Origin: Hyphomicrobiales bacterium
Lineage (GTDB): Bacteria; Pseudomonadota; Alphaproteobacteria; Rhizobiales; NORP267
Reading direction: 5' to 3'
Assembly (NCBI GenBank): GCA_021775875.1
Contig: JAJFHA010000020.1
Coordinates: 25,544 to 89,543 of the forward strand
DNA: 64,000 nt
The notes beneath the pieces are model-generated. The model did no database searches and was not told the DNA's origin. It saw only the letters and a list, made by a program, of their open reading frames with translations. This document shows, one piece after another, positions 1 to 64,000 of the stretch (position 1 is its first letter; each line of letters begins with the position of its first letter). Position numbers and translations under genes: made by a program.

Positions 1-2
1 AT

Positions 3-887
3 GAGCGTGTCACCAGGGATTTGCGGGCCCTCTTCAGCCTTGATATCAAGAATGTCGAGCAGGGTTATTATCCGATGCCGCGTGATAATGACGGGTCTTT
101 GTTCAAACAGATTTCGCGCGTACGCGATTTTTTTGCCGACCTGCCCGAAGCCAACCGCCGTCGTCGTGATGATATTCATGACGAGGTGAGCGAAGAAAAG
201 CGCGACAAGCGACCACTTTATTACATGCAGAATTTCCACTATCAGACAGACGGCTGGATGAGCGAAGATTCAGCTCGGATTTATGATATTCAGGTGGAAT
301 CCCTGTTCGGTGGTTCAGCAAATGTGATGCGGCGGCAATGTCTCGTGCCGCTGGCAAAATACGTTGCTGGAAAAGATCAGCGCAATGTTCGGGTGCTGGA
401 TATAGCCTGCGGCACCGGACGTTTTATTGACGCCGCCTGTTGCGCGTTTCCCCGTCTGGATATTCATGGCATTGATTTGTCGGAAGAATATCTCCACGAG
501 GCCCGCAAGCAGGTCGGGCGACGGCCAAATATCAAGTTTTCTTTGGCCAAAGGTGAAGCCTTGCCGTTTGCCGATGACAATTTCGACTGTGTTGTAACCA
601 CTTTCCTGTTTCATGAATTACCGCCGGCCATTCGTCGATCCGTCGCAGGTGAAATCGGCCGGGTTCTGAAATCAGGCGGGATTTACATCCATCTGGATTC
701 TCTGCAATTGGGCGATGATCCTGATTATGACGGCCTTCTGGAAGGCTTTCCACGATATTTCCACGAGCCCTATCACGGCACCTACGTGCGGGAAAATTTG
801 GTTGAATTATTTGGTGCTGCCGGATTGGTGGAGCAGGACACAATGCCGCTTTTCATATCCAAGCTAAACGTTTTAGAGAAAGCCTGA
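3..887 (+). CDS. class I SAM-dependent methyltransferase (5' end probably beyond window edge)
   Basis: The frame is open from base 3 with no upstream stop, and the listed ORF 21..887 begins on TTG. It has the SAM-binding glycine motif VLDIACGTGR, followed by GIDLS and VTTFLFHELP, typical of Methyltransf_11/25-type enzymes. Confidence 0.8.
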   Translation, partial: ERVTRDLRALFSLDIKNVEQGYYPMPRDNDGSLFKQISRVRDFFADLPEANRRRRDDIHDEVSEEKRDKRPLYYMQNFHYQTDGWMSEDSARIYDIQVESLFGGSANVMRRQCLVPLAKYVAGKDQRNVRVLDIACGTGRFIDAACCAFPRLDIHGIDLSEEYLHEARKQVGRRPNIKFSLAKGEALPFADDNFDCVVTTFLFHELPPAIRRSVAGEIGRVLKSGGIYIHLDSLQLGDDPDYDGLLEGFPRYFHEPYHGTYVRENLVELFGAAGLVEQDTMPLFISKLNVLEKA

Positions 888-896
888 ATTGAAATT

Positions 897-1982
897 TTAG
901 CCGTTTTGACCGCGATGTCGCAGGAAATGATCCGCCAGAACCAGCGCCATCATGGCTTCGCCAATGGGCACGGCCCGGATACCGACACAGGGATCGTGTC
1001 GGCCCTTGGTGGAAATATCGGTTTCATTCCCATCCCGGTCGATGGTGCGACGAGGCGCCAGAATGCTGGATGTGGGTTTGACGGCAAAACGCGCAACAAT
1101 GTCTTGTCCCGATGAAATGCCACCCAGAATACCACCGGCATGGTTGGAGAGAAATTGCGGCACGCCATCGGCGATCCGGATTTCATCCGCATTTTCTTCG
1201 CCGGTCAGGGACGCCGCGTCAAATCCGGCACCGATTTCAACGCCTTTAACGGCGTTGATGCTCATCAGCGCGGAGGCGATATCTTGATCCAGTTTGCCAT
1301 ATACGGGTGCGCCTAAACCGGCAGGCACACCATCAGTGATTACTTCAACAATGGCACCGCAGGATGATCCGGTCTTGCGTAATTCATCCAGATAATCAGC
1401 CCAGGTATCAACGATTTTCGGATCAGGGGAAAAAAACGGGTTTTCGCCAACCTGATCCCAGTCCCAGTTTTCGCGATCAATTTGGTGCGGTCCGACCTGC
1501 ACCAAAGCCGCGCGGATATTCATGCCACCCACGACTTTGCGTGCAATCGCGCCAGCCGCAACCCGGCACGCTGTTTCGCGCGCCGAAGATCGCCCGCCAC
1601 CGCGATAATCACGAATGCCGTATTTGGCGTCATAGGTGAAATCGGCATGGCCCGGACGATAGGCAGCAGCGATATTTGAATAGTCTTTCGAGCGTGCATC
1701 CACATTTTCGATCATCAGTGAGATCGGCGTGCCGGTGGTCACCTGTTCGCCGGTGTCAGGATGTTCAAAGACGCCTGACAGGATGCGAACCTGATCAGGT
1801 TCCTGACGCGGGGTTGTGAACCGCGATTGTCCCGGACGGCGTTTATCCAGATGAACCTGAATATCTTCAGCCACAAGGGAAATGCCCGGCGGACACCCGT
1901 CAACCACGCAGCCAATGGCTGGCCCATGGCTTTCGCCCCAGGTTGTCATGCGGAAAAGCTGGCCAAAAGTATTGTGTGACAT
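897..1982 (-). CDS. aroC: chorismate synthase
   Basis: 361 aa. Carries [32 protein letters not shown] and GRHDPCVG, the chorismate synthase signature motifs. Confidence 0.95.
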
Positions 1983-2074
1983 CGGTTTTCGCCGGTTTGA
2001 AGAATTTACCAGCTTGTAGGCGCTTGAACGTGCCCGGTCAAACCGATCCTGCCAACTTGGTCAACAGTGGATGG

Positions 2075-3076
2075 TCACAGCCGCAAAATGAGTTTGCCGT
2101 TATTCTCGCCGGAATAGAGCATGTTGAGCACGTCAGGGAAGGCATCAACCCCACCATCGCGGACGTCTTCGCGCATGGTTAGTTTGCCATCCGCATGCCA
2201 CTGACCAAGGGCTTTGACGGCTTCACCGTACCGCTTGGCAAAATCGAAAATGATAAAGCCCTGGACCCGGAGCCGGTTGACCAGAATGGAGCGAACATTG
2301 CGCAGGCCCGGAGGGGCTTTGGTCGCATTATAAACCGAAATCATACCGCAAACCGGCACCCTGCCACCCAAATTCATGTGATTGAAAACGGTATCGGTAA
2401 TGTCGCCGCCGACATTTTCAAAATAGATATCCACGCCGTCCGGACAATGTTCTTTCAGCGCCTCATTCAGATTGTCGGCTTTGTAATCGATGGCCGCATC
2501 AAATCCGAGTTCATCAACAATGTAGCTGCATTTTTCAGGCCCACCGGCGATGCCGACGACCCGCAAGCCCATGTTTTTACCGATCTGGCCAACAATCGAC
2601 CCGACCGCGCCGGAGGCGGCAGACACAACAAGGGTCTCGCCCTCGATGGGGGTTCCGATATCAAGCAAACCGAAATAGGCGGTCATGCCGGGCATGCCCA
2701 ACCCGCCAATCCAGCGTTCAAGTGGTGCCTGGCTGGCGTCGACCCGCAAAGCTTCCCGGCCATCAACAATCGCGTATTGCTGTACCCCGAACATACCGGT
2801 GACGGCATCGCCAACGCTGAATTTTGGATGGCGGGACGCTTCAACAATACCCGCCGAATAGCTGCGCATTACATCGCCAATGGCAACCGGTTCCACATAG
2901 GATTTGCTGTCATTGAGCCAACCCCGCATGGCCGGATCAAGCGAGATAAACTGCGATTTGACCAAGATTTGCCCGTCATGAAGTTCCGGCAATTCTTCGT
3001 CCCCGATTTCAAAATCATCACGGGTAACAAGACCAACAGGTCGATTTTTGAGCCGTACAACGCGATTTTTCGTCAT
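2075..3076 (-). CDS. NADP-dependent oxidoreductase, medium-chain dehydrogenase/reductase family (alkenal/enone reductase-like)
   Basis: 333 aa. Has the nucleotide-binding stretch VVSAASGAVGSIVGQIGK and the overall MDR layout. The long + strand ORF 2195..3091 is its antisense shadow. Confidence 0.85.
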   Translation of the reverse strand: MTKNRVVRLKNRPVGLVTRDDFEIGDEELPELHDGQILVKSQFISLDPAMRGWLNDSKSYVEPVAIGDVMRSYSAGIVEASRHPKFSVGDAVTGMFGVQQYAIVDGREALRVDASQAPLERWIGGLGMPGMTAYFGLLDIGTPIEGETLVVSAASGAVGSIVGQIGKNMGLRVVGIAGGPEKCSYIVDELGFDAAIDYKADNLNEALKEHCPDGVDIYFENVGGDITDTVFNHMNLGGRVPVCGMISVYNATKAPPGLRNVRSILVNRLRVQGFIIFDFAKRYGEAVKALGQWHADGKLTMREDVRDGGVDAFPDVLNMLYSGENNGKLILRL

Positions 3077-3087
3077 GAATTAATTCC

Positions 3088-3897
3088 TTAAACTGTGCTG
3101 ATATCCGGAGCGTCCACGGCCTTCATGCCAACCGCATGGTAACCTGAATCCACATGATGCACTTCGCCTGTTACGGCCCGTCCCATATCGGATAATAGGT
3201 ACAGGCCGGACTGGCCAACCTCTTCTGTGGTGACGGTCCGTCGCAATGGTGAATTATATTCGTTCCAGCGCAGGATATAGCGGAAATCACCAATCCCGGA
3301 TGCGGCCAGTGTTTTGATCGGGCCGGCTGAAATAGCATTCACGCGGATGCCCTTTTTGCCCAGATCTTCGGCTAGATACCTTACGCTGGCTTCCAGTCCT
3401 GCTTTGGCAACACCCATGACATTGTAATGCGGCATGACCTTTTCGGCGCCATAATAAGTGAGGGTCAGGATGGATCCGCCGTCACTCATCAGGGGTTCCG
3501 CCCGGCGCGCAATCGCGGTCAGCGAATAACAGGAAATCAGCATGGTCCGGGTAAAATTGTCTTTCGACGTCTCGATATAACGCCCGGTCAATTCATCCTT
3601 GTCAGAAAAGGCGATAGCGTGCACCAGGAAATCAAGCTTGCCCCAGCTTTTTTCAAGCTCAGCGAAGGTAGCTTCGATCGAAGCATCATCTTCTACGTCG
3701 CAGGGGAGGACCAATTTGCTGCCGGCTTCTTCCGCCAGAGGGACCACGCGTTTTTGCAGCGCCTCGCCCTGATAGGTGAATGCCAGTTCAGCCCCCGCCT
3801 TGTAGCAGGCTTCGGCAATGCCCCACGCGATTGAACGTTTGTTGGCGACGCCCATGATAAGGCCTCGTTTGCCTGCCAATAATCCGGATGTTGTCAT
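3088..3897 (-). CDS. fabI: enoyl-[acyl-carrier-protein] reductase (NADH)
   Basis: Carries GKRGLIMGVANKRSIAWGIA and catalytic HYNVMGVAKAGLEASVRYLA (Tyr-x6-Lys). I chose the internal ATG at 3897 (MTTSGLLAGKRG..., 269 aa) rather than the ORF maximum at 3978. Confidence 0.9.
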   Translation of the reverse strand: MTTSGLLAGKRGLIMGVANKRSIAWGIAEACYKAGAELAFTYQGEALQKRVVPLAEEAGSKLVLPCDVEDDASIEATFAELEKSWGKLDFLVHAIAFSDKDELTGRYIETSKDNFTRTMLISCYSLTAIARRAEPLMSDGGSILTLTYYGAEKVMPHYNVMGVAKAGLEASVRYLAEDLGKKGIRVNAISAGPIKTLAASGIGDFRYILRWNEYNSPLRRTVTTEEVGQSGLYLLSDMGRAVTGEVHHVDSGYHAVGMKAVDAPDISTV

Positions 3898-4068
3898 GAG
3901 CCCCAGCCCCTCGAAAATAACATTTTTGATTGTTGCCGTATGATAGCCTGTTGGAATAGCGCGTCCAATGCTAACCATCCAGTCTAAAAATTGTGACCTT
4001 GTAAAAAAATGTCCTATATCTTCAGGGCGATCAACAATATGCGTTGAAAAAACAGTGAATTTCTTATC

Positions 4069-4707
4069 ATGACCAATTCTGACAACAGTTTTTATGAAGG
4101 TGCACCGGCACCAGATTTTCTGGATGCCAGTGACCCGTTTTCTCTATTCGCGACATGGATGGCGGACGCCGAAAAATCTGAACCCAATGACCCGAATGCC
4201 ATGGCGCTTGCGAGTGTGGATGCGGAAGGTCTTCCCAACGTGCGGATGGTTTTGCTCAAAGATTTCGGCCGGGATGGTTTTGTGTTTTACACAAATTTCG
4301 AAAGCGCCAAGGGCTGCGAGCTGCAATCAAGCGGCAAGGCGGCTTTGGTATTTCACTGGAAATCCTTGCGCCGCCAGATCAGGTTGCGCGGCCCGGTCAA
4401 CCCAGTCAGTGATGATGAGGCGGATGCTTATTTCGAGAGCCGCGACCGGGGCAGTCGGGTTGGAGCCTGGGCATCACAACAATCACGCCCGCTTGAAAGT
4501 CGTTTTGCGCTGGAAAAAGCGGTCGCGAAATTTGGCGTTAAATTTGGTGTTGGCAAGGTGCCACGCCCGGACCATTGGTCAGGGTTTCGCCTGACCCCGG
4601 TGGAATTTGAATTCTGGCACGACCGGCCCTTCAGGCTCCACGACCGGCTTACCTTCCGCCGTGACCAAGAGGGCGATGATTGGCAATGTTCAATTCTTTA
4701 TCCTTAA
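4069..4707 (+). CDS. pdxH: pyridoxamine 5'-phosphate oxidase
   Basis: 212 aa. Carries [24 protein letters not shown] and the C-terminal [14 protein letters not shown] PNPOx signature. Confidence 0.95.
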
Positions 4708-4770
4708 CCAATGTGGTTGTGATAAGAGAACGGCAAATGCCAGAGCGCATGCAGGAAAGAAAATAGTAAA

Positions 4771-5523
4771 ATGGCGGATACCAACGAACCACGCCGGACT
4801 TTGATCTTGACCGGCGCCAGCCGCGGCATCGGGCACGCAACGGTAAAACGTTTTTCAAGCGCAGGTTGGCGGGTCATTACCTGCTCCCGCCACGCATTTC
4901 CTGAAGATTGCCCGTGGGAAGCCGGGCCTGAAGATCATATTCAGGTCGATTTGGCAGACGAGGCAAACACCCGTGACGCCATTTCTGAAATGAAAGACAG
5001 GCTGAAAGCTGATGGCGGCGTTCTCAATGCGCTGGTCAACAATGCAGCCATTTCGCCGAAAGGTCCGGAAGGTCAGCGCCTTGGTACTATCGATACCAAT
5101 GTTACCGACTGGCGTTATGTTTTTCAGGTGAATTTTTTCGGCCCGATCATGCTGGCGCGTGGATTGCTGGATGAATTGAAAGCGGCGCAAGGGTCGGTGG
5201 TCAACGTAACCTCGATTGCCGGCAGCAGGGTCCATCCATTCGCCGGAGCGGCGTATGCGACATCGAAAGCGGCACTTGCGGCATTGACTCGCGAAATGGC
5301 GTCGGATTTCGGCCCGCTCGGTATCCGCGTCAATTCCATTTCACCGGGTGAGATTGAAACTTCCATCTTGTCGCCGGGCACTGAAAAACTGGTATCGCAA
5401 ATCCCGTTACGCCGTCTTGGCGCCTCTGAAGAAGTCGCCAAAGCGATCTATTTCTTCTGCACCGAAGCGTCCAGCTACGTGACTGGCGCCAACCTGCACG
5501 TCAATGGCGGCCAGCACGTTTAA
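4771..5523 (+). CDS. SDR family oxidoreductase
   Basis: 250 aa. Has the TGASRGIGHA cofactor motif, NNAA, and catalytic YATSKAALAAL (YxxxK). Confidence 0.85.
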   Translation: MADTNEPRRTLILTGASRGIGHATVKRFSSAGWRVITCSRHAFPEDCPWEAGPEDHIQVDLADEANTRDAISEMKDRLKADGGVLNALVNNAAISPKGPEGQRLGTIDTNVTDWRYVFQVNFFGPIMLARGLLDELKAAQGSVVNVTSIAGSRVHPFAGAAYATSKAALAALTREMASDFGPLGIRVNSISPGEIETSILSPGTEKLVSQIPLRRLGASEEVAKAIYFFCTEASSYVTGANLHVNGGQHV

Positions 5524-5560
5524 AAACCAAATTGAATAAGTGGCTTCGCCGCATGTAGCG

Positions 5561-5749
5561 CTGGATTGCGGCTTTCGCCGGAATGACGATTTTTTATTTT
5601 GGCACCCAGCACTTCCGTCATCCCGGACAAGCGGCGGTCCGTATATCTTACATGTCCGAATGTCGATCCGCCGCGCGATCCGGGATCCAGTTTTAGCGAT
5701 CCCAATCGTGGCACGTCTCCACTGGATTTCGGCTTTCGCCGGAATGACG
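5561..5749. repeat. composite palindromic intergenic repeat (modules A-B-C-A)
   Basis: Module A (ctggatt.cggctttcgccggaatgacg, hairpin ccggc-tttc-gccgg) occurs at 5561-5588 and 5722-5749. Module B (gtcatcccggacaagcggcggtccg) is at 5617-5641 and module C (cgatccgccgcgcgatccgggatccag) at 5664-5690. B and C are imperfect inverted copies of each other. Segment 5617-5749 recurs inverted at 39266-39399. Confidence 0.85.
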
Positions 5750-5789
5750 GGTCCGGGAGAATTTTTTTCGGACGTCTTCGCTTCCGGGA

Positions 5790-6389
5790 CTAATCCAAAA
5801 TCTCAAAATGCGCTTCAACCGGTTTGTTACCAACCCCGTTAATCGGCAGGATATCCTGCGGGCAGGCGGACATTGCCACCACGCAATCCATTTCAGCGCG
5901 AAGCACTACATAGTCACCGGGCTTTGTCGTTGGCGCTTCAAACGAGAGTGCGCCATCCGCTGTCCAGGGAATGTTCATGAACAGATTGAACGGGCTTGGG
6001 GTTTCCGGTTCGCGCAGCCCCAGTTCGCGCATTCCGGCTGAGAGATTATCGGTGCAATTATCGTGATAATCGGTGCAGCCCAAAAGCCCGTAACGTTCAT
6101 TGTCGCAGGCTGCCATGAGGGTATCGTGTTGGCCCTGACTGGTATCCTCTTCCAGCGTCAGGATTGGGCGGCGCTTGTTGGTATAGAGATGGTCACCGAC
6201 CCGCGGGATAATCCTGCCAATGGTCGGGCGGGTATGTTCCATCGACATGAATTCAATTAAATGCCCGGCGCGAAACGCCCAGGTATCGACCACCTGCTCG
6301 CCATGGGTATTGATGATCTTGATGGCCTGGCCTTTATTGACGTAGGCCGCCTTGCCGCGCCGTGCTGGAATTTCAATCAAGTCACCCAT
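5790..6389 (-). CDS. DUF1989 / urea carboxylase-associated family protein
   Basis: 199 aa. The N-terminal pattern (IPARRGKAAYVNKGQAIKIINTHGEQVVDTWAF) and the Cys-rich core (ACDNERYGLLGCTDYHDNCTDNL) match my recollection of the DUF1989 family. Assigned from memory only. Confidence 0.65.
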   Translation of the reverse strand: MGDLIEIPARRGKAAYVNKGQAIKIINTHGEQVVDTWAFRAGHLIEFMSMEHTRPTIGRIIPRVGDHLYTNKRRPILTLEEDTSQGQHDTLMAACDNERYGLLGCTDYHDNCTDNLSAGMRELGLREPETPSPFNLFMNIPWTADGALSFEAPTTKPGDYVVLRAEMDCVVAMSACPQDILPINGVGNKPVEAHFEILD

Positions 6390-6503
6390 GCTCTTGTCCC
6401 CACCGAATGTACCCGTATAAATGTATGGCTCAACGCTAACACAGGAAGCTCGCGTGATCGTGGATTATTTTGTCGCTAAAATCTGTCCGCAGGTGCAATT
6501 CTG

Positions 6504-7112
6504 ATGGGAAATGCCGCGCTTGAAGGGTTCCTGCTGGGTGCCGGTCTGATCATCGCGATTGGGTCGCAAAATGCCTTTGTGTTGGCCCAGGGCATCGCCC
6601 ATCGTCACGTATTTGCAGTTTCTACAGTTTGCTTTTTGTCCGACGCAATATTGATCGCGGCTGGCGTCGGCGGCTTCGGCACAATAGTGCGCTCATGGCC
6701 TACGCTGATTGTAATAGTGACAATTCTTGGGGCGATTTTCTTAGTTCTTTATGGGGCAATTGCCTTTAACCGCGCCCGCACGCCACATCGGCTTGAAACC
6801 GGTAACGGCAATAGTGGATCTTTGGTGGGCGCAATATCCACGGCCTTGATCCTGACCTGGCTCAACCCCCATGTCTATCTCGATACCGTTTTGATGCTTG
6901 GCGGAATTTCGGCAAGATACGAAAATGACGCCCGATTTGCCTTTGGCTCAGGCGCGGTTGCGGCATCCTTCGTCTGGTTTTATGCGCTTGGATATGGCGC
7001 GATGCTGCTTGCGCCAATTTTCAGAAAGCCACTCGCGTGGCGCTTTCTGGACACCGCAATCGGCCTCGTCATGTGGGCAATCGCGGCGTCCTTGATTTAC
7101 GGATTGCTGTAA
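6504..7112 (+). CDS. LysE/ArgO family amino-acid exporter
   Basis: 202 aa polytopic membrane protein. The N-terminal LGAGLIIAIGSQNAFVLAQGI motif is characteristic of ArgO/LysE. Confidence 0.85.
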   Translation: MGNAALEGFLLGAGLIIAIGSQNAFVLAQGIAHRHVFAVSTVCFLSDAILIAAGVGGFGTIVRSWPTLIVIVTILGAIFLVLYGAIAFNRARTPHRLETGNGNSGSLVGAISTALILTWLNPHVYLDTVLMLGGISARYENDARFAFGSGAVAASFVWFYALGYGAMLLAPIFRKPLAWRFLDTAIGLVMWAIAASLIYGLL

Positions 7113-7116
7113 GCTC

Positions 7117-8496
7117 TTATTTGATCAGGCCTTCGCTGATCGCCCATTGATGGGTGCGATCAAGGCCTCGGCCGAGCATATCAAACAGATCGTTGATCTC
7201 ATCTTCTGTTATGATCAGCGGTGGGCAAATTCCGATATTGTCGCCCATAGCGCGCAGGATAATGCCTTCTTCTTGAAGGAACTGAACCATTTTTGCACCG
7301 ACCATCGCCTTTGGATCAAAGGCCTGTTTTGAGGCTTTGTCGGCGACAAGTTCAACGGCACCCACAAGACCAACGCCGCGGGCTTCGCCTACCAGCGGAT
7401 GATCGGCATAATCGTGGAGCCGCTTCTGGAACAGCGGCATCTTGCCACGAACATTTTCGATCATCTGGTCGCGCTCGTATATTTCGAGAGTTTTGAGAGC
7501 GACCGCGCAACTTACCGGATGACCGGAATAGGTGTAGCCATGGCCAAAGGTGCCGATTTTACGGCTCTCATCAAGCATCGCCTGATACATGTCTTCGGCA
7601 ATCAGGCACGCGCCGATGGGCATATAGGCCGATGACAAGGCCTTCGCGACGGAGATGGAATTCGGCTCGAACCCGTATGTCTGACAGCCAAACATGTTGC
7701 CGGTGCGCCCAAAGCCGCAAATCACTTCGTCCGAGATGAAATAGACATCATATTTGCGCAGTACCGCCTGAATTTTTTCAAAATACGTCGCAGGCGGCAC
7801 GATCACCCCACCGGCACCCATGACCGGTTCGGCAATGAAGGCTGCAACCGTATCCGGGCCCTCGCGGATAATCATCTCTTCCAGATTATTGGCGAGCCGG
7901 GTTGAAAATTCCTCTTCTGTTTCGCCCGGCTCCGCAAAGCGGTAGTGATGCGGACAATCGGTGTGCAGGATATTCTGGATCGGCAAATCCCAATCAATAT
8001 GATTTGCTGGTAACCCGGTCAGACTGGCAGAGGCCACTGTAACCCCGTGATAGCCTTTGATGCGGCTGATGATTTTTTTCTTCTTCGGCCGCCCCAGCGC
8101 ATTGTTCATGTACCAGATCAGCTTGACCTGGGTATCGTTGGCTTCCGACCCGGAGCAGGTGAAAAACACTTTGGAGACCGGCATCGGCGCAATTTCTTTC
8201 AGCTTTTCAGCGAGCGCAACAGCGGGCTCGTGGCTTTTGCTGGTGAAAATATGACTATAAGTCATGGTTTCCATCTGGCGGGTCGCTGCGTCAATCAGCT
8301 CCCTGTTGCCATATCCAAGCGATGTGCACCAAAGCCCGGCAAGCCCTTCCATGAGTTTGTTGCCCTCAGAATCATACAGATAAATTCCTTCACCGCGCTC
8401 CAGCATGAGCGGGCCGCTTTCGCGGTGAGCATCAAGATTTGTGTAGGGGTGGATCAGGGTTTCGACATCGCGAGCCTGGGCGTTGGTAAGTGGCAT
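7117..8496 (-). CDS. class III (omega) aminotransferase, PLP-dependent
   Basis: 459 aa. Carries SGSEANDTQVKL, DEVICGFGRTG and the PLP-lysine region SVAKALSSAYMPIG. Confidence 0.9.
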   Translation of the reverse strand: MPLTNAQARDVETLIHPYTNLDAHRESGPLMLERGEGIYLYDSEGNKLMEGLAGLWCTSLGYGNRELIDAATRQMETMTYSHIFTSKSHEPAVALAEKLKEIAPMPVSKVFFTCSGSEANDTQVKLIWYMNNALGRPKKKKIISRIKGYHGVTVASASLTGLPANHIDWDLPIQNILHTDCPHHYRFAEPGETEEEFSTRLANNLEEMIIREGPDTVAAFIAEPVMGAGGVIVPPATYFEKIQAVLRKYDVYFISDEVICGFGRTGNMFGCQTYGFEPNSISVAKALSSAYMPIGACLIAEDMYQAMLDESRKIGTFGHGYTYSGHPVSCAVALKTLEIYERDQMIENVRGKMPLFQKRLHDYADHPLVGEARGVGLVGAVELVADKASKQAFDPKAMVGAKMVQFLQEEGIILRAMGDNIGICPPLIITEDEINDLFDMLGRGLDRTHQWAISEGLIK

Positions 8497-8614
8497 ATTG
8501 TCCTCGGTGAAACTTGATTATTGGAAAATGCCGATAGCGGCGCTGGCCCATAGAGCCTGCACGAGAGAGGTTTGACAAGTCGAAAGTGTTGATGTGCCGG
8601 TTAGGCAGGATTGA

Positions 8615-9016
8615 TCAATGGATCGAACCGGAAACCATCCCAGCATTGGGGATCGTTGTCTGATCGCCGACTGCATAGCCAAGCAAATCACGCGCCAGTC
8701 GGGCACAGCGGGCGGGGAGCTGGTCTTCAAATCCGATCCAGAAAGGTTCAACGCTGTCACCGATCAGCACATGAACCACATAATCTGTGTTGTCCTGCTC
8801 GAATTGCAATGCCAACCAATGTACCGATTCCGGGAATTCCAGCCCGGTCTGAAAATCGAAAATCATCTGGCCGCCAAGTTCAGCCGCAATTGAGCGGATG
8901 ACACTTATTACAATGGCCGGATCGGTATCCACCGGCAATGTAGCAAGGCAGTCCGACAGACGGCTTGTTGCTGTGACGGCGTTGATATCAATATTATCAG
9001 GATTCGAATGTAACAT
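8615..9016 (-). CDS. hypothetical acidic protein
   Basis: 133-aa ORF on the same strand, lying between the aminotransferase and amidase genes. Codon usage looks like its neighbours. I recognise no motif and the RBS is weak. Confidence 0.4.
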   Translation of the reverse strand: MLHSNPDNIDINAVTATSRLSDCLATLPVDTDPAIVISVIRSIAAELGGQMIFDFQTGLEFPESVHWLALQFEQDNTDYVVHVLIGDSVEPFWIGFEDQLPARCARLARDLLGYAVGDQTTIPNAGMVSGSIH

Positions 9017-9099
9017 GCCCTCAGGTTAAGCTTAAACGAGGCCAGATTGAGGCCGAACCAAGTCAATCCATGGGCAATTTCAACTTTTGCAAACCTTGT

Positions 9100-10548
9100 T
9101 CAGGCAAAATTTGTCGCTGGAACAAAGCCGCCAACCAGGTCTTCAAGCATTGCAGCGACGGCCATTGGCGTATGATCTTCAAGCCAGGGGCCGATGATTT
9201 GTACGCCGACAGGTAGCCCATTTTTGGTTTGTCCGACCGGCGCAACGCTGGCAGGCAGATAGCTGCCTGACGCCAATCCGGCCCAATGCACAATATCAAG
9301 GTAGGGTCGTTTCACGCCGTTTATTTCCAACCGGCGTTTTGAAATGCCCTGGTGATCATGGGCAAATGCGGGGCCAGGAGCGACCGGGCACAGAACCGCG
9401 TCGTAAGATTGGAAAAATGTCGCCCATTTATCCTGTAACCGCGCTCGTTCCTGGTTGAGATCAAGCCAATCGGCGTAATTAAGCGCCGCCGACCGGGCTT
9501 GCAAAGTCGGATGGCTGATATCTTCCGGGTCAGAAGATTTTGCTGCTTCGATCATTGCAGCACGCATGGATGTCGAGAAATTGCTGGCGACAATCGCGTA
9601 CAACACAAGGGCATAATTCACGAACACCTCTTGCATGGTGAAAGCGGGCCGGGCTTCAAAATCGACTTGGGCCCCGGCCTGCGATAACGCATTTGCAGCT
9701 GCCTCAATCAACGCAGCGCTCTCCGCATCCACATCTGTAAATGGTTCATCAAGCCAAACAGCAACGCGTAGGTTTTTGGGGTCGTTGGTCCGCGCCACTG
9801 GCAATTTCAGTTGCCATGCAGGGTTAGTGGCGCCAGCAATATTGCCGAGCAGAAATGGCAAATCACGGGCAGACCGCGCCAAGGGCCCGACCACAGATAT
9901 ATCCGTGGGCGCCAGATAACCAGGCAGGGGTGGCAGGTGTCCGCGCATCGGCACAATGCCGTAGCTGGATTTATGGCCGTACAGGCCGCAAAAATGAGCT
10001 GGCAACCGGATCGACCCGCCGATATCGGAGCCGGTTTCAAACGCTGTCATCCCGGCAGCAACAGCCGCAGCGGGTCCTCCCGACGAGCCACCGGGCGTGC
10101 GCGCCAGATCGTATGGGTTGTTGGTGGTGCCGTAGATTTTATTGAAACTTTGAAGATCACCGGAGGCAAACGGTACATTGGTCTTGCCGATAATATTGGC
10201 CCCGGCTTTGCGGACCCTGGCAACAACATCAGCATCGCGTGCCGGTATATGGTCTTTCAGGTTCGGCATGCCGCCGGTGGAGATCATGCCTGAAACCTCA
10301 AACGAATCCTTGATCGTGCACGGCAAACCAAACAGGGGCGGCGTTTCTTCACCTCTGGTGATAATGTCATCTGCCGCCCGCGCGGTTTCCTGCGCCCGTT
10401 CAGAGTCAAACTGAACAATGGCATTCAGCGCCGGGTTATATTTTTCAATACGTGCCGAATAAATCGCCAAAAGTTCACTCGGAGAAATCTTGCGATCCTT
10501 TATCATTGTGGCTAGGTCTATGGCTGGTAACAGGCACGGATCAGACAT
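9100..10548 (-). CDS. amidase (amidase-signature family)
   Basis: 482 aa. Carries GGSSGGPAAAVAAGM and GSDIGGSIRLPA, the AS-family Ser-cisSer-Lys core. Confidence 0.9.
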   Translation of the reverse strand: MSDPCLLPAIDLATMIKDRKISPSELLAIYSARIEKYNPALNAIVQFDSERAQETARAADDIITRGEETPPLFGLPCTIKDSFEVSGMISTGGMPNLKDHIPARDADVVARVRKAGANIIGKTNVPFASGDLQSFNKIYGTTNNPYDLARTPGGSSGGPAAAVAAGMTAFETGSDIGGSIRLPAHFCGLYGHKSSYGIVPMRGHLPPLPGYLAPTDISVVGPLARSARDLPFLLGNIAGATNPAWQLKLPVARTNDPKNLRVAVWLDEPFTDVDAESAALIEAAANALSQAGAQVDFEARPAFTMQEVFVNYALVLYAIVASNFSTSMRAAMIEAAKSSDPEDISHPTLQARSAALNYADWLDLNQERARLQDKWATFFQSYDAVLCPVAPGPAFAHDHQGISKRRLEINGVKRPYLDIVHWAGLASGSYLPASVAPVGQTKNGLPVGVQIIGPWLEDHTPMAVAAMLEDLVGGFVPATNFA

Positions 10549-10635
10549 TTAACGCTCCTTCGTCTATGGCCTAGACTGCGCACATAAAATGCGTAAATTC
10601 AATGGAACAAAAAACGTAAATAAGGGGAATTTCTG

Positions 10636-12273
10636 ATGCTGGGATTAATGCAGGACTGGCCGCTACTTTGCCACCGGGTGATCGATCATGCCAAGGAACA
10701 GCATGGCAACCGGGAGGTAATTTCACGCTCGATTGAAGGGCCGATCCACCGCACCAATTATGCGGAAATCCATGGCCGTTCCCTGAAAATCGCGCAGGCG
10801 CTGGAACGCCTCGGGGTGAAAGAGGGCGACCGGGTCGGGACCATGGCCTGGAATACCTGGCGGCATATGGAATCCTGGTACGGAATTATGGGTGCTGGTG
10901 GCGTTTATCATACCCTCAACCCGCGCCTGTTCCCGGAACAACTCGTCTATATTATCAACCATGCCGAAGACCGGTTTCTGTTTATCGATCTGACATTCGT
11001 GCCGCTGATTGAGGCGTTGCAGGACAAGCTTCCAACGCTTGAAGCGGTTATCATCATGACCGACCGGGAGCATATGCCTGATACGAAAATCAGGAACCCG
11101 ATCTGTTACGAAGAATGGATTGATGATGTTGATGGTGACTATTCCTGGAAAACCATTGATGAAAATTCAGCTGCAGGCATGTGCTACACATCCGGCACAA
11201 CCGGCAATCCCAAAGGTGTTGTCTATTCCCACCGCTCCAATGTGATCCATTCTCTCGCCAATGGCTGCCCGGATATGCTCGGTCTGTCGTCAATGGACCG
11301 GGTGATGCCGGTGGTGCCGTTTTTCCATGCTAACGGCTGGTCTCTGGCATTTTCAGGTCCGATGTTCGGCGCTTCAATGATCATGCCGGGCATGATGATG
11401 GATGGTGCTTCGATCTGGGAGTTGCTGGATACTGAGCGCGTTTCGACGACCGCAGCCGTGCCGACAATCTGGCTCATGCTATTGCAATATTTGGAAGCTG
11501 AGAACAAAACCCTGGAATATTTGGATAAAGTGATCATTGGCGGTTCGGCATGTCCGCGCGCCATGACCCAGGCATTTCAGGAGAAATATAATGTTGATGT
11601 GGTTCATGCGTGGGGCATGACGGAAATGAGTCCGCTTGGATCGCTCTGTTCGATTAAGCCCGAATATGCTGGTCTGGACGGCGGGGCAAAGCTTGATTTG
11701 CAGGAAAAACAGGGACACGCACCATTCACCATCGAAATGAAAGTTGAAGATGATGAAGGCAACGAAATGCCTTGGGACGGCAAGACATTCGGCCGTCTGA
11801 AAGTCCGGGGTCCGGCGGTATCATCCAGCTATTTCAAGGAAGAAGGCGGTAAGATCCTTGATGAAAACGGCTTTTTTGATACGGGCGATGTGGCCCATAT
11901 CGACGAGCATGGCTATATGCAAATCACCGACCGATCCAAGGACGTGATCAAATCCGGCGGTGAGTGGATTTCCTCCATTGATGTCGAGAATAAAGCGGTT
12001 GGTCACCCGGATGTTGCCGAAGCCGCAGTGATCGGGATCGAACATCCGAAATGGGACGAGCGTCCACTATTGATCATTGTACCGATGGAAGGCAAGACGC
12101 CGACATTTGATGATTTGAAAGAATATTTATCAGACAAAATTGTATCATGGTGGATGCCGGATGATATGGTGTTGGTGGAAGAAATTCCTCATACCGCGAC
12201 CGGCAAAATTCAAAAAATGGCGCTGCGCGAAATGTTCAAGGACCATAAACTCCCAACGGCGGAGGTCGCCTGA
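10636..12273 (+). CDS. AMP-dependent acyl-CoA synthetase/ligase (long-chain fatty-acid-CoA ligase-like)
   Basis: 545 aa. Has the AMP-binding motif YTSGTTGNPKGV, plus DRSKDVIKSGGEWISS and the C-terminal PHTATGKIQK. Confidence 0.9.
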   Translation: MLGLMQDWPLLCHRVIDHAKEQHGNREVISRSIEGPIHRTNYAEIHGRSLKIAQALERLGVKEGDRVGTMAWNTWRHMESWYGIMGAGGVYHTLNPRLFPEQLVYIINHAEDRFLFIDLTFVPLIEALQDKLPTLEAVIIMTDREHMPDTKIRNPICYEEWIDDVDGDYSWKTIDENSAAGMCYTSGTTGNPKGVVYSHRSNVIHSLANGCPDMLGLSSMDRVMPVVPFFHANGWSLAFSGPMFGASMIMPGMMMDGASIWELLDTERVSTTAAVPTIWLMLLQYLEAENKTLEYLDKVIIGGSACPRAMTQAFQEKYNVDVVHAWGMTEMSPLGSLCSIKPEYAGLDGGAKLDLQEKQGHAPFTIEMKVEDDEGNEMPWDGKTFGRLKVRGPAVSSSYFKEEGGKILDENGFFDTGDVAHIDEHGYMQITDRSKDVIKSGGEWISSIDVENKAVGHPDVAEAAVIGIEHPKWDERPLLIIVPMEGKTPTFDDLKEYLSDKIVSWWMPDDMVLVEEIPHTATGKIQKMALREMFKDHKLPTAEVA

Positions 12274-12312
12274 CCGGCACTAAACGCTGAAGGGTCAATC
12301 AGGAACCTGATC

Positions 12313-13098
12313 ATGGTAACTCGATTAAGACGGCGCTCATCGCGGAGTGCGCGCTGGAGTTTGCGGATTGCCCGGTTTGCCATTCCGGTATTCGTTCTGG
12401 CGGCGGTGTTTCACCAATTCGGGATTTTTGGAACCAATACCCTGATGATCCTTTACGGGATTATCTGGATCGGCAATGTGATTGCGATTGTCCTTGGAAT
12501 TGTCGGCTTGCTGGCAATCTGGAGCCTCGGCCTGGATGGCGCCCGCCGCGCCCTTCTCGGGATCGGCCTGTCATTGCCGTTGATTGCTATCCCGTTCTAT
12601 TTTGCCTGGCTCACATTGAGCCATCCCCAATTGAATGACATTTCCACCAATCTGAGAGACCCACCGTCCTTCATTCAGATAAGTGGTCTGCGGCCCGCTG
12701 ACGCCAATCCGGTTCCTTCAAGCTATACGCCTGAAGACGCCTTGTTGCAGCGCGACGCGTATGGAGATATCCGCCCGTTATTCTTAGGCAGCAGCATCGA
12801 AGATACCTATCAGGCGATAAAGGAAGTAGTGCGCGATGCCGGGTGGCGCATTGTCGTTGAAGAGCCGCCTCTCGAAGTCGACAGTCCGGGGCGAATTCAG
12901 GCCGTTGCCAGAACCCTGTTTTCCGGCTTCAGCGACGATGTCATCATCATTGTCAGCACTGATCTGGGTGATACGCGGGTTGATATGCGCTCAGCATCGC
13001 GCTACGGGCGTCATGATTTCGGCGTCAATGCGCGACGTATCAAAGATTTTATGATTGCGCTACAGGAGGCCGTGGCCCCGACGCTTGGCAGTTCCTGA
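12313..13098 (+). CDS. membrane protein with C-terminal DUF1499-like domain
   Basis: 261 aa with about three N-terminal hydrophobic helices. The C-terminal region SASRYGRHDFGVNARRI resembles the DUF1499 signature as I remember it. Confidence 0.55.
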   Translation: MVTRLRRRSSRSARWSLRIARFAIPVFVLAAVFHQFGIFGTNTLMILYGIIWIGNVIAIVLGIVGLLAIWSLGLDGARRALLGIGLSLPLIAIPFYFAWLTLSHPQLNDISTNLRDPPSFIQISGLRPADANPVPSSYTPEDALLQRDAYGDIRPLFLGSSIEDTYQAIKEVVRDAGWRIVVEEPPLEVDSPGRIQAVARTLFSGFSDDVIIIVSTDLGDTRVDMRSASRYGRHDFGVNARRIKDFMIALQEAVAPTLGSS

Positions 13099-13099
13099 A

Positions 13100-14008
13100 C
13101 TAGCGAACCGGGCGGTATATATTTTCCCCGTTATCCGCTGTTTCCACGATGATGCGCTCCCGGTTCGCCATATCTTCAATATGAGCAAGTGTTGAGAGCT
13201 GCGCCGCCGGCACCAGCCGTTCATCAAGGCCTTTGTAAACTCTGTCAACGATTGCAGCGACGGTCCGGTCGCCCTTGTCGATCCGCTCGAAAATGGCCCG
13301 CTCGCGCATGCGTCGATGGGTAATGAAAGCGCGAACAAATGTATTCGGGTTGCTCACCGCGCCGCCATGTCCCGGCCAATAGAGCCCGTCCTTGCGTTTG
13401 GTGAGAATTTCCAGAGAATTCATATAATCGGTCATATTGCCGTCAGGTGGTGCCACCACGCTTGTGGCCCATGCCATCACGTGGTCGCCTGAAAAAAGCG
13501 CATTTTCTTCGCGCAGAGCAAAGGCCATATGGTTGGCGGTGTGGCCTGGCGTGAAGACGCATTCAAACGACCAGTCCTCGGCCTCAATCACGTCGCCATG
13601 TTCCATGTTATGCACCGGATCAAATTCCCGGTCATTTGCCGCATCCAGGCTCATCTGGTTCTCGTCGGCAGGCGGCGTCACATGCGGTCCGTAGGCGTAA
13701 GTCGGTGCGCCGGTTTCAGCATGCAGCACCCGCGCCCCCGGCGAATGATCGTTATGGGTGTGGGTGACCAGAATGTGCGTGATTTTTTCATCCCGCAATT
13801 CATGGCGAATTGCGGCAAGATGATCTTCGTTCATTGGCCCGGGATCGATTACCGCCACTTCGCCCTTGCCGATGATGTAGGTGCAGGTGCCTTTAAACGT
13901 AAAAGGGCTGGCATTGGGGGCCACGATGCGGCGCACCAATGGGCTGATCTGGTCTGCTACCCCGTGTTCGATGTCGAAAGAATTGTTGAACGATATATCG
14001 TCGGCCAT
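13100..14008 (-). CDS. MBL-fold metallo-hydrolase
   Basis: 302 aa. Has the metal-binding motif THTHNDHSPG, later TPGHTANH, and GDHV. Confidence 0.85.
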   Translation of the reverse strand: MADDISFNNSFDIEHGVADQISPLVRRIVAPNASPFTFKGTCTYIIGKGEVAVIDPGPMNEDHLAAIRHELRDEKITHILVTHTHNDHSPGARVLHAETGAPTYAYGPHVTPPADENQMSLDAANDREFDPVHNMEHGDVIEAEDWSFECVFTPGHTANHMAFALREENALFSGDHVMAWATSVVAPPDGNMTDYMNSLEILTKRKDGLYWPGHGGAVSNPNTFVRAFITHRRMRERAIFERIDKGDRTVAAIVDRVYKGLDERLVPAAQLSTLAHIEDMANRERIIVETADNGENIYRPVR

Positions 14009-14112
14009 GATAAATTCACCGCATGATTTTTGTTGCGGTGAAGGTCGCCCAGACTGAAAGCGAAATCAACCAATGCGCCAACATATTTCCGAATAAAGGA
14101 GTGGAACCCATT

Positions 14113-14499
14113 ATGATAGTAAGAAGCCTGGATGATTTAATTGGCACAGAACGCGATGTGCAAGGTGACGTTTGGACCAGCCGCCGGTTTCTGGTGGCCG
14201 ATGATGGCGTCGGGTTCACATTGAACGAGACCAACACCGAAGCTGGGGCCGAGCAGGTGCTCTGGTACAAGCATCATGTTGAGGCCAATTACGTAATCGA
14301 GGGTGAAGGCGAAGTTGAAAACTTGGCCACCGGGGAGGTTTTTCCATTGAAACCAGGAACCATGTACACGCTTGATAAGCATGAAAAGCACCGCCTGAAA
14401 TCATTCACGGCAATGAGATTGGTCTGCGTATTCACACCGCCACTGACAGGCCGCGAGACCCATGATGCAGACGGTGCCTATGCCTTGCCTGAGGATTGA
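14113..14499 (+). CDS. ectC: ectoine synthase-like cupin (solitary EctC-type)
   Basis: 128 aa from the ATG at 14113, preceded by aaggag. MIVRSLDDLIGTERDV..., WYKHHVEANYVIEGEGEVE, and LVCVFTPPLTGRETHDADGAY align closely with canonical EctC as I remember it. No ectA or ectB lies nearby. Confidence 0.8.
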   Translation: MIVRSLDDLIGTERDVQGDVWTSRRFLVADDGVGFTLNETNTEAGAEQVLWYKHHVEANYVIEGEGEVENLATGEVFPLKPGTMYTLDKHEKHRLKSFTAMRLVCVFTPPLTGRETHDADGAYALPED

Positions 14500-14565
14500 G
14501 GGTCCAAGCACGATAAGAGAACATAATAATTCAGGTGTTTGTGGCCTGGCACCCACAACAATGAA

Positions 14566-14642
14566 TGGTCGGAGTGAGAGGATTCGAACCTCCGACCCCC
14601 TCGTCCCGAACGAGGTGCGCTACCAGGCTGCGCCACACTCCG
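14566..14642 (-). tRNA. tRNA-Pro (anticodon CGG)
   Basis: The reverse complement folds as a 77-nt cloverleaf: acceptor CGGAGTG/CACTCCG, D arm GCGC-AGCCTGGTA-GCGC, anticodon arm CCTCG-TTCGGGA-CGAGG, T arm GGAGG-TTCGAAT-CCTCT, and an encoded CCA. Confidence 0.9.
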
Positions 14643-14723
14643 ATGACCAAACGAGGGCGGTTATACAAGGCCGCTCCGCGCTCCGCAAGCAGGTCAGGCA
14701 ATTCAACAAGGCTTAAATCCAGC

Positions 14724-16286
14724 TCAGTGCCAGGCGTCGGGCATGGAGTCTTTTCGCTTGGCGATGAATTCCAGCAAAGCTTCATCAATCGCAGGGTCAA
14801 TATCCGGGGCCTGATAGCTGGTCTGCAATTCTTTCAGTTTTTCATTGGCGCGGGTGAGGGCGTCTTTTTCGCCTTCTTCTTCCCATTGCTCAAACGAATT
14901 GCTGTCGGATGTTTGCGGGTCAAAAAAGGCTGTCTCGTAATTTGCCATGGTATGATCGCAGCCAAGGAAATGGTTGCCCGGGCCTACTTCACGAAAGGCG
15001 TCCAGTGCCAATCCATTGTCGCTCAAATCAACCCCGCCCGCCATGACATGCATCATGCCAAGCTGGTCCGCGTCGAGGATAAGTTTTTCGTACCCCATCG
15101 ACAGCCCACCTTCGAGCCATCCAGCGCCGTGAAGCACAAAATTAGTGCCGGCAAGAACGGTTGGCATTAGCGTGAAAGCGCTTTCCTGAGCTGCCTGCGC
15201 GTCGGCAATTTTGGATGAGGTCAGGCAGCCGCCAAGCCTGAGCGGGACCCCGAGCCGTCGGGCGATCTGGCCGATCGCCATATAGGCCAATGCCGGTTCC
15301 GGCATGCCAAATGTCGGCGCGCCCGAGCGTAGCGACATGGAGGTAACAAACGCCCCCATCACAGCGGGTGCACCCGGCCGGATCAACTGAACCAGCGCCA
15401 GCCCGGCCATGGCTTCGGCCAGAACCTGGGCAATGCTGGCAGCGACGGTAACAGGCCCCATCGCACCACTCAGAATGAACGGTGTAGTGATGACACCCTG
15501 ATTGGCACGCGCATAGACCTTTAGCGCACCAAGCATGGTGGCGTCATAAACCAGCGGCGAATTCACGTTGATCAGGCTGAGGACGCAGCAATTTTTATCA
15601 ACAAATTCCGCACCAAATGTCAGTTTCGCCATTTCAACAGTGTCCGCAGCTCTTTCAGCGGCGGTTACCGAACCCATGAACGGTTTGTCGGAATATTTCA
15701 AATGGGCATAGACCATATCCAGATGGCGTTTATTCACCGGGATATCGACCGGTTCGCAAATCGTGCCACCTGAATGATGAAACCACGGAATCTGATAGGC
15801 CAGTTTCACGAAATTCTGGAAATCCTCAATATTGGCATAGCGTCGTCCATTATCCAGGTCGCGTACGAAGGGCGAGCCGTAGGCTGGCGCAAAAACAATA
15901 TTGTCACCGCCAATCACTACGTTGCGTGCCGGGTTCCTGGCATGCTGGACAAATTGCGATTGGGAGGTTTTCTGAATGATGTTGCGCAACATCCCGCGCT
16001 CAAACCGCACTCGCTCGCCGTCTACATCTGCACCTGCTTCTTTCCAGATGGCGAGCACTTCCGGGTCGTCACGAAATTCAATACCTACATCATGCAAAAT
16101 GGTGTCGGCGGCCTCTTCGATGGTGACAAGGGATTCTTCGCTCAACATCTCGTAAGGGGGAATTTTGCGAGCTAATCCGGCAATGATCTCGGTGACTGCG
16201 CCTTGACGCTCAGCTCTTCGCGCCGAGCGACCACCTCGCGCACTTCTGCCCGATTTTCCTTTTTCCGGCGATGATTGGTCGGTCAT
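14724..16286 (-). CDS. MttB-superfamily (trimethylamine methyltransferase-like) quaternary-amine:corrinoid methyltransferase, non-pyrrolysine type
   Basis: 520 aa in an uninterrupted frame with no in-frame amber codon. Has the Arg-rich N-terminus common in this family, and its context includes a corrinoid protein, an MT2 and an activator. Confidence 0.85.
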
Positions 16287-16580
16287 GTTTGTATCTCCCT
16301 TAAGACACGGAGCAGCTTGCCCGCGGCACCGTTCGCACCATTATTATCGCGCGAATTTGCCCGTGCCATGGTCCAATAACGTCCTGTTGGAATATCTCTG
16401 CGACGTCGCCATTGGACAGGACAAATTTCGAGATGTTTTGTGTCTGGATTGGCGTTTTCTGGAAAAAATGTCGCTTTTATATTTTTGAGTTCGGTTTTGT
16501 CGTTCGATTGCCACAAAAATGGCGGCACAATTTAGGCTATTCCCGGTATTCCGGGCGCGCCCTTTTGGAGACCTGGTGTG

Positions 16581-17312
16581 ATGGCTGAAAACGAAAATGA
16601 CGTCGAAGAAGATATTGTTCTCTCGGAACTGGATGACGGTGATCTGGTAACCCAGATGCACGACGATCTTTATGATGGTCTGGCAGACGAAATCACCGAA
16701 GGCACCAACATTCTTCTCGCGCGCGGGTGGGAGCCCTACAAGGTTCTGACCGAAGCACTGGTCGAAGGTATGCGCATTGTCGGGGTCGATTTTCGCGACG
16801 GCATTCTGTTTGTCCCGGAAGTTTTGCAATCAGCTAACTCAATGAAGGCGGGAATGAAAATTCTACGTCCGCTATTAGCGGAATCAGGCGCGCCACGTAT
16901 GGGTAAAATGGTCATCGGTACGGTCAAGGGTGATATCCATGATATCGGCAAAAACCTTGTTGGCATGATGATGGAAGGCGCCGGTTTCGAAGTCATAGAT
17001 ATCGGCATCAACAATGATGTGGACGCCTATCTGGCAGCGCTCAACGAGCACCAGCCTGATATCCTTGGCATGTCGGCATTGCTGACAACCACCATGCCCT
17101 ACATGAAAGTGGTGGTTGAGACCCTCAAGGAAAAAGGCATCCGTGACGATTATATCGTCCTTGTGGGTGGCGCCCCGCTCAACGAAGAATTTGCGGATAA
17201 CGTTGGCGCTGATGGCTATTGCCGGGATGCCGCGATTGCGGTCGATATTGCCAAGGGTTTCATGGCAAGACGTCAGGGGTCGCTTGCGGCCTTACAGGCG
17301 GCAGCTCAATGA
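16581..17312 (+). CDS. cobalamin-binding corrinoid protein (MtgC/MtbC-like)
   Basis: Has the B12-binding DxHxxG motif (GDIHDIGKN), then MSALLTTTM and VGGAPL. ATG at 16581 follows GGAG at 16567-16570; the listed ORF start at 16578 is a GTG one codon upstream. Confidence 0.9.
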   Translation: MAENENDVEEDIVLSELDDGDLVTQMHDDLYDGLADEITEGTNILLARGWEPYKVLTEALVEGMRIVGVDFRDGILFVPEVLQSANSMKAGMKILRPLLAESGAPRMGKMVIGTVKGDIHDIGKNLVGMMMEGAGFEVIDIGINNDVDAYLAALNEHQPDILGMSALLTTTMPYMKVVVETLKEKGIRDDYIVLVGGAPLNEEFADNVGADGYCRDAAIAVDIAKGFMARRQGSLAALQAAAQ

Positions 17313-17947
17313 ACCCCCCTGGACCGGTCCTGTTAATCGGTTGTGGCGCGTTGGCGCGGGAAATAAAATGGGCGATCGAGCGCAATTGCTGGCAGCATAT
17401 GGATCTGACATGCCTGCCTGCCGGTTTGCATAATCGGCCTCAGCAAATTCCTGGCGCTATGCGGTCTAAAATTTTGGCTGCCAAGGAGAGCGGGAAATAT
17501 TCCGCTATTTACGCGATCTATGGTGATTGCGGCACCGGCGGGTTGCTCGACAAGGTGCTTCAGGAAGAAGGCGTCGAGCGCATGGCAGGCGCTCATTGCT
17601 ATGAATTTTATGCTGGCACGCCCGCTTTCGAAGCGCTCACTGAGGAAGAACTTGGCAGTCTTTATCTGACCGATTATCTGGTGCGGTTTTTCGACCGCTT
17701 GATCTTCAAGGGGCTTGGCCTCGATAGGTTCCCGCATCTAAGGGACGACTATTTCGGTCATTACAAGCGGGTGGTTTATCTGTCCCAGAAAGCCACGCCC
17801 GATTTGATCGAACAGGCCAAAGTGGCCGCCCGGCGGCTGGGTCTTGATTTTGTCCACCGTCCCACCGGGATCGGTGGAATCGAGACGTTTCTGCAGACCT
17901 CAACCGAGGCCATACAGACCAATATGGATGTCCTAGAGGACGCATAA
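17309..17947 (+). CDS. DUF1638 domain protein
   Basis: Shares an ATGA start/stop overlap with the corrinoid gene. The YGDCGTGG and HCYEFY motifs are typical of DUF1638 proteins found in corrinoid methyltransferase clusters. Confidence 0.75.
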   Translation: MNPPGPVLLIGCGALAREIKWAIERNCWQHMDLTCLPAGLHNRPQQIPGAMRSKILAAKESGKYSAIYAIYGDCGTGGLLDKVLQEEGVERMAGAHCYEFYAGTPAFEALTEEELGSLYLTDYLVRFFDRLIFKGLGLDRFPHLRDDYFGHYKRVVYLSQKATPDLIEQAKVAARRLGLDFVHRPTGIGGIETFLQTSTEAIQTNMDVLEDA

Positions 17948-17966
17948 ACAAACAGGATTAACGATC

Positions 17967-18869
17967 ATGACCCGTACTGTTTTAAGTTCGGCCAGCAAGG
18001 AAATAGTGATTGGATTTGACGTGCCGTTCGTGGTGATCGGCGAGCGGATCAACCCGACCGGCAGAAAATTGCTGGCAGCCGAAATGAAAGAAGGCGATTA
18101 TAGCCGCGTTGAAGCAGACGCTCTGGCCCAGGTCAGGGCAGGGGCGCAAATGCTTGACATCAATGCCGGGATCCCCATGGCGGATGAGCCGCGTATTTTG
18201 GCCGAATGTATTCAATTGGTACAAGGCCTGACGGACACACCGTTGGCCATCGACTCGTCTATCGTGGAAGCACTGGAAGCTGGTCTTTCGGTTTATAAAG
18301 GAAAGCCTCTGGTCAATTCGGTTACCGGCGAAGATGAAGTTCTGGAACGGGTATTGCCGCTGGTCGCCAAATACGGTGCGGCGGTGGTGGCGATTTCCAA
18401 CGACGAGACCGGAATTTCGGAAGACCCGGATGAACGCTACGCGGTTGCCAAGAAAATAGTCGAGCGCGCGGAAGATTTTGGCATCCCGCGCGCGGATGTT
18501 GTTGTCGACCCGCTTGTCATGCCGGTTGGTGCGATGGATTCAGCTGGCACTTCAGCGCTCAATCTGATTCGTCGCCTGCGCAACGAATTGGGAGTTAACA
18601 CAACCTGCGGCGCTTCCAATGTGAGCTTCGGGTTACCCAACCGGCACCATATGAACGCGGCATTCCTCTCAATGGCGATCGGCGCGGGCATGACTTCAGC
18701 GATCACCAACCCGCTACACGACCCTGAAATGGCAGCCGTGCGCGGTGCCGACGTGGTGATGGGGCACGATCCTCATTGCAAAACCTGGATCAAAGCATAC
18801 CGTGAACCAGTAGCGGAAAGTGAAGGGCGCGGGGGCCGCCGGGGTGGACGTCGCCGGCGCACCGGATAA
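17967..18869 (+). CDS. methyltetrahydrofolate:corrinoid methyltransferase (pterin-binding, MtgA/MetH-domain-like)
   Basis: 300 aa. VIGERINPTGRK, MLDINAG, LAIDSS and LVNSV are pterin-binding (DHPS-like TIM barrel) motifs. The C-terminal tail is Arg/Gly-rich. Confidence 0.85.
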   Translation: MTRTVLSSASKEIVIGFDVPFVVIGERINPTGRKLLAAEMKEGDYSRVEADALAQVRAGAQMLDINAGIPMADEPRILAECIQLVQGLTDTPLAIDSSIVEALEAGLSVYKGKPLVNSVTGEDEVLERVLPLVAKYGAAVVAISNDETGISEDPDERYAVAKKIVERAEDFGIPRADVVVDPLVMPVGAMDSAGTSALNLIRRLRNELGVNTTCGASNVSFGLPNRHHMNAAFLSMAIGAGMTSAITNPLHDPEMAAVRGADVVMGHDPHCKTWIKAYREPVAESEGRGGRRGGRRRRTG

Positions 18870-18926
18870 GGCCATAGCAATGCGGCGGCTAAAACAAATA
18901 TCGCCAAAATCAGATAAAGCTGCGGC

Positions 18927-20957
18927 ATGACCGTAGCTGATCCTGAAATTTCAAAAGACCCTCTCATTGTCTTCATGCCCTCCGGCAAGAATGGCCGGTT
19001 TGCTATCGGCACGCCGTTGCTCGATTGCGCCCGGCAATTGGGCGTTGATATCGATTCTGTCTGCGGTGGGCGCGGCATTTGCGGACGGTGTCAGATCGTC
19101 GTTGCCGAGGGGCAATATGCCAAGCAGGGCATTATCAGCAAAAAAGGTAATGTAGAACCTTTGACCGAACCTGAGCGCCGGTTCGATGCCCGCACCGGGC
19201 TGGCTGACGAACGGCGGCTTTCGTGCCATGCCCGTTTGCTTGGCGATCTGGTAATTGACGTTCCGCCCGAAAGCCAGATCCACCGCCAGGTTGTACGCAA
19301 GCGTGCTGAGCTACGCGCTATCGATATCGATCCCGTCGTCCGGCTGCATTATGTGGAGGTGGCCGAGGCGGATATGGGCGTTGCCGATGGTGATTATCAG
19401 CGCTTGAAAAAAGCGCTCAAAGATCAATGGGGTCTGTCGATTGAGGCAATTACGGATGATGCCTTGAAAGCGTTGCAGGCCAATCTCAGGAAAGACAAGT
19501 GGCGCGTCACAATTGCGGTTTACGGGGGCCGCAAGATTATCAGGCTTTGGCCGGAATTTGTTGATCATTTATACGGCTTCGCCGTTGATGTGGGATCCAC
19601 CACGATCGCCGCGCATTTATGCGATCTGGCATCTGGCGAAGTGATCGCGACCGACGGCATTATGAACCCCCAAATCCGCTTTGGCGAAGATCTTATGAGT
19701 CGGGTCTCTTACGCCATGATGAATGAAGGCGGGGCTGAGGAATTGACCATCAGCATCCGGGCCGGGATCGATCAGCTATTTGATACTGCGCTCGCGGAAG
19801 CCGGGTTTCCGCGCGACCGGATCGCCGCCATCACTTTCGTTGGCAATCCGGTGATGCACCATCTGTTGCTTGGTTTTGACCCCGAACAATTGGGGTTCGC
19901 GCCCTTCGCGCTCGTGACCAACGAAGCCCTGGAACGAACGGCGCAAGCACTATCGCTTGAAAGTCTTGACGCCGGAACGCAATGTTATTTCCTGCCCTGT
20001 ATCGCTGGTCATGTAGGGGCGGATACAGCCGCCATGGTGCTATCGGAAGCACCGCAACTGAACGATGAAATCACTCTTTTGGTGGATGTGGGCACGAACG
20101 CCGAAATCGTGCTTGGGAACAAAACAAGGCTGTTGGCGGCGTCTTCCCCCACCGGCCCGGCATTTGAGGGCGCACAAATCTCAAGCGGCCAACGGGCGGC
20201 GCCCGGTGCGATCGAGCGCGTGCGGATCGATCCCGATACCTATGAGCCGCGTTTCAAAGTGATCGGCAGCGATTTATGGTCCGATGAAGAAGGCTTTACT
20301 GACGCCACCAAGGAGATCGGTGTTACCGGCATTTGCGGGTCCGGCATCATCGAAGCCATTGCAGAATTGTTTATGTCTGGATTGCTATCCAGAGACGGCG
20401 TAATTGATGGATCAAAGCAGGATCAATGCCGTCGGTTGATTCCTTTCGGGCGCACATTTTCCTACCTGCTCCATGAGGGCATTCCGGAAATCAGCATCAT
20501 TCAGAATGACATACGCGCGATCCAGCTTGCCAAAGCGGCTTTATATGCAGGTGCGCGATTGCTGATGGATGAAATGAATGTAGACCAGCCGGACAGGATC
20601 GTATTGGCGGGCGCGTTCGGCAGCCATATCGATACCAAATACGCCATTATTTTGGGCCTCATCCCTGATTGCCCCCTCGACCAAGTCTCGTCGGCCGGGA
20701 ATGCCGCCGGAACCGGCGCACGGATTGCGCTGTTAAACGCCGGTTCGCGTGGTGAAATAGAAAGCCTGGTGCGCAAGATAGAGAAAATCGAAACCGCGAT
20801 TGAACCGCGTTTTCAGGAACATTTCATCGCCGCGATGGCATTCCCTCACAAGACCGCGCCTTATCCTCACCTCGGGAAAGTGGTGAATTTGCCGAAAAAT
20901 TTGGAACCCGTTGGCCCTCAAAATCGTCGTCGCAGGACAAAGCGGTCAAAGACGTGA
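18927..20957 (+). CDS. corrinoid reductive activation enzyme (RACE/RamA-like; 2Fe-2S ferredoxin + ASKHA ATPase)
   Basis: 676 aa. The N-terminus has a plant-type ferredoxin cysteine cluster (CGGRGICGRCQ). ASKHA-like phosphate motifs VDVGSTTIAAHL and LVDVGTNAEIVLG follow. Confidence 0.85.
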   Translation: MTVADPEISKDPLIVFMPSGKNGRFAIGTPLLDCARQLGVDIDSVCGGRGICGRCQIVVAEGQYAKQGIISKKGNVEPLTEPERRFDARTGLADERRLSCHARLLGDLVIDVPPESQIHRQVVRKRAELRAIDIDPVVRLHYVEVAEADMGVADGDYQRLKKALKDQWGLSIEAITDDALKALQANLRKDKWRVTIAVYGGRKIIRLWPEFVDHLYGFAVDVGSTTIAAHLCDLASGEVIATDGIMNPQIRFGEDLMSRVSYAMMNEGGAEELTISIRAGIDQLFDTALAEAGFPRDRIAAITFVGNPVMHHLLLGFDPEQLGFAPFALVTNEALERTAQALSLESLDAGTQCYFLPCIAGHVGADTAAMVLSEAPQLNDEITLLVDVGTNAEIVLGNKTRLLAASSPTGPAFEGAQISSGQRAAPGAIERVRIDPDTYEPRFKVIGSDLWSDEEGFTDATKEIGVTGICGSGIIEAIAELFMSGLLSRDGVIDGSKQDQCRRLIPFGRTFSYLLHEGIPEISIIQNDIRAIQLAKAALYAGARLLMDEMNVDQPDRIVLAGAFGSHIDTKYAIILGLIPDCPLDQVSSAGNAAGTGARIALLNAGSRGEIESLVRKIEKIETAIEPRFQEHFIAAMAFPHKTAPYPHLGKVVNLPKNLEPVGPQNRRRRTKRSKT

Positions 20958-21030
20958 TAAATCTAACCACTTGTTTCTTTAATCTCCCCGTTGCGGGATG
21001 GCGCACTTAGGGGTATATGACCAACCGTTC

Positions 21031-21105
21031 TGGGGCGTAGCCAAGTGGTAAGGCAACGGGTTTTGATCCCGTCATTCGTAGGTTCGATCCCTACCGCCCC
21101 AACCA
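21031..21105 (+). tRNA. tRNA-Gln (anticodon UUG)
   Basis: 75-nt cloverleaf: acceptor TGGGGCG/CGCCCCA, 3-bp D stem GCC-AAGTGGTAA-GGC, anticodon arm ACGGG-TTTTGAT-CCCGT, T arm GTAGG-TTCGATC-CCTAC, discriminator A and an encoded CCA. Confidence 0.9.
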
Positions 21106-21173
21106 ACCCGTCCGGGTCGACGCGGTCTCGCAAATGCGATTGATCTTGCCGTTCCTTTGGCGGATGATGGGGC

Positions 21174-22097
21174 ATGAACATTCAAGAGAAAAATATTTTT
21201 GTTGATGGCGCAGCCTATGTGAACGGCGAATTTATGCCGGTTGCTGAAGCCTCTGTCCCGGTTACCGATCTTGGCTTCATCCGCTCGGACGCAACCTATG
21301 ATGTTGTCCATGTCTGGAATGGGCGGTTTTTTCGGCTCAAAGATCACGTGGATCGCTTTCTCGATAGCTGTGAACGATTGCGCTTCAATCTTCCGCTCTC
21401 GCGAGACCAGTTGATCGACATGCTGCACGGGATGGTGGCGCGGACCGGGTTTGACAAGGCGTATGTGAATTTTACCGCAACCCGCGGGCGGCTTGCCAAA
21501 GGATCGCGCAACCCGCTCGATTGTGAAAACCGCGTCTACGGTTTCACCATTCCGTTTTCATGGATCGCGCCGTTTGAGGAACAGGATGCCGGGATCGCTA
21601 TGATCGTCGCGTCTTCGGAACGCACCGCAATTGAGACGATGGACCCGACCATCAAGAATTTCCAATGGGGCGATTTTACAAGGGGCATGATCGAAGCCAG
21701 CGACGCAGGCGCCAAGGTGGCGGTTCATCTGAACCATGAGGGCAACGTAACGGAAGGCGCTGGCTTCAACGCCTTCATGCTCAAGGACGATGTTCTCTGG
21801 ACGTCGGAAACCGGTGTGTTGATGGGTATAACCCGGCGCACGGTACTGGAAATCGCCGAACGGATGGGTGTCGAGGTCAAGGTAACAAAAGTATCGGAAA
21901 ATATATTGCGGTCAGCAGACGAGATTTTTATTTCCTCCACCGCAGGCGGTGTGATCCCGGTCCGCTCGCTCGATGGCGCACCGGTTGGGGGCGCTTCAAA
22001 CGCGCGCGTTGCTCTCGATATCCGAGACGCTTACTGGAAGCTCCATGACGATTCTGAATATTCGACACCTGTCAGGCACGACATTGTCCAAGCTTGA
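21174..22097 (+). CDS. class IV aminotransferase (branched-chain/D-amino-acid aminotransferase family)
   Basis: 307 aa. The fold-type IV pattern includes EGAGFNAFMLKD and GITRRTVLEIA. Confidence 0.85.
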   Translation: MNIQEKNIFVDGAAYVNGEFMPVAEASVPVTDLGFIRSDATYDVVHVWNGRFFRLKDHVDRFLDSCERLRFNLPLSRDQLIDMLHGMVARTGFDKAYVNFTATRGRLAKGSRNPLDCENRVYGFTIPFSWIAPFEEQDAGIAMIVASSERTAIETMDPTIKNFQWGDFTRGMIEASDAGAKVAVHLNHEGNVTEGAGFNAFMLKDDVLWTSETGVLMGITRRTVLEIAERMGVEVKVTKVSENILRSADEIFISSTAGGVIPVRSLDGAPVGGASNARVALDIRDAYWKLHDDSEYSTPVRHDIVQA

Positions 22098-23130
22098 TCC
22101 GATCTTGATTGAAGTCACGCGGGGCAATTTCGAGGGTAGTGATTTTGTCGAAAGCCGCCACCGGGGTGCTATTGCGATTGTCCGCGCCAATGGCGAAATT
22201 TTTGCCGAAATCGGCGATGTCACCAAACTGGTTTACCCGCGTTCGGCGATCAAACTTGTTCAGGCCTTGCCCATGGTCGAGAGCGGGGCGGCGGTTCATT
22301 TTGGCTTTGGCGCCAGAGAATTGACTTTGGCCTGTGCGTCCCACAATGGCGAAGATGAGCATGTCGCTACCGCTCGCCACATGCTGGAATTGATCGGGCT
22401 GGATGAATCAGCGTTTGAATGTGGTGGTCACGCGCCGGAACTCAAATCCGCGCAGGCGCGTTTGAATATTGAAGGGAAGGCCCCAACCGCGCTTTACAAC
22501 AATTGCTCCGGTAAACATGCAGGCATGTTGGCACTTACAATGCATCTTGGTATCGATCCCAAGGGCTATTCAAAGCGCGATCATAAGGTGCAGCAGGAAG
22601 CAGCGCAGGCAATTTCCGAGATGACCGAATATGATTTGGCGACCGCCCCTTGCGGCACCGATGGCTGTTCGATCCCGACTTACGCTGTTCCATTGTCAAA
22701 TCTGGCCCATGCTTTTGCCAAGGTGGCGGACCCTGCCGGGTTGGGAGAGACCCGCGCAGCGGCGGTGTGTCGATTATCCGAAGCTTGCATGAGCGAACCG
22801 TTCATGGTTGCCGGTACGGGGCGGTTTTGCACCGAGGTTATGCAAGCTTTTCCCGGCACAGTGTTCGCCAAAACCGGGGCAGAAGGCGTGTTTTGCGCCT
22901 GCCTGCCAGGCACCGGAATCGGCATCGCGGTTAAATGCCGCGACGGCGCCACCCGCGCCGCTGAAGCCATGACGGCTGCCATTCTCGAAACCTTGCTCAA
23001 GCCGGAAGATGACGCCCTCGCGGTGCTTCGCTCCTTCTCCCATCGCCCACTTAAAAACTGGAATGGCATCCATGTGGGCGATATTCGTCCTTCAGATGAA
23101 TTCCAATCGGTGCTTGCCCCTTTGGCGTGA
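22045..23130 (+). CDS. asparaginase II family protein (Rhizobium-type L-asparaginase)
   Basis: Carries ACASHNGEDEHV and NNCSGKHAGMLA. The start is uncertain: the first plausible ATG (22045) overlaps the upstream gene by 53 nt. Confidence 0.8.
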   Translation: MTILNIRHLSGTTLSKLDPILIEVTRGNFEGSDFVESRHRGAIAIVRANGEIFAEIGDVTKLVYPRSAIKLVQALPMVESGAAVHFGFGARELTLACASHNGEDEHVATARHMLELIGLDESAFECGGHAPELKSAQARLNIEGKAPTALYNNCSGKHAGMLALTMHLGIDPKGYSKRDHKVQQEAAQAISEMTEYDLATAPCGTDGCSIPTYAVPLSNLAHAFAKVADPAGLGETRAAAVCRLSEACMSEPFMVAGTGRFCTEVMQAFPGTVFAKTGAEGVFCACLPGTGIGIAVKCRDGATRAAEAMTAAILETLLKPEDDALAVLRSFSHRPLKNWNGIHVGDIRPSDEFQSVLAPLA

Positions 23131-23177
23131 ATGCCGGAAACTATTTCCCCAGTTCAGACAATTATTCAGGCCAGCAA

Positions 23178-24347
23178 ATGAAATCCGCCAACAGCATATT
23201 ATCCGGTTACGGCACAACAGTTTTTGAAGTCATGTCCAGGCTCGCCATGGAGCACCAGTCGATCAATCTGGGGCAGGGCTTCCCCGACGAAGACGGCCCC
23301 GAAGATGTGCGCGAACTGGCCGCCAAAACCGTTATCGAGGGCCCGAACCAATATCCGCCAATGATGGGAGTGCCTGAACTGCGCCAGGAGTTGGCTCGCC
23401 ACGCTAAACGCTTTTACGATATGGATGTGGATTGGCAGACCGAAATCATGGTGACATCGGGCGCAACCGAAGCGCTGGCTGATTGCCTGTTCGGATTGAT
23501 CGAGCCGGGCGATGAAGTGGTGTTGATCGAGCCGCTCTACGACAGCTACTTGCCGATTGTACGCCGCGCTGGAGCAATACCGAAACTGGTGCGCGTTACC
23601 CCACCATCATGGGAACTTGATCTCGAAGCGCTCGAAGAAGCATTTTCCGAAAAGACTAAACTTATTCTCCTGAATAATCCCATGAACCCGGCCGCCAAGG
23701 TGTTTTCGCGCAATGAACTTGAGGGCATCGCGGCTTTGCTGGAAAAGTACGACGCCTATGCTGTGTGCGACGAAGTCTATGAGCATCTGGTGTTTGATCA
23801 GGAACAGCATATCTCGCTGCTGACCTTGCCGGGTATGCGCGAACGCTGCCTGAAAATTGGATCAGCGGGTAAGACATTTTCACTGACCGGATGGAAGGTC
23901 GGCTACATAACCGCTGCGCCAGAGCTGCTCGCGCCGGTCGCCAAGACCCATCAATTCTTGACCTTCACAACCCCGCCCAATCTGCAAAAGGCGGTCGCGT
24001 TCGGGCTTGGCAAGGGGGACGATTATTTCGACGCTTTGGCGCAAGACCTTCAGGCCAAACGGGATTTTTTTGCCAGGGGCCTCAAAGATATCGGTTTTGA
24101 AGTCATGCATTGCGCCGGCACATATTTCATAACAGCCGATTTCCGTCCGCTAAACCTTGGCGATATTGACGATGTGGAAGCCTGCCGGATCATGACCCTG
24201 GAAGCGGGTGTCACGCCGATCTCGGTCAGCGCTTTCTACGCCAGCGACGCCCCGCGCCATTATGTCCGCTTCTGCTTTTGCAAGCAGGATCACATTCTGG
24301 AAGAAGCCTTACAGCGCTTGGCAAGGTTTGTGGCGAAGCGGCGCTAG
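23178..24347 (+). CDS. class I/II PLP-dependent aminotransferase (YbdL/kynurenine-aminotransferase-like)
   Basis: Carries LNNPMNPAAKVF and the PLP-lysine region SAGKTFSLTGWKVGY. I chose the start at ATG 23178 (MKSANSILSGYGTTVF...). Confidence 0.85.
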   Translation: MKSANSILSGYGTTVFEVMSRLAMEHQSINLGQGFPDEDGPEDVRELAAKTVIEGPNQYPPMMGVPELRQELARHAKRFYDMDVDWQTEIMVTSGATEALADCLFGLIEPGDEVVLIEPLYDSYLPIVRRAGAIPKLVRVTPPSWELDLEALEEAFSEKTKLILLNNPMNPAAKVFSRNELEGIAALLEKYDAYAVCDEVYEHLVFDQEQHISLLTLPGMRERCLKIGSAGKTFSLTGWKVGYITAAPELLAPVAKTHQFLTFTTPPNLQKAVAFGLGKGDDYFDALAQDLQAKRDFFARGLKDIGFEVMHCAGTYFITADFRPLNLGDIDDVEACRIMTLEAGVTPISVSAFYASDAPRHYVRFCFCKQDHILEEALQRLARFVAKRR

Positions 24348-24355
24348 CTCCCATC

Positions 24356-24817
24356 TCAAACCATCGGTGGCATCCGGCCCCGAACCGGGGATGATTTTAC
24401 AATTGCCGTATTCGTTTCGGCTTTTTCATGAAAAGGATCAAGCAACTCGTCCAATTCATCAATTGAACGCAGCGAAAGGCGAGCGATAAAGCAATCGTCC
24501 CCCGTCACCTTGTCGCAAGCGGTGAACCGGACCTGGTTCACGATCATGTCCTCTACTAAATGAAGTGCTCCGGGGCGCGGCTTGATCCGGACAATCGCTT
24601 CGAGCGGATATCCAATTGCCGGTAAATCGAATTCAATGGTAAAGGCAGTGATTACCCCCTCGGCCTCCAGCCGCCGCACCCGCTCGGTGACGCTTGGTGC
24701 CGACATGCCAACAGCGTCGGCAAGGCTGCTCATGGCAATGCGGCTGTTCCGCTGCAACTGGGCGACAAGGGCACGATCCGTGTCATCATGGTTGTTTTGA
24801 TTTTGAAAGTGTATCAC
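24356..24817 (-). CDS. Lrp/AsnC family transcriptional regulator
   Basis: DDTDRALVAQLQRNSRIAMSSLADAVGMSAPSVTERVRRLEAEGVI forms the HTH, followed by a RAM/AsnC_trans_reg domain. I chose the GTG at 24817 (153 aa); the ORF maximum (24892) runs into a very AT-rich promoter-like stretch. Confidence 0.85.
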   Translation of the reverse strand: MIHFQNQNNHDDTDRALVAQLQRNSRIAMSSLADAVGMSAPSVTERVRRLEAEGVITAFTIEFDLPAIGYPLEAIVRIKPRPGALHLVEDMIVNQVRFTACDKVTGDDCFIARLSLRSIDELDELLDPFHEKAETNTAIVKSSPVRGRMPPMV

Positions 24818-24943
24818 CGATTTTGCCTTTAAAATTAAATAGAAAATATTTTCAAGCCTAAAATTACATATATAAAAAGTCAATTCACGCAATTATTATT
24901 TCAGTGGAATAGACAGGATACACAATCAGACGAGGAAAAAATT

Positions 24944-25780
24944 ATGAATGTAATGCGAATAGCGGCATTTTCAGACGGCGAGACGGGCGGCAATCCCGCA
25001 GGTATTGTGCTGTGCGAGGCGTTGCCGGGCGCTGAATTAATGCAAGCCAGCGCAGCCGAAGTCGGATTTTCAGAAACCGCTTTCGCGGCACCTGCCGATG
25101 ATAAAGGAACATGGCGGGTCAGGTATTTCTCTCCCGAATCCGAGGTTCCGTTTTGCGGCCATGCCACCATCGCTCTCGGCGCGGCGCTGGCCCGGAAAGA
25201 AGGCAATGGCATTTTCAGGTTGAAACTGAATGAAGCCGAAATCAGCGTTGAAGGTCAAAGCGAAGGCGAGCTTGTTTCGGCGGCCTTGCAATCTCCGCCA
25301 ACGCGCAGTGAATGCCTGGAGCGGAAAATTGTCGATGACGTTCTGGACCTGTTCTCTCTCCCGCACGAACAATTGAATGAAGCCATTCCCCCGGCCCGTA
25401 TCCATGCTGGCGCTGATCATATAGTTATTGCGCTGAAGGATAAGGCGCTTCTGAGTGCCATGAAATATGATCTCGATGCGGGTCGTGAACTGATGAGCCG
25501 CTACAAGCTGGTGACAATCATGCTAGTCCATGTTGCCGGTGATCAGCACTTCAACGTGCGCAATGCGTTCGCGTCCGGCGGGGTTTTGGAAGACCCTGCG
25601 ACAGGCGCGGCTGCTGCAGCCTTTGCGGGTTATCTGCGTGATCTGGATTGGCCACATGGAGGCCGTATCAGCATTGTGCAAGGCGAAGACATGGGAGCAC
25701 GTTCGCTGATCACAGCCGAGTTTGGCCTTGAACCCGGAAGCTCAGTACGGATTTCAGGGACAGCCCGCGAAATGACCTGA
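24944..25780 (+). CDS. PhzF family isomerase-like protein
   Basis: 278 aa. GGNPAGIVL and the SETAF motif sit near the N-terminus, and the layout is the two-lobed DAP-epimerase-like form. Confidence 0.85.
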   Translation: MNVMRIAAFSDGETGGNPAGIVLCEALPGAELMQASAAEVGFSETAFAAPADDKGTWRVRYFSPESEVPFCGHATIALGAALARKEGNGIFRLKLNEAEISVEGQSEGELVSAALQSPPTRSECLERKIVDDVLDLFSLPHEQLNEAIPPARIHAGADHIVIALKDKALLSAMKYDLDAGRELMSRYKLVTIMLVHVAGDQHFNVRNAFASGGVLEDPATGAAAAAFAGYLRDLDWPHGGRISIVQGEDMGARSLITAEFGLEPGSSVRISGTAREMT

Positions 25781-25805
25781 CCTGGCAGGGGTTTTCTGCG
25801 CCCCG

Positions 25806-27185
25806 TCAAGTGGTATGATTTCGCTCGATTGTCAGTTGCGGATAGGCAGCTGACCCTGCCAGTGCCAGATCGCCGGTTACGATATCGTTCCATTCGGAAC
25901 CGAGGATGGCGCCTTCCCTGACATCGGAAATCATGTTGTCGGAAATGATGGCGCTGCCAGCACCGGGGGCTACCGAAATATTGATCCCGATCCCGGCATC
26001 GCGAATGATGTTGCTGGTAGCTGTTACATTGCGGAGATATCGCCCCCACCCGAGTGACAGGCCGGCATGGGGTGCGTTTTCGATGATGTTGGCGTTGACG
26101 ACCGTATCGGCCTCTACCCCGATGCCAAAGCCCCAATTGTTATTGCTATAGTCTTGTATGCGATTGGTGAGGTTGCGGATGATATTGCCGTTGCAAACGG
26201 CCAACCTGCCGCCTTCGTTGAAATTTGTGATGGAAATTCCAGCCGCAGCGGTATCAACAATATTGTTAGTAATCATCGCGCCTTCAAAATCAAACTCTGC
26301 GTAGAGCGCGATTTCGCCAAGCCGGGCGCATGAATTTCCGGAAATCTGGCAATTCGATCCACCATTGGAGCGAACCGCTGAATACGAACAATCGGTAATG
26401 CGGTTGTTGATGACTTGTACGGCGCCGGCGCGAAAAATATTAATGCCGTTGCCGTTCTGACCTGAGCCACCATTCGCTGCGCCGATATTGGTAATGCGGT
26501 TGCCGCTAACAATAGTTTCATCTTCGCCCGCGCTTGAGCGCCAGACCAGAATGCCGTTATTCATGCAGTCGTGAATCCGGTTGCCGGAAATTTCCAGGCC
26601 GCGGCTGTCGATTGCGTAAATCGCAGCTTGTCCGGCATGACTGATTTCGCAATTGCGGATCGCGCCGGAAACCCGGTCAAGGGAAATTCCGTTTTTCGGG
26701 CTGCCGACAATGACGCAATTTTCAATCGTCAGGTCGATCGTGTCGGTAATGTCGATGAGCCCTGAAACATCGCCGTTAAATGTGTTGCCGGCCGAGCCAA
26801 TGCTCAATCCTTCCAGGGTAACCTGGCGCACACCCTTGGCATGCATCATCGCGGTCCCGCCGGAAAATACCAGCCGGGTTTGCCCCGGTACGCCGATGAT
26901 TGACGTGTTGTCCCTCAATTCCAGATCGGAGATCAGATACCGGCCCGGTGGTAGAAAGAGCGGCATGCCAAGACGCGCAGAATCATTGACAGCATTCTGT
27001 ATCTCATTGCCTTGATCGCCGGAATTGCCCGGATTGACGCCATATTGGGTTGCATCAAGTGCGCCGCTACTGGGGGAAATGGCTGCATTGGCACTGGTCG
27101 CGTCGGCCATCAATCCGGTGGACAACGTTGCAGTTCCAGCCAGCATGGCTCCCATATTCAAAAATGAACGACGATTGATACTCAT
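25806..27185 (-). CDS. Tat-exported right-handed parallel beta-helix repeat protein (TIGR03808-like)
   Basis: Start at ATG 27185, preceded by gaaggag. Has the twin-arginine signal SINRRSFLNMGAMLAGTA and many NxI/GN beta-helix repeats (ISGNRI, VSGNRITN, INNRITD, ISGNSC). Confidence 0.75.
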   Translation of the reverse strand: MSINRRSFLNMGAMLAGTATLSTGLMADATSANAAISPSSGALDATQYGVNPGNSGDQGNEIQNAVNDSARLGMPLFLPPGRYLISDLELRDNTSIIGVPGQTRLVFSGGTAMMHAKGVRQVTLEGLSIGSAGNTFNGDVSGLIDITDTIDLTIENCVIVGSPKNGISLDRVSGAIRNCEISHAGQAAIYAIDSRGLEISGNRIHDCMNNGILVWRSSAGEDETIVSGNRITNIGAANGGSGQNGNGINIFRAGAVQVINNRITDCSYSAVRSNGGSNCQISGNSCARLGEIALYAEFDFEGAMITNNIVDTAAAGISITNFNEGGRLAVCNGNIIRNLTNRIQDYSNNNWGFGIGVEADTVVNANIIENAPHAGLSLGWGRYLRNVTATSNIIRDAGIGINISVAPGAGSAIISDNMISDVREGAILGSEWNDIVTGDLALAGSAAYPQLTIERNHTT

Positions 27186-27284
27186 GACGCAGTCTCCTTC
27201 TGCGATCAAAGATGCAAGCGCCGTTCCAGCGAATGCGGGGTAAAAATGTATCAAAATATTACAGATTGGCGCAAAAAACCGGAG

Positions 27285-28277
27285 TTAGGCGTCAAAAATG
27301 GCAAAAATCTCATGCACAGCAAGCGTCGCCGCCATCCGACCTTCGGCAACGGCGGTTTCAATTTCGGGCAATTCCGCTCTTAGTTTTTCGTGATTCTGGA
27401 GCTGGCCGCGCAACCGTTCTTCCACCATATCCCACATCCAGCGCACCTGCTGGGCGCGGCGGCGCGTAGTAAATGCGCCGTTTTCGGTCATGATGTCGCG
27501 ATGCTTGTTTATCTGCGTCCAAATTTCATCAAGACCCAGATTTTGCAGGCCGGAAATCGTCACAACTGGTGGCGGCCAATCGGAATGCGCCGGAGTCAGG
27601 ATATGCAGCGCAGCGCGATATTCCCCCGCTGCCCGCTCGGCCCGGTCGATATTTTCACCATCCGCTTTATTGACGGCGATCATATCGGCAATTTCAACCA
27701 CACCCTTTTTGATGCCCTGTAATTCATCCCCGGCACCAGGCAGCATGAGCGCCAGAAAGAAATCCACCATGCCTGAAACGGTTGTTTCCGATTGGCCGAT
27801 CCCGACCGTTTCCACCAAAATGACATCGAAACCGGCGGCCTCGCAAAGGAGCATCGTCTCGCGGGTTCTGCGTGCAACACCGCCAAGGGTGCCCGCCGAC
27901 GGGGAGGGGCGAATGAACGCATTCTGGTCGACCGCCAGTCGCGCCATCCGGGTTTTATCACCAAGAATAGACCCGCCCGTGCGCGTTGAAGACGGATCAA
28001 CCGCAAGTACGGCGACCCTGTGCCCGGCTTTGGTGAGATTTATGCCGAACTGGTCAATCACCGTAGATTTTCCAACCCCCGGCACACCGGTGATCCCGAT
28101 CCGGATTGCGCCGCCTGAATCCGGCAATACAGTTTGCAACAATTCCAGCGCCTGTTGCTGGTGTTCGGCCTTGGTCGATTCAATGAGCGTAATGGCACGC
28201 GCCAATTGCGCCCGGTCGCCAGCACGAATTCCGGCGGCAAGTTTTTTTACATTGTTGTTCATGGCATTATCCGACAT
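27285..28277 (-). CDS. meaB: methylmalonyl-CoA mutase-associated GTPase (G3E family)
   Basis: 330 aa. Has P-loop GITGVPGVGKST and the NKADG specificity motif. It lies in the mutase neighbourhood. Confidence 0.9.
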   Translation of the reverse strand: MSDNAMNNNVKKLAAGIRAGDRAQLARAITLIESTKAEHQQQALELLQTVLPDSGGAIRIGITGVPGVGKSTVIDQFGINLTKAGHRVAVLAVDPSSTRTGGSILGDKTRMARLAVDQNAFIRPSPSAGTLGGVARRTRETMLLCEAAGFDVILVETVGIGQSETTVSGMVDFFLALMLPGAGDELQGIKKGVVEIADMIAVNKADGENIDRAERAAGEYRAALHILTPAHSDWPPPVVTISGLQNLGLDEIWTQINKHRDIMTENGAFTTRRRAQQVRWMWDMVEERLRGQLQNHEKLRAELPEIETAVAEGRMAATLAVHEIFAIFDA

Positions 28278-28337
28278 GTAGTTTTCTTAACCCATGTCGC
28301 CGGATCAGTCACGAACAGCCAGACTTCGTAGCTAACA

Positions 28338-29483
28338 TTAGAAATTGATCCAATGGGAAATACGGCTGACGCTGCCGGTGGAATTTCCTTCGCCGCGAAC
28401 AAATCTCAACTCGCCGTAGGAATCGGCTTGCGGATTTTCAAAGGTGACCTCGCCGAGAAAACGCACCATCCCGCTGGCCATGCCGCTCAGGGTGGCGTCA
28501 GGCATGGCTTCGATTTTCGTTTCTGCAATCTTGATGTCATTGGCGTATAATTCGACGGTCGCAACGCCATATTCAAACCAGTAATCCGGTGCTTCGCCCT
28601 TCAACGCCAGCGGAGAGGTGATGTGATTGCTGACACGTGGTTCTTCCAACAGGATTACCGGCCCGGTCATCGGGTACCCTGTAAGGGTTTCCATGAGAAC
28701 AGGTTCGCTACCAAAAAGGTCGCGAAATTCCGGTTGCAGAAACCCGTCGAAAATATCTGCCGGAACATATAGCCTGTAATCGCCTTCGGCATATGAACCT
28801 AGATAATAGGGAGCGAAGGTGAAAGCGATCCCGGCGACTTTTCCAGGCTCGCGAGATGGCACGAACGTAAAGGTCTGCATCGTATGGATCGTTGCTTTCA
28901 GTTCGTTCAGGCCATCGTCATTTTGCGCCTCTTCCTCGCTATAATCCATCCGCTCCATTTTTTCAGCAATCAACGCAACCCGCAGCTGCCGGGCGATAGC
29001 TTTCAAGGCAGGAGAGCCATCTTCCACATTGTCTAAAATGTCTTCGAGCGCAATTTCACGGCCTTCCCGAAGGTCATACAACAACGATGTGTAGCCGGTA
29101 TTGCCATGGGCACCGCCGGTATAATAATGGCTGATTTCGAGCAGGCTGAGGTAGCGGTCGGATACAAATTGCTCGGTCCAGTTTGCGGTCAGGCTATAGG
29201 GATTGAAAGAGTCGCTGCCAAATTCGCGATAATCTGCGTTTGCCTGGGTGCGGGTTTCATCAAACGCCTGTTCGATGCCGCTACGCAATCGTTTCAACAA
29301 TTGCGGGTCGCGGCCGGCGCTGCGCGGCAGGCTGGCATGCATTTCAACAGCGATTGATATCTCACTATAGGAAATCTGAGAGAGAGGTTCGGTCGTCACA
29401 ATGCGGTCGGCATGGGCGGCTATTGGCACGGCCAGAATAAAAACCGCGAAGGCTGCAATCAGAATTTTGGTTGGATTTTTCAT
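28338..29483 (-). CDS. secreted DUF3298/DUF4163-like protein
   Basis: 381 aa. Has an N-terminal signal peptide (ILIAAFAVFILAVPIAAHA) and the YYTGGAHGN motif typical of DUF3298. Confidence 0.7.
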   Translation of the reverse strand: MKNPTKILIAAFAVFILAVPIAAHADRIVTTEPLSQISYSEISIAVEMHASLPRSAGRDPQLLKRLRSGIEQAFDETRTQANADYREFGSDSFNPYSLTANWTEQFVSDRYLSLLEISHYYTGGAHGNTGYTSLLYDLREGREIALEDILDNVEDGSPALKAIARQLRVALIAEKMERMDYSEEEAQNDDGLNELKATIHTMQTFTFVPSREPGKVAGIAFTFAPYYLGSYAEGDYRLYVPADIFDGFLQPEFRDLFGSEPVLMETLTGYPMTGPVILLEEPRVSNHITSPLALKGEAPDYWFEYGVATVELYANDIKIAETKIEAMPDATLSGMASGMVRFLGEVTFENPQADSYGELRFVRGEGNSTGSVSRISHWINF

Positions 29484-30058
29484 GGATGCGGGTTCCAGAC
29501 AATGCGCACCAGGCGCGATGAGCGAAGGACATTATCCGGCGGCAATTGACCATCGGGGCCTTCGTAGGCTTCAGGAGCATAAATATAGAGAAGATATCTG
29601 TCGGGGGTCTCACAAAGCGCCATCCCGCTCCATTCCTCAGTACCGGGATTGCAATTCAGAGCCGCCGCACCGGATTCCGTATAGGTCATGCCAATCCGTT
29701 CGCCCTTCGGTCCGGCAGCTTCCTGGCCGACAATATGCACCCGCGCAATTTTGCCGGATGTGGCGGGTTCAAATTGCAATTGTTGCATGCCGCCCCTGAA
29801 TGCTGCCAGCAAATGCCGTACTTCACCTTCCGACATGGTCGTGACATTGGCAAATTCAAATCCGGGCAACGCTTCGGTAATTGCAGTGCGGGAATAGGGG
29901 GTCTCGGCATCAATTGCGCCAATGCCGGCAGGGGTCATCTTGATCACCGGTTCGCTGGAAAGATAAGTTGCCCGACCAACCTCGTTCGGCTGCGCACAGG
30001 CCGCCAGAACAGCCATCAACATAGCGGCAAAAAGGGACGTCTTACTCATATAATCCAT
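29480..30058 (-). CDS. putative lipoprotein
   Basis: 192 aa. Has a signal peptide with lipobox LAAC (AAMLMAVLAACAQ). A 4-nt ATGA overlap joins it to the downstream DUF3298 gene. Confidence 0.6.
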   Translation of the reverse strand: MDYMSKTSLFAAMLMAVLAACAQPNEVGRATYLSSEPVIKMTPAGIGAIDAETPYSRTAITEALPGFEFANVTTMSEGEVRHLLAAFRGGMQQLQFEPATSGKIARVHIVGQEAAGPKGERIGMTYTESGAAALNCNPGTEEWSGMALCETPDRYLLYIYAPEAYEGPDGQLPPDNVLRSSRLVRIVWNPHP

Positions 30059-30157
30059 CCAATGCCCAAGCTCTCGAAAATGACTATAGCCGTTTTTTTA
30101 GCAGGCAAAAGGGGGCACCGAGGGTTAGTGCCAACAATGCTCTCCACCCACCCATCC

Positions 30158-30243
30158 GTCACCCCGGCGAAAGCCGGGGTCCAGAAAGATGGTTCAGTAT
30201 TTTTTGGAGGCAAGACTGGATTCCGGCTTTCGCCGGAATGACG
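30158..30243. repeat. inverted pair of module-A hairpin repeats
   Basis: gtcaccccggcgaaagccggggtccag (30158-30184) and ctggattccggctttcgccggaatgacg (30216-30243) are reverse-complement-related copies of the module seen at 5561, 5722 and 39266. Confidence 0.85.
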
Positions 30244-30267
30244 AACACAAACAGAGGCTCCCTCTAT

Positions 30268-32436
30268 TCATTCGCTTTTGTCTGCCTCATGCCCCAACCG
30301 CTCCGCGAGATCGCGGATCAATTCTTGCGCGGCGTCCGGGATCACCGTGCCGGGGCCAAAGATTGCTTGGGCGCCGGCTTCATGCAGCGCGTCATAATCC
30401 TGCGGCGGGATGACACCGCCGACGACGATCATGATGTCGTCGCGGCCTTCGGTTTTCAGGGCGTTACGAAGTTCGGGCACCAGCGTCAAATGGCCAGCGG
30501 CAAGGGACGAGACGCCAACGATATGGACGTCATTCTCGACCGCCTGACGGGCGGCTTCTCCCGGGGTCTGAAACAGCGGGCCGATATCCACATCAAAGCC
30601 AAGATCAGCAAATGCGGATGCGATGACCTTTTGGCCCCGGTCGTGACCGTCCTGGCCCATTTTTGCGATCAGGATACGGGGCCGACGGCCTTCATTTTGG
30701 GCGAAGGTCTCCACCATTTGCTGGATGCGTTTCACGGGCTCGCTCATTTGCCCGACCTCCTGTTTGTAAATGCCTGAAATGGCGCGAATTTCTGCCACAT
30801 GACGGTTTGCCACGACTTCCATGGCGTCGGAAATTTCACCAACGCTTGCCTTGGCCCGGGCGGCGACGATGGTTAGCGCCAGCAGATTGGCGTCCTTTGT
30901 GCGCGCCCCTTCGGTCAACGCTGTAAGGGCGGCTTGTGTGGCGGCTTCATCGCGCATCTCGCGCAATTTTTCCAGCTTCGCAATCTGCTCCCGACGCACC
31001 TTGGCGTTTTCTACCTTGAGCACATCAATCATGGCCTCGTTTTCGGGGCGGTACTTGTTGACACCGACAACGGTTTGGCGACCGGAATCGATCCGGGCCT
31101 GGGTCTTGGCTGCGGCTTCTTCGATCCGCATTTTCGGCAACCCGGCGGCAATCGCTTTGGCCATGCCGCCCATCTCTTCAACCTCAGAAATATGGGCCAG
31201 CGCCCGCGTCGCCAGATCGCCCGTCAATTTCTCTACATAATAGCTGCCGCCCCATGGGTCCGCGACCCGCATGGTGCCGGATTCCTGTTGCAGGAATAGT
31301 TGCGTATTGCGGGCAATCCTGGCGGAGAAATCGGTCGGCAAAGCAAGCGCTTCATCCAGCGAATTGGTGTGCAGCGATTGGGTATGGCCCTGAGTCGACG
31401 CCATGGCTTCGATGGTGGTGCGGGCGACATTGTTAAATACATCCTGCGCCGTCAGGCTCCAGCCGGAGGTTTGGCAATGGGTGCGCAAGGACAATGAGCG
31501 ATCGTCTTTTGGCGCAAACTCTTCGCGGATCAGGTTTGCCCAGATCAGCCGTGCAGCCCGCATCTTGGCAATTTCCATAAAGAAATTCATGCCGGTTGCC
31601 CAGAAAAATGAAAGCCTGGGCGCGAATGCATCGATATCAAGACCGGCCGCGACACCGGCGCGGGCATATTCGATGCCGTCGGCGATTGTGTAGGCCAGTT
31701 CCAGATCCGCCGTCGCCCCGGCTTCCTGCATATGGTAGCCGGAGATCGAGATTGAATTGAATTTCGGCATGTTGGCGGACGTATAGGCAAAAATATCCGA
31801 GATGATCCGCATCGAAAAATCGGGCGGATAAATATATGTGTTGCGCACCATAAATTCTTTCAGAATATCATTCTGAATGGTGCCTGAGAGTTTTTCAGGC
31901 GGGACGCCCTGTTCTTCACCTGCCACAATGTACAGCGCCAGAATGGGCAATACCGCGCCGTTCATGGTCATTGATACGGACATCTGGTCCAGCGGGATAT
32001 GATCAAAAAGGGTGCGCATGTCGAGGATGGAATCGATAGCCACGCCTGCCATACCCACATCGCCGGCAACGCGCGGGTTATCTGAGTCGTATCCCCGATG
32101 GGTCGCCAGATCGAATGCGATCGACAAGCCTTTCTGTCCTGCGGCCAGATTACGCCGATAAAAGGCATTGGAATCTTCTGCTGTCGAGAAACCCGCATAT
32201 TGCCGGATCGTCCAGGGCCGCTGGATATACATGGCCGGGTAGGGGCCACGCAAATAGGGCGCGGCACCGGGCCAGGTTTTGAGAAAATCCAGACCAGCTA
32301 GGTCAGCTTCGCTGTAAGTCTGTTTGACGCTGATGCCTTCAGGGGTTTCCCACAATTCAGCGCCAACGTCTTCGCCGCTTATCCCAGCCGTCTGGGCGTC
32401 AAATGCTATCTCGGAAAAGTCCGGGATCTGGCTCAT
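30268..32436 (-). CDS. scpA: methylmalonyl-CoA mutase, large (catalytic, B12-binding) subunit
   Basis: 722 aa. Has the mutase core ([15 protein letters not shown]) and the C-terminal B12-binding motif GQDGHDRG. Confidence 0.95.
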
Positions 32437-32478
32437 ATTGCTATCATCCAGTTTAGGGTTGCCTTCATGGATCCAAGA

Positions 32479-34440
32479 CTACGCATTTTCATAATCAATC
32501 AGAACATTTTCCAGCGCCGCGATAATATCGCATCCGCCATAGAGGAAGACGCTGATCCCGGCACCTTCCAGCGCGTCTGTTAAGTCTCCGGGCCGACCGG
32601 CCATGAAAATCCGGGTAGCGCCCGCGTCCAACAATGCCGCTGCCATATCGCCCGCTTGTGCTCTGTAAAGGGCATCAGGCCCACAGATACAGGCAATTCG
32701 GGCGCTGGATTTGCGGAACGCAGCGGCTGCATTTGGGCCATCTTCAAGTCCGGCTTCCAGATGTGTGGCGATGCCAGCAGTTGCAAATGTGTTCTCGGTC
32801 CAGTTGGCGCGGGCAACAAATCCCGCAACAGGCCCAAGCCCTGCCAGAAATACCAGAGGTCGTTGGTTTTTTTCAGCAATGCTATCGGCACGTTGGCGCA
32901 ACGCTTCAAATGGCTCCGCCAGACGCAGCGACGGCAGGGGCGTGAAGGGACTACCCGCAAATTCGGGGATTTTTGGTGTCAGGCTTTCCCCGTCACCGAG
33001 AGCTTTCACCAAAGCGCTGAACCGTTCGCCTTCGCCGCCCAACGGCAAGTCGATATCGTTTTCTGAAAAGCATTTGTCACTTGGCGACACATCGAGCACG
33101 ACCGGGGGTGTCCCGGCCAGGTTCGGGAATGAAGAGGTGCCGGTCAGAACGGCTTTACCGTGCGCCATTTTGCTGGCGCGGGTTTCTGCTGTTTCAAGAA
33201 CCTGGTCTTGCAACCAACCGTCATCCAGCACCTCGATTATACCGCCGCCGGTTTCAATTTTCTGAAACAATTCCCAGGCTTTTGCCGCCAACTCAGATGA
33301 AAGCGCTTCGCCATACCCTGAACCGGCAAGCGGGTCGGTGACCCGCGCCAGGTTGGATTCTTCCATCAATACAAGCTGGGTATTGCGGGCGACCCGGCGG
33401 GAAAATTCATCCGCCAGCCCTGCCGCCGACGTGAATGGCAAAATTGCAAATGACGTCGCTCCGCCAATACCGGCAACAAAGGTCGCCATCGTCGCGCGTA
33501 GCATATTCACGTGCGGGTCGTGCCGGGTCTGACTGCGCCAATCGGATTCGCCATGGATCGGAACTGGTGTCGAGTTTTCCAGACCGCAGGCGCGGGCAAT
33601 ATTCCCAAGCAACATATTCAGGGCCCGCAACTTAGCCAGTCCCAAAAACTGGTCCGGGTCGATAGCAATCGCAATTTCCAGTGTTTGCCATGCGGTTGCC
33701 AGATCAATTCCGGCTTTTTCTAAGGTACGCAAATATAGCAGCGCCGCCGCCAGAATAGCGGCAAGTTCCTGTGCTTCGCTCGCACCGGCTTCATGCCAAG
33801 GTCTGCCATCAGCGAGACATATCCGGCCTGAAAATCCGCGTCGCAGCAAATCGTGCGTCAAATCTCCAAGGTCTGTAAGCGCAGGTGCAAATCCGTTTCC
33901 GGCAAACCCGGCACCAAGAACGGTACCAACCGGGTCTTGTCCCAGCGACCAATCGAGTTCGGAAAAATCATAACTGCGTTTTTCGGCAAGCGCAGTCAAT
34001 AGCCCGGCAACAGCAATCCCTGAAGCGCCTCCTTCAAGGCGTAGATGGATATGATCAGCCTGAATGCCCGCAAGGGCTGTCTCAATGTCGGCAACATTCG
34101 CGACCTGCAACCCGTATCCGCGCGACGTCGGCGCTCCGGAAAATACAAGCGCCAGCCCGGTCGCACCATTTTCAAGGTCAATCAGCGCCTGTTTGTTGGC
34201 GGTCTCACAGGACGGGTGATCCATGCGTTGGGCAATGGTCCAGGGCCGACCAGCGCGTGTTGATTTAAGTATTGCTGATTTGGCACGCTCATAAACCGGT
34301 TCAACACGGATATCGTCGAGAGTCCGGGATACAAGACTGCGCTCGAAATCGGCACCCTTCAACCCGGTTTCGGCGAGCTCGCGCCAGTCGGATTTAGTGA
34401 GTTCAGCAAACGCGCCGGCTAATTTAGCGGGGTCGGTCAA
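32479..34440 (-). CDS. mutA: methylmalonyl-CoA mutase, small (beta) subunit
   Basis: 653 aa immediately upstream of the large subunit. It has a mutase-like core (RVARNTQLVLMEESN) but I did not see a DxHxxG cobalamin ligand motif. Confidence 0.85.
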   Translation of the reverse strand: MTDPAKLAGAFAELTKSDWRELAETGLKGADFERSLVSRTLDDIRVEPVYERAKSAILKSTRAGRPWTIAQRMDHPSCETANKQALIDLENGATGLALVFSGAPTSRGYGLQVANVADIETALAGIQADHIHLRLEGGASGIAVAGLLTALAEKRSYDFSELDWSLGQDPVGTVLGAGFAGNGFAPALTDLGDLTHDLLRRGFSGRICLADGRPWHEAGASEAQELAAILAAALLYLRTLEKAGIDLATAWQTLEIAIAIDPDQFLGLAKLRALNMLLGNIARACGLENSTPVPIHGESDWRSQTRHDPHVNMLRATMATFVAGIGGATSFAILPFTSAAGLADEFSRRVARNTQLVLMEESNLARVTDPLAGSGYGEALSSELAAKAWELFQKIETGGGIIEVLDDGWLQDQVLETAETRASKMAHGKAVLTGTSSFPNLAGTPPVVLDVSPSDKCFSENDIDLPLGGEGERFSALVKALGDGESLTPKIPEFAGSPFTPLPSLRLAEPFEALRQRADSIAEKNQRPLVFLAGLGPVAGFVARANWTENTFATAGIATHLEAGLEDGPNAAAAFRKSSARIACICGPDALYRAQAGDMAAALLDAGATRIFMAGRPGDLTDALEGAGISVFLYGGCDIIAALENVLIDYENA

Positions 34441-34551
34441 GCAACCTGTTCCTCGTATCCGTTATTGGAATTTCAGCGAATGTACCGCCTGCTCCCAATT
34501 AGGCAAGCCAGCAAGTTGGCGTAGATACAAAGGCTAAGATGTACTTGAAAC

Positions 34552-34580
34552 AAAAAAGGCGACGCACGCAGCGCCGCCCT
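34552..34580 (-). terminator. possible rho-independent terminator
   Basis: On the minus strand, a short GC stem (ggcggc...gtcgcc, one G-U pair) followed by TTTTTT lies just downstream of the 34608 stop. The stem is weak. Confidence 0.4.
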
Positions 34581-34607
34581 CTTGATTTTGTTGATACGGA
34601 CAGATTG

Positions 34608-35015
34608 TCAGTATGTCATAACAGGCTTGAGCTTTTTGGCTTCAGCAACCCATTTGGAAACGCTTTTTTCGCCGGGGCAAAGACGCACCAGCTTTCTTTT
34701 GTTGTTGGTTGTTTTCATGGCTTCGGTGAGGTTGGCCGCATTGCGGTTCCGCAATTCCTTGACTGTATCAACTCCAGCAGCTTCGAGAAGCTCGGAATAT
34801 TCTTCAGCCACACCACGGATGCGCATCAGGTCAGACATATTTGTCCATTTGAGAATTTTTTTCTCATCAATACCGGATTCAGCTGCAAGCGCCTTGCGGC
34901 CCTTCGGGGACGCGCCCCGTTCCAGAAGCTGATCAGTGCGGTTTACACCTACCTTCTTGAGCTTCTTTGTAAAAGTTGGTCCGATTCCCTCAATATCAAT
35001 AATTGGATAACGCAT
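34608..35015 (-). CDS. DUF4332 domain protein
   Basis: 135 aa. Two helix-hairpin-helix-like repeats (IEGIGPTFTKKLKKVGV, IRGVAEEYSELLEAAGV) match my recollection of DUF4332. Confidence 0.65.
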   Translation of the reverse strand: MRYPIIDIEGIGPTFTKKLKKVGVNRTDQLLERGASPKGRKALAAESGIDEKKILKWTNMSDLMRIRGVAEEYSELLEAAGVDTVKELRNRNAANLTEAMKTTNNKRKLVRLCPGEKSVSKWVAEAKKLKPVMTY

Positions 35016-35066
35016 TTATTGCCCCTTCCCTTTGTCTGATTTTATTGGATCTGGTTCTGCGATTGG

Positions 35067-35432
35067 CTACACAAACTGGCTCAGTCCCGGGATCGATGAA
35101 ACGATCTCGTCAACAACACCGCCACCTTTCTCGCGCGCAAAATCTACGACTTCCTTGGTAACGCCCTGAACCTGGCCCATGCTGAGACCAGCCGAGGTCA
35201 GGTCGTTCATCGCACCCATGGCGCCCATGGCACCGCCACTGAACAAACCACCGCCCCCTTCATCGGTAATCAGATCACTGGCTCCAGGCATGGAGGCCAG
35301 TAATTCTTCCATTTTTTCCTTGGGTGCAGACTTGTTCAGAAAATTCAGAATGATGCTGATGGCCTTGCCAGCCAGTTCATCATCTATACCAACACTTGAT
35401 GTGATCCGACCGATCAATTCTTCCATTTGCAT
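35067..35432 (-). CDS. hypothetical protein (DUF2780-like two-lobe architecture)
   Basis: 121 aa. Two helical lobes are separated by a Gly/Ala/Met-rich linker (GGGGLFSGGAMGAMGAM). The family call is tentative. Confidence 0.5.
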   Translation of the reverse strand: MQMEELIGRITSSVGIDDELAGKAISIILNFLNKSAPKEKMEELLASMPGASDLITDEGGGGLFSGGAMGAMGAMNDLTSAGLSMGQVQGVTKEVVDFAREKGGGVVDEIVSSIPGLSQFV

Positions 35433-35641
35433 CTATCCTCGTTTTTTCGAAGCAAATCTATTTCAAACCCGCCTTATAAAGACGGATTTTTATTCCACTT
35501 TGTAGCGCGTGTTGTGCTGGTGTCCAAGTGCTGATTGGCAGAAATCATGTCTCAGGTATAAAATTTGCGCCGAGATACGTTGAACAGCTGCCCGGTCCAC
35601 ACTATCAATACTTCCATTGAGTTTATCCCGGGAGGAAGTCG

Positions 35642-37207
35642 ATGTTCGAAGAAGGCAGGGTTTATGTGGGCACCAGCGTCAAGCCGGAATATCTCAATCT
35701 CAAGCTGGCCAACCGCCATGGCCTGATCACCGGCGCCACCGGCACCGGCAAAACGGTGACTCTGCAAATTCTGGCTGAGGGATTTTCCCGCGCCGGGGTG
35801 CCGGTATTTTGCGCTGATGTGAAAGGCGATGTGGCAGGCGTCGGCGCGACGGGCGTCGAGAAGGATTTTCTCACCAAGCGCGCTGAGACGATCGGGTTCA
35901 CTGCTGATTATGTCTATGAAGATTTTCCCGCGCTCTATTGGGACCTGTTCGGCGAGCAGGGACACCCGGTCCGCACAACGATTTCTGATATGGGGCCGCT
36001 GCTTTTGTCCCGGTTGATGGAATTGAATGCGACCCAGGAAGGTGTGCTCAATATCGCATTCAGGATCGCTGACGATGAAGGGTTGCTGCTGCTTGATCTA
36101 AAAGATTTACGCTCGCTATTGTCGAATTTGGCCGCACGGGCAAGCGAGATCACATCGGATTATGGCAATGTGTCAAAGGCCAGCATCGGCGCCATCCAGC
36201 GCCAATTGCTGGTGCTGGAAAATCAGGGTGCAGAGAATTTTTTTGGTGAGCCTGCTTTCAATATCAAAGACCTGATGCGCACCTCGCGCGATGGGCGCGG
36301 TCTGATTAGCGTTCTTGCCGCTGACAAATTGATGCTATCGCCACGGCTTTACGCGACGTTTTTGCTCTGGCTGCTGTCGGAGTTATTTGAGGAATTGCCC
36401 GAAGTCGGCGATCCGGACAAACCAAAACTGGTTTTCTTTTTTGACGAAGCGCATTTGTTGTTCGATGAAGCACCAAAGGCATTGGTTCAAAAAATCGAGC
36501 AGGTCGTAAAACTGATCCGCTCCAAAGGTGTCGGGGTTTATTTCGTCACCCAAAATCCGCTCGATGTACCGGACAGTGTTTTGTCGCAGCTCGGCAACCG
36601 TATCCAGCATGCGCTGCGCGCTTATACGCCGCGCGAACGCAAGGCCGTTAAAACCGCCGCTGACACGTTCCGTCCAAATCCTGATTTTGATGCCTTCGAG
36701 GTGATCACTCAATTGGGGGTTGGCGAGGCTCTGGTCTCAACACTGGAGAAAAAAGGTGTTCCGTCCATCGTGCAGCGTACCCTGATCCGCCCGCCATCTT
36801 CGCGGATGGGGCCGCTGGAAGACGGCGAGCGCAAAGATTTGATGAAAGAAAGCCCGGTCCATGGTCTTTATGATGAAACCCTGGACAGGGAATCCGCGTT
36901 CGAAATTCTTGCCAAACGTGCTGGCGACAAAGTTGATGCGGAAGATAAGCAGCGTGCCAAAGAAGACAAGGAACGCGAAGAGGGGGGCCGCATGCGCCGC
37001 TCGCGAACAGGCTTCACCTTGCCGGAATTTGGCCGTGACGACAGGCCCAACCAGCGCAGCAGACAGCGCACAACAACAAGGCGTCGCGCATCACGCCGCC
37101 AATCGACCACCGAAGCAATGGTGAAATCTGTTGTTCGTTCGGTAGGGTCCGGGCTGGGACGCGCTTTGGTGCGTGGCATTTTGGGCAGTCTGAAAATCGG
37201 GCAATAG
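35642..37207 (+). CDS. HerA-like P-loop ATPase (DUF853 / YjgR family)
   Basis: 521 aa. Has Walker A GATGTGKT, Walker [14 protein letters not shown], and a basic C-terminal tail. Confidence 0.85.
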
Positions 37208-37253
37208 GCAGGGTGTCCGCTAAGCAGTAATTTTTCTATTTGGAGACAGGGTA

Positions 37254-38102
37254 ATGAAACTATTTCGATATGGCGAAACCGGCGCGGAAAAACCCGGTAT
37301 TATTGATGCCGACGGTGGATTGCGCGATCTGTCAGGCCAGGTAAGCGATATTGACGGTGGTGTTTTGTCTCCTGAAAACCTGAAAAAGCTGGCTGCGATC
37401 AATCCAGCCTCATTGCCGCTTATTCCCGCAGATGCCCGGATCGGACCATGTGTCGGCGGTGTTTCCAAGATCATCGCCATCGGTCTGAATTACAGTGATC
37501 ACGCTGAAGAAGCCGGAATGCCGATCCCCACCGAGCCGATTATTTTCATGAAAGCCACCAGTTCCATTTGTGGCCCCGATGACAATGTGATCAAGCCGGT
37601 TGGTTCAACCCAACTTGATTACGAAGTTGAACTAGGCATCGTGATTGGCTCAAAAGCAAATTACGTATCTGAGGAAGCCGCGCTGGATCATGTGGCAGGC
37701 TATTGCATCGTCAATGACGTTTCCGAACGGTCCTACCAGATCGGGCGTCCGGGCGGACAATGGGACAAGGGCAAGGGCTGCGATACCTTTGCGCCAATTG
37801 GCCCGTGGATGGTGACAACGGACGAAATACCGGATCCGCAAATTCTGGACTTGGAGGTGGATGTGAATGGCGAGAAACGCCAGCGCGGCACCACCGCCAA
37901 AATGGTATTCAATGTGCGCCAGCTTGTTTCTGATGTCAGCAATTATATGACCTTGCTGCCGGGCGATATCATCATCACCGGCACGCCGCCCGGCGTCGGC
38001 ATGGGTTTGAAGCCACCAGCATATCTTGAACCCGGCGACGAGATGCGCCTCGCAATTTCAGGTCTTGGCGAACAACGCCAGAAAGTGATCGCGTATCGCT
38101 GA
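37254..38102 (+). CDS. fumarylacetoacetate hydrolase (FAH) family protein
   Basis: 282 aa. GLNYSDHAEE, YEVELGIVIG and ITGTPPGVG are FAH-fold motifs. Confidence 0.9.
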   Translation: MKLFRYGETGAEKPGIIDADGGLRDLSGQVSDIDGGVLSPENLKKLAAINPASLPLIPADARIGPCVGGVSKIIAIGLNYSDHAEEAGMPIPTEPIIFMKATSSICGPDDNVIKPVGSTQLDYEVELGIVIGSKANYVSEEAALDHVAGYCIVNDVSERSYQIGRPGGQWDKGKGCDTFAPIGPWMVTTDEIPDPQILDLEVDVNGEKRQRGTTAKMVFNVRQLVSDVSNYMTLLPGDIIITGTPPGVGMGLKPPAYLEPGDEMRLAISGLGEQRQKVIAYR

Positions 38103-38165
38103 TACTGCTTGACGTTCTTTCCGAATAGGCATTCGATGGCCGCAAAAGAATTTAGGAGAATGTCG

Positions 38166-39023
38166 ATGGATGATTGGTCGAAAACCTGGACCTGGTATGA
38201 CGGTGAGTGGCTTGAAGGCAACCCCGCAATTGTCGGCCCGCGCAGCCACGCTATGTGGTTGGGGTCGTCAATTTTTGATGGCGGACGGGCGTTTGAAGGG
38301 GTGACCCCGGATATCGACCGCCATTGCGAACGCGTCAATAATTCCGCCGAAATTATGGGCCTCAAGGTTCTGCATGAAGGTGGCATGATCGAAGAGCTTG
38401 TACAGGAAGGCCTGAAGCTTTTCGACAAGGATGCTGAATTGTATATCCGCCCGATGTATTGGGCGGAGCAGGGCGGTAATTTTGCCGTTCCGCCGTTGAA
38501 GGAAAGCACGCGGTTTTGCCTCTGCATGTATGATACGCCAATGCCGGTCCCTGGCGGGTCGTCGATTATGCTTTCAAGTTTTCGCCGCCCAACCCTGGCG
38601 CAAGCGCCGGTCAACGCCAAAGCCGGGTGTCTTTACCCGAATTCGGCGCGTGCGCTTCTGGAAGCCGGTGAAGCCGGGTTCGACAATGCTCTTGTTTGCG
38701 ATGCGCTTGGCAATGTCGCCGAATTGGCCACCGCTAATATTTTCATGGCCAAGGACGGCGAAGCCCATACGCCAGCGCCAAACGGTACTTTTCTAAACGG
38801 CATCACCCGCCAGCGGGTCATCGCCCTGCTGCGCGAACAGGGCATCACGGTCAATGAACGCACTCTGACCTACAAAGAGTTTCAGGAAGCCGACGAGATT
38901 TTCTCGACCGGCAATTATTCCAAAGTCATGCCGATCACCCGCATCGGCAATCGCGACCTGCAACCGGGCCCGATCTACCAGAAAGCCCGCGACCGCTATT
39001 GGGAATGGGCCCACGGGGGTTAG
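38166..39023 (+). CDS. ilvE: branched-chain amino-acid aminotransferase (class IV)
   Basis: Fold-type IV aminotransferase with an alphaproteobacterial IlvE-like N-terminus (WTWYDGEWLEGNP). I chose ATG 38166, 6 nt after aggaga; an alternative ATG is at 38160. Confidence 0.8.
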   Translation: MDDWSKTWTWYDGEWLEGNPAIVGPRSHAMWLGSSIFDGGRAFEGVTPDIDRHCERVNNSAEIMGLKVLHEGGMIEELVQEGLKLFDKDAELYIRPMYWAEQGGNFAVPPLKESTRFCLCMYDTPMPVPGGSSIMLSSFRRPTLAQAPVNAKAGCLYPNSARALLEAGEAGFDNALVCDALGNVAELATANIFMAKDGEAHTPAPNGTFLNGITRQRVIALLREQGITVNERTLTYKEFQEADEIFSTGNYSKVMPITRIGNRDLQPGPIYQKARDRYWEWAHGG

Positions 39024-39050
39024 TTATCTTGTTTTGAAATGCCTCCATCA

Positions 39051-39167
39051 CCTCTCCCCGGCGGGGAGAGGTCGGCACTTCAGTGCCGGGTGAGGGGGAG
39101 CGGATTATCGTCGTATAACAAGTCTCAAACTCCCCTCATCCTGTCCTTCTCCCCCCAAGGGAGAAGG
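39051..39167. repeat. cluster of GC-rich perfect stem-loops
   Basis: Hairpins are cctctcccc-ggc-ggggagagg (39051-39071), cggcact-tc-agtgccg (39073-39088) and ccttctccc-cccaa-gggagaagg (39145-39167). In addition, gtgagggggag (39090-39100) is complementary to ctcccctca (39130-39138). Confidence 0.8.
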
Positions 39168-39265
39168 GACGAAAACCGATGGCATGTGGTTTTTTGTGTC
39201 GATGGAATTCAGGCATGCGCTTCTGGTTAAGCGGGCGACGAATTGGGTGGTCCAATCCCCCAACC

Positions 39266-39399
39266 GTCATTCCGGCGAAAGCCGGAATCCAGTGCGAACG
39301 TGCCACGATTGAGATCACTAAAGTCTGGATCCCGGATCGCGCGGCGGGTCACCAATGGGGCATGTAAATCATCCGGGCCGCCGCTTGTCCGGGATGACG
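39266..39399. repeat. inverted copy of the B-C-A composite repeat
   Basis: The reverse complement aligns module for module with 5617-5749. Modules A, C and B are near-identical; the spacers are similar (ttacatg and caatcgtggcacg are conserved). Confidence 0.85.
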
Positions 39400-39462
39400 A
39401 TAGAAATATCAGCCCCGCGCAAAGCGCGGAATAGCCGCGCCTGATACCAACACTAGAATCAT

Positions 39463-39493
39463 AAAAAAGCCGGGGCAAAACCCCGGCTTTTCT
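39463..39493 (-). terminator. rho-independent terminator (bidirectional shape)
   Basis: aaaaaa-gccgggg-caaaa-ccccggc-ttttct: a perfect 7-bp GC stem flanked by an A-run and a T-run, 20 nt downstream of the minus-strand stop at 39514. Confidence 0.8.
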
Positions 39494-39513
39494 CGTTTCA
39501 TTCTCAGGTGTTT

Positions 39514-40122
39514 CTAGAAGAAACCACCATTCTGCGCAGCGACCATGCAGAACAGCATGGGAAACGACAAAAGCGTGTTGGTGCGCGAAAACAGCATCGC
39601 GGTGCGTGCTGAAGCGGCCTTGCTGTCGGCGTCGGCTTCAACAATGCCCAAAGCCCGTTTCTGGTTTGGCCAGATCACGAACCAGACGTTGAACCACATG
39701 ATAACGCCGAGCCACATGCCGATCCCGATCGGGGTGCTGGCACCGCCATCTGTGATGCCGAGTGTTAGTGCGTGGCCCAGATATTTATTCATCGCCGCTA
39801 CGATCAGTCCGGTGACGATGGTGCCCATGGCTGCCCAGCGGAACCACCAAAGGGCTGCTGGTGCGATCACCTTGCCGATGGCAGGTTTCTGGTCGTCCGG
39901 AATGTTTGGCATATTCGGGATTTGCACGAAATTGAAATACCAGAGCAGGCCGATCCACATGACGCCATTCAGAACATGGAGCCAGCGGAAGAAGAACGAG
40001 TACCAGGCATGATCAAGCTCAAAGCCTGCGCCATTGGTTGCCCTGATCGCAACGAAGAGAATGACCGTCAGGATGATCCCGGCGATCACGGTTGATTTAA
40101 GATTGGATAAAATTCCACCCAT
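39514..40122 (-). CDS. integral membrane protein, urate hydroxylase PuuD-like membrane domain (no cytochrome c domain)
   Basis: 202 aa from ATG 40122. Has 4-5 hydrophobic helices, and WLHVLNGVMWIGLLWYFNFVQ resembles the COG3748/PuuD membrane module as I remember it. Confidence 0.6.
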   Translation of the reverse strand: MGGILSNLKSTVIAGIILTVILFVAIRATNGAGFELDHAWYSFFFRWLHVLNGVMWIGLLWYFNFVQIPNMPNIPDDQKPAIGKVIAPAALWWFRWAAMGTIVTGLIVAAMNKYLGHALTLGITDGGASTPIGIGMWLGVIMWFNVWFVIWPNQKRALGIVEADADSKAASARTAMLFSRTNTLLSFPMLFCMVAAQNGGFF

Positions 40123-40206
40123 GGGAGTTTCCCCTTTGTTGGGTCCAGGCCGCGACAGGCGGCGAGAACCATTGCCCACTAAGAATGATAGTTGCGCGGA
40201 ACTTAA

Positions 40207-40584
40207 ACGATTCCAGGGTGGGCAGGCAAGGATTACAATTTATACGGATATCTACCCCCGCCCCGCTATTCCGGCAATCAGCGCCGCTACGGACGGGCGT
40301 CGCTGGACCGCCTGAAATTCATCCGCCATTGCCGCAACCTCGGCTTCGGCCTCAACGCCATCCGCGAATTGCTGTCGCTGTCCGAAAACCCGAACCAGTC
40401 CTGCGAAGCGGTTGATGAATTGGCCAGCAAACACCTGGTAACGGTCACCCAGCGCATCGAGCAACTACAAACCCTGCGCGATGAGCTAACCCGCATGACA
40501 AATGCCTGCGCCGGCGGCATTGTCGCCGATTGCCGGGTGGTTGAGGTGTTGGCCGATCACGCGCGGTGTGACGAGGAGCATTGA
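40207..40584 (+). pseudogene. MerR-family regulator remnant lacking an intact N-terminal HTH
   Basis: The frame translates to ...RYSGNQRRYGRASLDRLKFIRHCRNLGFGLNAIRELLSLSEN...ACAGGIVADC..., which covers the MerR wing, dimerisation helix and a Cys-rich effector end. The frame is closed by TAA at 40204-40206, and only a degenerate DYNLYGYLPPP stands where IRYYE-IGLL should be. The first ATG in frame is at 40369. Confidence 0.5.
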
Positions 40585-40777
40585 GGGGAAGTGCAAGAAG
40601 AGAATCACGGCGAATGGTATGAATATCTGTTGATTTTTAGGTGCAGAGTAAACATGTCTGATTGTATTTTGCGGCGATTCAAAAATTTCAGCAGCAAGTG
40701 AAAGGCATAAATAGGTAGTGCCGATCATCAACGATTCCGGACAAAGGCAATCGGTCTCTAGGTTATTTTTTAACCGG

Positions 40778-41284
40778 TCATCGTCTCATAGATTTGTCGA
40801 CACACCGAATAACAGCTTTTCCATGTACGTAAGAATTTCTGAGGTCATTATAGGTGGCTGTGTGCGGCCAAGTGCCTTGATGTACAAATTGATGACGCCA
40901 AACAATCAGGTTTCCATAGCTGCTTCTAACGCTACCTAGACGATTCGAGAGTGACTCTTCCTCAACGATCTTTAATTCGCGCTTGAAACGTTCACGATAC
41001 TTTTTGCCAAAGCAAGAAATATGCCGGTCTTCAATGTCTTTGATTTTGATTTGACCATTAAGACGTTCAAATTTACTGCGAGCCAATTCCCCCAAAGCTC
41101 GATGTTTCTCATCGGCAAAACGGTACAGCACATCCTTTATGGCGAGCTCGTAGGCGGTGACTGCAGATACAGCCAAGAAGCCAAGATATCTCGAAACAAT
41201 AAAATCGTCCGCTAGGCTAATTATGACGTCATCCACATGTGATAGATAGTCGTCAGCTTGAGAAAATCGATCTTCGAAGGACAT
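40778..41284 (-). CDS. HEPN-domain protein (Rx4H motif; RiboL-PSP/MAE-type HEPN-like)
   Basis: 168 aa, predicted helical, with the C-terminal motif WRHQFVHQG (R-x4-H). Its start lies 1 nt after the stop of the upstream DUF262 gene. Local composition is AT-rich. Confidence 0.65.
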   Translation of the reverse strand: MSFEDRFSQADDYLSHVDDVIISLADDFIVSRYLGFLAVSAVTAYELAIKDVLYRFADEKHRALGELARSKFERLNGQIKIKDIEDRHISCFGKKYRERFKRELKIVEEESLSNRLGSVRSSYGNLIVWRHQFVHQGTWPHTATYNDLRNSYVHGKAVIRCVDKSMRR

Positions 41285-41285
41285 T

Positions 41286-42371
41286 TTACTGCAATCGCAG
41301 TTGAGCGATCCGAAGTCGTTCTTTTACAGTGATGGCGTCGCTGGTATTGAAAAAAATAGAATTTTGAAAATTCTCATCCTTATATAACTCTTGGATCTTT
41401 CCATTCAGGTCTTTGGGAAGTTTAGACGTTTTAGGCAGCAAGACTGTGTAGACGGCATCAAGCGCCGCAAGATTTATTGGGCCGCGAACGTGGAATGGCC
41501 GTTCCCCTAGTAGTTCTAACAACTCTGCAGTAAGAATTTTGAATTTTGAGGCAAATTCCTTGAACTTTTTGGTTCTGGCCGATCTATGGGTTGCCATTGC
41601 ATTGTTTAGGAAATTTTTCATCGGTTTTTCGTAAACGTCATTACTGGAATAAAATGCGAAAGTTCGCAGAATAATTTCTACGTCTCGCTGATGTTTTTCA
41701 GGTTTCGGCCTTCCAATAATTTTGCGCCATTCTGGCATTTCGTTTAGCTCTCTCAGGGCTCTCACAATGTCTCCCGAAAACACGCAATTGCGAATTTCTT
41801 GCGGACGCAATGGGGTGCCTCCAGTGTTAAGTCTTTCAAAGATGTAATACATGCTTGTATCATTTTCGATTGGTGCCAATTGCTTGATATTGACCACCCG
41901 CATCACTGTATTTCGAAGTTTCCTTTGATCCGCATCAGAAAGGTCTTCAAAACGTTTTTTTACATATGGACTTTTCTCATCCAAGCCAATCAAACGAAAT
42001 ACTTGACGCCTACCTTTATCGTTTTCGACGCCAAAATAGCCTTCAAAAAAGAAAACGATGCTAGATATTCGTTGCAGCCCATCAATTACTAGCCGACGTT
42101 CATTTTCATCAACGTAAAAAAATACTTGAGGGACAGGCAGGCCCAGTAAAAAAGACTCAATCAATAGCGACGACTGGCGGATTGTCCAAACAAAATTCCG
42201 CTGAAATTCCGGAATCTCAATTTCACCTTCATCCCACATGTCCGCGAGCCCTTTTAGGGTGTAGTCAGATGGATAGATATTCAAATCAAAATTGACAAAA
42301 TGTTCGGAATCTTCGTTGTTCACATCAATTTCGAGACCTTCATCCAGGTCAGTATTATTTAATTTCGCCAT
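41286..42371 (-). CDS. DUF262 (ParB/Srx-fold, GmrS-like) domain protein
   Basis: 361 aa. Has the hallmark motifs IPEFQRNFVW, VIDGLQR (DGQQR-type) and FERLNTGGTPL. The C-terminal ~130 aa are helical, with no His-Me/DUF1524 motif that I can see. Confidence 0.85.
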   Translation of the reverse strand: MAKLNNTDLDEGLEIDVNNEDSEHFVNFDLNIYPSDYTLKGLADMWDEGEIEIPEFQRNFVWTIRQSSLLIESFLLGLPVPQVFFYVDENERRLVIDGLQRISSIVFFFEGYFGVENDKGRRQVFRLIGLDEKSPYVKKRFEDLSDADQRKLRNTVMRVVNIKQLAPIENDTSMYYIFERLNTGGTPLRPQEIRNCVFSGDIVRALRELNEMPEWRKIIGRPKPEKHQRDVEIILRTFAFYSSNDVYEKPMKNFLNNAMATHRSARTKKFKEFASKFKILTAELLELLGERPFHVRGPINLAALDAVYTVLLPKTSKLPKDLNGKIQELYKDENFQNSIFFNTSDAITVKERLRIAQLRLQ

Positions 42372-42463
42372 ACTCTATCTCGCAAACTACCCAATTGATG
42401 AATATCCAGTTTGGCTGACAACCAACATAAAGCTGGATAAATCGAGGGCTTAATCGATTCCCC

Positions 42464-43675
42464 CTAAAAAAACGCCTGAATGCCCGTCTGCGCTCTACCC
42501 AGTATCAGGGCGTGCACATCGTGCGCACCCTCATAAGTATTTACTGTTTCCAGGTTCATGACGTGGCGCATGATCGGGTATTCGTCCGAGATGCCGTTGG
42601 CGCCGTGCATGTCGCGGGATTGGCGGGCGACGTCGAGGGCTTTGCCGCAATTGTTGCGTTTCATCAGGGAAATTGAGGTTGGCGCGGCGGTGCCGGCTTC
42701 CAGCATGCGCCCCAGCGCCAATGCGCCGTGCAGGCCAAGGGCGATTTCGGTTTGCATGTCGGCGAGTTTCTTCTGGATTAGCTGGGTGGCAGCCAGTGGG
42801 CGGCCAAATTGTTTGCGATCCAGTGTGTATGAACGCGCACCGTGCCAGCAGGCTTCGGCAGCCCCCATCGCGCCCCATGCAATGCCGTAGCGGGCTTTGT
42901 TCAGGCACCCGAACGGGCCGCTCAAACCCTTGACATTGGGCAACAGGTTTTCTTCCGGCAGGAACACATCTTCGAGCACAATTTCGCCGGTGATCGAGGC
43001 GCGAAGCGAAAGCTTGCCTTCTATTTTCGGTGTCGAGAAACCATCCATACCGCGCTCGACCACAAAGCCATGAATGCCTTCGTCTTCAAGCTTGGCCCAG
43101 ACCACCGCGATATCCGCAATTGGCGAATTGGTGATCCACATCTTGGTGCCGTTCAGCTTGAAGCCGCCGTCAACCCGCTTGGCGCGGGTACGCATGGATG
43201 CGGGGTCAGACCCTGAATCCGGTTCCGTCAGGCCAAAGCAACCGACATGTTCGCCGCTCGCCAATTTGGGCAGATATTTCTTGCGCTGGTCTTCGGTCCC
43301 ATAGGCGTAAATCGGATGCGCAACCAGGCTATTCTGAACGCTGATCGCGGAGCGGTAACCGGAATCGACGCGCTCTATTTCCCGCGCGATCAGGCCATAC
43401 GCCACATAATCCAGCCCGGCTCCGCCATATTCTTCCGGGATCATGATGCCAAGCAGGCCAAGGGCACCGGCTTCATCCATGATTTCGCGGTCAAAACGTT
43501 CTTCCTGGAACGCTGAGCGGACACGGGGTTGCAGCTTGTCGGCGCAAAATTGCTGGACCGAATCCCGGATCATCCGTTCTTCTTCGGTCAGTTGGGCTTC
43601 AAGCCCAAGCGGGTCTTCCCAATTGAATTCGCCAATACGTTCCGCCACATCAACCTTCACCGCTGCTTCAGCCAT
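42464..43675 (-). CDS. gcdH: glutaryl-CoA dehydrogenase
   Basis: Acyl-CoA dehydrogenase fold with a GcdH-type N-terminus ([23 protein letters not shown]). I chose ATG 43675, preceded by ggaagga. Confidence 0.9.
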
Positions 43676-43772
43676 GCCTTGTCCTTCCAATTATTTGCCG
43701 GCCCGCTTCCGGCGTCTGCCATGCTTTTTACAGGGGATGGCGCTGCCATCAAACCTTTTTTACCGGCACATA

Positions 43773-45878
43773 TTATTCCGAGGGTTGCATTTTACCGGCA
43801 ATCATCAGGGCAAAGGCCTGGGTCAACGCCACTTCATGCAAGGAATCGAACCGTCCGGGCTTGCCGCCATGACCGGCCTGGATATTCATCTTGAGCAGGG
43901 TCATGCGGTCGTCGGTGCGCAATGCGCGCAGCTTCGCCGCCCATTTTGTCGGCTCCCAATAAGTAACGCGCGGATCGGCCAGCCCGCCGGTTATCAGCAT
44001 ATGCGGATAGGCTTGTGCCGTCACATTGTCGTAGGGCGAATATGAGCGGATATATTCAAAGGCTTTCGCGTCCTCAATCGGGTTGCCCCATTCGGGCCAT
44101 TCGGGCGGTGTCAACGGCAGGTCAGCGTCGAGCATGGTCGCCAGCACATCGACAAACGGAACGTCGCCGATAATGCCGAGAAACATATCCGGGTCCATAT
44201 TGGCAACGGCACCCATCAGCAATCCGCCAGCCGACCCGCCCTGGGCCACGATATTGCCGCGCGATGTATAGCTTTCCGCAATAAGCGTTTCGCCAGCCGC
44301 CAGAAAATCCAGGAACGAATTTTTCTTGTTCAGCATTTTGCCATTGTCGTACCAGGCATAGCCCTTGTCCTTGCCGCCACGCACATGGGCGATGGCGTAG
44401 ACAAACCCGCGATCCACAAGCGACAGTCGGGTGACGGAAAAGGCGGCGGGAATAGAAATTCCGTAAGCGCCATAGCCGTACAAGAGTAATGGCGCGGTGC
44501 CGTCGATCGGCGTGTCTTTATGGTAGAGCAGGGAGATCGGAACCATTTCCCCGTCATGGCTTTTCGCCAAAATACGACGCGTTACATAATCCGCCACATC
44601 ATGCCCGCTCGGCACAACTTGTTCTTTCAGGAGCGTACGTTGACGGGTCACCATATCGTAGTCATAGGTTCGCGCAGGCGTGGTCATGGAAGAATATGTG
44701 AACCGGATAATGTTGGTCTCAAATTCCAGCCCGACCGAAAGCCCAAGTCCGTATGCTTCTTCGTCAAACGCGATTATATGCTCTTCACCGGTTTCCAGAT
44801 TGAACACCACAATGCGAGGCAATCCGTCCAGTCGCTCGATCCGAATCAGATGATTTTCCAGAACAGAAAAGCTGAGGATCAGCCGCCCCGGCACATGGGG
44901 TACAATTTCCTGCCAGTTCTCTGGAGAGGTTGCGTCTGCCGGGGTTTTGATGATCTTGAAATCTTTCGCCCCGTCGCGGTTGGTGAGGACGTAAAAATCA
45001 TCACCGCGATGCGTAACCGTATATTCGTGTTTTTCTTCGCGCGGCAGAAATACGACCGGTGTTTTGTCCGGCCGGTCTGCCGGGATCAAACGCACCTCGG
45101 CAGATTCGTGATCGTGCGATGAAATCACGATGTGGCTGCGATCAAGCGTTGCACCGATGCCAACAAAATAGCCGGGATTTTCTTCTTCAAATATAAGCAC
45201 ATCACTTGCGGCGTCTGTGCCAAGAACATGGCGAAAAACGCGTGACGGGCGATGGTTTTCATCGAGCCGGATATAGAAAAACGATTTTGCGTCCTGCGCC
45301 CATACCGCTGATCCGCCGCTATCTTCAACCCGGTCATTCAGATCTTTCAGGGTCGCGGTATCGCGGACCCGAAGGCTGAAATATTCCGATCCCGTCTCAT
45401 CAAAGCTATAGGCCAGCAATTTGTGATCAGCGCTGTGGGCGGCACCGCCAAGACGGAAATAATCCTTGCCTTCGGCCATCGCGTCGCCATCAAGCAACAA
45501 TGTCTCTTCGCCACCTTCGCGGGCAGTGCGCACCATTCGCGGATGCTCCGCCCCGGTCAGATATTTGGTTGCATAGGCGTAAGACCCATCAGGGACAGGC
45601 GGAGAAGAATCGTCTTCCTTGATCCGGCCCCGAATTTCCTTGAACAAGACGTCTTGCATTTGTTCGGTCGGCGCCATGCTGGCATCCAGCCAGGTATTCT
45701 CTGCATCCAGATAAGCGCGGATGTCTTCATCCAGAACCGACGCATCACGCATCACGTCCTGCCAATTATCAGCCCGCAGCCACGCATAATCATCTTCAAC
45801 GACAAAGCCGTGATGGGTGAAGCTGTAGGGTTTTTTTTGTGCCGATGGCGGCGTGAGAGGCTTATTCACTTGTATCAT
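43773..45878 (-). CDS. ptrB: S9 family serine peptidase, oligopeptidase B-like
   Basis: Has the N-terminal beta-propeller region ([13 protein letters not shown]) and the catalytic [10 protein letters not shown] serine motif. The start at 45878 overlaps the msrB stop region. Confidence 0.9.
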
Positions 45879-46299
45879 CTTCACTAAAATCAAGCGAAGC
45901 GCCATTCATGCAATAACGCAATCCGGTTGGTTGGGGTCCGTCCGGGAAAACGTGACCAAGATGAGCTTCGCATGATGCGCACAGAATTTCGGTCCGGCGC
46001 GAAAATAATCCATTGTCCGCGCGCTCAATCACGGCATCCTCGCTGACGGGAGAAAAGAAACTCGGCCATCCGGTTCGTGAATCAAATTTGGCATCAGATT
46101 TGAACAAAGCCGCGCCGCAACATTGACAATCATAATCACCTTCATTTTTGAGGTCATGATACGGGTGCGAAAACGGGCGTTCGGTGCCTTGTTTTCGGGT
46201 CACGTAAAACTGCTCCGGTGTCAAAATCTGCTGCCACTCGGCCTCGGTTTTTTCAATTTTAAGCTTTGTTTTGCTGTCGCTCATCATATCCACCTTCAT
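45862..46299 (-). CDS. msrB: peptide-methionine (R)-S-oxide reductase
   Basis: Has Zn-binding CxxC pairs ([21 protein letters not shown]) and the catalytic RYCMN motif. Confidence 0.9.
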
Positions 46300-46322
46300 G
46301 TGCTATCCTGGAGATATAAGCA

Positions 46323-46775
46323 TCAAAGATAGAAAAGCATCACCGTCTCGGCAACAAGAGCGGGTTTGTCTGAACCGTCAATCTCGATAGTCACCTGACT
46401 GGTGGAGCGCCACCGATCCTTGTCTTCGACCAAATCCAGCAATTCAAAACGCGCGCGAACATGGGAGCCAGGCGGCACTGGGTTCAGAAACCGCAGCTTG
46501 TTGGCGCCATAATTTATAACGTGTTTTTTGCCTTCGATACGATAGGTCTTGCGGGAAAATCCGGTGAGCAGCGATAACACCAAATAGCCATGGGCGATGG
46601 TGTCTGTGCCAAGTTCTTTGCGGCATCTTTCCGCGTCCACATGAATCCATTGATCATCGCCGGTAACCTCGGCAAATTTGTTGATCATGTCCTGCGTAAT
46701 CTCAAGCCAGTCGCTGGTCGCAATTTCACCGCCCTTGCAGGCAGCAAATTCTTCAATTGATGAAAAAACCTTCAT
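46323..46775 (-). CDS. MaoC-family (R)-hydratase, hot-dog fold
   Basis: 150 aa. The pattern GDDQWIHVDAERC...IAHGYL is typical of MaoC dehydratase domains. Confidence 0.85.
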   Translation of the reverse strand: MKVFSSIEEFAACKGGEIATSDWLEITQDMINKFAEVTGDDQWIHVDAERCRKELGTDTIAHGYLVLSLLTGFSRKTYRIEGKKHVINYGANKLRFLNPVPPGSHVRARFELLDLVEDKDRWRSTSQVTIEIDGSDKPALVAETVMLFYL

Positions 46776-47024
46776 TCATTTTCTCCGTTGGCCGCAGCGG
46801 TATATATAGCAAAGGTTGTATCAATCAAGACTTGCAACGCAGCCTTTGGTCGGGTTACCGATTAAGTCTGATACATCTGATTCCGAATCATGTATTTTTC
46901 AAGTTCGGCGTATTTGAAATTGTTTGTTGCGTGAAAACCAGATCAACAAAAGTCTGGGTCAGGGCTTCATAGGCAGAATTCGGTATTCTGTAAGGCCACA
47001 GGTCCAGATCAGTCGGAGCGGGAA

Positions 47025-47498
47025 ATGCGGTTTGTCAGCCTGACATTTATTTTATTCGGCTTCTGGCTGTTGTTATCCGGGCATTACACAACCACGCTAC
47101 TGATATTTGGTGTTTTGTCGTCAGTCGGCACCGCTATCTATGCGCGCCGTATGGGTATTCTGGACAGTGAAGGCCACCCGATCCATCTGGCATTGCGGGC
47201 CTTGATTTATTGGCCGTGGTTGGTGGTCGAAATCGTCAAATCTGCTCTTTCGGTGACGCGCATAATCCTGTCGCCCCGTCTGGCGATCCATCCGACAATG
47301 CTGAAAGTGCGAGCCAGCCAGAAATCCGCAGTCGGGATCAACATCTACGCCAATTCCATAACCCTCACACCGGGCACCATTACGGTTGGCCTGAAAGGCA
47401 ATGATCTGGCAATCCACGCTATCACCGGCGAAAATGCCGATGACCTGATGGAAGGCGGCATGGACCGCAAAGTCCGCGATTTCGAGGGGCTGACCTGA
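47025..47498 (+). CDS. mnhE: Mrp-type cation/proton antiporter subunit E
   Basis: 157 aa. The ANSITLTPGT motif is typical of MnhE/MrpE. It is the first gene of a tightly overlapping 10-gene cluster. Confidence 0.85.
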   Translation: MRFVSLTFILFGFWLLLSGHYTTTLLIFGVLSSVGTAIYARRMGILDSEGHPIHLALRALIYWPWLVVEIVKSALSVTRIILSPRLAIHPTMLKVRASQKSAVGINIYANSITLTPGTITVGLKGNDLAIHAITGENADDLMEGGMDRKVRDFEGLT

Positions 47499-47803
47499 TG
47501 GAAGGCCTGACGGAAGGTTTGTTCATGTATATGGTTGCTGCGATCGCCATTCTGGTAGCACTCGGTCTCGCAGTTTTCCGCGCCCTTGCCGGGCCCACCG
47601 TGTTTGACCGTGCGCTGGCTGCCAATGCGGTCGGCACCGGCGCGATCATGTTGCTGGCGATTGTCGGGTTTTTGACCGGCCGTCCAGAATTCCTAGATAT
47701 AGGCATCCTTTACGCCCTGCTCAATATTATTGCCACCTTGGCGGTATTGAAATTTTTTCGGTATGGCGACCTCGGCCATGCCGGAGAGGAGCCGAAGGAT
47801 TGA
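47498..47803 (+). CDS. mnhF: Mrp-type antiporter subunit F
   Basis: 101 aa with three hydrophobic helices. It overlaps the stop of subunit E by 1 nt. Confidence 0.8.
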   Translation: MEGLTEGLFMYMVAAIAILVALGLAVFRALAGPTVFDRALAANAVGTGAIMLLAIVGFLTGRPEFLDIGILYALLNIIATLAVLKFFRYGDLGHAGEEPKD

Positions 47804-48273
47804 TGTCGGATCAAATCCTCACCATTGTCAGCTGGCTGTTTCTCGGATTGGGTAGTTTCTTCTATCTGGTTGGGGCCTTTGGTCTGTTCCGCATGCCGGA
47901 TGTTTTCACCCGCATGCACGCTGTCAGCGTGTCAGATACCCTTGGGGTCGGGTTTTTGATTACCGGCATGGCGATTGAAACCGGATGGAGCCTGAATACG
48001 GCGCGGCTGATCATCATCCTTGCAATCATGCTCTATAGCGGCCCGATCGCGACGCACGCTTTGGCGCAAGCGGCATTGCATGCCGGGGTGAAACCAAAGC
48101 TTGCCGACAACCGTTTGAAAAAATCTCGCCGGATTTCCGCTACTCGCGAGATAGCGGGAAGCAGCAACATCCAGGCGAAATCGTCTGCGCCCACAAAATC
48201 TCGAAGCCGGACAGCACGCAAATCCTCAAGTGCCACCCGTGGCAAGGGAAGGGGGCAATCATCGAAGCGCTGA
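47800..48273 (+). CDS. mnhG: Mrp-type antiporter subunit G with basic Ser/Arg/Lys-rich C-terminal tail
   Basis: Has the FTRMHAVSVSDTLG motif of MnhG. Residues ~97-157 form a low-complexity basic tail. Confidence 0.85.
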   Translation: MMSDQILTIVSWLFLGLGSFFYLVGAFGLFRMPDVFTRMHAVSVSDTLGVGFLITGMAIETGWSLNTARLIIILAIMLYSGPIATHALAQAALHAGVKPKLADNRLKKSRRISATREIAGSSNIQAKSSAPTKSRSRTARKSSSATRGKGRGQSSKR

Positions 48274-48278
48274 TCAAC

Positions 48279-48845
48279 ATGGTCTTGCTGACTTTGATGG
48301 CGATTGTCACCATTGGAGTGGTGCGCCTGCGGAATCTATTCGCGGTCGTCATTCTCGGCGGTATCTATTCGTTCCTGATGGCTAGCGTCATGATCATGCT
48401 GGACGCGGTCGATGTGGCCATGACGGAAGCCTCCGTTGGCGCTGGCATCTCAACAGTCCTGATGCTGGGGACATTGTACCTCACCAAAATGGAAGAAACC
48501 CGCCCGGCCCATACGCCATTGCTTCCGCTATTTGTTGCTGTTGTAACCGCAGGCGGATTAATCTACGGCACAATTGATCTGCCGCCATTTGGTGACGCTG
48601 CGGGAATTATTCACCAGCATGTTGCACCGCATTATCTGCAAAACTCAATTGTCGAAACCAGCGTGCCGAATGTGGTGACGTCGGTTCTGGCAAGCTATCG
48701 GGGCTTTGATACGTTGGGCGAAACGGTCGTGATTTTCACCGCTGGAATTGCCGTTCTGTTGTTGCTCAAGGGCCGTCGCCCGGCATCTGAGCCCGACAGC
48801 AATGCTGCAAAAGCCAGATCACGCAGGCGGAGACCAAAAGCATGA
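48279..48845 (+). CDS. DUF4040 (MrpA C-terminal/MbhD-like) fused to MnhB-like segment
   Basis: 188 aa. The first half carries DAVDVAMTEASVGAGIS (DUF4040-like). The second half carries SYRGFDTLGETVVIF (MnhB domain-like). Confidence 0.75.
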   Translation: MVLLTLMAIVTIGVVRLRNLFAVVILGGIYSFLMASVMIMLDAVDVAMTEASVGAGISTVLMLGTLYLTKMEETRPAHTPLLPLFVAVVTAGGLIYGTIDLPPFGDAAGIIHQHVAPHYLQNSIVETSVPNVVTSVLASYRGFDTLGETVVIFTAGIAVLLLLKGRRPASEPDSNAAKARSRRRRPKA

Positions 48846-49258
48846 AGTTCGATACCATTCTCCGCATCGGAACAAAGCTGTTCCTGCCGTTCATTCTAGT
48901 GTTTGCGCTATATGTTCAATTCCATGGTGATTATGGACCCGGTGGCGGATTTCAGGCGGGGGTCATCGCTGCGGCAATGGTAATTTTTTACGCCATTACA
49001 TTTGGTCTTGAAGCTGCCAAACAGGCAATGCCACCTTTGGTGCTGGAAGTCCTGATCGGTCTTGGCGTCTTTCTCTATACCGGCGTTGGTATTGTCGCCA
49101 TGCTCAAGGGCGGTGAATTCCTGAATTATTCGGCACTCAAACATGATCCGGTCCACGGTCAGCATTTGGGTATTTTGCTGGTTGAACTCGGCGTTCTGAT
49201 TACGGTTTTTGCGACGATGACCGCCATTTTCTACGCCTTTGTCGGCAGGGGGCGCTGA
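48842..49258 (+). CDS. mnhB: Mrp-type antiporter subunit B
   Basis: 138 aa with the HGDYGPGGGFQAGVI motif. Confidence 0.85.
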   Translation: MKFDTILRIGTKLFLPFILVFALYVQFHGDYGPGGGFQAGVIAAAMVIFYAITFGLEAAKQAMPPLVLEVLIGLGVFLYTGVGIVAMLKGGEFLNYSALKHDPVHGQHLGILLVELGVLITVFATMTAIFYAFVGRGR

Positions 49259-49623
49259 TGGCTGCGTTGCAAGAGCTGGTCAATCATTACAACCACTGGA
49301 TTGCGGTATTCCTGATGGTGGCCGGTCTTTATGTTGTGGTTGCGCGTGGCAACATGGTCAAGAAACTGGTCGGGCTGAGCCTTTTTCAGACCTCGGTCTA
49401 TTTGATCTATTTGACGCCCGGAAAAATCATCGGCGGGACCGCGCCTATTCTGTCTGACGAATTCACGGTCTATTCGAACCCGTTGCCTCATGTGCTTATC
49501 CTCACCGCGATTGTAGTGGGCATCGCGACGATTGCTCTTGGATTGGCACTTGTTGTGCGCATCAACGAAGCGTTCGGATCGATCGAGGAAGATGAGATTT
49601 TTGAGAAGGATGTCGAAGCATGA
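49258..49623 (+). CDS. mnhC: Mrp-type antiporter subunit C (NuoK-like)
   Basis: 121 aa with three helices. Its position and size match MnhC. Confidence 0.8.
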   Translation: MAALQELVNHYNHWIAVFLMVAGLYVVVARGNMVKKLVGLSLFQTSVYLIYLTPGKIIGGTAPILSDEFTVYSNPLPHVLILTAIVVGIATIALGLALVVRINEAFGSIEEDEIFEKDVEA

Positions 49624-51101
49624 TTGTCGACAATCTTCCTGCTCTCCAGGTCATTGTTCCACTGCTCGGTGCAATTTTGTGCGTGCTGGTGCGGCGCGGT
49701 TGGCTGGCCTGGTTCATCGCTCTCGTGGTCAGCTGGATTGTGCCTTTAATCGCTGTCGCGCTGATTTTGCAGGTGCTGGATGGCGGCGTGATTTCATACG
49801 CCATGGGGGGGTGGGCCCCGCCCGTTGGCATCGAATACCGCGTGGATTTGCTGAGTGCCTTTGTGCTGCTGCTGATTTCGATGGTTGGTGCGGTGATGCT
49901 GCCTTATGCGAATTTAAGTGTCGAATCTGAAATTTCCGACGGCAAACGCGCCTGGTTCTACGCGCTTTATTTGCTTTGCATGACAGGCATGCTCGGCATT
50001 TCCATCACTGGAGACGCTTTCAATGCCTTTGTGTTTCTCGAAGTTTCTTCGCTCTCCACCTACGCCATGATCGCGCTCGGCAAAGACCGCCGCGCTCTGC
50101 TGGCGGCGTATCAGTATCTGATCATGGGAACCATCGGCGCGACATTTTACGTGATCGCGATCGGCATCCTTTATACCATGACCGGTACGCTAAATATGGT
50201 CGATATGTCAGGCCGCCTTGGCGATGTTGCGACCGTGCGTCCCCTGTTTGCGGCACTCGCCTTCCTAACCGTTGGCATCAGTCTCAAATTTGCGCTGTTC
50301 CCCCTGCATAGCTGGTTGCCAAACGCCTATGCCTATGCGCCGACCTTCGCGACAGCATTCCTCGCCTCAACCGCAACCAAAGCCGCCGTCTATCTGATCT
50401 TACGGTTCTTTTTCTCGGTTTACGGCGTCGCGCTGGTATTCGGAATTCATCCGATTTCGGAAATGCTGATCGCGTTGTCGCTGATGGCGATGTTCGGCGC
50501 ATCTATTGTTGCAGTGTATCAGGACAATATCAAACGGATGCTGGCTTATTCTTCGGTAGCCCAGATCGGATATATCACTCTCGGCTTCGGACTGGCCAAT
50601 GTGCCTGGCCTCACCGGTGGCGTTGTGCATCTCGCCAACCATGCGGTCACCAAAGGGGCATTGTTTCTGGCGGTTGGCGGCATCGTCTACCGGATGGGTG
50701 CCGCGCATCTGGATGATTTCAAAGGGATCGGCAAAAAAATGCCACTCACCATGGCTGGTTTTACAATCGCCGGTCTCAGCATTATCGGTGTGCCAGGTAC
50801 AGCCGGGTTTATTTCCAAATGGTATCTGGCAATCGCGGCCCTTGAACATGGCTGGGGGTGGTTGGTGATGCTGCTCGTTCTCTCGTCTCTCATTTCAGTG
50901 ATCTATATTGGCCGGGTCGTAGAGGTTGCGTATTTTCGCGAGCCCGAAGGCAAAGTGATGAACGCAACAGAAATGCCGCTTTCGATGCTGATTCCGGCAT
51001 GGGTCATGATCCTGGCGACGATTTATTTCGGAATTGAAACAAGCTGGACTGCCGGCATCGCGTCACAGATTGCTACCGATTTGCTGGCGGGTGTCCAATG
51101 A
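49620..51101 (+). CDS. mnhD: Mrp-type antiporter subunit D (NuoN/NuoM-like), copy 1
   Basis: 493 aa polytopic protein. Has the proton-pump family pattern (FPLHSWLPNAY, LAYSSVAQIGY, HAVTKGALFL). Confidence 0.85.
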   Translation: MIVDNLPALQVIVPLLGAILCVLVRRGWLAWFIALVVSWIVPLIAVALILQVLDGGVISYAMGGWAPPVGIEYRVDLLSAFVLLLISMVGAVMLPYANLSVESEISDGKRAWFYALYLLCMTGMLGISITGDAFNAFVFLEVSSLSTYAMIALGKDRRALLAAYQYLIMGTIGATFYVIAIGILYTMTGTLNMVDMSGRLGDVATVRPLFAALAFLTVGISLKFALFPLHSWLPNAYAYAPTFATAFLASTATKAAVYLILRFFFSVYGVALVFGIHPISEMLIALSLMAMFGASIVAVYQDNIKRMLAYSSVAQIGYITLGFGLANVPGLTGGVVHLANHAVTKGALFLAVGGIVYRMGAAHLDDFKGIGKKMPLTMAGFTIAGLSIIGVPGTAGFISKWYLAIAALEHGWGWLVMLLVLSSLISVIYIGRVVEVAYFREPEGKVMNATEMPLSMLIPAWVMILATIYFGIETSWTAGIASQIATDLLAGVQ

Positions 51102-52642
51102 CCAGTCAAACCCTCATCATTCTGGCCCTCGTCCTTCCGGCTTTGACCGTATTGGTCATTCCATTATTTCATCGCCAACCGAACCTGCGTGAAACCATCA
51201 CCATCACTTCTTCGGGGCTGTTATTTCTGACAATCCTGATATTGCTGATCCGGGTTCTGGATGGCGAGCGGCCATCGATTGAGCTAATCCGGGTCGTGCC
51301 GGACCTGCCAATATCCTTTGCCATTGAACCGTTGGGGATGATTTTTGCTGCCGTTGCCGGGACGCTCTGGATCGTCAATTCGATCTATTCAATCGGATAT
51401 ATGCGCGGCAATAATGAGCCCCGGCAAACGCAATTTTATATGTGCTTTGCACTGGCAATTTCGGCCACCATGGGCATCGCCTTTGCCGACAATCTGTTCA
51501 CGCTGTTCCTGTTCTACGAAGTGCTGACCCTCTCCACCTATCCGCTGGTAACCCACAAGGGTAACGCGGAAGCCAAAGCCGGCGGCCGCAAATATCTGAT
51601 CATTCTGCTTGGCACATCGACGGTTCTGTTGCTGCCCGCGATCATATGGACCTGGTTTCTGACAGGTAGCATGACCTTCACAATTGGCGGTATCATGGCT
51701 GGCAAGGTGGATGGTCTGACCCTTGGCTTGTTGCTGGCGCTTTATGTGTTCGGGATCGGTAAAGCGGCCGTCATGCCGATGCATGGCTGGTTACCTGCGG
51801 CCATGGTAGCACCGACGCCGGTATCGGCCTTGTTGCATGCGGTTGCCGTCGTGAAGGCGGGTGTCTTCACGGTTGTCAAAGTCATTGTCTATATTTTCGG
51901 CATTGATTATCTGGCGGATACCGGGGCCGGAGACTGGTTGTTATATATCGCGGGATTTACCATTTTGATGGCCTCGGTCATCGCGCTCAGGCAGGACAAT
52001 CTGAAACGGCGGCTGGCATTTTCTACCGTCAGCCAGCTTTCTTACGTGGTTCTGGCAGTTGCGATCCTGTCACCAATATCGGCCATCGGCGCTGCGATGC
52101 ATATCGCGGCGCACGCCGTCTCCAAGATCACGCTGTTTTTCGCGGCAGGCTCTCTTTACACCGCCGCCCATATCACCAAAATTAGCCAGATGCGCGGCAT
52201 CGGCCGCAAAATGCCGTGGACGATGACGGCGTTCGCAATTGGCGGCATTTCGATGATAGGCCTGCCGCCAACCGCCGGGTTTCTCGGTAAATGGTTTATG
52301 CTCCAGGGCGCGATGGAAGGCGGCAAATGGGTTGCTGTCGGTATCATCATTATATCCACAATTTTGAATGCCGGATACTTCCTGCCGGTTATCGTGTCCG
52401 CGTTTCTGCGACCGGTGGATCCCAACGCCTCCAAGGACAAGGATATTGTCACCGATCACGGCGAAGCGCCGTTGGGGATCGTCATTGCATTGACACTGAC
52501 TGCTGCTGGAACCATCGCTTTGTTTCTGTTCCCTGGTCCGCTTTACGAATTGGCATCAGCGATGGTTGATATGGGGACCGAGGTCACCAATGTAGCGCCC
52601 GAACCACCGGCATTGCCTGTAGGAGGGAACAGCCATGAATGA
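51098..52642 (+). CDS. Mrp-type antiporter subunit D-like, copy 2
   Basis: 514 aa. Carries MPMHGWLPAAM, LAFSTVSQLSY and HAVSKITLFF. Confidence 0.85.
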   Translation: MTSQTLIILALVLPALTVLVIPLFHRQPNLRETITITSSGLLFLTILILLIRVLDGERPSIELIRVVPDLPISFAIEPLGMIFAAVAGTLWIVNSIYSIGYMRGNNEPRQTQFYMCFALAISATMGIAFADNLFTLFLFYEVLTLSTYPLVTHKGNAEAKAGGRKYLIILLGTSTVLLLPAIIWTWFLTGSMTFTIGGIMAGKVDGLTLGLLLALYVFGIGKAAVMPMHGWLPAAMVAPTPVSALLHAVAVVKAGVFTVVKVIVYIFGIDYLADTGAGDWLLYIAGFTILMASVIALRQDNLKRRLAFSTVSQLSYVVLAVAILSPISAIGAAMHIAAHAVSKITLFFAAGSLYTAAHITKISQMRGIGRKMPWTMTAFAIGGISMIGLPPTAGFLGKWFMLQGAMEGGKWVAVGIIIISTILNAGYFLPVIVSAFLRPVDPNASKDKDIVTDHGEAPLGIVIALTLTAAGTIALFLFPGPLYELASAMVDMGTEVTNVAPEPPALPVGGNSHE

Positions 52643-52874
52643 CCATTGGCTAGTGAGACCCGATACGATCCGGATGATATGGATCATATCGATCATCGTG
52701 CTGGCGCTCACTGTGTTGGCGGATTTCGTGGTCTCCCATCATCCCTATTTTGGCATCGACGGGACTTTCGGATTTGGCGCCTGGTTTGGTTTTGGCGCCT
52801 GCGTCATTCTGGTTCTTGGCTCAAAGGTTCTCGGGGCGATATTGAAACGACAGGACAGTTATTATGATGATTGA
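52635..52874 (+). CDS. small two-helix membrane protein within mrp cluster
   Basis: 79 aa with two hydrophobic helices. It overlaps both flanking D-like genes, consistent with translational coupling. Confidence 0.6.
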   Translation: MNDHWLVRPDTIRMIWIISIIVLALTVLADFVVSHHPYFGIDGTFGFGAWFGFGACVILVLGSKVLGAILKRQDSYYDD

Positions 52875-54549
52875 TATCCTGTTTCCACCGGGGTTGGTGC
52901 TGATACTGGCAGGCCTGATGTTGCCGCTGATGGGCGAGCGGTTCCGGGCACCGACAATTCTGATCGCGCCGCTTATCGCGTTTGCGATTGTATGGCTGTT
53001 GCCGTCAGGGCCGGTGCTCACGTTTCAGTATATTGGCTACGAATTGGTGCCGCTCAAAGTGGATTCCCTGAGCCGGTTGTTCGGGACGATTTTCACAATT
53101 ATGGCATTTGCGGGTGGGCTGTTTGCCCTGAAGCAGGAACGCGTTCTCGAACTGGCGTCCGCCTTCGTTTATGCAGGCTCGGCGCTGGGCGTAGTTTTCG
53201 CCGGTGACCTGATCACCGTGTTTATTTTCTGGGAATTGATGGCGGTCGCTTCAACCCTGTTGATCTGGTCAAGCGGCGGCAAGGCGCTCGCAGCGGGCCA
53301 GCGTTATGTGATGATACATTTGCTCGGTGGCGTCATTTTGATGGCGGGCATTGCGGGCGAAATTGTCTCTACCGGGTCAATCGCATTTGAAGCCATGGAC
53401 ACAAATTCATGGCCACGCTGGCTGATCCTGGCAGGGTTTCTTATCAATGCGGGTGCGCCGCCACTGGCCGCGTGGTTGCCGGACGCATATCCCGAAGCCT
53501 CTTGGTCTGGCACGGTGTTCCTGTCGGCATTCACGACAAAAACCGCTGTTTTTGTGCTGTTGCGTGGCTTTCCCGGTGCTGAAATTCTGATCTATATCGG
53601 GCTGTATATGGTTTTTTATGGGATCGTATATGCGATTCTGGAAAACGATATGCGTCGCATTCTGGCCTATTCCATCATCAACCAGGTAGGCTTCATGGTA
53701 ACCGGTATCGGCATCGGCACTGAAATGGCGCTCAACGGAACCGCCGCCCACGCCTTCGCTCACATTATCTACAAAGCCCTGTTGTTGATGTCGGCTGGTG
53801 CAGTGCTCTACCAAACAGGAAAGCGAAAATGCACCGATCTTGGAGGCTTGTTCCGAACCATGCCGATAACAGCTACCTGCGGTATTATCGGCGCGTTATC
53901 AATCTCCGCGTTTCCACTGACATCCGGCTTCATCTCGAAATCGATGATTAGCCAAGGTGCGGCAGACGAGCATATGATGATAGTCTGGATGTTGCTGGCG
54001 GCGGCCTCAGCAGGCGTTTTTCTTCACGCTGGCATCAAATTTCCCTGGTTTGTCTTCTTCCAGAAAGATTCCGGCATGCGGCCATCAGAACCGCCCCGCA
54101 GCATGCGTTACGCCATGTATATCATGTCTGTTCTGTGCATCGGTCTTGGCGTGTTCCCTGGCCCACTCTATGCGCTGCTGCCCTATCCTGTTGATTACGT
54201 GCCCTATACCGGCGCCCATGTGGTGTTCCAGTTGCAATTGCTGCTTTTTTCAGGGCTCGCCTTCTTCCTGCTATTGAATCTGCTGAAGCGTACCCTGACC
54301 ATAACGCTCGATTTCGACTGGTTCTATCGAGGCTTGGGCCGGGTGCTGGCGCGCGAATTTGACAATATGTCGATTGCCGCATGGACAGCGTTTGTCGAGA
54401 GCGGCTACCGCGCCGTGCAAAGCTTCATCTCAGCCATCTATCGTCATTATGGCCCCAACGGCATTCTGGCGCGGACCTGGCCGACCGGAAATATGGCTTT
54501 CTGGACAACCGCATTATTAGCGACATATTTGCTGATTTTCTTCCTTTAG
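52864..54549 (+). CDS. Mrp-type antiporter subunit D/A-like (NuoL/M-like), copy 3
   Basis: 561 aa. Carries LAAWLPDAY, LAYSIINQVGF and HIIYKALLLM. Confidence 0.85.
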   Translation: MMIDILFPPGLVLILAGLMLPLMGERFRAPTILIAPLIAFAIVWLLPSGPVLTFQYIGYELVPLKVDSLSRLFGTIFTIMAFAGGLFALKQERVLELASAFVYAGSALGVVFAGDLITVFIFWELMAVASTLLIWSSGGKALAAGQRYVMIHLLGGVILMAGIAGEIVSTGSIAFEAMDTNSWPRWLILAGFLINAGAPPLAAWLPDAYPEASWSGTVFLSAFTTKTAVFVLLRGFPGAEILIYIGLYMVFYGIVYAILENDMRRILAYSIINQVGFMVTGIGIGTEMALNGTAAHAFAHIIYKALLLMSAGAVLYQTGKRKCTDLGGLFRTMPITATCGIIGALSISAFPLTSGFISKSMISQGAADEHMMIVWMLLAAASAGVFLHAGIKFPWFVFFQKDSGMRPSEPPRSMRYAMYIMSVLCIGLGVFPGPLYALLPYPVDYVPYTGAHVVFQLQLLLFSGLAFFLLLNLLKRTLTITLDFDWFYRGLGRVLAREFDNMSIAAWTAFVESGYRAVQSFISAIYRHYGPNGILARTWPTGNMAFWTTALLATYLLIFFL

Positions 54550-54557
54550 AAACGTTC

Positions 54558-54644
54558 AGATTTTCAGTGGTTTCCTTGTTCAATTTTTAGGATTTCCCAG
54601 AATTTTGTCGGATTTCCGATGTAATTTGCTGGTGTTTCCGATTG
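54558..54644. repeat. four tandem ~20-23 bp direct repeats (aATTTt-n3-GGaTTTCC)
   Basis: The TTTCC cores start at 54571, 54593, 54613 and 54635 (spacing 22/20/22 nt). Each is preceded about 10 nt upstream by an ATTT(T) block. Confidence 0.8.
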
Positions 54645-54863
54645 ACATAGGTTAATGATCAGATCACGTACTAAATTTTGAATTAGGCTTTTTACTGGCA
54701 AAAATGAATAGCTAGCAAATATTTTCAATTAGATATTGAATATTCGAAATTAAATTGCTATTTGCCAGAAAAGCATTCTGTTGTATCCGAGACAATGGAA
54801 GCTGCGGGATAACTTTATAGATTCAATGTGAAAATTGCACCTATCTCGGAAAGGGCTAGAAAT

Positions 54864-55292
54864 ATGACAGATAATAGTGTTGAGCAAGATAGTATCTTGA
54901 TAGAATTAACATCAGATATTGTTTCAGCTTACGTAAGCAACAATTCAACTGTTGCTACCGAATTGCCAGATATAATTCAAAATGTACACACAGCTTTGTT
55001 ACAGGTCACATCAAGCTCCGTTGAAATTGAGAAAGAGCAGCCCAAACCTGCCGTTTCGATCCGGCGCTCGATCACGGATGATTATTTGATCTGTCTTGAA
55101 GACGGGAAAAAATTCAAATCCTTGAAGCGTCATCTGCGCACTCATTATGATTTGTCCCCTGAGGAATATAGAGAGCGTTGGAGGCTTCCGATTGATTACC
55201 CGATGGTAGCGCCCAATTATGCCCGTGCTCGTTCCGAGTTAGCAAAACAGATGGGACTTGGTAGAAAACGTGGCAGCAGAAATAGTTCCTGA
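54864..55292 (+). CDS. mucR: MucR/Ros family zinc-finger transcriptional regulator
   Basis: 142 aa from ATG 54864. [46 protein letters not shown] is the Ros/MucR signature. Confidence 0.9.
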
Positions 55293-55350
55293 TTTTGCCG
55301 CACTGTTGATGGCGGCAATGCTATCCTGTTGAAATGAAAAAATCTATTCA

Positions 55351-55383
55351 AGGTGTGCCGGCTAGTCCCGGTACACCTTTTTT
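55351..55383 (+). terminator. rho-independent terminator of mucR
   Basis: aggtgtgccgg-ctagtc-ccggtacacct forms an 11-bp stem with one G-U pair, followed by TTTTT. Confidence 0.75.
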
Positions 55384-55390
55384 ATTGGCA

Positions 55391-55960
55391 TCATAGATAG
55401 CGGATTTCCATAACAAGTGGTGCAATCCATTCGGCATCCATGTCGAACCAGACCGTGCCCCTGTCTGAAAGCGGCATGAGTGTTAGATTGCGTTCCTGCC
55501 ATGCGGCTCGTCCCAATACCAGCTGATTGGCGATAGTCATTACAAACACATCCCGGCCCTGGATTTCATCGTATTCTTCGCGGTCGAGCCGGTTGGCGAT
55601 CAATGTCGCACCTGCCCGGTATGGGCCAATCGCTCTGGATAACCGTACAGCAACAGGGTCTTGAGCCGGTGATGAGAGTGAAAGACGCTCCAGGTTGCTG
55701 GTATCAGACTCGGCATTGTTCAAGATACCGTCTGGTCCGAGATGCCCATAAACAGGTATTCCGCTAAGCCTTTTGTCTCTGATAAGGTCTACCGCCCGCA
55801 CGGAAAAAGCTTGCGCGAACCGGTCCAGCCAATCGGTGGAAACTGTCATGTTGGCGGTTTCAAGACGCTGTACGGTCTGTGCCGTTGTTCCCACAAGGTC
55901 ACCAACCTGTTGCAGGGTCCAGCCCCTGGCTTTTCTCAACTCTCTAATTCGCGTTTCCAT
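55391..55960 (-). CDS. XRE-family HTH regulator with LexA/S24-like C-terminal domain (no obvious catalytic Ser-Lys)
   Basis: 189 aa from ATG 55960, preceded by ggagaa. The HTH is IRELRKARGWTLQQVGDLVGTTAQTVQRLE. The C-terminal beta-rich domain lacks a G-x-S-M motif. Confidence 0.75.
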   Translation of the reverse strand: METRIRELRKARGWTLQQVGDLVGTTAQTVQRLETANMTVSTDWLDRFAQAFSVRAVDLIRDKRLSGIPVYGHLGPDGILNNAESDTSNLERLSLSSPAQDPVAVRLSRAIGPYRAGATLIANRLDREEYDEIQGRDVFVMTIANQLVLGRAAWQERNLTLMPLSDRGTVWFDMDAEWIAPLVMEIRYL

Positions 55961-56238
55961 ATTTCTCCCCGGTGCCGGTTCTGTTCTTTTTAACAAAATA
56001 GGAAAAAGTTATCCCCGTCTCTCACAAATAGCGTAAAAGTATAAAATAAGGATTTATTCCTACACTTTTAAAGAGAAAATAACAATTTATTGCACGTAAA
56101 GGTAGATAAAAAATGCATCATGTCGAACGCCTACGAAGAGCGGGTCCAAAAACTTCTAGTGTTTTTTTTGCTTCATTTACAGGGCCGGGAAAAAAGGGCC
56201 CAGTGACAAGGAAGCGCCAGGCGCGATCTCGAAAAAAT

Positions 56239-56619
56239 ATGAATCTGCCATCCACAGGGATTTCTGAAAACGGGCTTAAGTCATTATTGGCCGGTGTCGT
56301 TGCCGCAGCTTTTGATCTTCCCGTATATGAAATCACCTCGCCATCACGATGTCGCGCGCCAGTGGCTTTTGCCCGTCAGGTCGCAATTTACCTTGCACAT
56401 GTGGGGTTGGGGTTGAGTTTTACCGATACCGGTCGTGTGTTTCGCAGAGACCGAACAACAGTGGCTCATGCCTGCAAAATTGTGGAGGAGCGTCGCGACG
56501 ACGCCTGTCTTGATGCATGTCTGGATTATCTGGAAGCGGCATTACGGCTACGTTTGGACGCTAGGGAAAAATACCAGCGCACCCTCGAACACGAAAACTG
56601 TGACGGGGAGCAGTTATAA
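56239..56619 (+). CDS. DnaA domain IV-like HTH protein (GafY-like?)
   Basis: FARQVAIYLAHVGLGLSFTDTGRVFRRDRTTVAHACKIVEERR matches the DnaA C-terminal DNA-binding domain pattern. The start is uncertain: ATG 56239, or upstream to 56113. Confidence 0.6.
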   Translation: MNLPSTGISENGLKSLLAGVVAAAFDLPVYEITSPSRCRAPVAFARQVAIYLAHVGLGLSFTDTGRVFRRDRTTVAHACKIVEERRDDACLDACLDYLEAALRLRLDAREKYQRTLEHENCDGEQL

Positions 56620-57401
56620 TGGATAGACCAAACAACAGGATTATTCAGCGTGCTCTGCGTAAACTTGTACGTCTGCCATTGGGTATGTCGGCTGACAATA
56701 TAAACCAAGAAATGCTGGCCACGTTGTGGCGGCTTGATCTGGTGGATCACCAAAAAGACGATGATTGGAAAATCAGCGAATCTGGCAGGGCGTGGTTGCG
56801 CCGCGAAATGTCAGGGTCGGACCCTTGGCTAACTCAGCACCGCGATTTAGGCGAGGCAATCGTTGAGATTGATGGCAAACGCTGCAAAGTTGCCATCAAT
56901 CTGGAAGAATCGCCCCTGTCATGGCTTCGAAAAAGGAAAGGTGCGGGTGGCAAGCCATTATTGGATGACGCGCAATTCGCTGCTGGCGAGCGCCTCCGTA
57001 CAGATTTTACCCGTGCACAATTGACACCACGCGTAACTGCCGATTGGTCGGCAATGGCCAGAACCCAGACCAGACATAGTGGCGGCGCTGGAGGAGGTGT
57101 TGAAATGTTTGATTCAGTAGTCGCCGCCCGCCAGCGGTTTAACAAGGCTATAGAAGTGCTCGGGCCGGAATTGTCGCCAGCACTCATAGATATTTGTTGT
57201 TTCCTGAAAGGGCTGGAAATTGCTGAGCGAGAGAATAACTGGCCAAAGCGCTCGGCTAAACTGGTGCTCCAAATCGCGCTTTCCGGTCTGGCCCGGCATT
57301 ACGGCCTCTCGGTATCACCGAAATCTCAACATCGCCAAGTGTCGTACATGCGCCGCTGGGGAACACCCGACTATCGCCCTGAAATTGATCCTGAATTGTG
57401 A
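56619..57401 (+). CDS. hypothetical protein, DUF6456-like (GafZ-like?)
   Basis: 260 aa. Its start overlaps the preceding stop (TAATG). The family call comes from memory of the usual partner of DnaA_C-only proteins in alphaproteobacteria. Confidence 0.55.
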   Translation: MDRPNNRIIQRALRKLVRLPLGMSADNINQEMLATLWRLDLVDHQKDDDWKISESGRAWLRREMSGSDPWLTQHRDLGEAIVEIDGKRCKVAINLEESPLSWLRKRKGAGGKPLLDDAQFAAGERLRTDFTRAQLTPRVTADWSAMARTQTRHSGGAGGGVEMFDSVVAARQRFNKAIEVLGPELSPALIDICCFLKGLEIAERENNWPKRSAKLVLQIALSGLARHYGLSVSPKSQHRQVSYMRRWGTPDYRPEIDPEL

Positions 57402-57408
57402 AATACGA

Positions 57409-57837
57409 TTAGTGCGCCGGGCTGATTGCCTGGCGCGCATCGTGCTTTATCCGCTCGACCATCGAGAACAAACCGTTGGAGCGCTGGGGGGTCAGATGTT
57501 CCTTGAGACCCAGCTGGTTAAATATCTCCATTGGATCAGTATCGATGATCTCGGTAGCGGGCCGGTTTGAAAACATCGCGATCAGAATGGCAACAAGGCC
57601 GCGCACGATATGGGCATCGCTGTCCCCGATGAAACTCACCAGAGGTTCTCCCTGATCATTCTTGCTATATTGCGCGCTGAGCCAAACCTGGCTCACACAT
57701 CCATTAACCTTGTTGGCGTCCGTCCGCTCATCATCGGGCAGTGGTGACAACGCTTTGCCCAACTCGATGACATATCGGTAGCGGTCTTCCCAATCGTCGA
57801 GAAACTCGAAATCATCAATTATGGTACTGATCGACAT
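57409..57837 (-). CDS. sufE: SufE family cysteine desulfuration protein
   Basis: 142 aa from ATG 57837. Carries DDWEDRYRYVIELG and the active-site region VNGCVSQVWL. Confidence 0.9.
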   Translation of the reverse strand: MSISTIIDDFEFLDDWEDRYRYVIELGKALSPLPDDERTDANKVNGCVSQVWLSAQYSKNDQGEPLVSFIGDSDAHIVRGLVAILIAMFSNRPATEIIDTDPMEIFNQLGLKEHLTPQRSNGLFSMVERIKHDARQAISPAH

Positions 57838-57930
57838 GGTCCAATAAAGCTCCGCGAACAAGCATATGAAAAACTGCAATGTATATAGGGTTTAGCCGCA
57901 TGAATGGCTAATGGCGAAGCATTTATTGTG

Positions 57931-57987
57931 GGAAAAAAAGATGCGCCGCAAGCGATAAAGGGCAGGTGAAAACCGCTTGCAGCGCAT
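57931..57987 (-). terminator. rho-independent terminator downstream of 58086 gene
   Basis: Arms of 14 nt (57941-57954 and 57974-57987) pair at 13 of 14 positions around a 19-nt loop. On the minus strand the hairpin is followed by TTTTTTT. Confidence 0.65.
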
Positions 57988-58085
57988 GGCAGGTAGGTAC
58001 TGCCAATCTTGTCAGGCTCGTAGTCGCGAGAAGCCCTTATTCGTATCAAGTCTCGCGGAGCCAAATTCTATCAGTATGCAGGCCT

Positions 58086-58484
58086 TTAGGCGTTGTTGCC
58101 CGGTCCTTCCCAACCTGGCTGCAGATCGCTCTGGCTCAGGGTGTTTTGGCTGGAAGGCGCAGGTATTGCGGCATTTGACGCAGACGCAGGACTGGTTGCC
58201 GGTGCAGTGGCACCTTCTTCAGCTACATAATCCATCAGCAACTGGGCACCATAACGGGCCTTGTTGGTGAAAGTTTCTGCTGCGGCGCGGCCAGCAAGAC
58301 ATACTTCAGGTGAGCGTTCACATATAGAAGACACATCGGTGAGCGTCGCTCTTGCGGCTTGGAAAACTTCACTCGCGCTGATTTGGTTGCTGGATTGCTG
58401 CCCATCGGCGCCATCAATGGCCCGCTCAGCAGGAAGAAGAAGAATAACTACAGAAAGCCAGAAGGCTGTGCGAATAAGAAACAT
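58086..58484 (-). CDS. small membrane-anchored protein (DUF5330-like)
   Basis: 132 aa from ATG 58484. The N-terminus MFLIRTAFWLSVVILLLP resembles DUF5330 proteins as I recall them. Confidence 0.55.
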   Translation of the reverse strand: MFLIRTAFWLSVVILLLPAERAIDGADGQQSSNQISASEVFQAARATLTDVSSICERSPEVCLAGRAAAETFTNKARYGAQLLMDYVAEEGATAPATSPASASNAAIPAPSSQNTLSQSDLQPGWEGPGNNA

Positions 58485-58643
58485 TGTTTTTGCCCTTTCA
58501 AGTTTCGATTTCGCTGTTATAGCAATCAATATTTTATATTTGAAGAAATATTGGAAGTATATTTAAATATAATCTTATTTAAACTTGAATAAAATTTTAT
58601 ATACTATTGTTTTAATCAAAATAGATACAAATTAGAGGCAGTA

Positions 58644-58685
58644 TTGATTCAAGTTTTAGCTAATTGAAAAACAAATTTGAATCAA
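58644..58685. repeat. 13-nt imperfect inverted repeat in AT-rich intergenic region
   Basis: ttgattcaagttt (58644-58656) and aaatttgaatcaa (58673-58685) are complementary at 12 of 13 positions, with a 16-nt spacer. Confidence 0.7.
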
Positions 58686-58896
58686 ATTGTAATTATTAAA
58701 AATCACGTAATTTCAAATAGTTAGCCGGAAAGAAAATTGAAACAAGCGGTTCAAGCTACTGCAAAATGACTGGTTTGGAGTTGCAAAAGCTAGCGTATTT
58801 GCGCGAAAACCCGAAATTATCCGATTTCCAGGCAGAGTTTTGTTAGCCATCCATTTACCAACAAATCCATTCAGTCTGCAAAAAAAAATCCAAGAT

Positions 58897-58922
58897 AAAA
58901 AAACCGCGGAATTCAGCGGTTT
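58897..58922 (-). terminator. orphan terminator-like hairpin
   Basis: aaaccgc-ggaattca-gcggttt forms a 7-bp stem. On the minus strand it is followed by T-rich tracts (TTTTATCTTGGATTTTTTTT). No annotated minus-strand gene lies upstream of it. Confidence 0.4.
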
Positions 58923-59073
58923 ATTGAAATACAGCAAATCCGCCGTTTCATGCTTCATTAAAGAGGGAATGGGACCATAGGGCCATAACAAATTGAAGAA
59001 GCGCGTGTAAGTGCTGGAGTGTGGTGTGAGTTTGCGTAACAATTTTCCCGGTCTTGAAAGCTGGTTTGAAGCT

Positions 59074-60813
59074 ATGGTCCATCCGTCGGTCGTTGGTAAC
59101 CCGGTGGCTGTGGCTAAAAACAGATCATTTATATCTTCTCATATTCTTGGCGGCCTGATCGCGCTTTGCGTCATTCCTGTCTATCTGGCGGTCTATGGAG
59201 CCCCTGATCTGGTTGAAGCGCTGGCGTTCGCCTGGTTTGTATCCCCTGTTGCCATTGCCTTATTTCTCTCCCGGACAGGGCGTTTTGAAGTAGCGCATGC
59301 CATTTCGACCCTGAATCTGGTTGGACTTGTCAGTTTCGCTGCTATTATGACCGGCGGACTGGGGTCATTTCTAATTGCCTGGATGCTGGTTGTGCCGTTT
59401 GAAGCGGCATTGTCGGCGTCAAAACGGGTTATCGGATCTGCAATACTTTTTGCGATGCTCGCGCTAATGGGCCTTTGGGGCGTGGAATTTCTCGGATTAC
59501 TGCCATCGCCGCGCAATCTCGGCTTTAACAATGACCTGTTGATTTTGTTTGGGGTAGGATCCGCAATCGCCTATGCCGGTGGTGTGGCCTTGTCTGTATA
59601 TAATATACATAAAGAGACTGAGCAGGTTGTGCTGGCGTCAGAGCGCCGCTATCGCCTGATGTCTGAAAATGCATCTGACTTGGTCACCCGGCACCGTCCG
59701 AACGGCCATGTATTATATGCCTCGCTTGGCGCGGAGCGGGTTGTTGGAACATCCGCAGACAAATTGATGGCTGATGGCTTGTTCGACCGCATCCTGGTTT
59801 CTGACCGCCCGGCATTCCTGACAGCGATCGCAAAAGCCGCACGAGGCGGGGAAGAGACCACGGTCGAATTTCGTCTCAACCGGCAAATTGGCGACAGGGG
59901 GCTGGAGCCGGGCGAGTTTTTCTGGGCCGAAATGAGATGCCGGAAACTGGATGACGCGGCGCATAATGATGAAATAGTCGCGATCACAAGAGATATTTCT
60001 GAGCGCAAGGCTCAGGAGCAGACATTGCTTTTGGCCCGTGAAGAAGCTGAAAAAGCAAGCCAGGCCAAAACCCACTTTTTGGCCAATATGAGTCACGAAT
60101 TGCGGACCCCGCTCAATGCAATCATTGGGTTCTCTGAACTGCTATCAAGTTCTAATAGCGGTCCGGCACAAATTGTGCGCGACCAGGAATATGCCAACCT
60201 GATCAATGAAAGCGGTCTGCATCTGCTTGATCTTGTGAATGGCATACTGGATATGTCGCGGATTGAAACCGGAAGTTTTGAAATCATCACTGAGCATTTT
60301 GATGTCCGGCCGGTCGTTGATATCTGTTGTCAGATTGTCAGACCGCAATTACTCAATCGCAATATGGAAATTGTACAGGACATGGGGAATGACCTGTCTG
60401 AAATTGTTGCAGATGAACGAGCTGTCAAACAGATCCTTTTGAATCTCCTGTCCAATGCTATCAAATTCTCTGAACAAGGCAGCCGGATTTATGTTGGTAC
60501 TTCAATCGTGGCGGATTCTCTGGTGCTCTCCGTCAGGGATACAGGAATAGGTATCTCTAAAGAAAATTTGCCACGCCTGGGAAGTCCGTTTTTTCAAATA
60601 GACGCGTCCTATAACCGTAACCATGAAGGCACCGGGCTCGGCCTGTCAGTGGTGAAAGGCCTGGTAGATCTTCATAAGGGCGGCATGGAGATTGAGAGTG
60701 AATTGAATGTTGGAACGACAGTAACGGTACGGCTTCCGGTTGGCGGTATAGAAGAATTTTCTCAATCTTCAGATTCTGGTGAGACCCGTGCTGTATTTCT
60801 GAAATCAGCATGA
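59074..60813 (+). CDS. membrane-bound PAS-domain sensor histidine kinase
   Basis: Has about 5 N-terminal transmembrane helices, a PAS region, H-box MSHELRTPLNAIIGFSELL, an N-box, and G2 GTGLGLSVVKGLV, with no receiver domain. The start is either ATG 59074 or GTG 59011. Confidence 0.85.
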   Translation: MVHPSVVGNPVAVAKNRSFISSHILGGLIALCVIPVYLAVYGAPDLVEALAFAWFVSPVAIALFLSRTGRFEVAHAISTLNLVGLVSFAAIMTGGLGSFLIAWMLVVPFEAALSASKRVIGSAILFAMLALMGLWGVEFLGLLPSPRNLGFNNDLLILFGVGSAIAYAGGVALSVYNIHKETEQVVLASERRYRLMSENASDLVTRHRPNGHVLYASLGAERVVGTSADKLMADGLFDRILVSDRPAFLTAIAKAARGGEETTVEFRLNRQIGDRGLEPGEFFWAEMRCRKLDDAAHNDEIVAITRDISERKAQEQTLLLAREEAEKASQAKTHFLANMSHELRTPLNAIIGFSELLSSSNSGPAQIVRDQEYANLINESGLHLLDLVNGILDMSRIETGSFEIITEHFDVRPVVDICCQIVRPQLLNRNMEIVQDMGNDLSEIVADERAVKQILLNLLSNAIKFSEQGSRIYVGTSIVADSLVLSVRDTGIGISKENLPRLGSPFFQIDASYNRNHEGTGLGLSVVKGLVDLHKGGMEIESELNVGTTVTVRLPVGGIEEFSQSSDSGETRAVFLKSA

Positions 60814-60834
60814 CAGGAAATTTTGGTTCAAATT

Positions 60835-61515
60835 ATGAATAATATACCGCTGACATCAAAACTTCGCACCCGCCATATGGCGATTGCCGCTGGAATGTCC
60901 GGAATAGCGTTTGTTTGGGCAAATGCCTTGTTATGGCAGCCTGGACCTCATCCGGCACCTCTGTTTGGTGGGTCCGCATTGGTCCAGTCAGAACAAATCA
61001 GACCGGTCCATGTCCAGGACCTTGAATTTCTGGCTGTAAGGGAATTCGATATACCGCTTTCCGGTCTGTCGAGGGAAGCACGTGCGCAATTGGTCGGCGA
61101 TTTGCAGAGTGCTTTGAAAAGCCTCGGCTATTATACAGGTACCGTAGACGGCATTGAGGGTCCAATGACACGTAACGCTGTATTAGCGTATGAAGCGGCA
61201 TTCGGCTTGCCGACAACCGGGACAATTACCTACACTATTTATCGGAAAATCCGTGAAACTGCGCATCAGGCGTCCAACGGAAGAGCGTCGGCCAGATTGG
61301 CGAGTGATCAACAACAGGTCTTGTCAGTGCAGCGGGTTCTGTCTGATCTTGGTTATGGACCTGGCCCGGTAAATGGTGAATTTACGGGATCTACAGAAGA
61401 CGCCATCAGACGTTTTGAAACCCACAGGGGTTTGCCGCCGACGGGCCTGATTTCCGAAATTATAGTTCGGGAATTGTCTTCTGTTTCCGGTGTTCAGATT
61501 GACCCGAAATCCTAA
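60835..61515 (+). CDS. protein with two peptidoglycan-binding (PG_binding_1) domains
   Basis: Carries LGYYTGTVDGIEGPMTRNAVLAYE and LGYGPGPVNGEFTGSTEDAIRRFE, plus an N-terminal membrane anchor. Confidence 0.8.
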   Translation: MNNIPLTSKLRTRHMAIAAGMSGIAFVWANALLWQPGPHPAPLFGGSALVQSEQIRPVHVQDLEFLAVREFDIPLSGLSREARAQLVGDLQSALKSLGYYTGTVDGIEGPMTRNAVLAYEAAFGLPTTGTITYTIYRKIRETAHQASNGRASARLASDQQQVLSVQRVLSDLGYGPGPVNGEFTGSTEDAIRRFETHRGLPPTGLISEIIVRELSSVSGVQIDPKS

Positions 61516-61598
61516 TTTCAGACCAAGACGGATTTCTATTGGGCCGCAAGTCGATTTCGCAATATCTTTCTCAGTAAACTGGAACAGGTTACCGGACA

Positions 61599-61949
61599 AT
61601 GCGGCTTAAATCTTCCATTTGGGTATCAGCTTACATTCGCCGCTGCGGAATAGACCATATCCCTGTGATGGTGATGCGTCGGGGTGCAGAAGCGGCTGGA
61701 GCCATTTTCATAAAAATAAATAAGCTCGATGGATCAGTCATTTTGTTTGGGCCGGCTCCACAAACATCTTTCGAAGAAGAGGGAACGGGACGATTTTGGA
61801 TGGCGCTCAAGGGTGGAAAATCATTGCCTGAATCAGACGTGGACAAGCTGCTGGAGCGCGAAATAAATTTCGACCCCGATATCTGGATTCTCGAAGTTGA
61901 AGATCGGCAGGGGCGCGATTTTCTGCATGATGAACGTATCGAGGGATAA
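61599..61949 (+). CDS. DUF1491 family protein
   Basis: 116 aa. MRLKSSIWVSAYIRRC...GAEAAGAIFIKIN matches the DUF1491 pattern I recall in alphaproteobacteria. Confidence 0.75.
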   Translation: MRLKSSIWVSAYIRRCGIDHIPVMVMRRGAEAAGAIFIKINKLDGSVILFGPAPQTSFEEEGTGRFWMALKGGKSLPESDVDKLLEREINFDPDIWILEVEDRQGRDFLHDERIEG

Positions 61950-62004
61950 TTGAACCGGACTCAAAACCCGGTTTCAAAATTTAACCAGAAAAATCCATAT
62001 AGAA

Positions 62005-63297
62005 TTACGCGCCACGTCGGCCAAATGAGGTTTGCCTTCGCCCTTGTTCGGCAGCAGTAGAAATGGTCACCATTTCTTTCGCAACTTTTTGTTCAAATTG
62101 CTGTCGTTGGTTAGAAACAGACCGTCCGGTCAGTTGATCATGAATAGCTGGTTTCAGTTGAGTATTTTCAACAGCATTCTTGGCTCTCATCTCATTGTTC
62201 CAGATTTCCAGGAAATACCAGCTGGAGCCGGAGGTGATCCGGTCATACAACTCGTTGAGAGCGAATACGCGCTTGATGGATTCTGATACTGTAGGATTGT
62301 AGAGCAACAAAAGGGTCGTGAAGGTTTCACTTGAAAAGCCCATTGCTTTGCAGGCAACGGCGAATGGTTCGCCTTCAGGGTCTGCCATGATGCGCTCGAT
62401 GAGGACATTTGAGACACTGAGAAGTTGGGACATGATTCGCTGAAAGTCTTTAATTTTGCGAGAGATCAGAAGAGAGGCAAGGCCTTCCTGAGCCGACAGT
62501 TGTTCAATTTCGCTGCTGATCCTGATTGGTGCATGGGCCAACCTTGCGCCAGATCCTGCCGCGGGGGATACCAGGTCCATGATTTTCTCACGCATCGCCG
62601 GGCTGGCTGTCCAGAACAATCCAGAGAGAACATCGGCGTTCAAGTCTTCGCGAGTTGTCAGCGCTTCTGCCAATCCTGCATTATTTAAGCTTCTCGCAGC
62701 AATCCGGGAAAGCGTCGCTTCATTGAGTATTGCGCCTGAATTTCTGGCGATGGCTTCAAATACGGCATCTTCTCCAGAAATTATGAGAGCGGAAACGAGA
62801 CTGCTCTCCAGTCGGGGCCTGCCAGCAATCGCTATTCTGTGGTCAATGGTTTCCGTTTGGGCAATGTCCACCAAGTCCTCATTACTTAGCGCAGGTGAGT
62901 GAGCTAAAATTGTGTGGGCAGCAGAAATATCGTCTTTTGCAAGTGAGAGAACTACCTTTTTGGGTGCGTATCGAACAGTGGCCAGCCGCTCAGCAACTTC
63001 AGAACGCATTACCAGTCCGGCTTCACCAACAAGGCCAGCCAACACTTCACCATGAAGCGTTCGCTCTTTCTCGGTCATGTTGCCTTCGTCGAAGACAAAC
63101 AAATCCGTCATAACACGAATTACGGTCTGGCGACGTTCAGCATTTGCGACCGGCATGGCACTGATTGGCTTTGTGATCGGGTTGCCTAAATTTTCTTTCA
63201 GGTCAGGTTGCATGTCTTGAACTTTCGTGACGCGACTCAGTTGCAATGGCTGTTGTTTAAAATTTAGACCTGAAACCGTTAGCGCTTTCTTAACCAA
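62005..63297 (-). CDS. hypothetical protein (DUF2336-like helical repeat protein)
   Basis: Up to 430 aa and helical-repeat rich. The family call is tentative and the start is uncertain (63297 or the internal ATG at 63213). Confidence 0.5.
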   Translation of the reverse strand: MVKKALTVSGLNFKQQPLQLSRVTKVQDMQPDLKENLGNPITKPISAMPVANAERRQTVIRVMTDLFVFDEGNMTEKERTLHGEVLAGLVGEAGLVMRSEVAERLATVRYAPKKVVLSLAKDDISAAHTILAHSPALSNEDLVDIAQTETIDHRIAIAGRPRLESSLVSALIISGEDAVFEAIARNSGAILNEATLSRIAARSLNNAGLAEALTTREDLNADVLSGLFWTASPAMREKIMDLVSPAAGSGARLAHAPIRISSEIEQLSAQEGLASLLISRKIKDFQRIMSQLLSVSNVLIERIMADPEGEPFAVACKAMGFSSETFTTLLLLYNPTVSESIKRVFALNELYDRITSGSSWYFLEIWNNEMRAKNAVENTQLKPAIHDQLTGRSVSNQRQQFEQKVAKEMVTISTAAEQGRRQTSFGRRGA

Positions 63298-63383
63298 GAC
63301 ACCGGCTTAATCATTTTTATTCATGGGTCTGCATTCGCATGAAGGCCTGATCACAGACGGCCGTCCGACACCAGGAGCGGAAG

Positions 63384-63581
63384 ATGGCAAAAATTTTGAA
63401 GTTTGAACCAAGCGCACATCAACAAGACCGACAGCGCGATGACACGGCAGGGTCAGCGGAAATAGTGATATTCCCGGGCGTGCGTGTCGAACGGTGCGAA
63501 TTTAAATTGTCTGACCGTCTGGATGCACCAGAAAATGCCACCAAGGACAGACGCCGTCGTTCCAAGCTAACCCGCAAGTGA
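63384..63581 (+). CDS. small hypothetical protein
   Basis: 65 aa and charged. Its stop overlaps a GTG that opens the next frame (GTGA). Confidence 0.4.
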   Translation: MAKILKFEPSAHQQDRQRDDTAGSAEIVIFPGVRVERCEFKLSDRLDAPENATKDRRRRSKLTRK

Positions 63582-64000
63582 AGCGAATTTTGATACCGGG
63601 CGTTTCCATAAATCTGTTCTGCCGTGTCGTAGGAGGCCCGGGAGTGCTTGCATTTTTTATGGCAGCTTGCACTCAGGTTGGTGATTTTGATCGACCAACC
63701 ATGTCTATCCGGGATACCGGGTCTCGTGGTTGGGTTGGTGTTCAAGCGGCATTTTATCGTGAGGAACCAGTTTCCAATTATTCCCTCACCTACAAAGAAG
63801 AGCAAATGCGCTCTTTTGGGTACCGTCTAATCCAACCTCTTGGCCATACACGTAATAATCGTGACCTGATCACCGAATATCGCTATACCCGGATTATACC
63901 GGCTCGGCGGCCCTTGAGCGAAGGGAATCTCTATTACGAAGCCTTGCGCCACGATCATCAGCGCTATGAGTTGGCGCTATGGAATAAATTGATCCGCGAT
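63578..64000 (+). CDS. putative lipoprotein, 3'-partial (runs off window)
   Basis: This frame is not in the supplied ORF track. It is open from GTG 63578 to base 64000 and translates as MKRILIPGVSINLFCRVVGGPGVLAFFMAACTQ... (basic N-terminus, hydrophobic core, lipobox MAAC). An alternative start is ATG 63650. Confidence 0.45.
   Translation, partial: MKRILIPGVSINLFCRVVGGPGVLAFFMAACTQVGDFDRPTMSIRDTGSRGWVGVQAAFYREEPVSNYSLTYKEEQMRSFGYRLIQPLGHTRNNRDLITEYRYTRIIPARRPLSEGNLYYEALRHDHQRYELALWNKLIRD

Follow-up and report, generated by a model that had tools for sequence, protein, structure and literature searches.

We consider it likely that an AT-rich islet in the window (the whole 64-kb stretch of alphaproteobacterial DNA analyzed here) is a PD-T4-2-type anti-phage cassette of two genes that was acquired by horizontal transfer, and in which a sensor protein would control an RNase encoded in trans. 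The first gene (A) encodes a DUF262 protein and the second (B) a small HEPN protein. An earlier note on this DNA knew of no characterized system with such a two-gene architecture. This claim does not stand, because PD-T4-2, described by Vassallo et al. 2022 in E. coli ECOR65, pairs a DUF262 protein with a PF18735 HEPN and was tested against T4 (PMC9519451). Judged from its sequence, the islet is a fresh example of this known type of pair, not a new system, and its HEPN subtype is divergent. The note's proposal of a role in defence or abortive infection is the best-supported reading.

Organization and composition of the islet

The islet holds two minus-strand genes, A followed by B (Table 1), whose coordinates and lengths in the ORF listing are exactly those given earlier. 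A single nucleotide separates the stop of A from the start of B, which suggests that B is translationally coupled to A. The GC content is ~0.40-0.43 over positions ~40650-42450, against ~0.55-0.63 on either side (300-nt windows). Taken together, A and B have a GC of 0.418, the minimum among all the 1594-nt segments of the window (mean 0.529, sd 0.029, z = -3.8), and GC3 is 0.40 in both genes vs 0.60-0.71 in the neighboring ones. These values bear out the earlier description of an AT-rich islet that is foreign by composition. Its placement between gcdH and a decayed MerR gene was also right: the MerR remnant lacks the N-terminal HTH and has an in-frame stop upstream.

Table 1. Features of the islet and its flanks (positions in the window)
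Feature	Position	Strand	Evidence
MerR remnant, convergent with B	end at 40584		PF09278 match, 4e-9
3' spacer, B stop to convergent MerR remnant, 193 nt, AT-rich	40585..40777	-	GC 0.415
Gene B, RiboL-PSP-type HEPN, 168 aa	40778..41284	-	ORF + Pfam PF18735
Gene A, DUF262/ParB-like protein, 361 aa	41286..42371	-	ORF + Pfam PF03235
5' spacer, gcdH stop to A start, 92 nt, AT-rich	42372..42463	-	GC 0.424
gcdH	42464-43690		
Transferable cassette extent	40747..42387	-	nucleotide homology to the nearest relative elsewhere (L175)

The 5' spacer presumably provides the cassette with its promoter and 5' leader, or is a region of read-through from gcdH; its minus strand has neither a match to the sigma-70 consensus nor a terminator. 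The 3' spacer has no Rfam match and no tandem repeats, and its predicted RNA fold is no better than that of shuffled sequence (z = 0.33). We also considered an AbiF-like RNA antitoxin or another non-coding RNA, and rejected the idea because the spacers lack Rfam matches, tandem repeats and a stable fold.

Evidence for horizontal acquisition

The nearest relative of the cassette found elsewhere (locus L175) aligns with the window at 79% identity (blastn) only from 16 nt upstream of the start of A to 31 nt past the stop of B, and the flanks are unrelated. The pair is AT-richer than its host in other genomes as well, including Roseovarius (0.42 vs 0.65). We compared synteny using gcdH as the anchor, among relatives that are distant (gcdH 75-81% identical, none within the genus). 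The three nearest ones with the msrB-peptidase-gcdH arrangement lack the islet and have other genes downstream of gcdH, which is consistent with acquisition. The comparison did not, however, yield a clean empty site. We found no integrase near the islet and no tRNA within ~19 kb of it, and the search for target-site duplications or flanking direct repeats returned only chance-level matches of 11-15 nt, in agreement with what had been noted on both integrase and duplication.

The DUF262 protein

Protein A matches PF03235 (GmrSD_N, 1.3e-27), its sole Pfam match at E <= 1, and no DUF1524, His-Me or HNH nuclease domain was found at this threshold. The earlier assignment to DUF262, with no nuclease domain, is therefore confirmed, and all three motifs are in place: residue 55 for EFQRNFVW, residue 97 for DGLQR and residue 178 for FERLNTGG. 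A DUF262/ParB-like NTPase domain (~28-200) is followed by a helical C-terminal domain (~200-360) resembling NsnA-C ('ParBDB'), which we consider a relative of the middle, DNA-binding domain found in NsnA, SspE and BrxU. Among 40 homologs, residues Q57, R58, W62, D97, G98, Q100, R101, F178 and N182 are invariant, and so are the DGxQR, QRxxxW and FxxxN motifs of the family.

The best PADLOC match of A is NsnA (1.7e-69, model positions 33-376 of 385), followed by PD-T4-2_A (8e-49, positions 41-357 of 363); both models span the protein fully, up to its end at residue 361. It also matches PHROG 2598 (4e-69). The AF2 model of A (pLDDT 80) has BrxU (3e-5) and SspE (7e-3) as its first structural matches in Foldseek, and then ParB CTPases. 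A sequence search of the PDB with A returned no match, and NCBIfam had none for A or B.

The HEPN protein

Protein B matches PF18735 (HEPN_RiboL-PSP, 1.4e-16, 61.4 bits for a cut-off of 28.4), which supports its earlier classification as an Rx4H HEPN and places it in the RiboL-PSP type. The protein had been said to end with this motif. The motif is there, but not literally at the end: RHQFVH occupies residues 130-135 of 168, in the C-terminal quarter, with R130 and H135 as the Rx4H pair. Residues N125, R130 and H135 are invariant among 38 homologs, down to 35% identity. The AF2 model has high confidence (pLDDT 92.7) and is all-alpha, with seven helices. When it was compared with the PDB by Foldseek, HEPN toxins ranked at the top with non-significant scores (best E ~1, TM 0.33-0.49), and a PDB search with the profile of B gave chance-level matches only. 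We know of no solved structure of a RiboL-PSP-type HEPN.

Comparison with PD-T4-2

PD-T4-2 is listed as 'DUF262, HEPN' in Table S1 of its description, where its B protein was assigned to PF18735 by HHpred (97.8%), and its protection against T4 was reported both from a plasmid with the native promoter and from a deletion made in its own strain, ECOR65 (PMC9519451). PF18735 is tabulated for this system elsewhere too (PMC10952713). The plasmid list includes pCV23, 'PD-T4-2B H127A', a mutant of the HEPN histidine that is one of four point mutants, and four mutated systems were reported to lose protection (PMC9519451). We found no published mechanism for PD-T4-2 in the literature searched.

The islet has no blastn match in 5,426 complete E. 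coli genomes, so we located PD-T4-2 by means of a published lambda-Red primer arm instead. The real locus, recovered in this way from an E. coli genome, is recognized by PADLOC (2e-162 for A, 8e-64 for B) and sits in a P4-like satellite hotspot. A phage locus in Peduovirus P24B2 had been a candidate for PD-T4-2 and was rejected, its partner gene encoding a 239-aa MAE_28990-type HEPN.

The two pairs are alike in many respects. In both, A precedes B in the same orientation, the lengths are 361 + 168 aa here and 364 + 167 aa in PD-T4-2, and the genes are separated by 1 and 4 nt. Both have an A of ~360 aa with DUF262 and without DUF1524, and a B in PF18735 with the Rx4H motif at an equivalent position, and each pair forms a small mobile cassette. 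BLASTP aligns the A proteins at 35% identity (E = 7e-40). They differ in their affinities: real PD-T4-2A scores 538 bits on PD-T4-2_A vs 197 on NsnA (1.6e-58), whereas the NsnA model wins on the window's A, which places the latter outside the narrow PD-T4-2_A clade. The NsnA model also outscores PD-T4-2_A on the A homologs of IncX1 plasmids and phages. The hosts and sites differ as well, since the window's pair lies in an alphaproteobacterium at a chromosomal site among housekeeping genes, not in a P4-like satellite hotspot.

The B proteins are much further apart. PD-T4-2B reaches PF18735 with 31.4 bits, above the cut-off. Yet, the three PADLOC PD-T4-2_B models all fail to match the window's B at E <= 1, BLASTP finds no similarity between the two proteins, and the alignment of their families by hhalign is marginal (E = 0.0046, probability 7.6%). 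In this alignment the Rx4H motifs are in register, and their arginine and histidine do not vary in either family (R130/H135 in the window's B, R122/H127 in PD-T4-2B). The distant B homologs P0089-P0101 provided no bridge, as none matches the PADLOC B models. These results put the window's B in another subfamily, to which the function of PD-T4-2 cannot be extended with full confidence. Since the B models miss it, the locus would probably not be called by PADLOC.

Linkage and genomic context of the pair

A lies directly upstream of B at 73 of the 81 loci that we found; seven of the remaining eight are cut by the end of a contig and one has an IS insertion. The B family follows a DUF262 gene directly at 73 of the 74 informative loci, and the linkage of A to B is near-obligate. 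Genes of defence and of mobile elements are frequent around the family, among them integrases, Mrr, type IIG R-M, an SNF2 helicase and DUF1016, and in Roseovarius a PhdYeFM antitoxin gene adjoins the pair. Related DUF262-HEPN pairs are found on IncX1 plasmids and in phages. The closest annotated relative that we found is an unnamed pair on E. coli and Salmonella IncX1 plasmids (WP_001287852.1 / WP_000105990.1), with the same gene order. Its A shares 44% identity with the window's A along the full length, and its B, in PF18735, shares 26% with the window's B. This pair differs from the window's in being plasmid-borne, directly after the replication initiator gene, and in the length of its B (180 aa). 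The association itself is not new: Anantharaman et al. 2013 tabulated 'Ribo L-PSP-HEPN ... operon with ParB' (PMC3710099), in line with the earlier note's statement that surveys had seen ParB/DUF262 neighbors of HEPN genes.

Other known systems share parts of this organization. The DUF262 NTPase domain of A, with its QRxxxW, DGxQR and FxxxN motifs, is that of GmrSD, BrxU and SspE. However, A has 361 aa against their ~560-580 aa, it lacks their fused DUF1524 His-Me nuclease, and the effector is here a predicted RNase encoded in trans. Like the HEPN proteins of HEPN-MNT and AbiF/AbiD, B is a small helical protein with an Rx4-6H motif, and RNA cleavage is its likely, predicted output. It differs from them in having a DUF262 protein as partner, with no nucleotidyltransferase detected by Pfam, and in lacking an RNA antitoxin or repeat array and an Abi_2 match in Pfam.

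Proposed mechanism and its implications

It can reasonably be proposed for this pair that a sensor of the DUF262 type triggers the cleavage of RNA by a protein encoded in trans. The sensor role of A, its complex with B, the RNA substrate, and the abortive outcome are all inferred. In the most likely mechanism, the two proteins would assemble into a complex that keeps the HEPN RNase inactive. Upon infection, the DUF262 and helical domains of A may recognize phage DNA, possibly modified or replicating, and A would bind or hydrolyze a nucleotide at its DGxQR site. The ensuing conformational change could release or activate dimers of B, whose composite Rx4H site would cleave RNA (tRNA, rRNA or mRNA). 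Such cleavage would stop the expression of phage genes, possibly at the expense of the cell.

With this pair, the PD-T4-2-type DUF262-HEPN family gains an example from an alphaproteobacterium that is embedded in the chromosome. The example raises no new question, but it bears on a broader one that includes PD-T4-2: how a nuclease-less NTPase of the ParB fold controls a HEPN RNase encoded in trans. The compact and conserved pair of the window's clade, for which the model of B is confident, might offer an alternative subject for biochemistry. Furthermore, divergence is much faster in the HEPN partner than in the DUF262 one, so much so that it escapes the B models of PADLOC, which is useful to know for improving the models used to detect defence systems.

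There is also the possibility, which we regard as plausible but doubtful, that the window's clade is a distinct DUF262-HEPN defence subtype, made of an NsnA-like A and a RiboL-PSP HEPN missed by the PD-T4-2_B models. The clade is widespread in Alphaproteobacteria and environmental metagenomes and is probably missed by current annotation pipelines. As a distinct subtype, it might have another trigger or another RNA target than PD-T4-2, e.g., by sensing something other than T-even-type modified DNA.

Alternative explanations

The pair might instead be mainly a toxin-antitoxin or addiction module, with B as the HEPN RNase toxin and A as a protein antitoxin. Its main role would then be to stabilize the stretch of DNA or the mobile element on which it resides, and phage defence would be at most a side effect. 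HEPN proteins are the toxins of HEPN-MNT modules, and such toxins are the top, if non-significant, structural neighbors of B. The tight coupling of the two genes, the position of the related pair just after a replication gene on IncX1 conjugative plasmids, and the antitoxin gene beside the pair in Roseovarius also fit this explanation. However, A is far larger than typical antitoxins, and its set of invariant NTPase motifs argues for an active role in sensing or catalysis. PD-T4-2 defends against T4 when expressed from its own promoter, and does so in its native strain too (PMC9519451), and the neighbors of the family are often R-M and defence genes. We thus find addiction as the main role unlikely, even if it and defence are not mutually exclusive.

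It is less probable still that A is a DNA-targeting factor akin to type IV restriction, acting as a nuclease or nickase of the ParB fold or recruiting a host nuclease, with B as an accessory or regulatory protein and not the effector. Nuclease activity has been reported for some proteins of the ParB fold, and BrxU and SspE are structurally the closest to A. Anantharaman et al. count ParB domains among the DNase domains of R-M systems (PMC3710099). Yet, A has neither DUF1524 nor another nuclease domain, and the Rx4H motif is conserved without exception in the B family. The HEPN histidine was also the residue chosen for mutagenesis in PD-T4-2, within the set of four point mutants for which loss of protection was reported (PMC9519451).

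The score of A on the NsnA model could be explained by a Menshen system (NsnABC; Millman et al. 2022; Li et al. 2025) truncated by the loss of NsnB and NsnC, in which case the HEPN gene would be an unrelated neighbor. A has indeed the layout of NsnA, with a ParB-DUF262 domain and a helical 'ParBDB' one, and sensing is the presumed role of both. In contrast with Menshen, there is no NsnB ATPase here, the gene downstream of A encodes the HEPN, and B is followed by the MerR remnant, not by a third gene for the inPIN-nuclease effector NsnC; neither an ATPase gene nor an NsnC-like one is nearby. The NsnA model is moreover broad, as it scores real PD-T4-2A well and outscores PD-T4-2_A on other DUF262-HEPN pairs, and the linkage at nearly all informative loci means that B is not a chance neighbor of A. 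With NsnB and NsnC missing and the model this broad, we reject this explanation as very improbable.

Finally, AT-rich foreign DNA is often silenced, Ros/MucR regulators have a silencing role, and one such regulator is encoded in the window, so the cassette could be an inactive relic, silenced or non-functional and without a present role, which the lack of a recognizable promoter and the adjoining decayed MerR gene would also fit. This is again most improbable, because both ORFs are full length with all the invariant residues of their families intact, and an identical copy was found in an independent read set.

The islet and its flanks

The locus is a minimal two-gene islet, horizontally acquired, in an alphaproteobacterial chromosome. 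Its genes, encoding a DUF262 protein (A) and a small HEPN protein (B), stand where the earlier note had placed them, with the claimed single nucleotide between the stop of A and the start of B. The AT-rich dip that it described from spot counts is sharp: between about 40650 and 42450 the GC content is 0.40-0.43, against 0.55-0.63 on both sides (300-nt windows), and the joint value of A and B (0.418) is the lowest of all equal-length windows in the 64-kb sequence (mean 0.529, sd 0.029, z = -3.8). GC3 is 0.40 in each gene and 0.60-0.71 in the neighbouring ones. An assembly of an independent read set contains the locus in identical form.

Coordinates of the islet, of other features of the window and of related pairs
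Feature	Sequence	Position	Strand	Remark
Gene A	window	41286..42371	-	ORF, 361 aa
Gene B	window	40778..41284	-	ORF, 168 aa
gcdH	window	42464-43690		flank of islet
MerR-family remnant	window	40204-40584	+	other flank of islet
Ros/MucR regulator	window	54828-55292		in further low-GC DNA
XRE-type HTH protein	window	55391-55996	-	in further low-GC DNA
DnaA_C-like protein	window	56113-56619		in further low-GC DNA
DUF6456 protein	window	56619-57401		in further low-GC DNA
PD-T4-2 pair (L086)	E. coli 2009C-3133, NZ_CP013025.1	3553868-3555503		identity confirmed with PADLOC
IncX1 pair (L002)	E. coli plasmid NZ_CP102858.1	28361-30001		DUF262 + PF18735 HEPN
Phage pair (L004)	Klebsiella P2-like phage ST16-OXA48phi5.4	28611-30514		DUF262 + 220-aa PF18735 HEPN
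Phage pair (L005)	P2-like coliphage Peduovirus P24B2, NC_049387.1	30104-31979		DUF262 + 239-aa MAE_28990-type HEPN

The MerR remnant retains its C-terminal domain (PF09278, 4e-9), has lost the N-terminal HTH and is preceded by an in-frame stop; it borders directly on the divergent upstream region of a membrane-protein gene (39514-40179). Its 3' end is overlapped by an 81-aa ORF (40486-40731, minus strand) that was called as a gene on an identical Logan contig and is probably spurious, with no Pfam match on record. The wider surroundings are housekeeping genes (HerA-like ATPase, FAH-family hydrolase, aminotransferase, urate-oxidase-N membrane protein, S9 peptidase and MsrB), and around the islet there is no integrase and no tRNA, nor any flanking repeat of note.

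Domains of the two proteins

Protein A matches only PF03235 (GmrSD_N/DUF262, 1.3e-27) in Pfam and thus lacks a DUF1524 nuclease, as had been claimed. Its three DUF262 motifs (EFQRNFVW at residue 55, DGLQR at 97, FERLNTGG at 178) are invariant across 40 homologs. The PADLOC models NsnA (1.7e-69), a component of Menshen (NsnABC), and PD-T4-2_A (8e-49) each span it nearly end to end, as does PHROG 2598. Because of this coverage, we take its C-terminal half to be the helical domain that was named ParBDB and likened to the middle domains with which SspE, GmrSD and DndB bind DNA (Li et al. 2025). The AlphaFold model of A (pLDDT 80) is closest to BrxU (E = 3e-5) and SspE (7e-3), then to ParB-family CTPases and sulfiredoxin.

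The HEPN assignment of B also holds, with PF18735 (HEPN_RiboL-PSP) matched at 1.4e-16 (61.4 bits, cut-off 28.4). The Rx4H motif reported at the very end of the protein is present, but near the C-terminus (RHQFVH, residues 130-135 of 168). All of 38 homologs, with identities down to 35%, have N125, R130 and H135. The model of B is confident and all-alpha, with seven helices (pLDDT 92.7). A Foldseek search of the PDB gave it no significant neighbour, the top ranks being mostly HEPN toxins of HEPN-MNT systems (E about 1, TM 0.33-0.49), so the fold-level case is only suggestive; there is apparently no solved structure of any RiboL-PSP-type HEPN.

Relation to PD-T4-2

The earlier note knew of no characterised system with this architecture. 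This is refuted by PD-T4-2 of E. coli ECOR65, a 1540-bp system of two ORFs listed as 'DUF262, HEPN' (Vassallo et al. 2022, PMC9519451), whose A and B proteins were assigned by HHpred to PF03235 (99.7%) and PF18735 (97.8%, residues 23-162). Cloned with its native promoter it protects against T4, and its deletion from ECOR65 restores T4 plaquing (PMC9519451). Mutation of conserved residues was reported to abolish protection in four cases, and one of the four site-directed mutants is 'PD-T4-2B H127A' (plasmid pCV23; PMC9519451). Translated, the pCV23 mutagenesis primer reads R-N-A-A-A-(H to A); the altered residue is the Rx4H histidine. A 2023 review likewise gives PD-T4-2 a PF18735 HEPN and groups it with DUF262 systems lacking DUF1524 (PMC10952713), and a 2013 survey recorded 'Ribo L-PSP-HEPN ... 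operon with ParB' (Anantharaman et al. 2013, PMC3710099). No paper describing the mechanism of PD-T4-2 was found in the literature searched.

To recover the locus, we took the lambda-Red deletion primer published for it and searched its 50-nt homology arm against 5,426 complete E. coli genomes. This exact PD-T4-2 5' end is present in only 17, each time where a 'DUF262 domain-containing protein' gene begins. The copy in strain 2009C-3133 is confirmed by PADLOC (A 2e-162, B 8e-64). Its A protein has 364 aa when read from the start codon given in the paper, its B protein has 167 aa, and the gap is 4 nt; the pair occupies the defence hotspot between psu and the integrase of a P4-like satellite inserted at ssrA.

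PD-T4-2A and the window's A share 35% identity over 257 residues (BLASTP, E = 7e-40). The NsnA model gives the window's A a better score than PD-T4-2_A does, as it does for the other DUF262-HEPN pairs examined, whereas the real PD-T4-2A reverses this order (NsnA 197 bits, PD-T4-2_A 538 bits). The NsnA model is therefore broad, and the scores place the window's A outside the narrow PD-T4-2A clade. The B proteins share Pfam family, length and operon position. Yet BLASTP finds no similarity between them, none of the three PADLOC PD-T4-2_B models matches the window's B, and hhalign of the two families is weak (E = 0.0046, probability 7.6%, 133 columns), although it pairs R130-H135 with R122-H127 of PD-T4-2B. 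PD-T4-2B itself passes the gathering threshold of PF18735 (31.4 bits). The two are thus distant, non-orthologous subfamilies of one Pfam family. The pair belongs to the PD-T4-2-type DUF262-HEPN defence family, which is already known; the HEPN partner of its clade is divergent, and the present PADLOC models would not detect it. The value that remains lies in the mechanism of the whole family and in better detection models.

Linkage and mobility

The B family comprises about 100 clusters in a large protein database, all of about 168 aa and all with PF18735; the A family is far larger. Among 81 metagenomic and viral loci found with a B-family profile, 73 have a DUF262 gene immediately before B and in the same orientation. 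Of the other eight, seven are cut by a contig end less than 200 nt from B, so the linkage is essentially obligate, holding in 73 of the 74 loci that are informative. In the eighth, L125, the place of A is taken by an IS-type transposase (159-1617, minus strand), upstream of an intact HEPN gene; this orphan is predicted to be unregulated or inactive.

Nucleotide homology (79%) between the window and L175, the contig carrying the nearest relative of the pair, covers window positions 40747-42387 only, essentially both genes, and the flanks are unrelated. In L175 short palindromes, GAATGTCCGC / GCGGACATTC, border the cassette on both sides (1-40, 1790-1879); these may be REP-like elements of its host, and nothing comparable lies beside the window's copy. 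The islet is absent downstream of gcdH in the three nearest gcdH relatives keeping msrB-peptidase-gcdH, where the downstream genes also differ, so that no clean empty site is definable. Host DNA is less AT-rich than the pair in four of five long loci (for example in Roseovarius, with GC 0.65 for the host and 0.42 for the pair). The Roseovarius faecimaris pair lies between polA and a PhdYeFM antitoxin gene, that of Thauera adjoins three integrases and Mrr-type nucleases, and one on a metagenomic contig adjoins a DUF1016 nuclease, a type IIG R-M enzyme, an SNF2 helicase and an integrase. Related pairs occur on an Akkermansia phage and on IncX1 conjugative plasmids of E. coli and Salmonella (A 44%, B 26% identical to the window's). 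The IncX1 pair, the closest annotated relative, directly follows the replication initiator gene with an 8-nt overlap and is kept on about 20 such plasmids. The P2-like phages pair DUF262 with other HEPN types, which points to a conserved DUF262 scaffold whose HEPN partners are swapped.

Possible mode of action

In GmrSD, BrxU and SspE, DUF262 senses modified DNA, and NTP binding or hydrolysis at DGxQR switches on a fused DUF1524 nuclease (Li et al. 2025; PMC10952713). Protein A lacks this nuclease, and the gene that starts 1 nt downstream encodes a HEPN protein; HEPN domains typically dimerise, which creates a composite Rx4-6H RNase site. Homology and analogy suggest A as the most likely sensor and regulator, and B as the effector: B would be held inactive in an A-B complex until recognition of phage DNA by A, with nucleotide turnover, released or activated it, and RNA cleavage would then block phage propagation. 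The sole experimental support is for PD-T4-2, with its defence against T4 and reported need for the HEPN histidine.

A toxin-antitoxin or addiction module is compatible with the IncX1 location of the related pair and with HEPN toxin precedents, but explains neither the NTPase motifs that the 361-aa partner conserves nor the defence phenotype of PD-T4-2. The missing nuclease domain and the invariant catalytic residues of B argue against a reading in which A targets DNA and B is accessory. An inactive relic is unlikely, both ORFs being intact with every conserved residue retained. A truncated Menshen system is ruled out by the missing NsnB and NsnC and by the obligate linkage of A to B.

Neither a recognisable promoter nor an RNA antitoxin-like element was found for the islet, which may be transcribed by read-through from gcdH, or else the 92-nt spacer may hold a non-consensus promoter. 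The window has two more low-GC stretches (0.44-0.45), at about 53500-56400 and 57300-60150. MucR-type proteins silence AT-rich DNA in Alphaproteobacteria, and the Ros/MucR regulator of the window might repress the islet.
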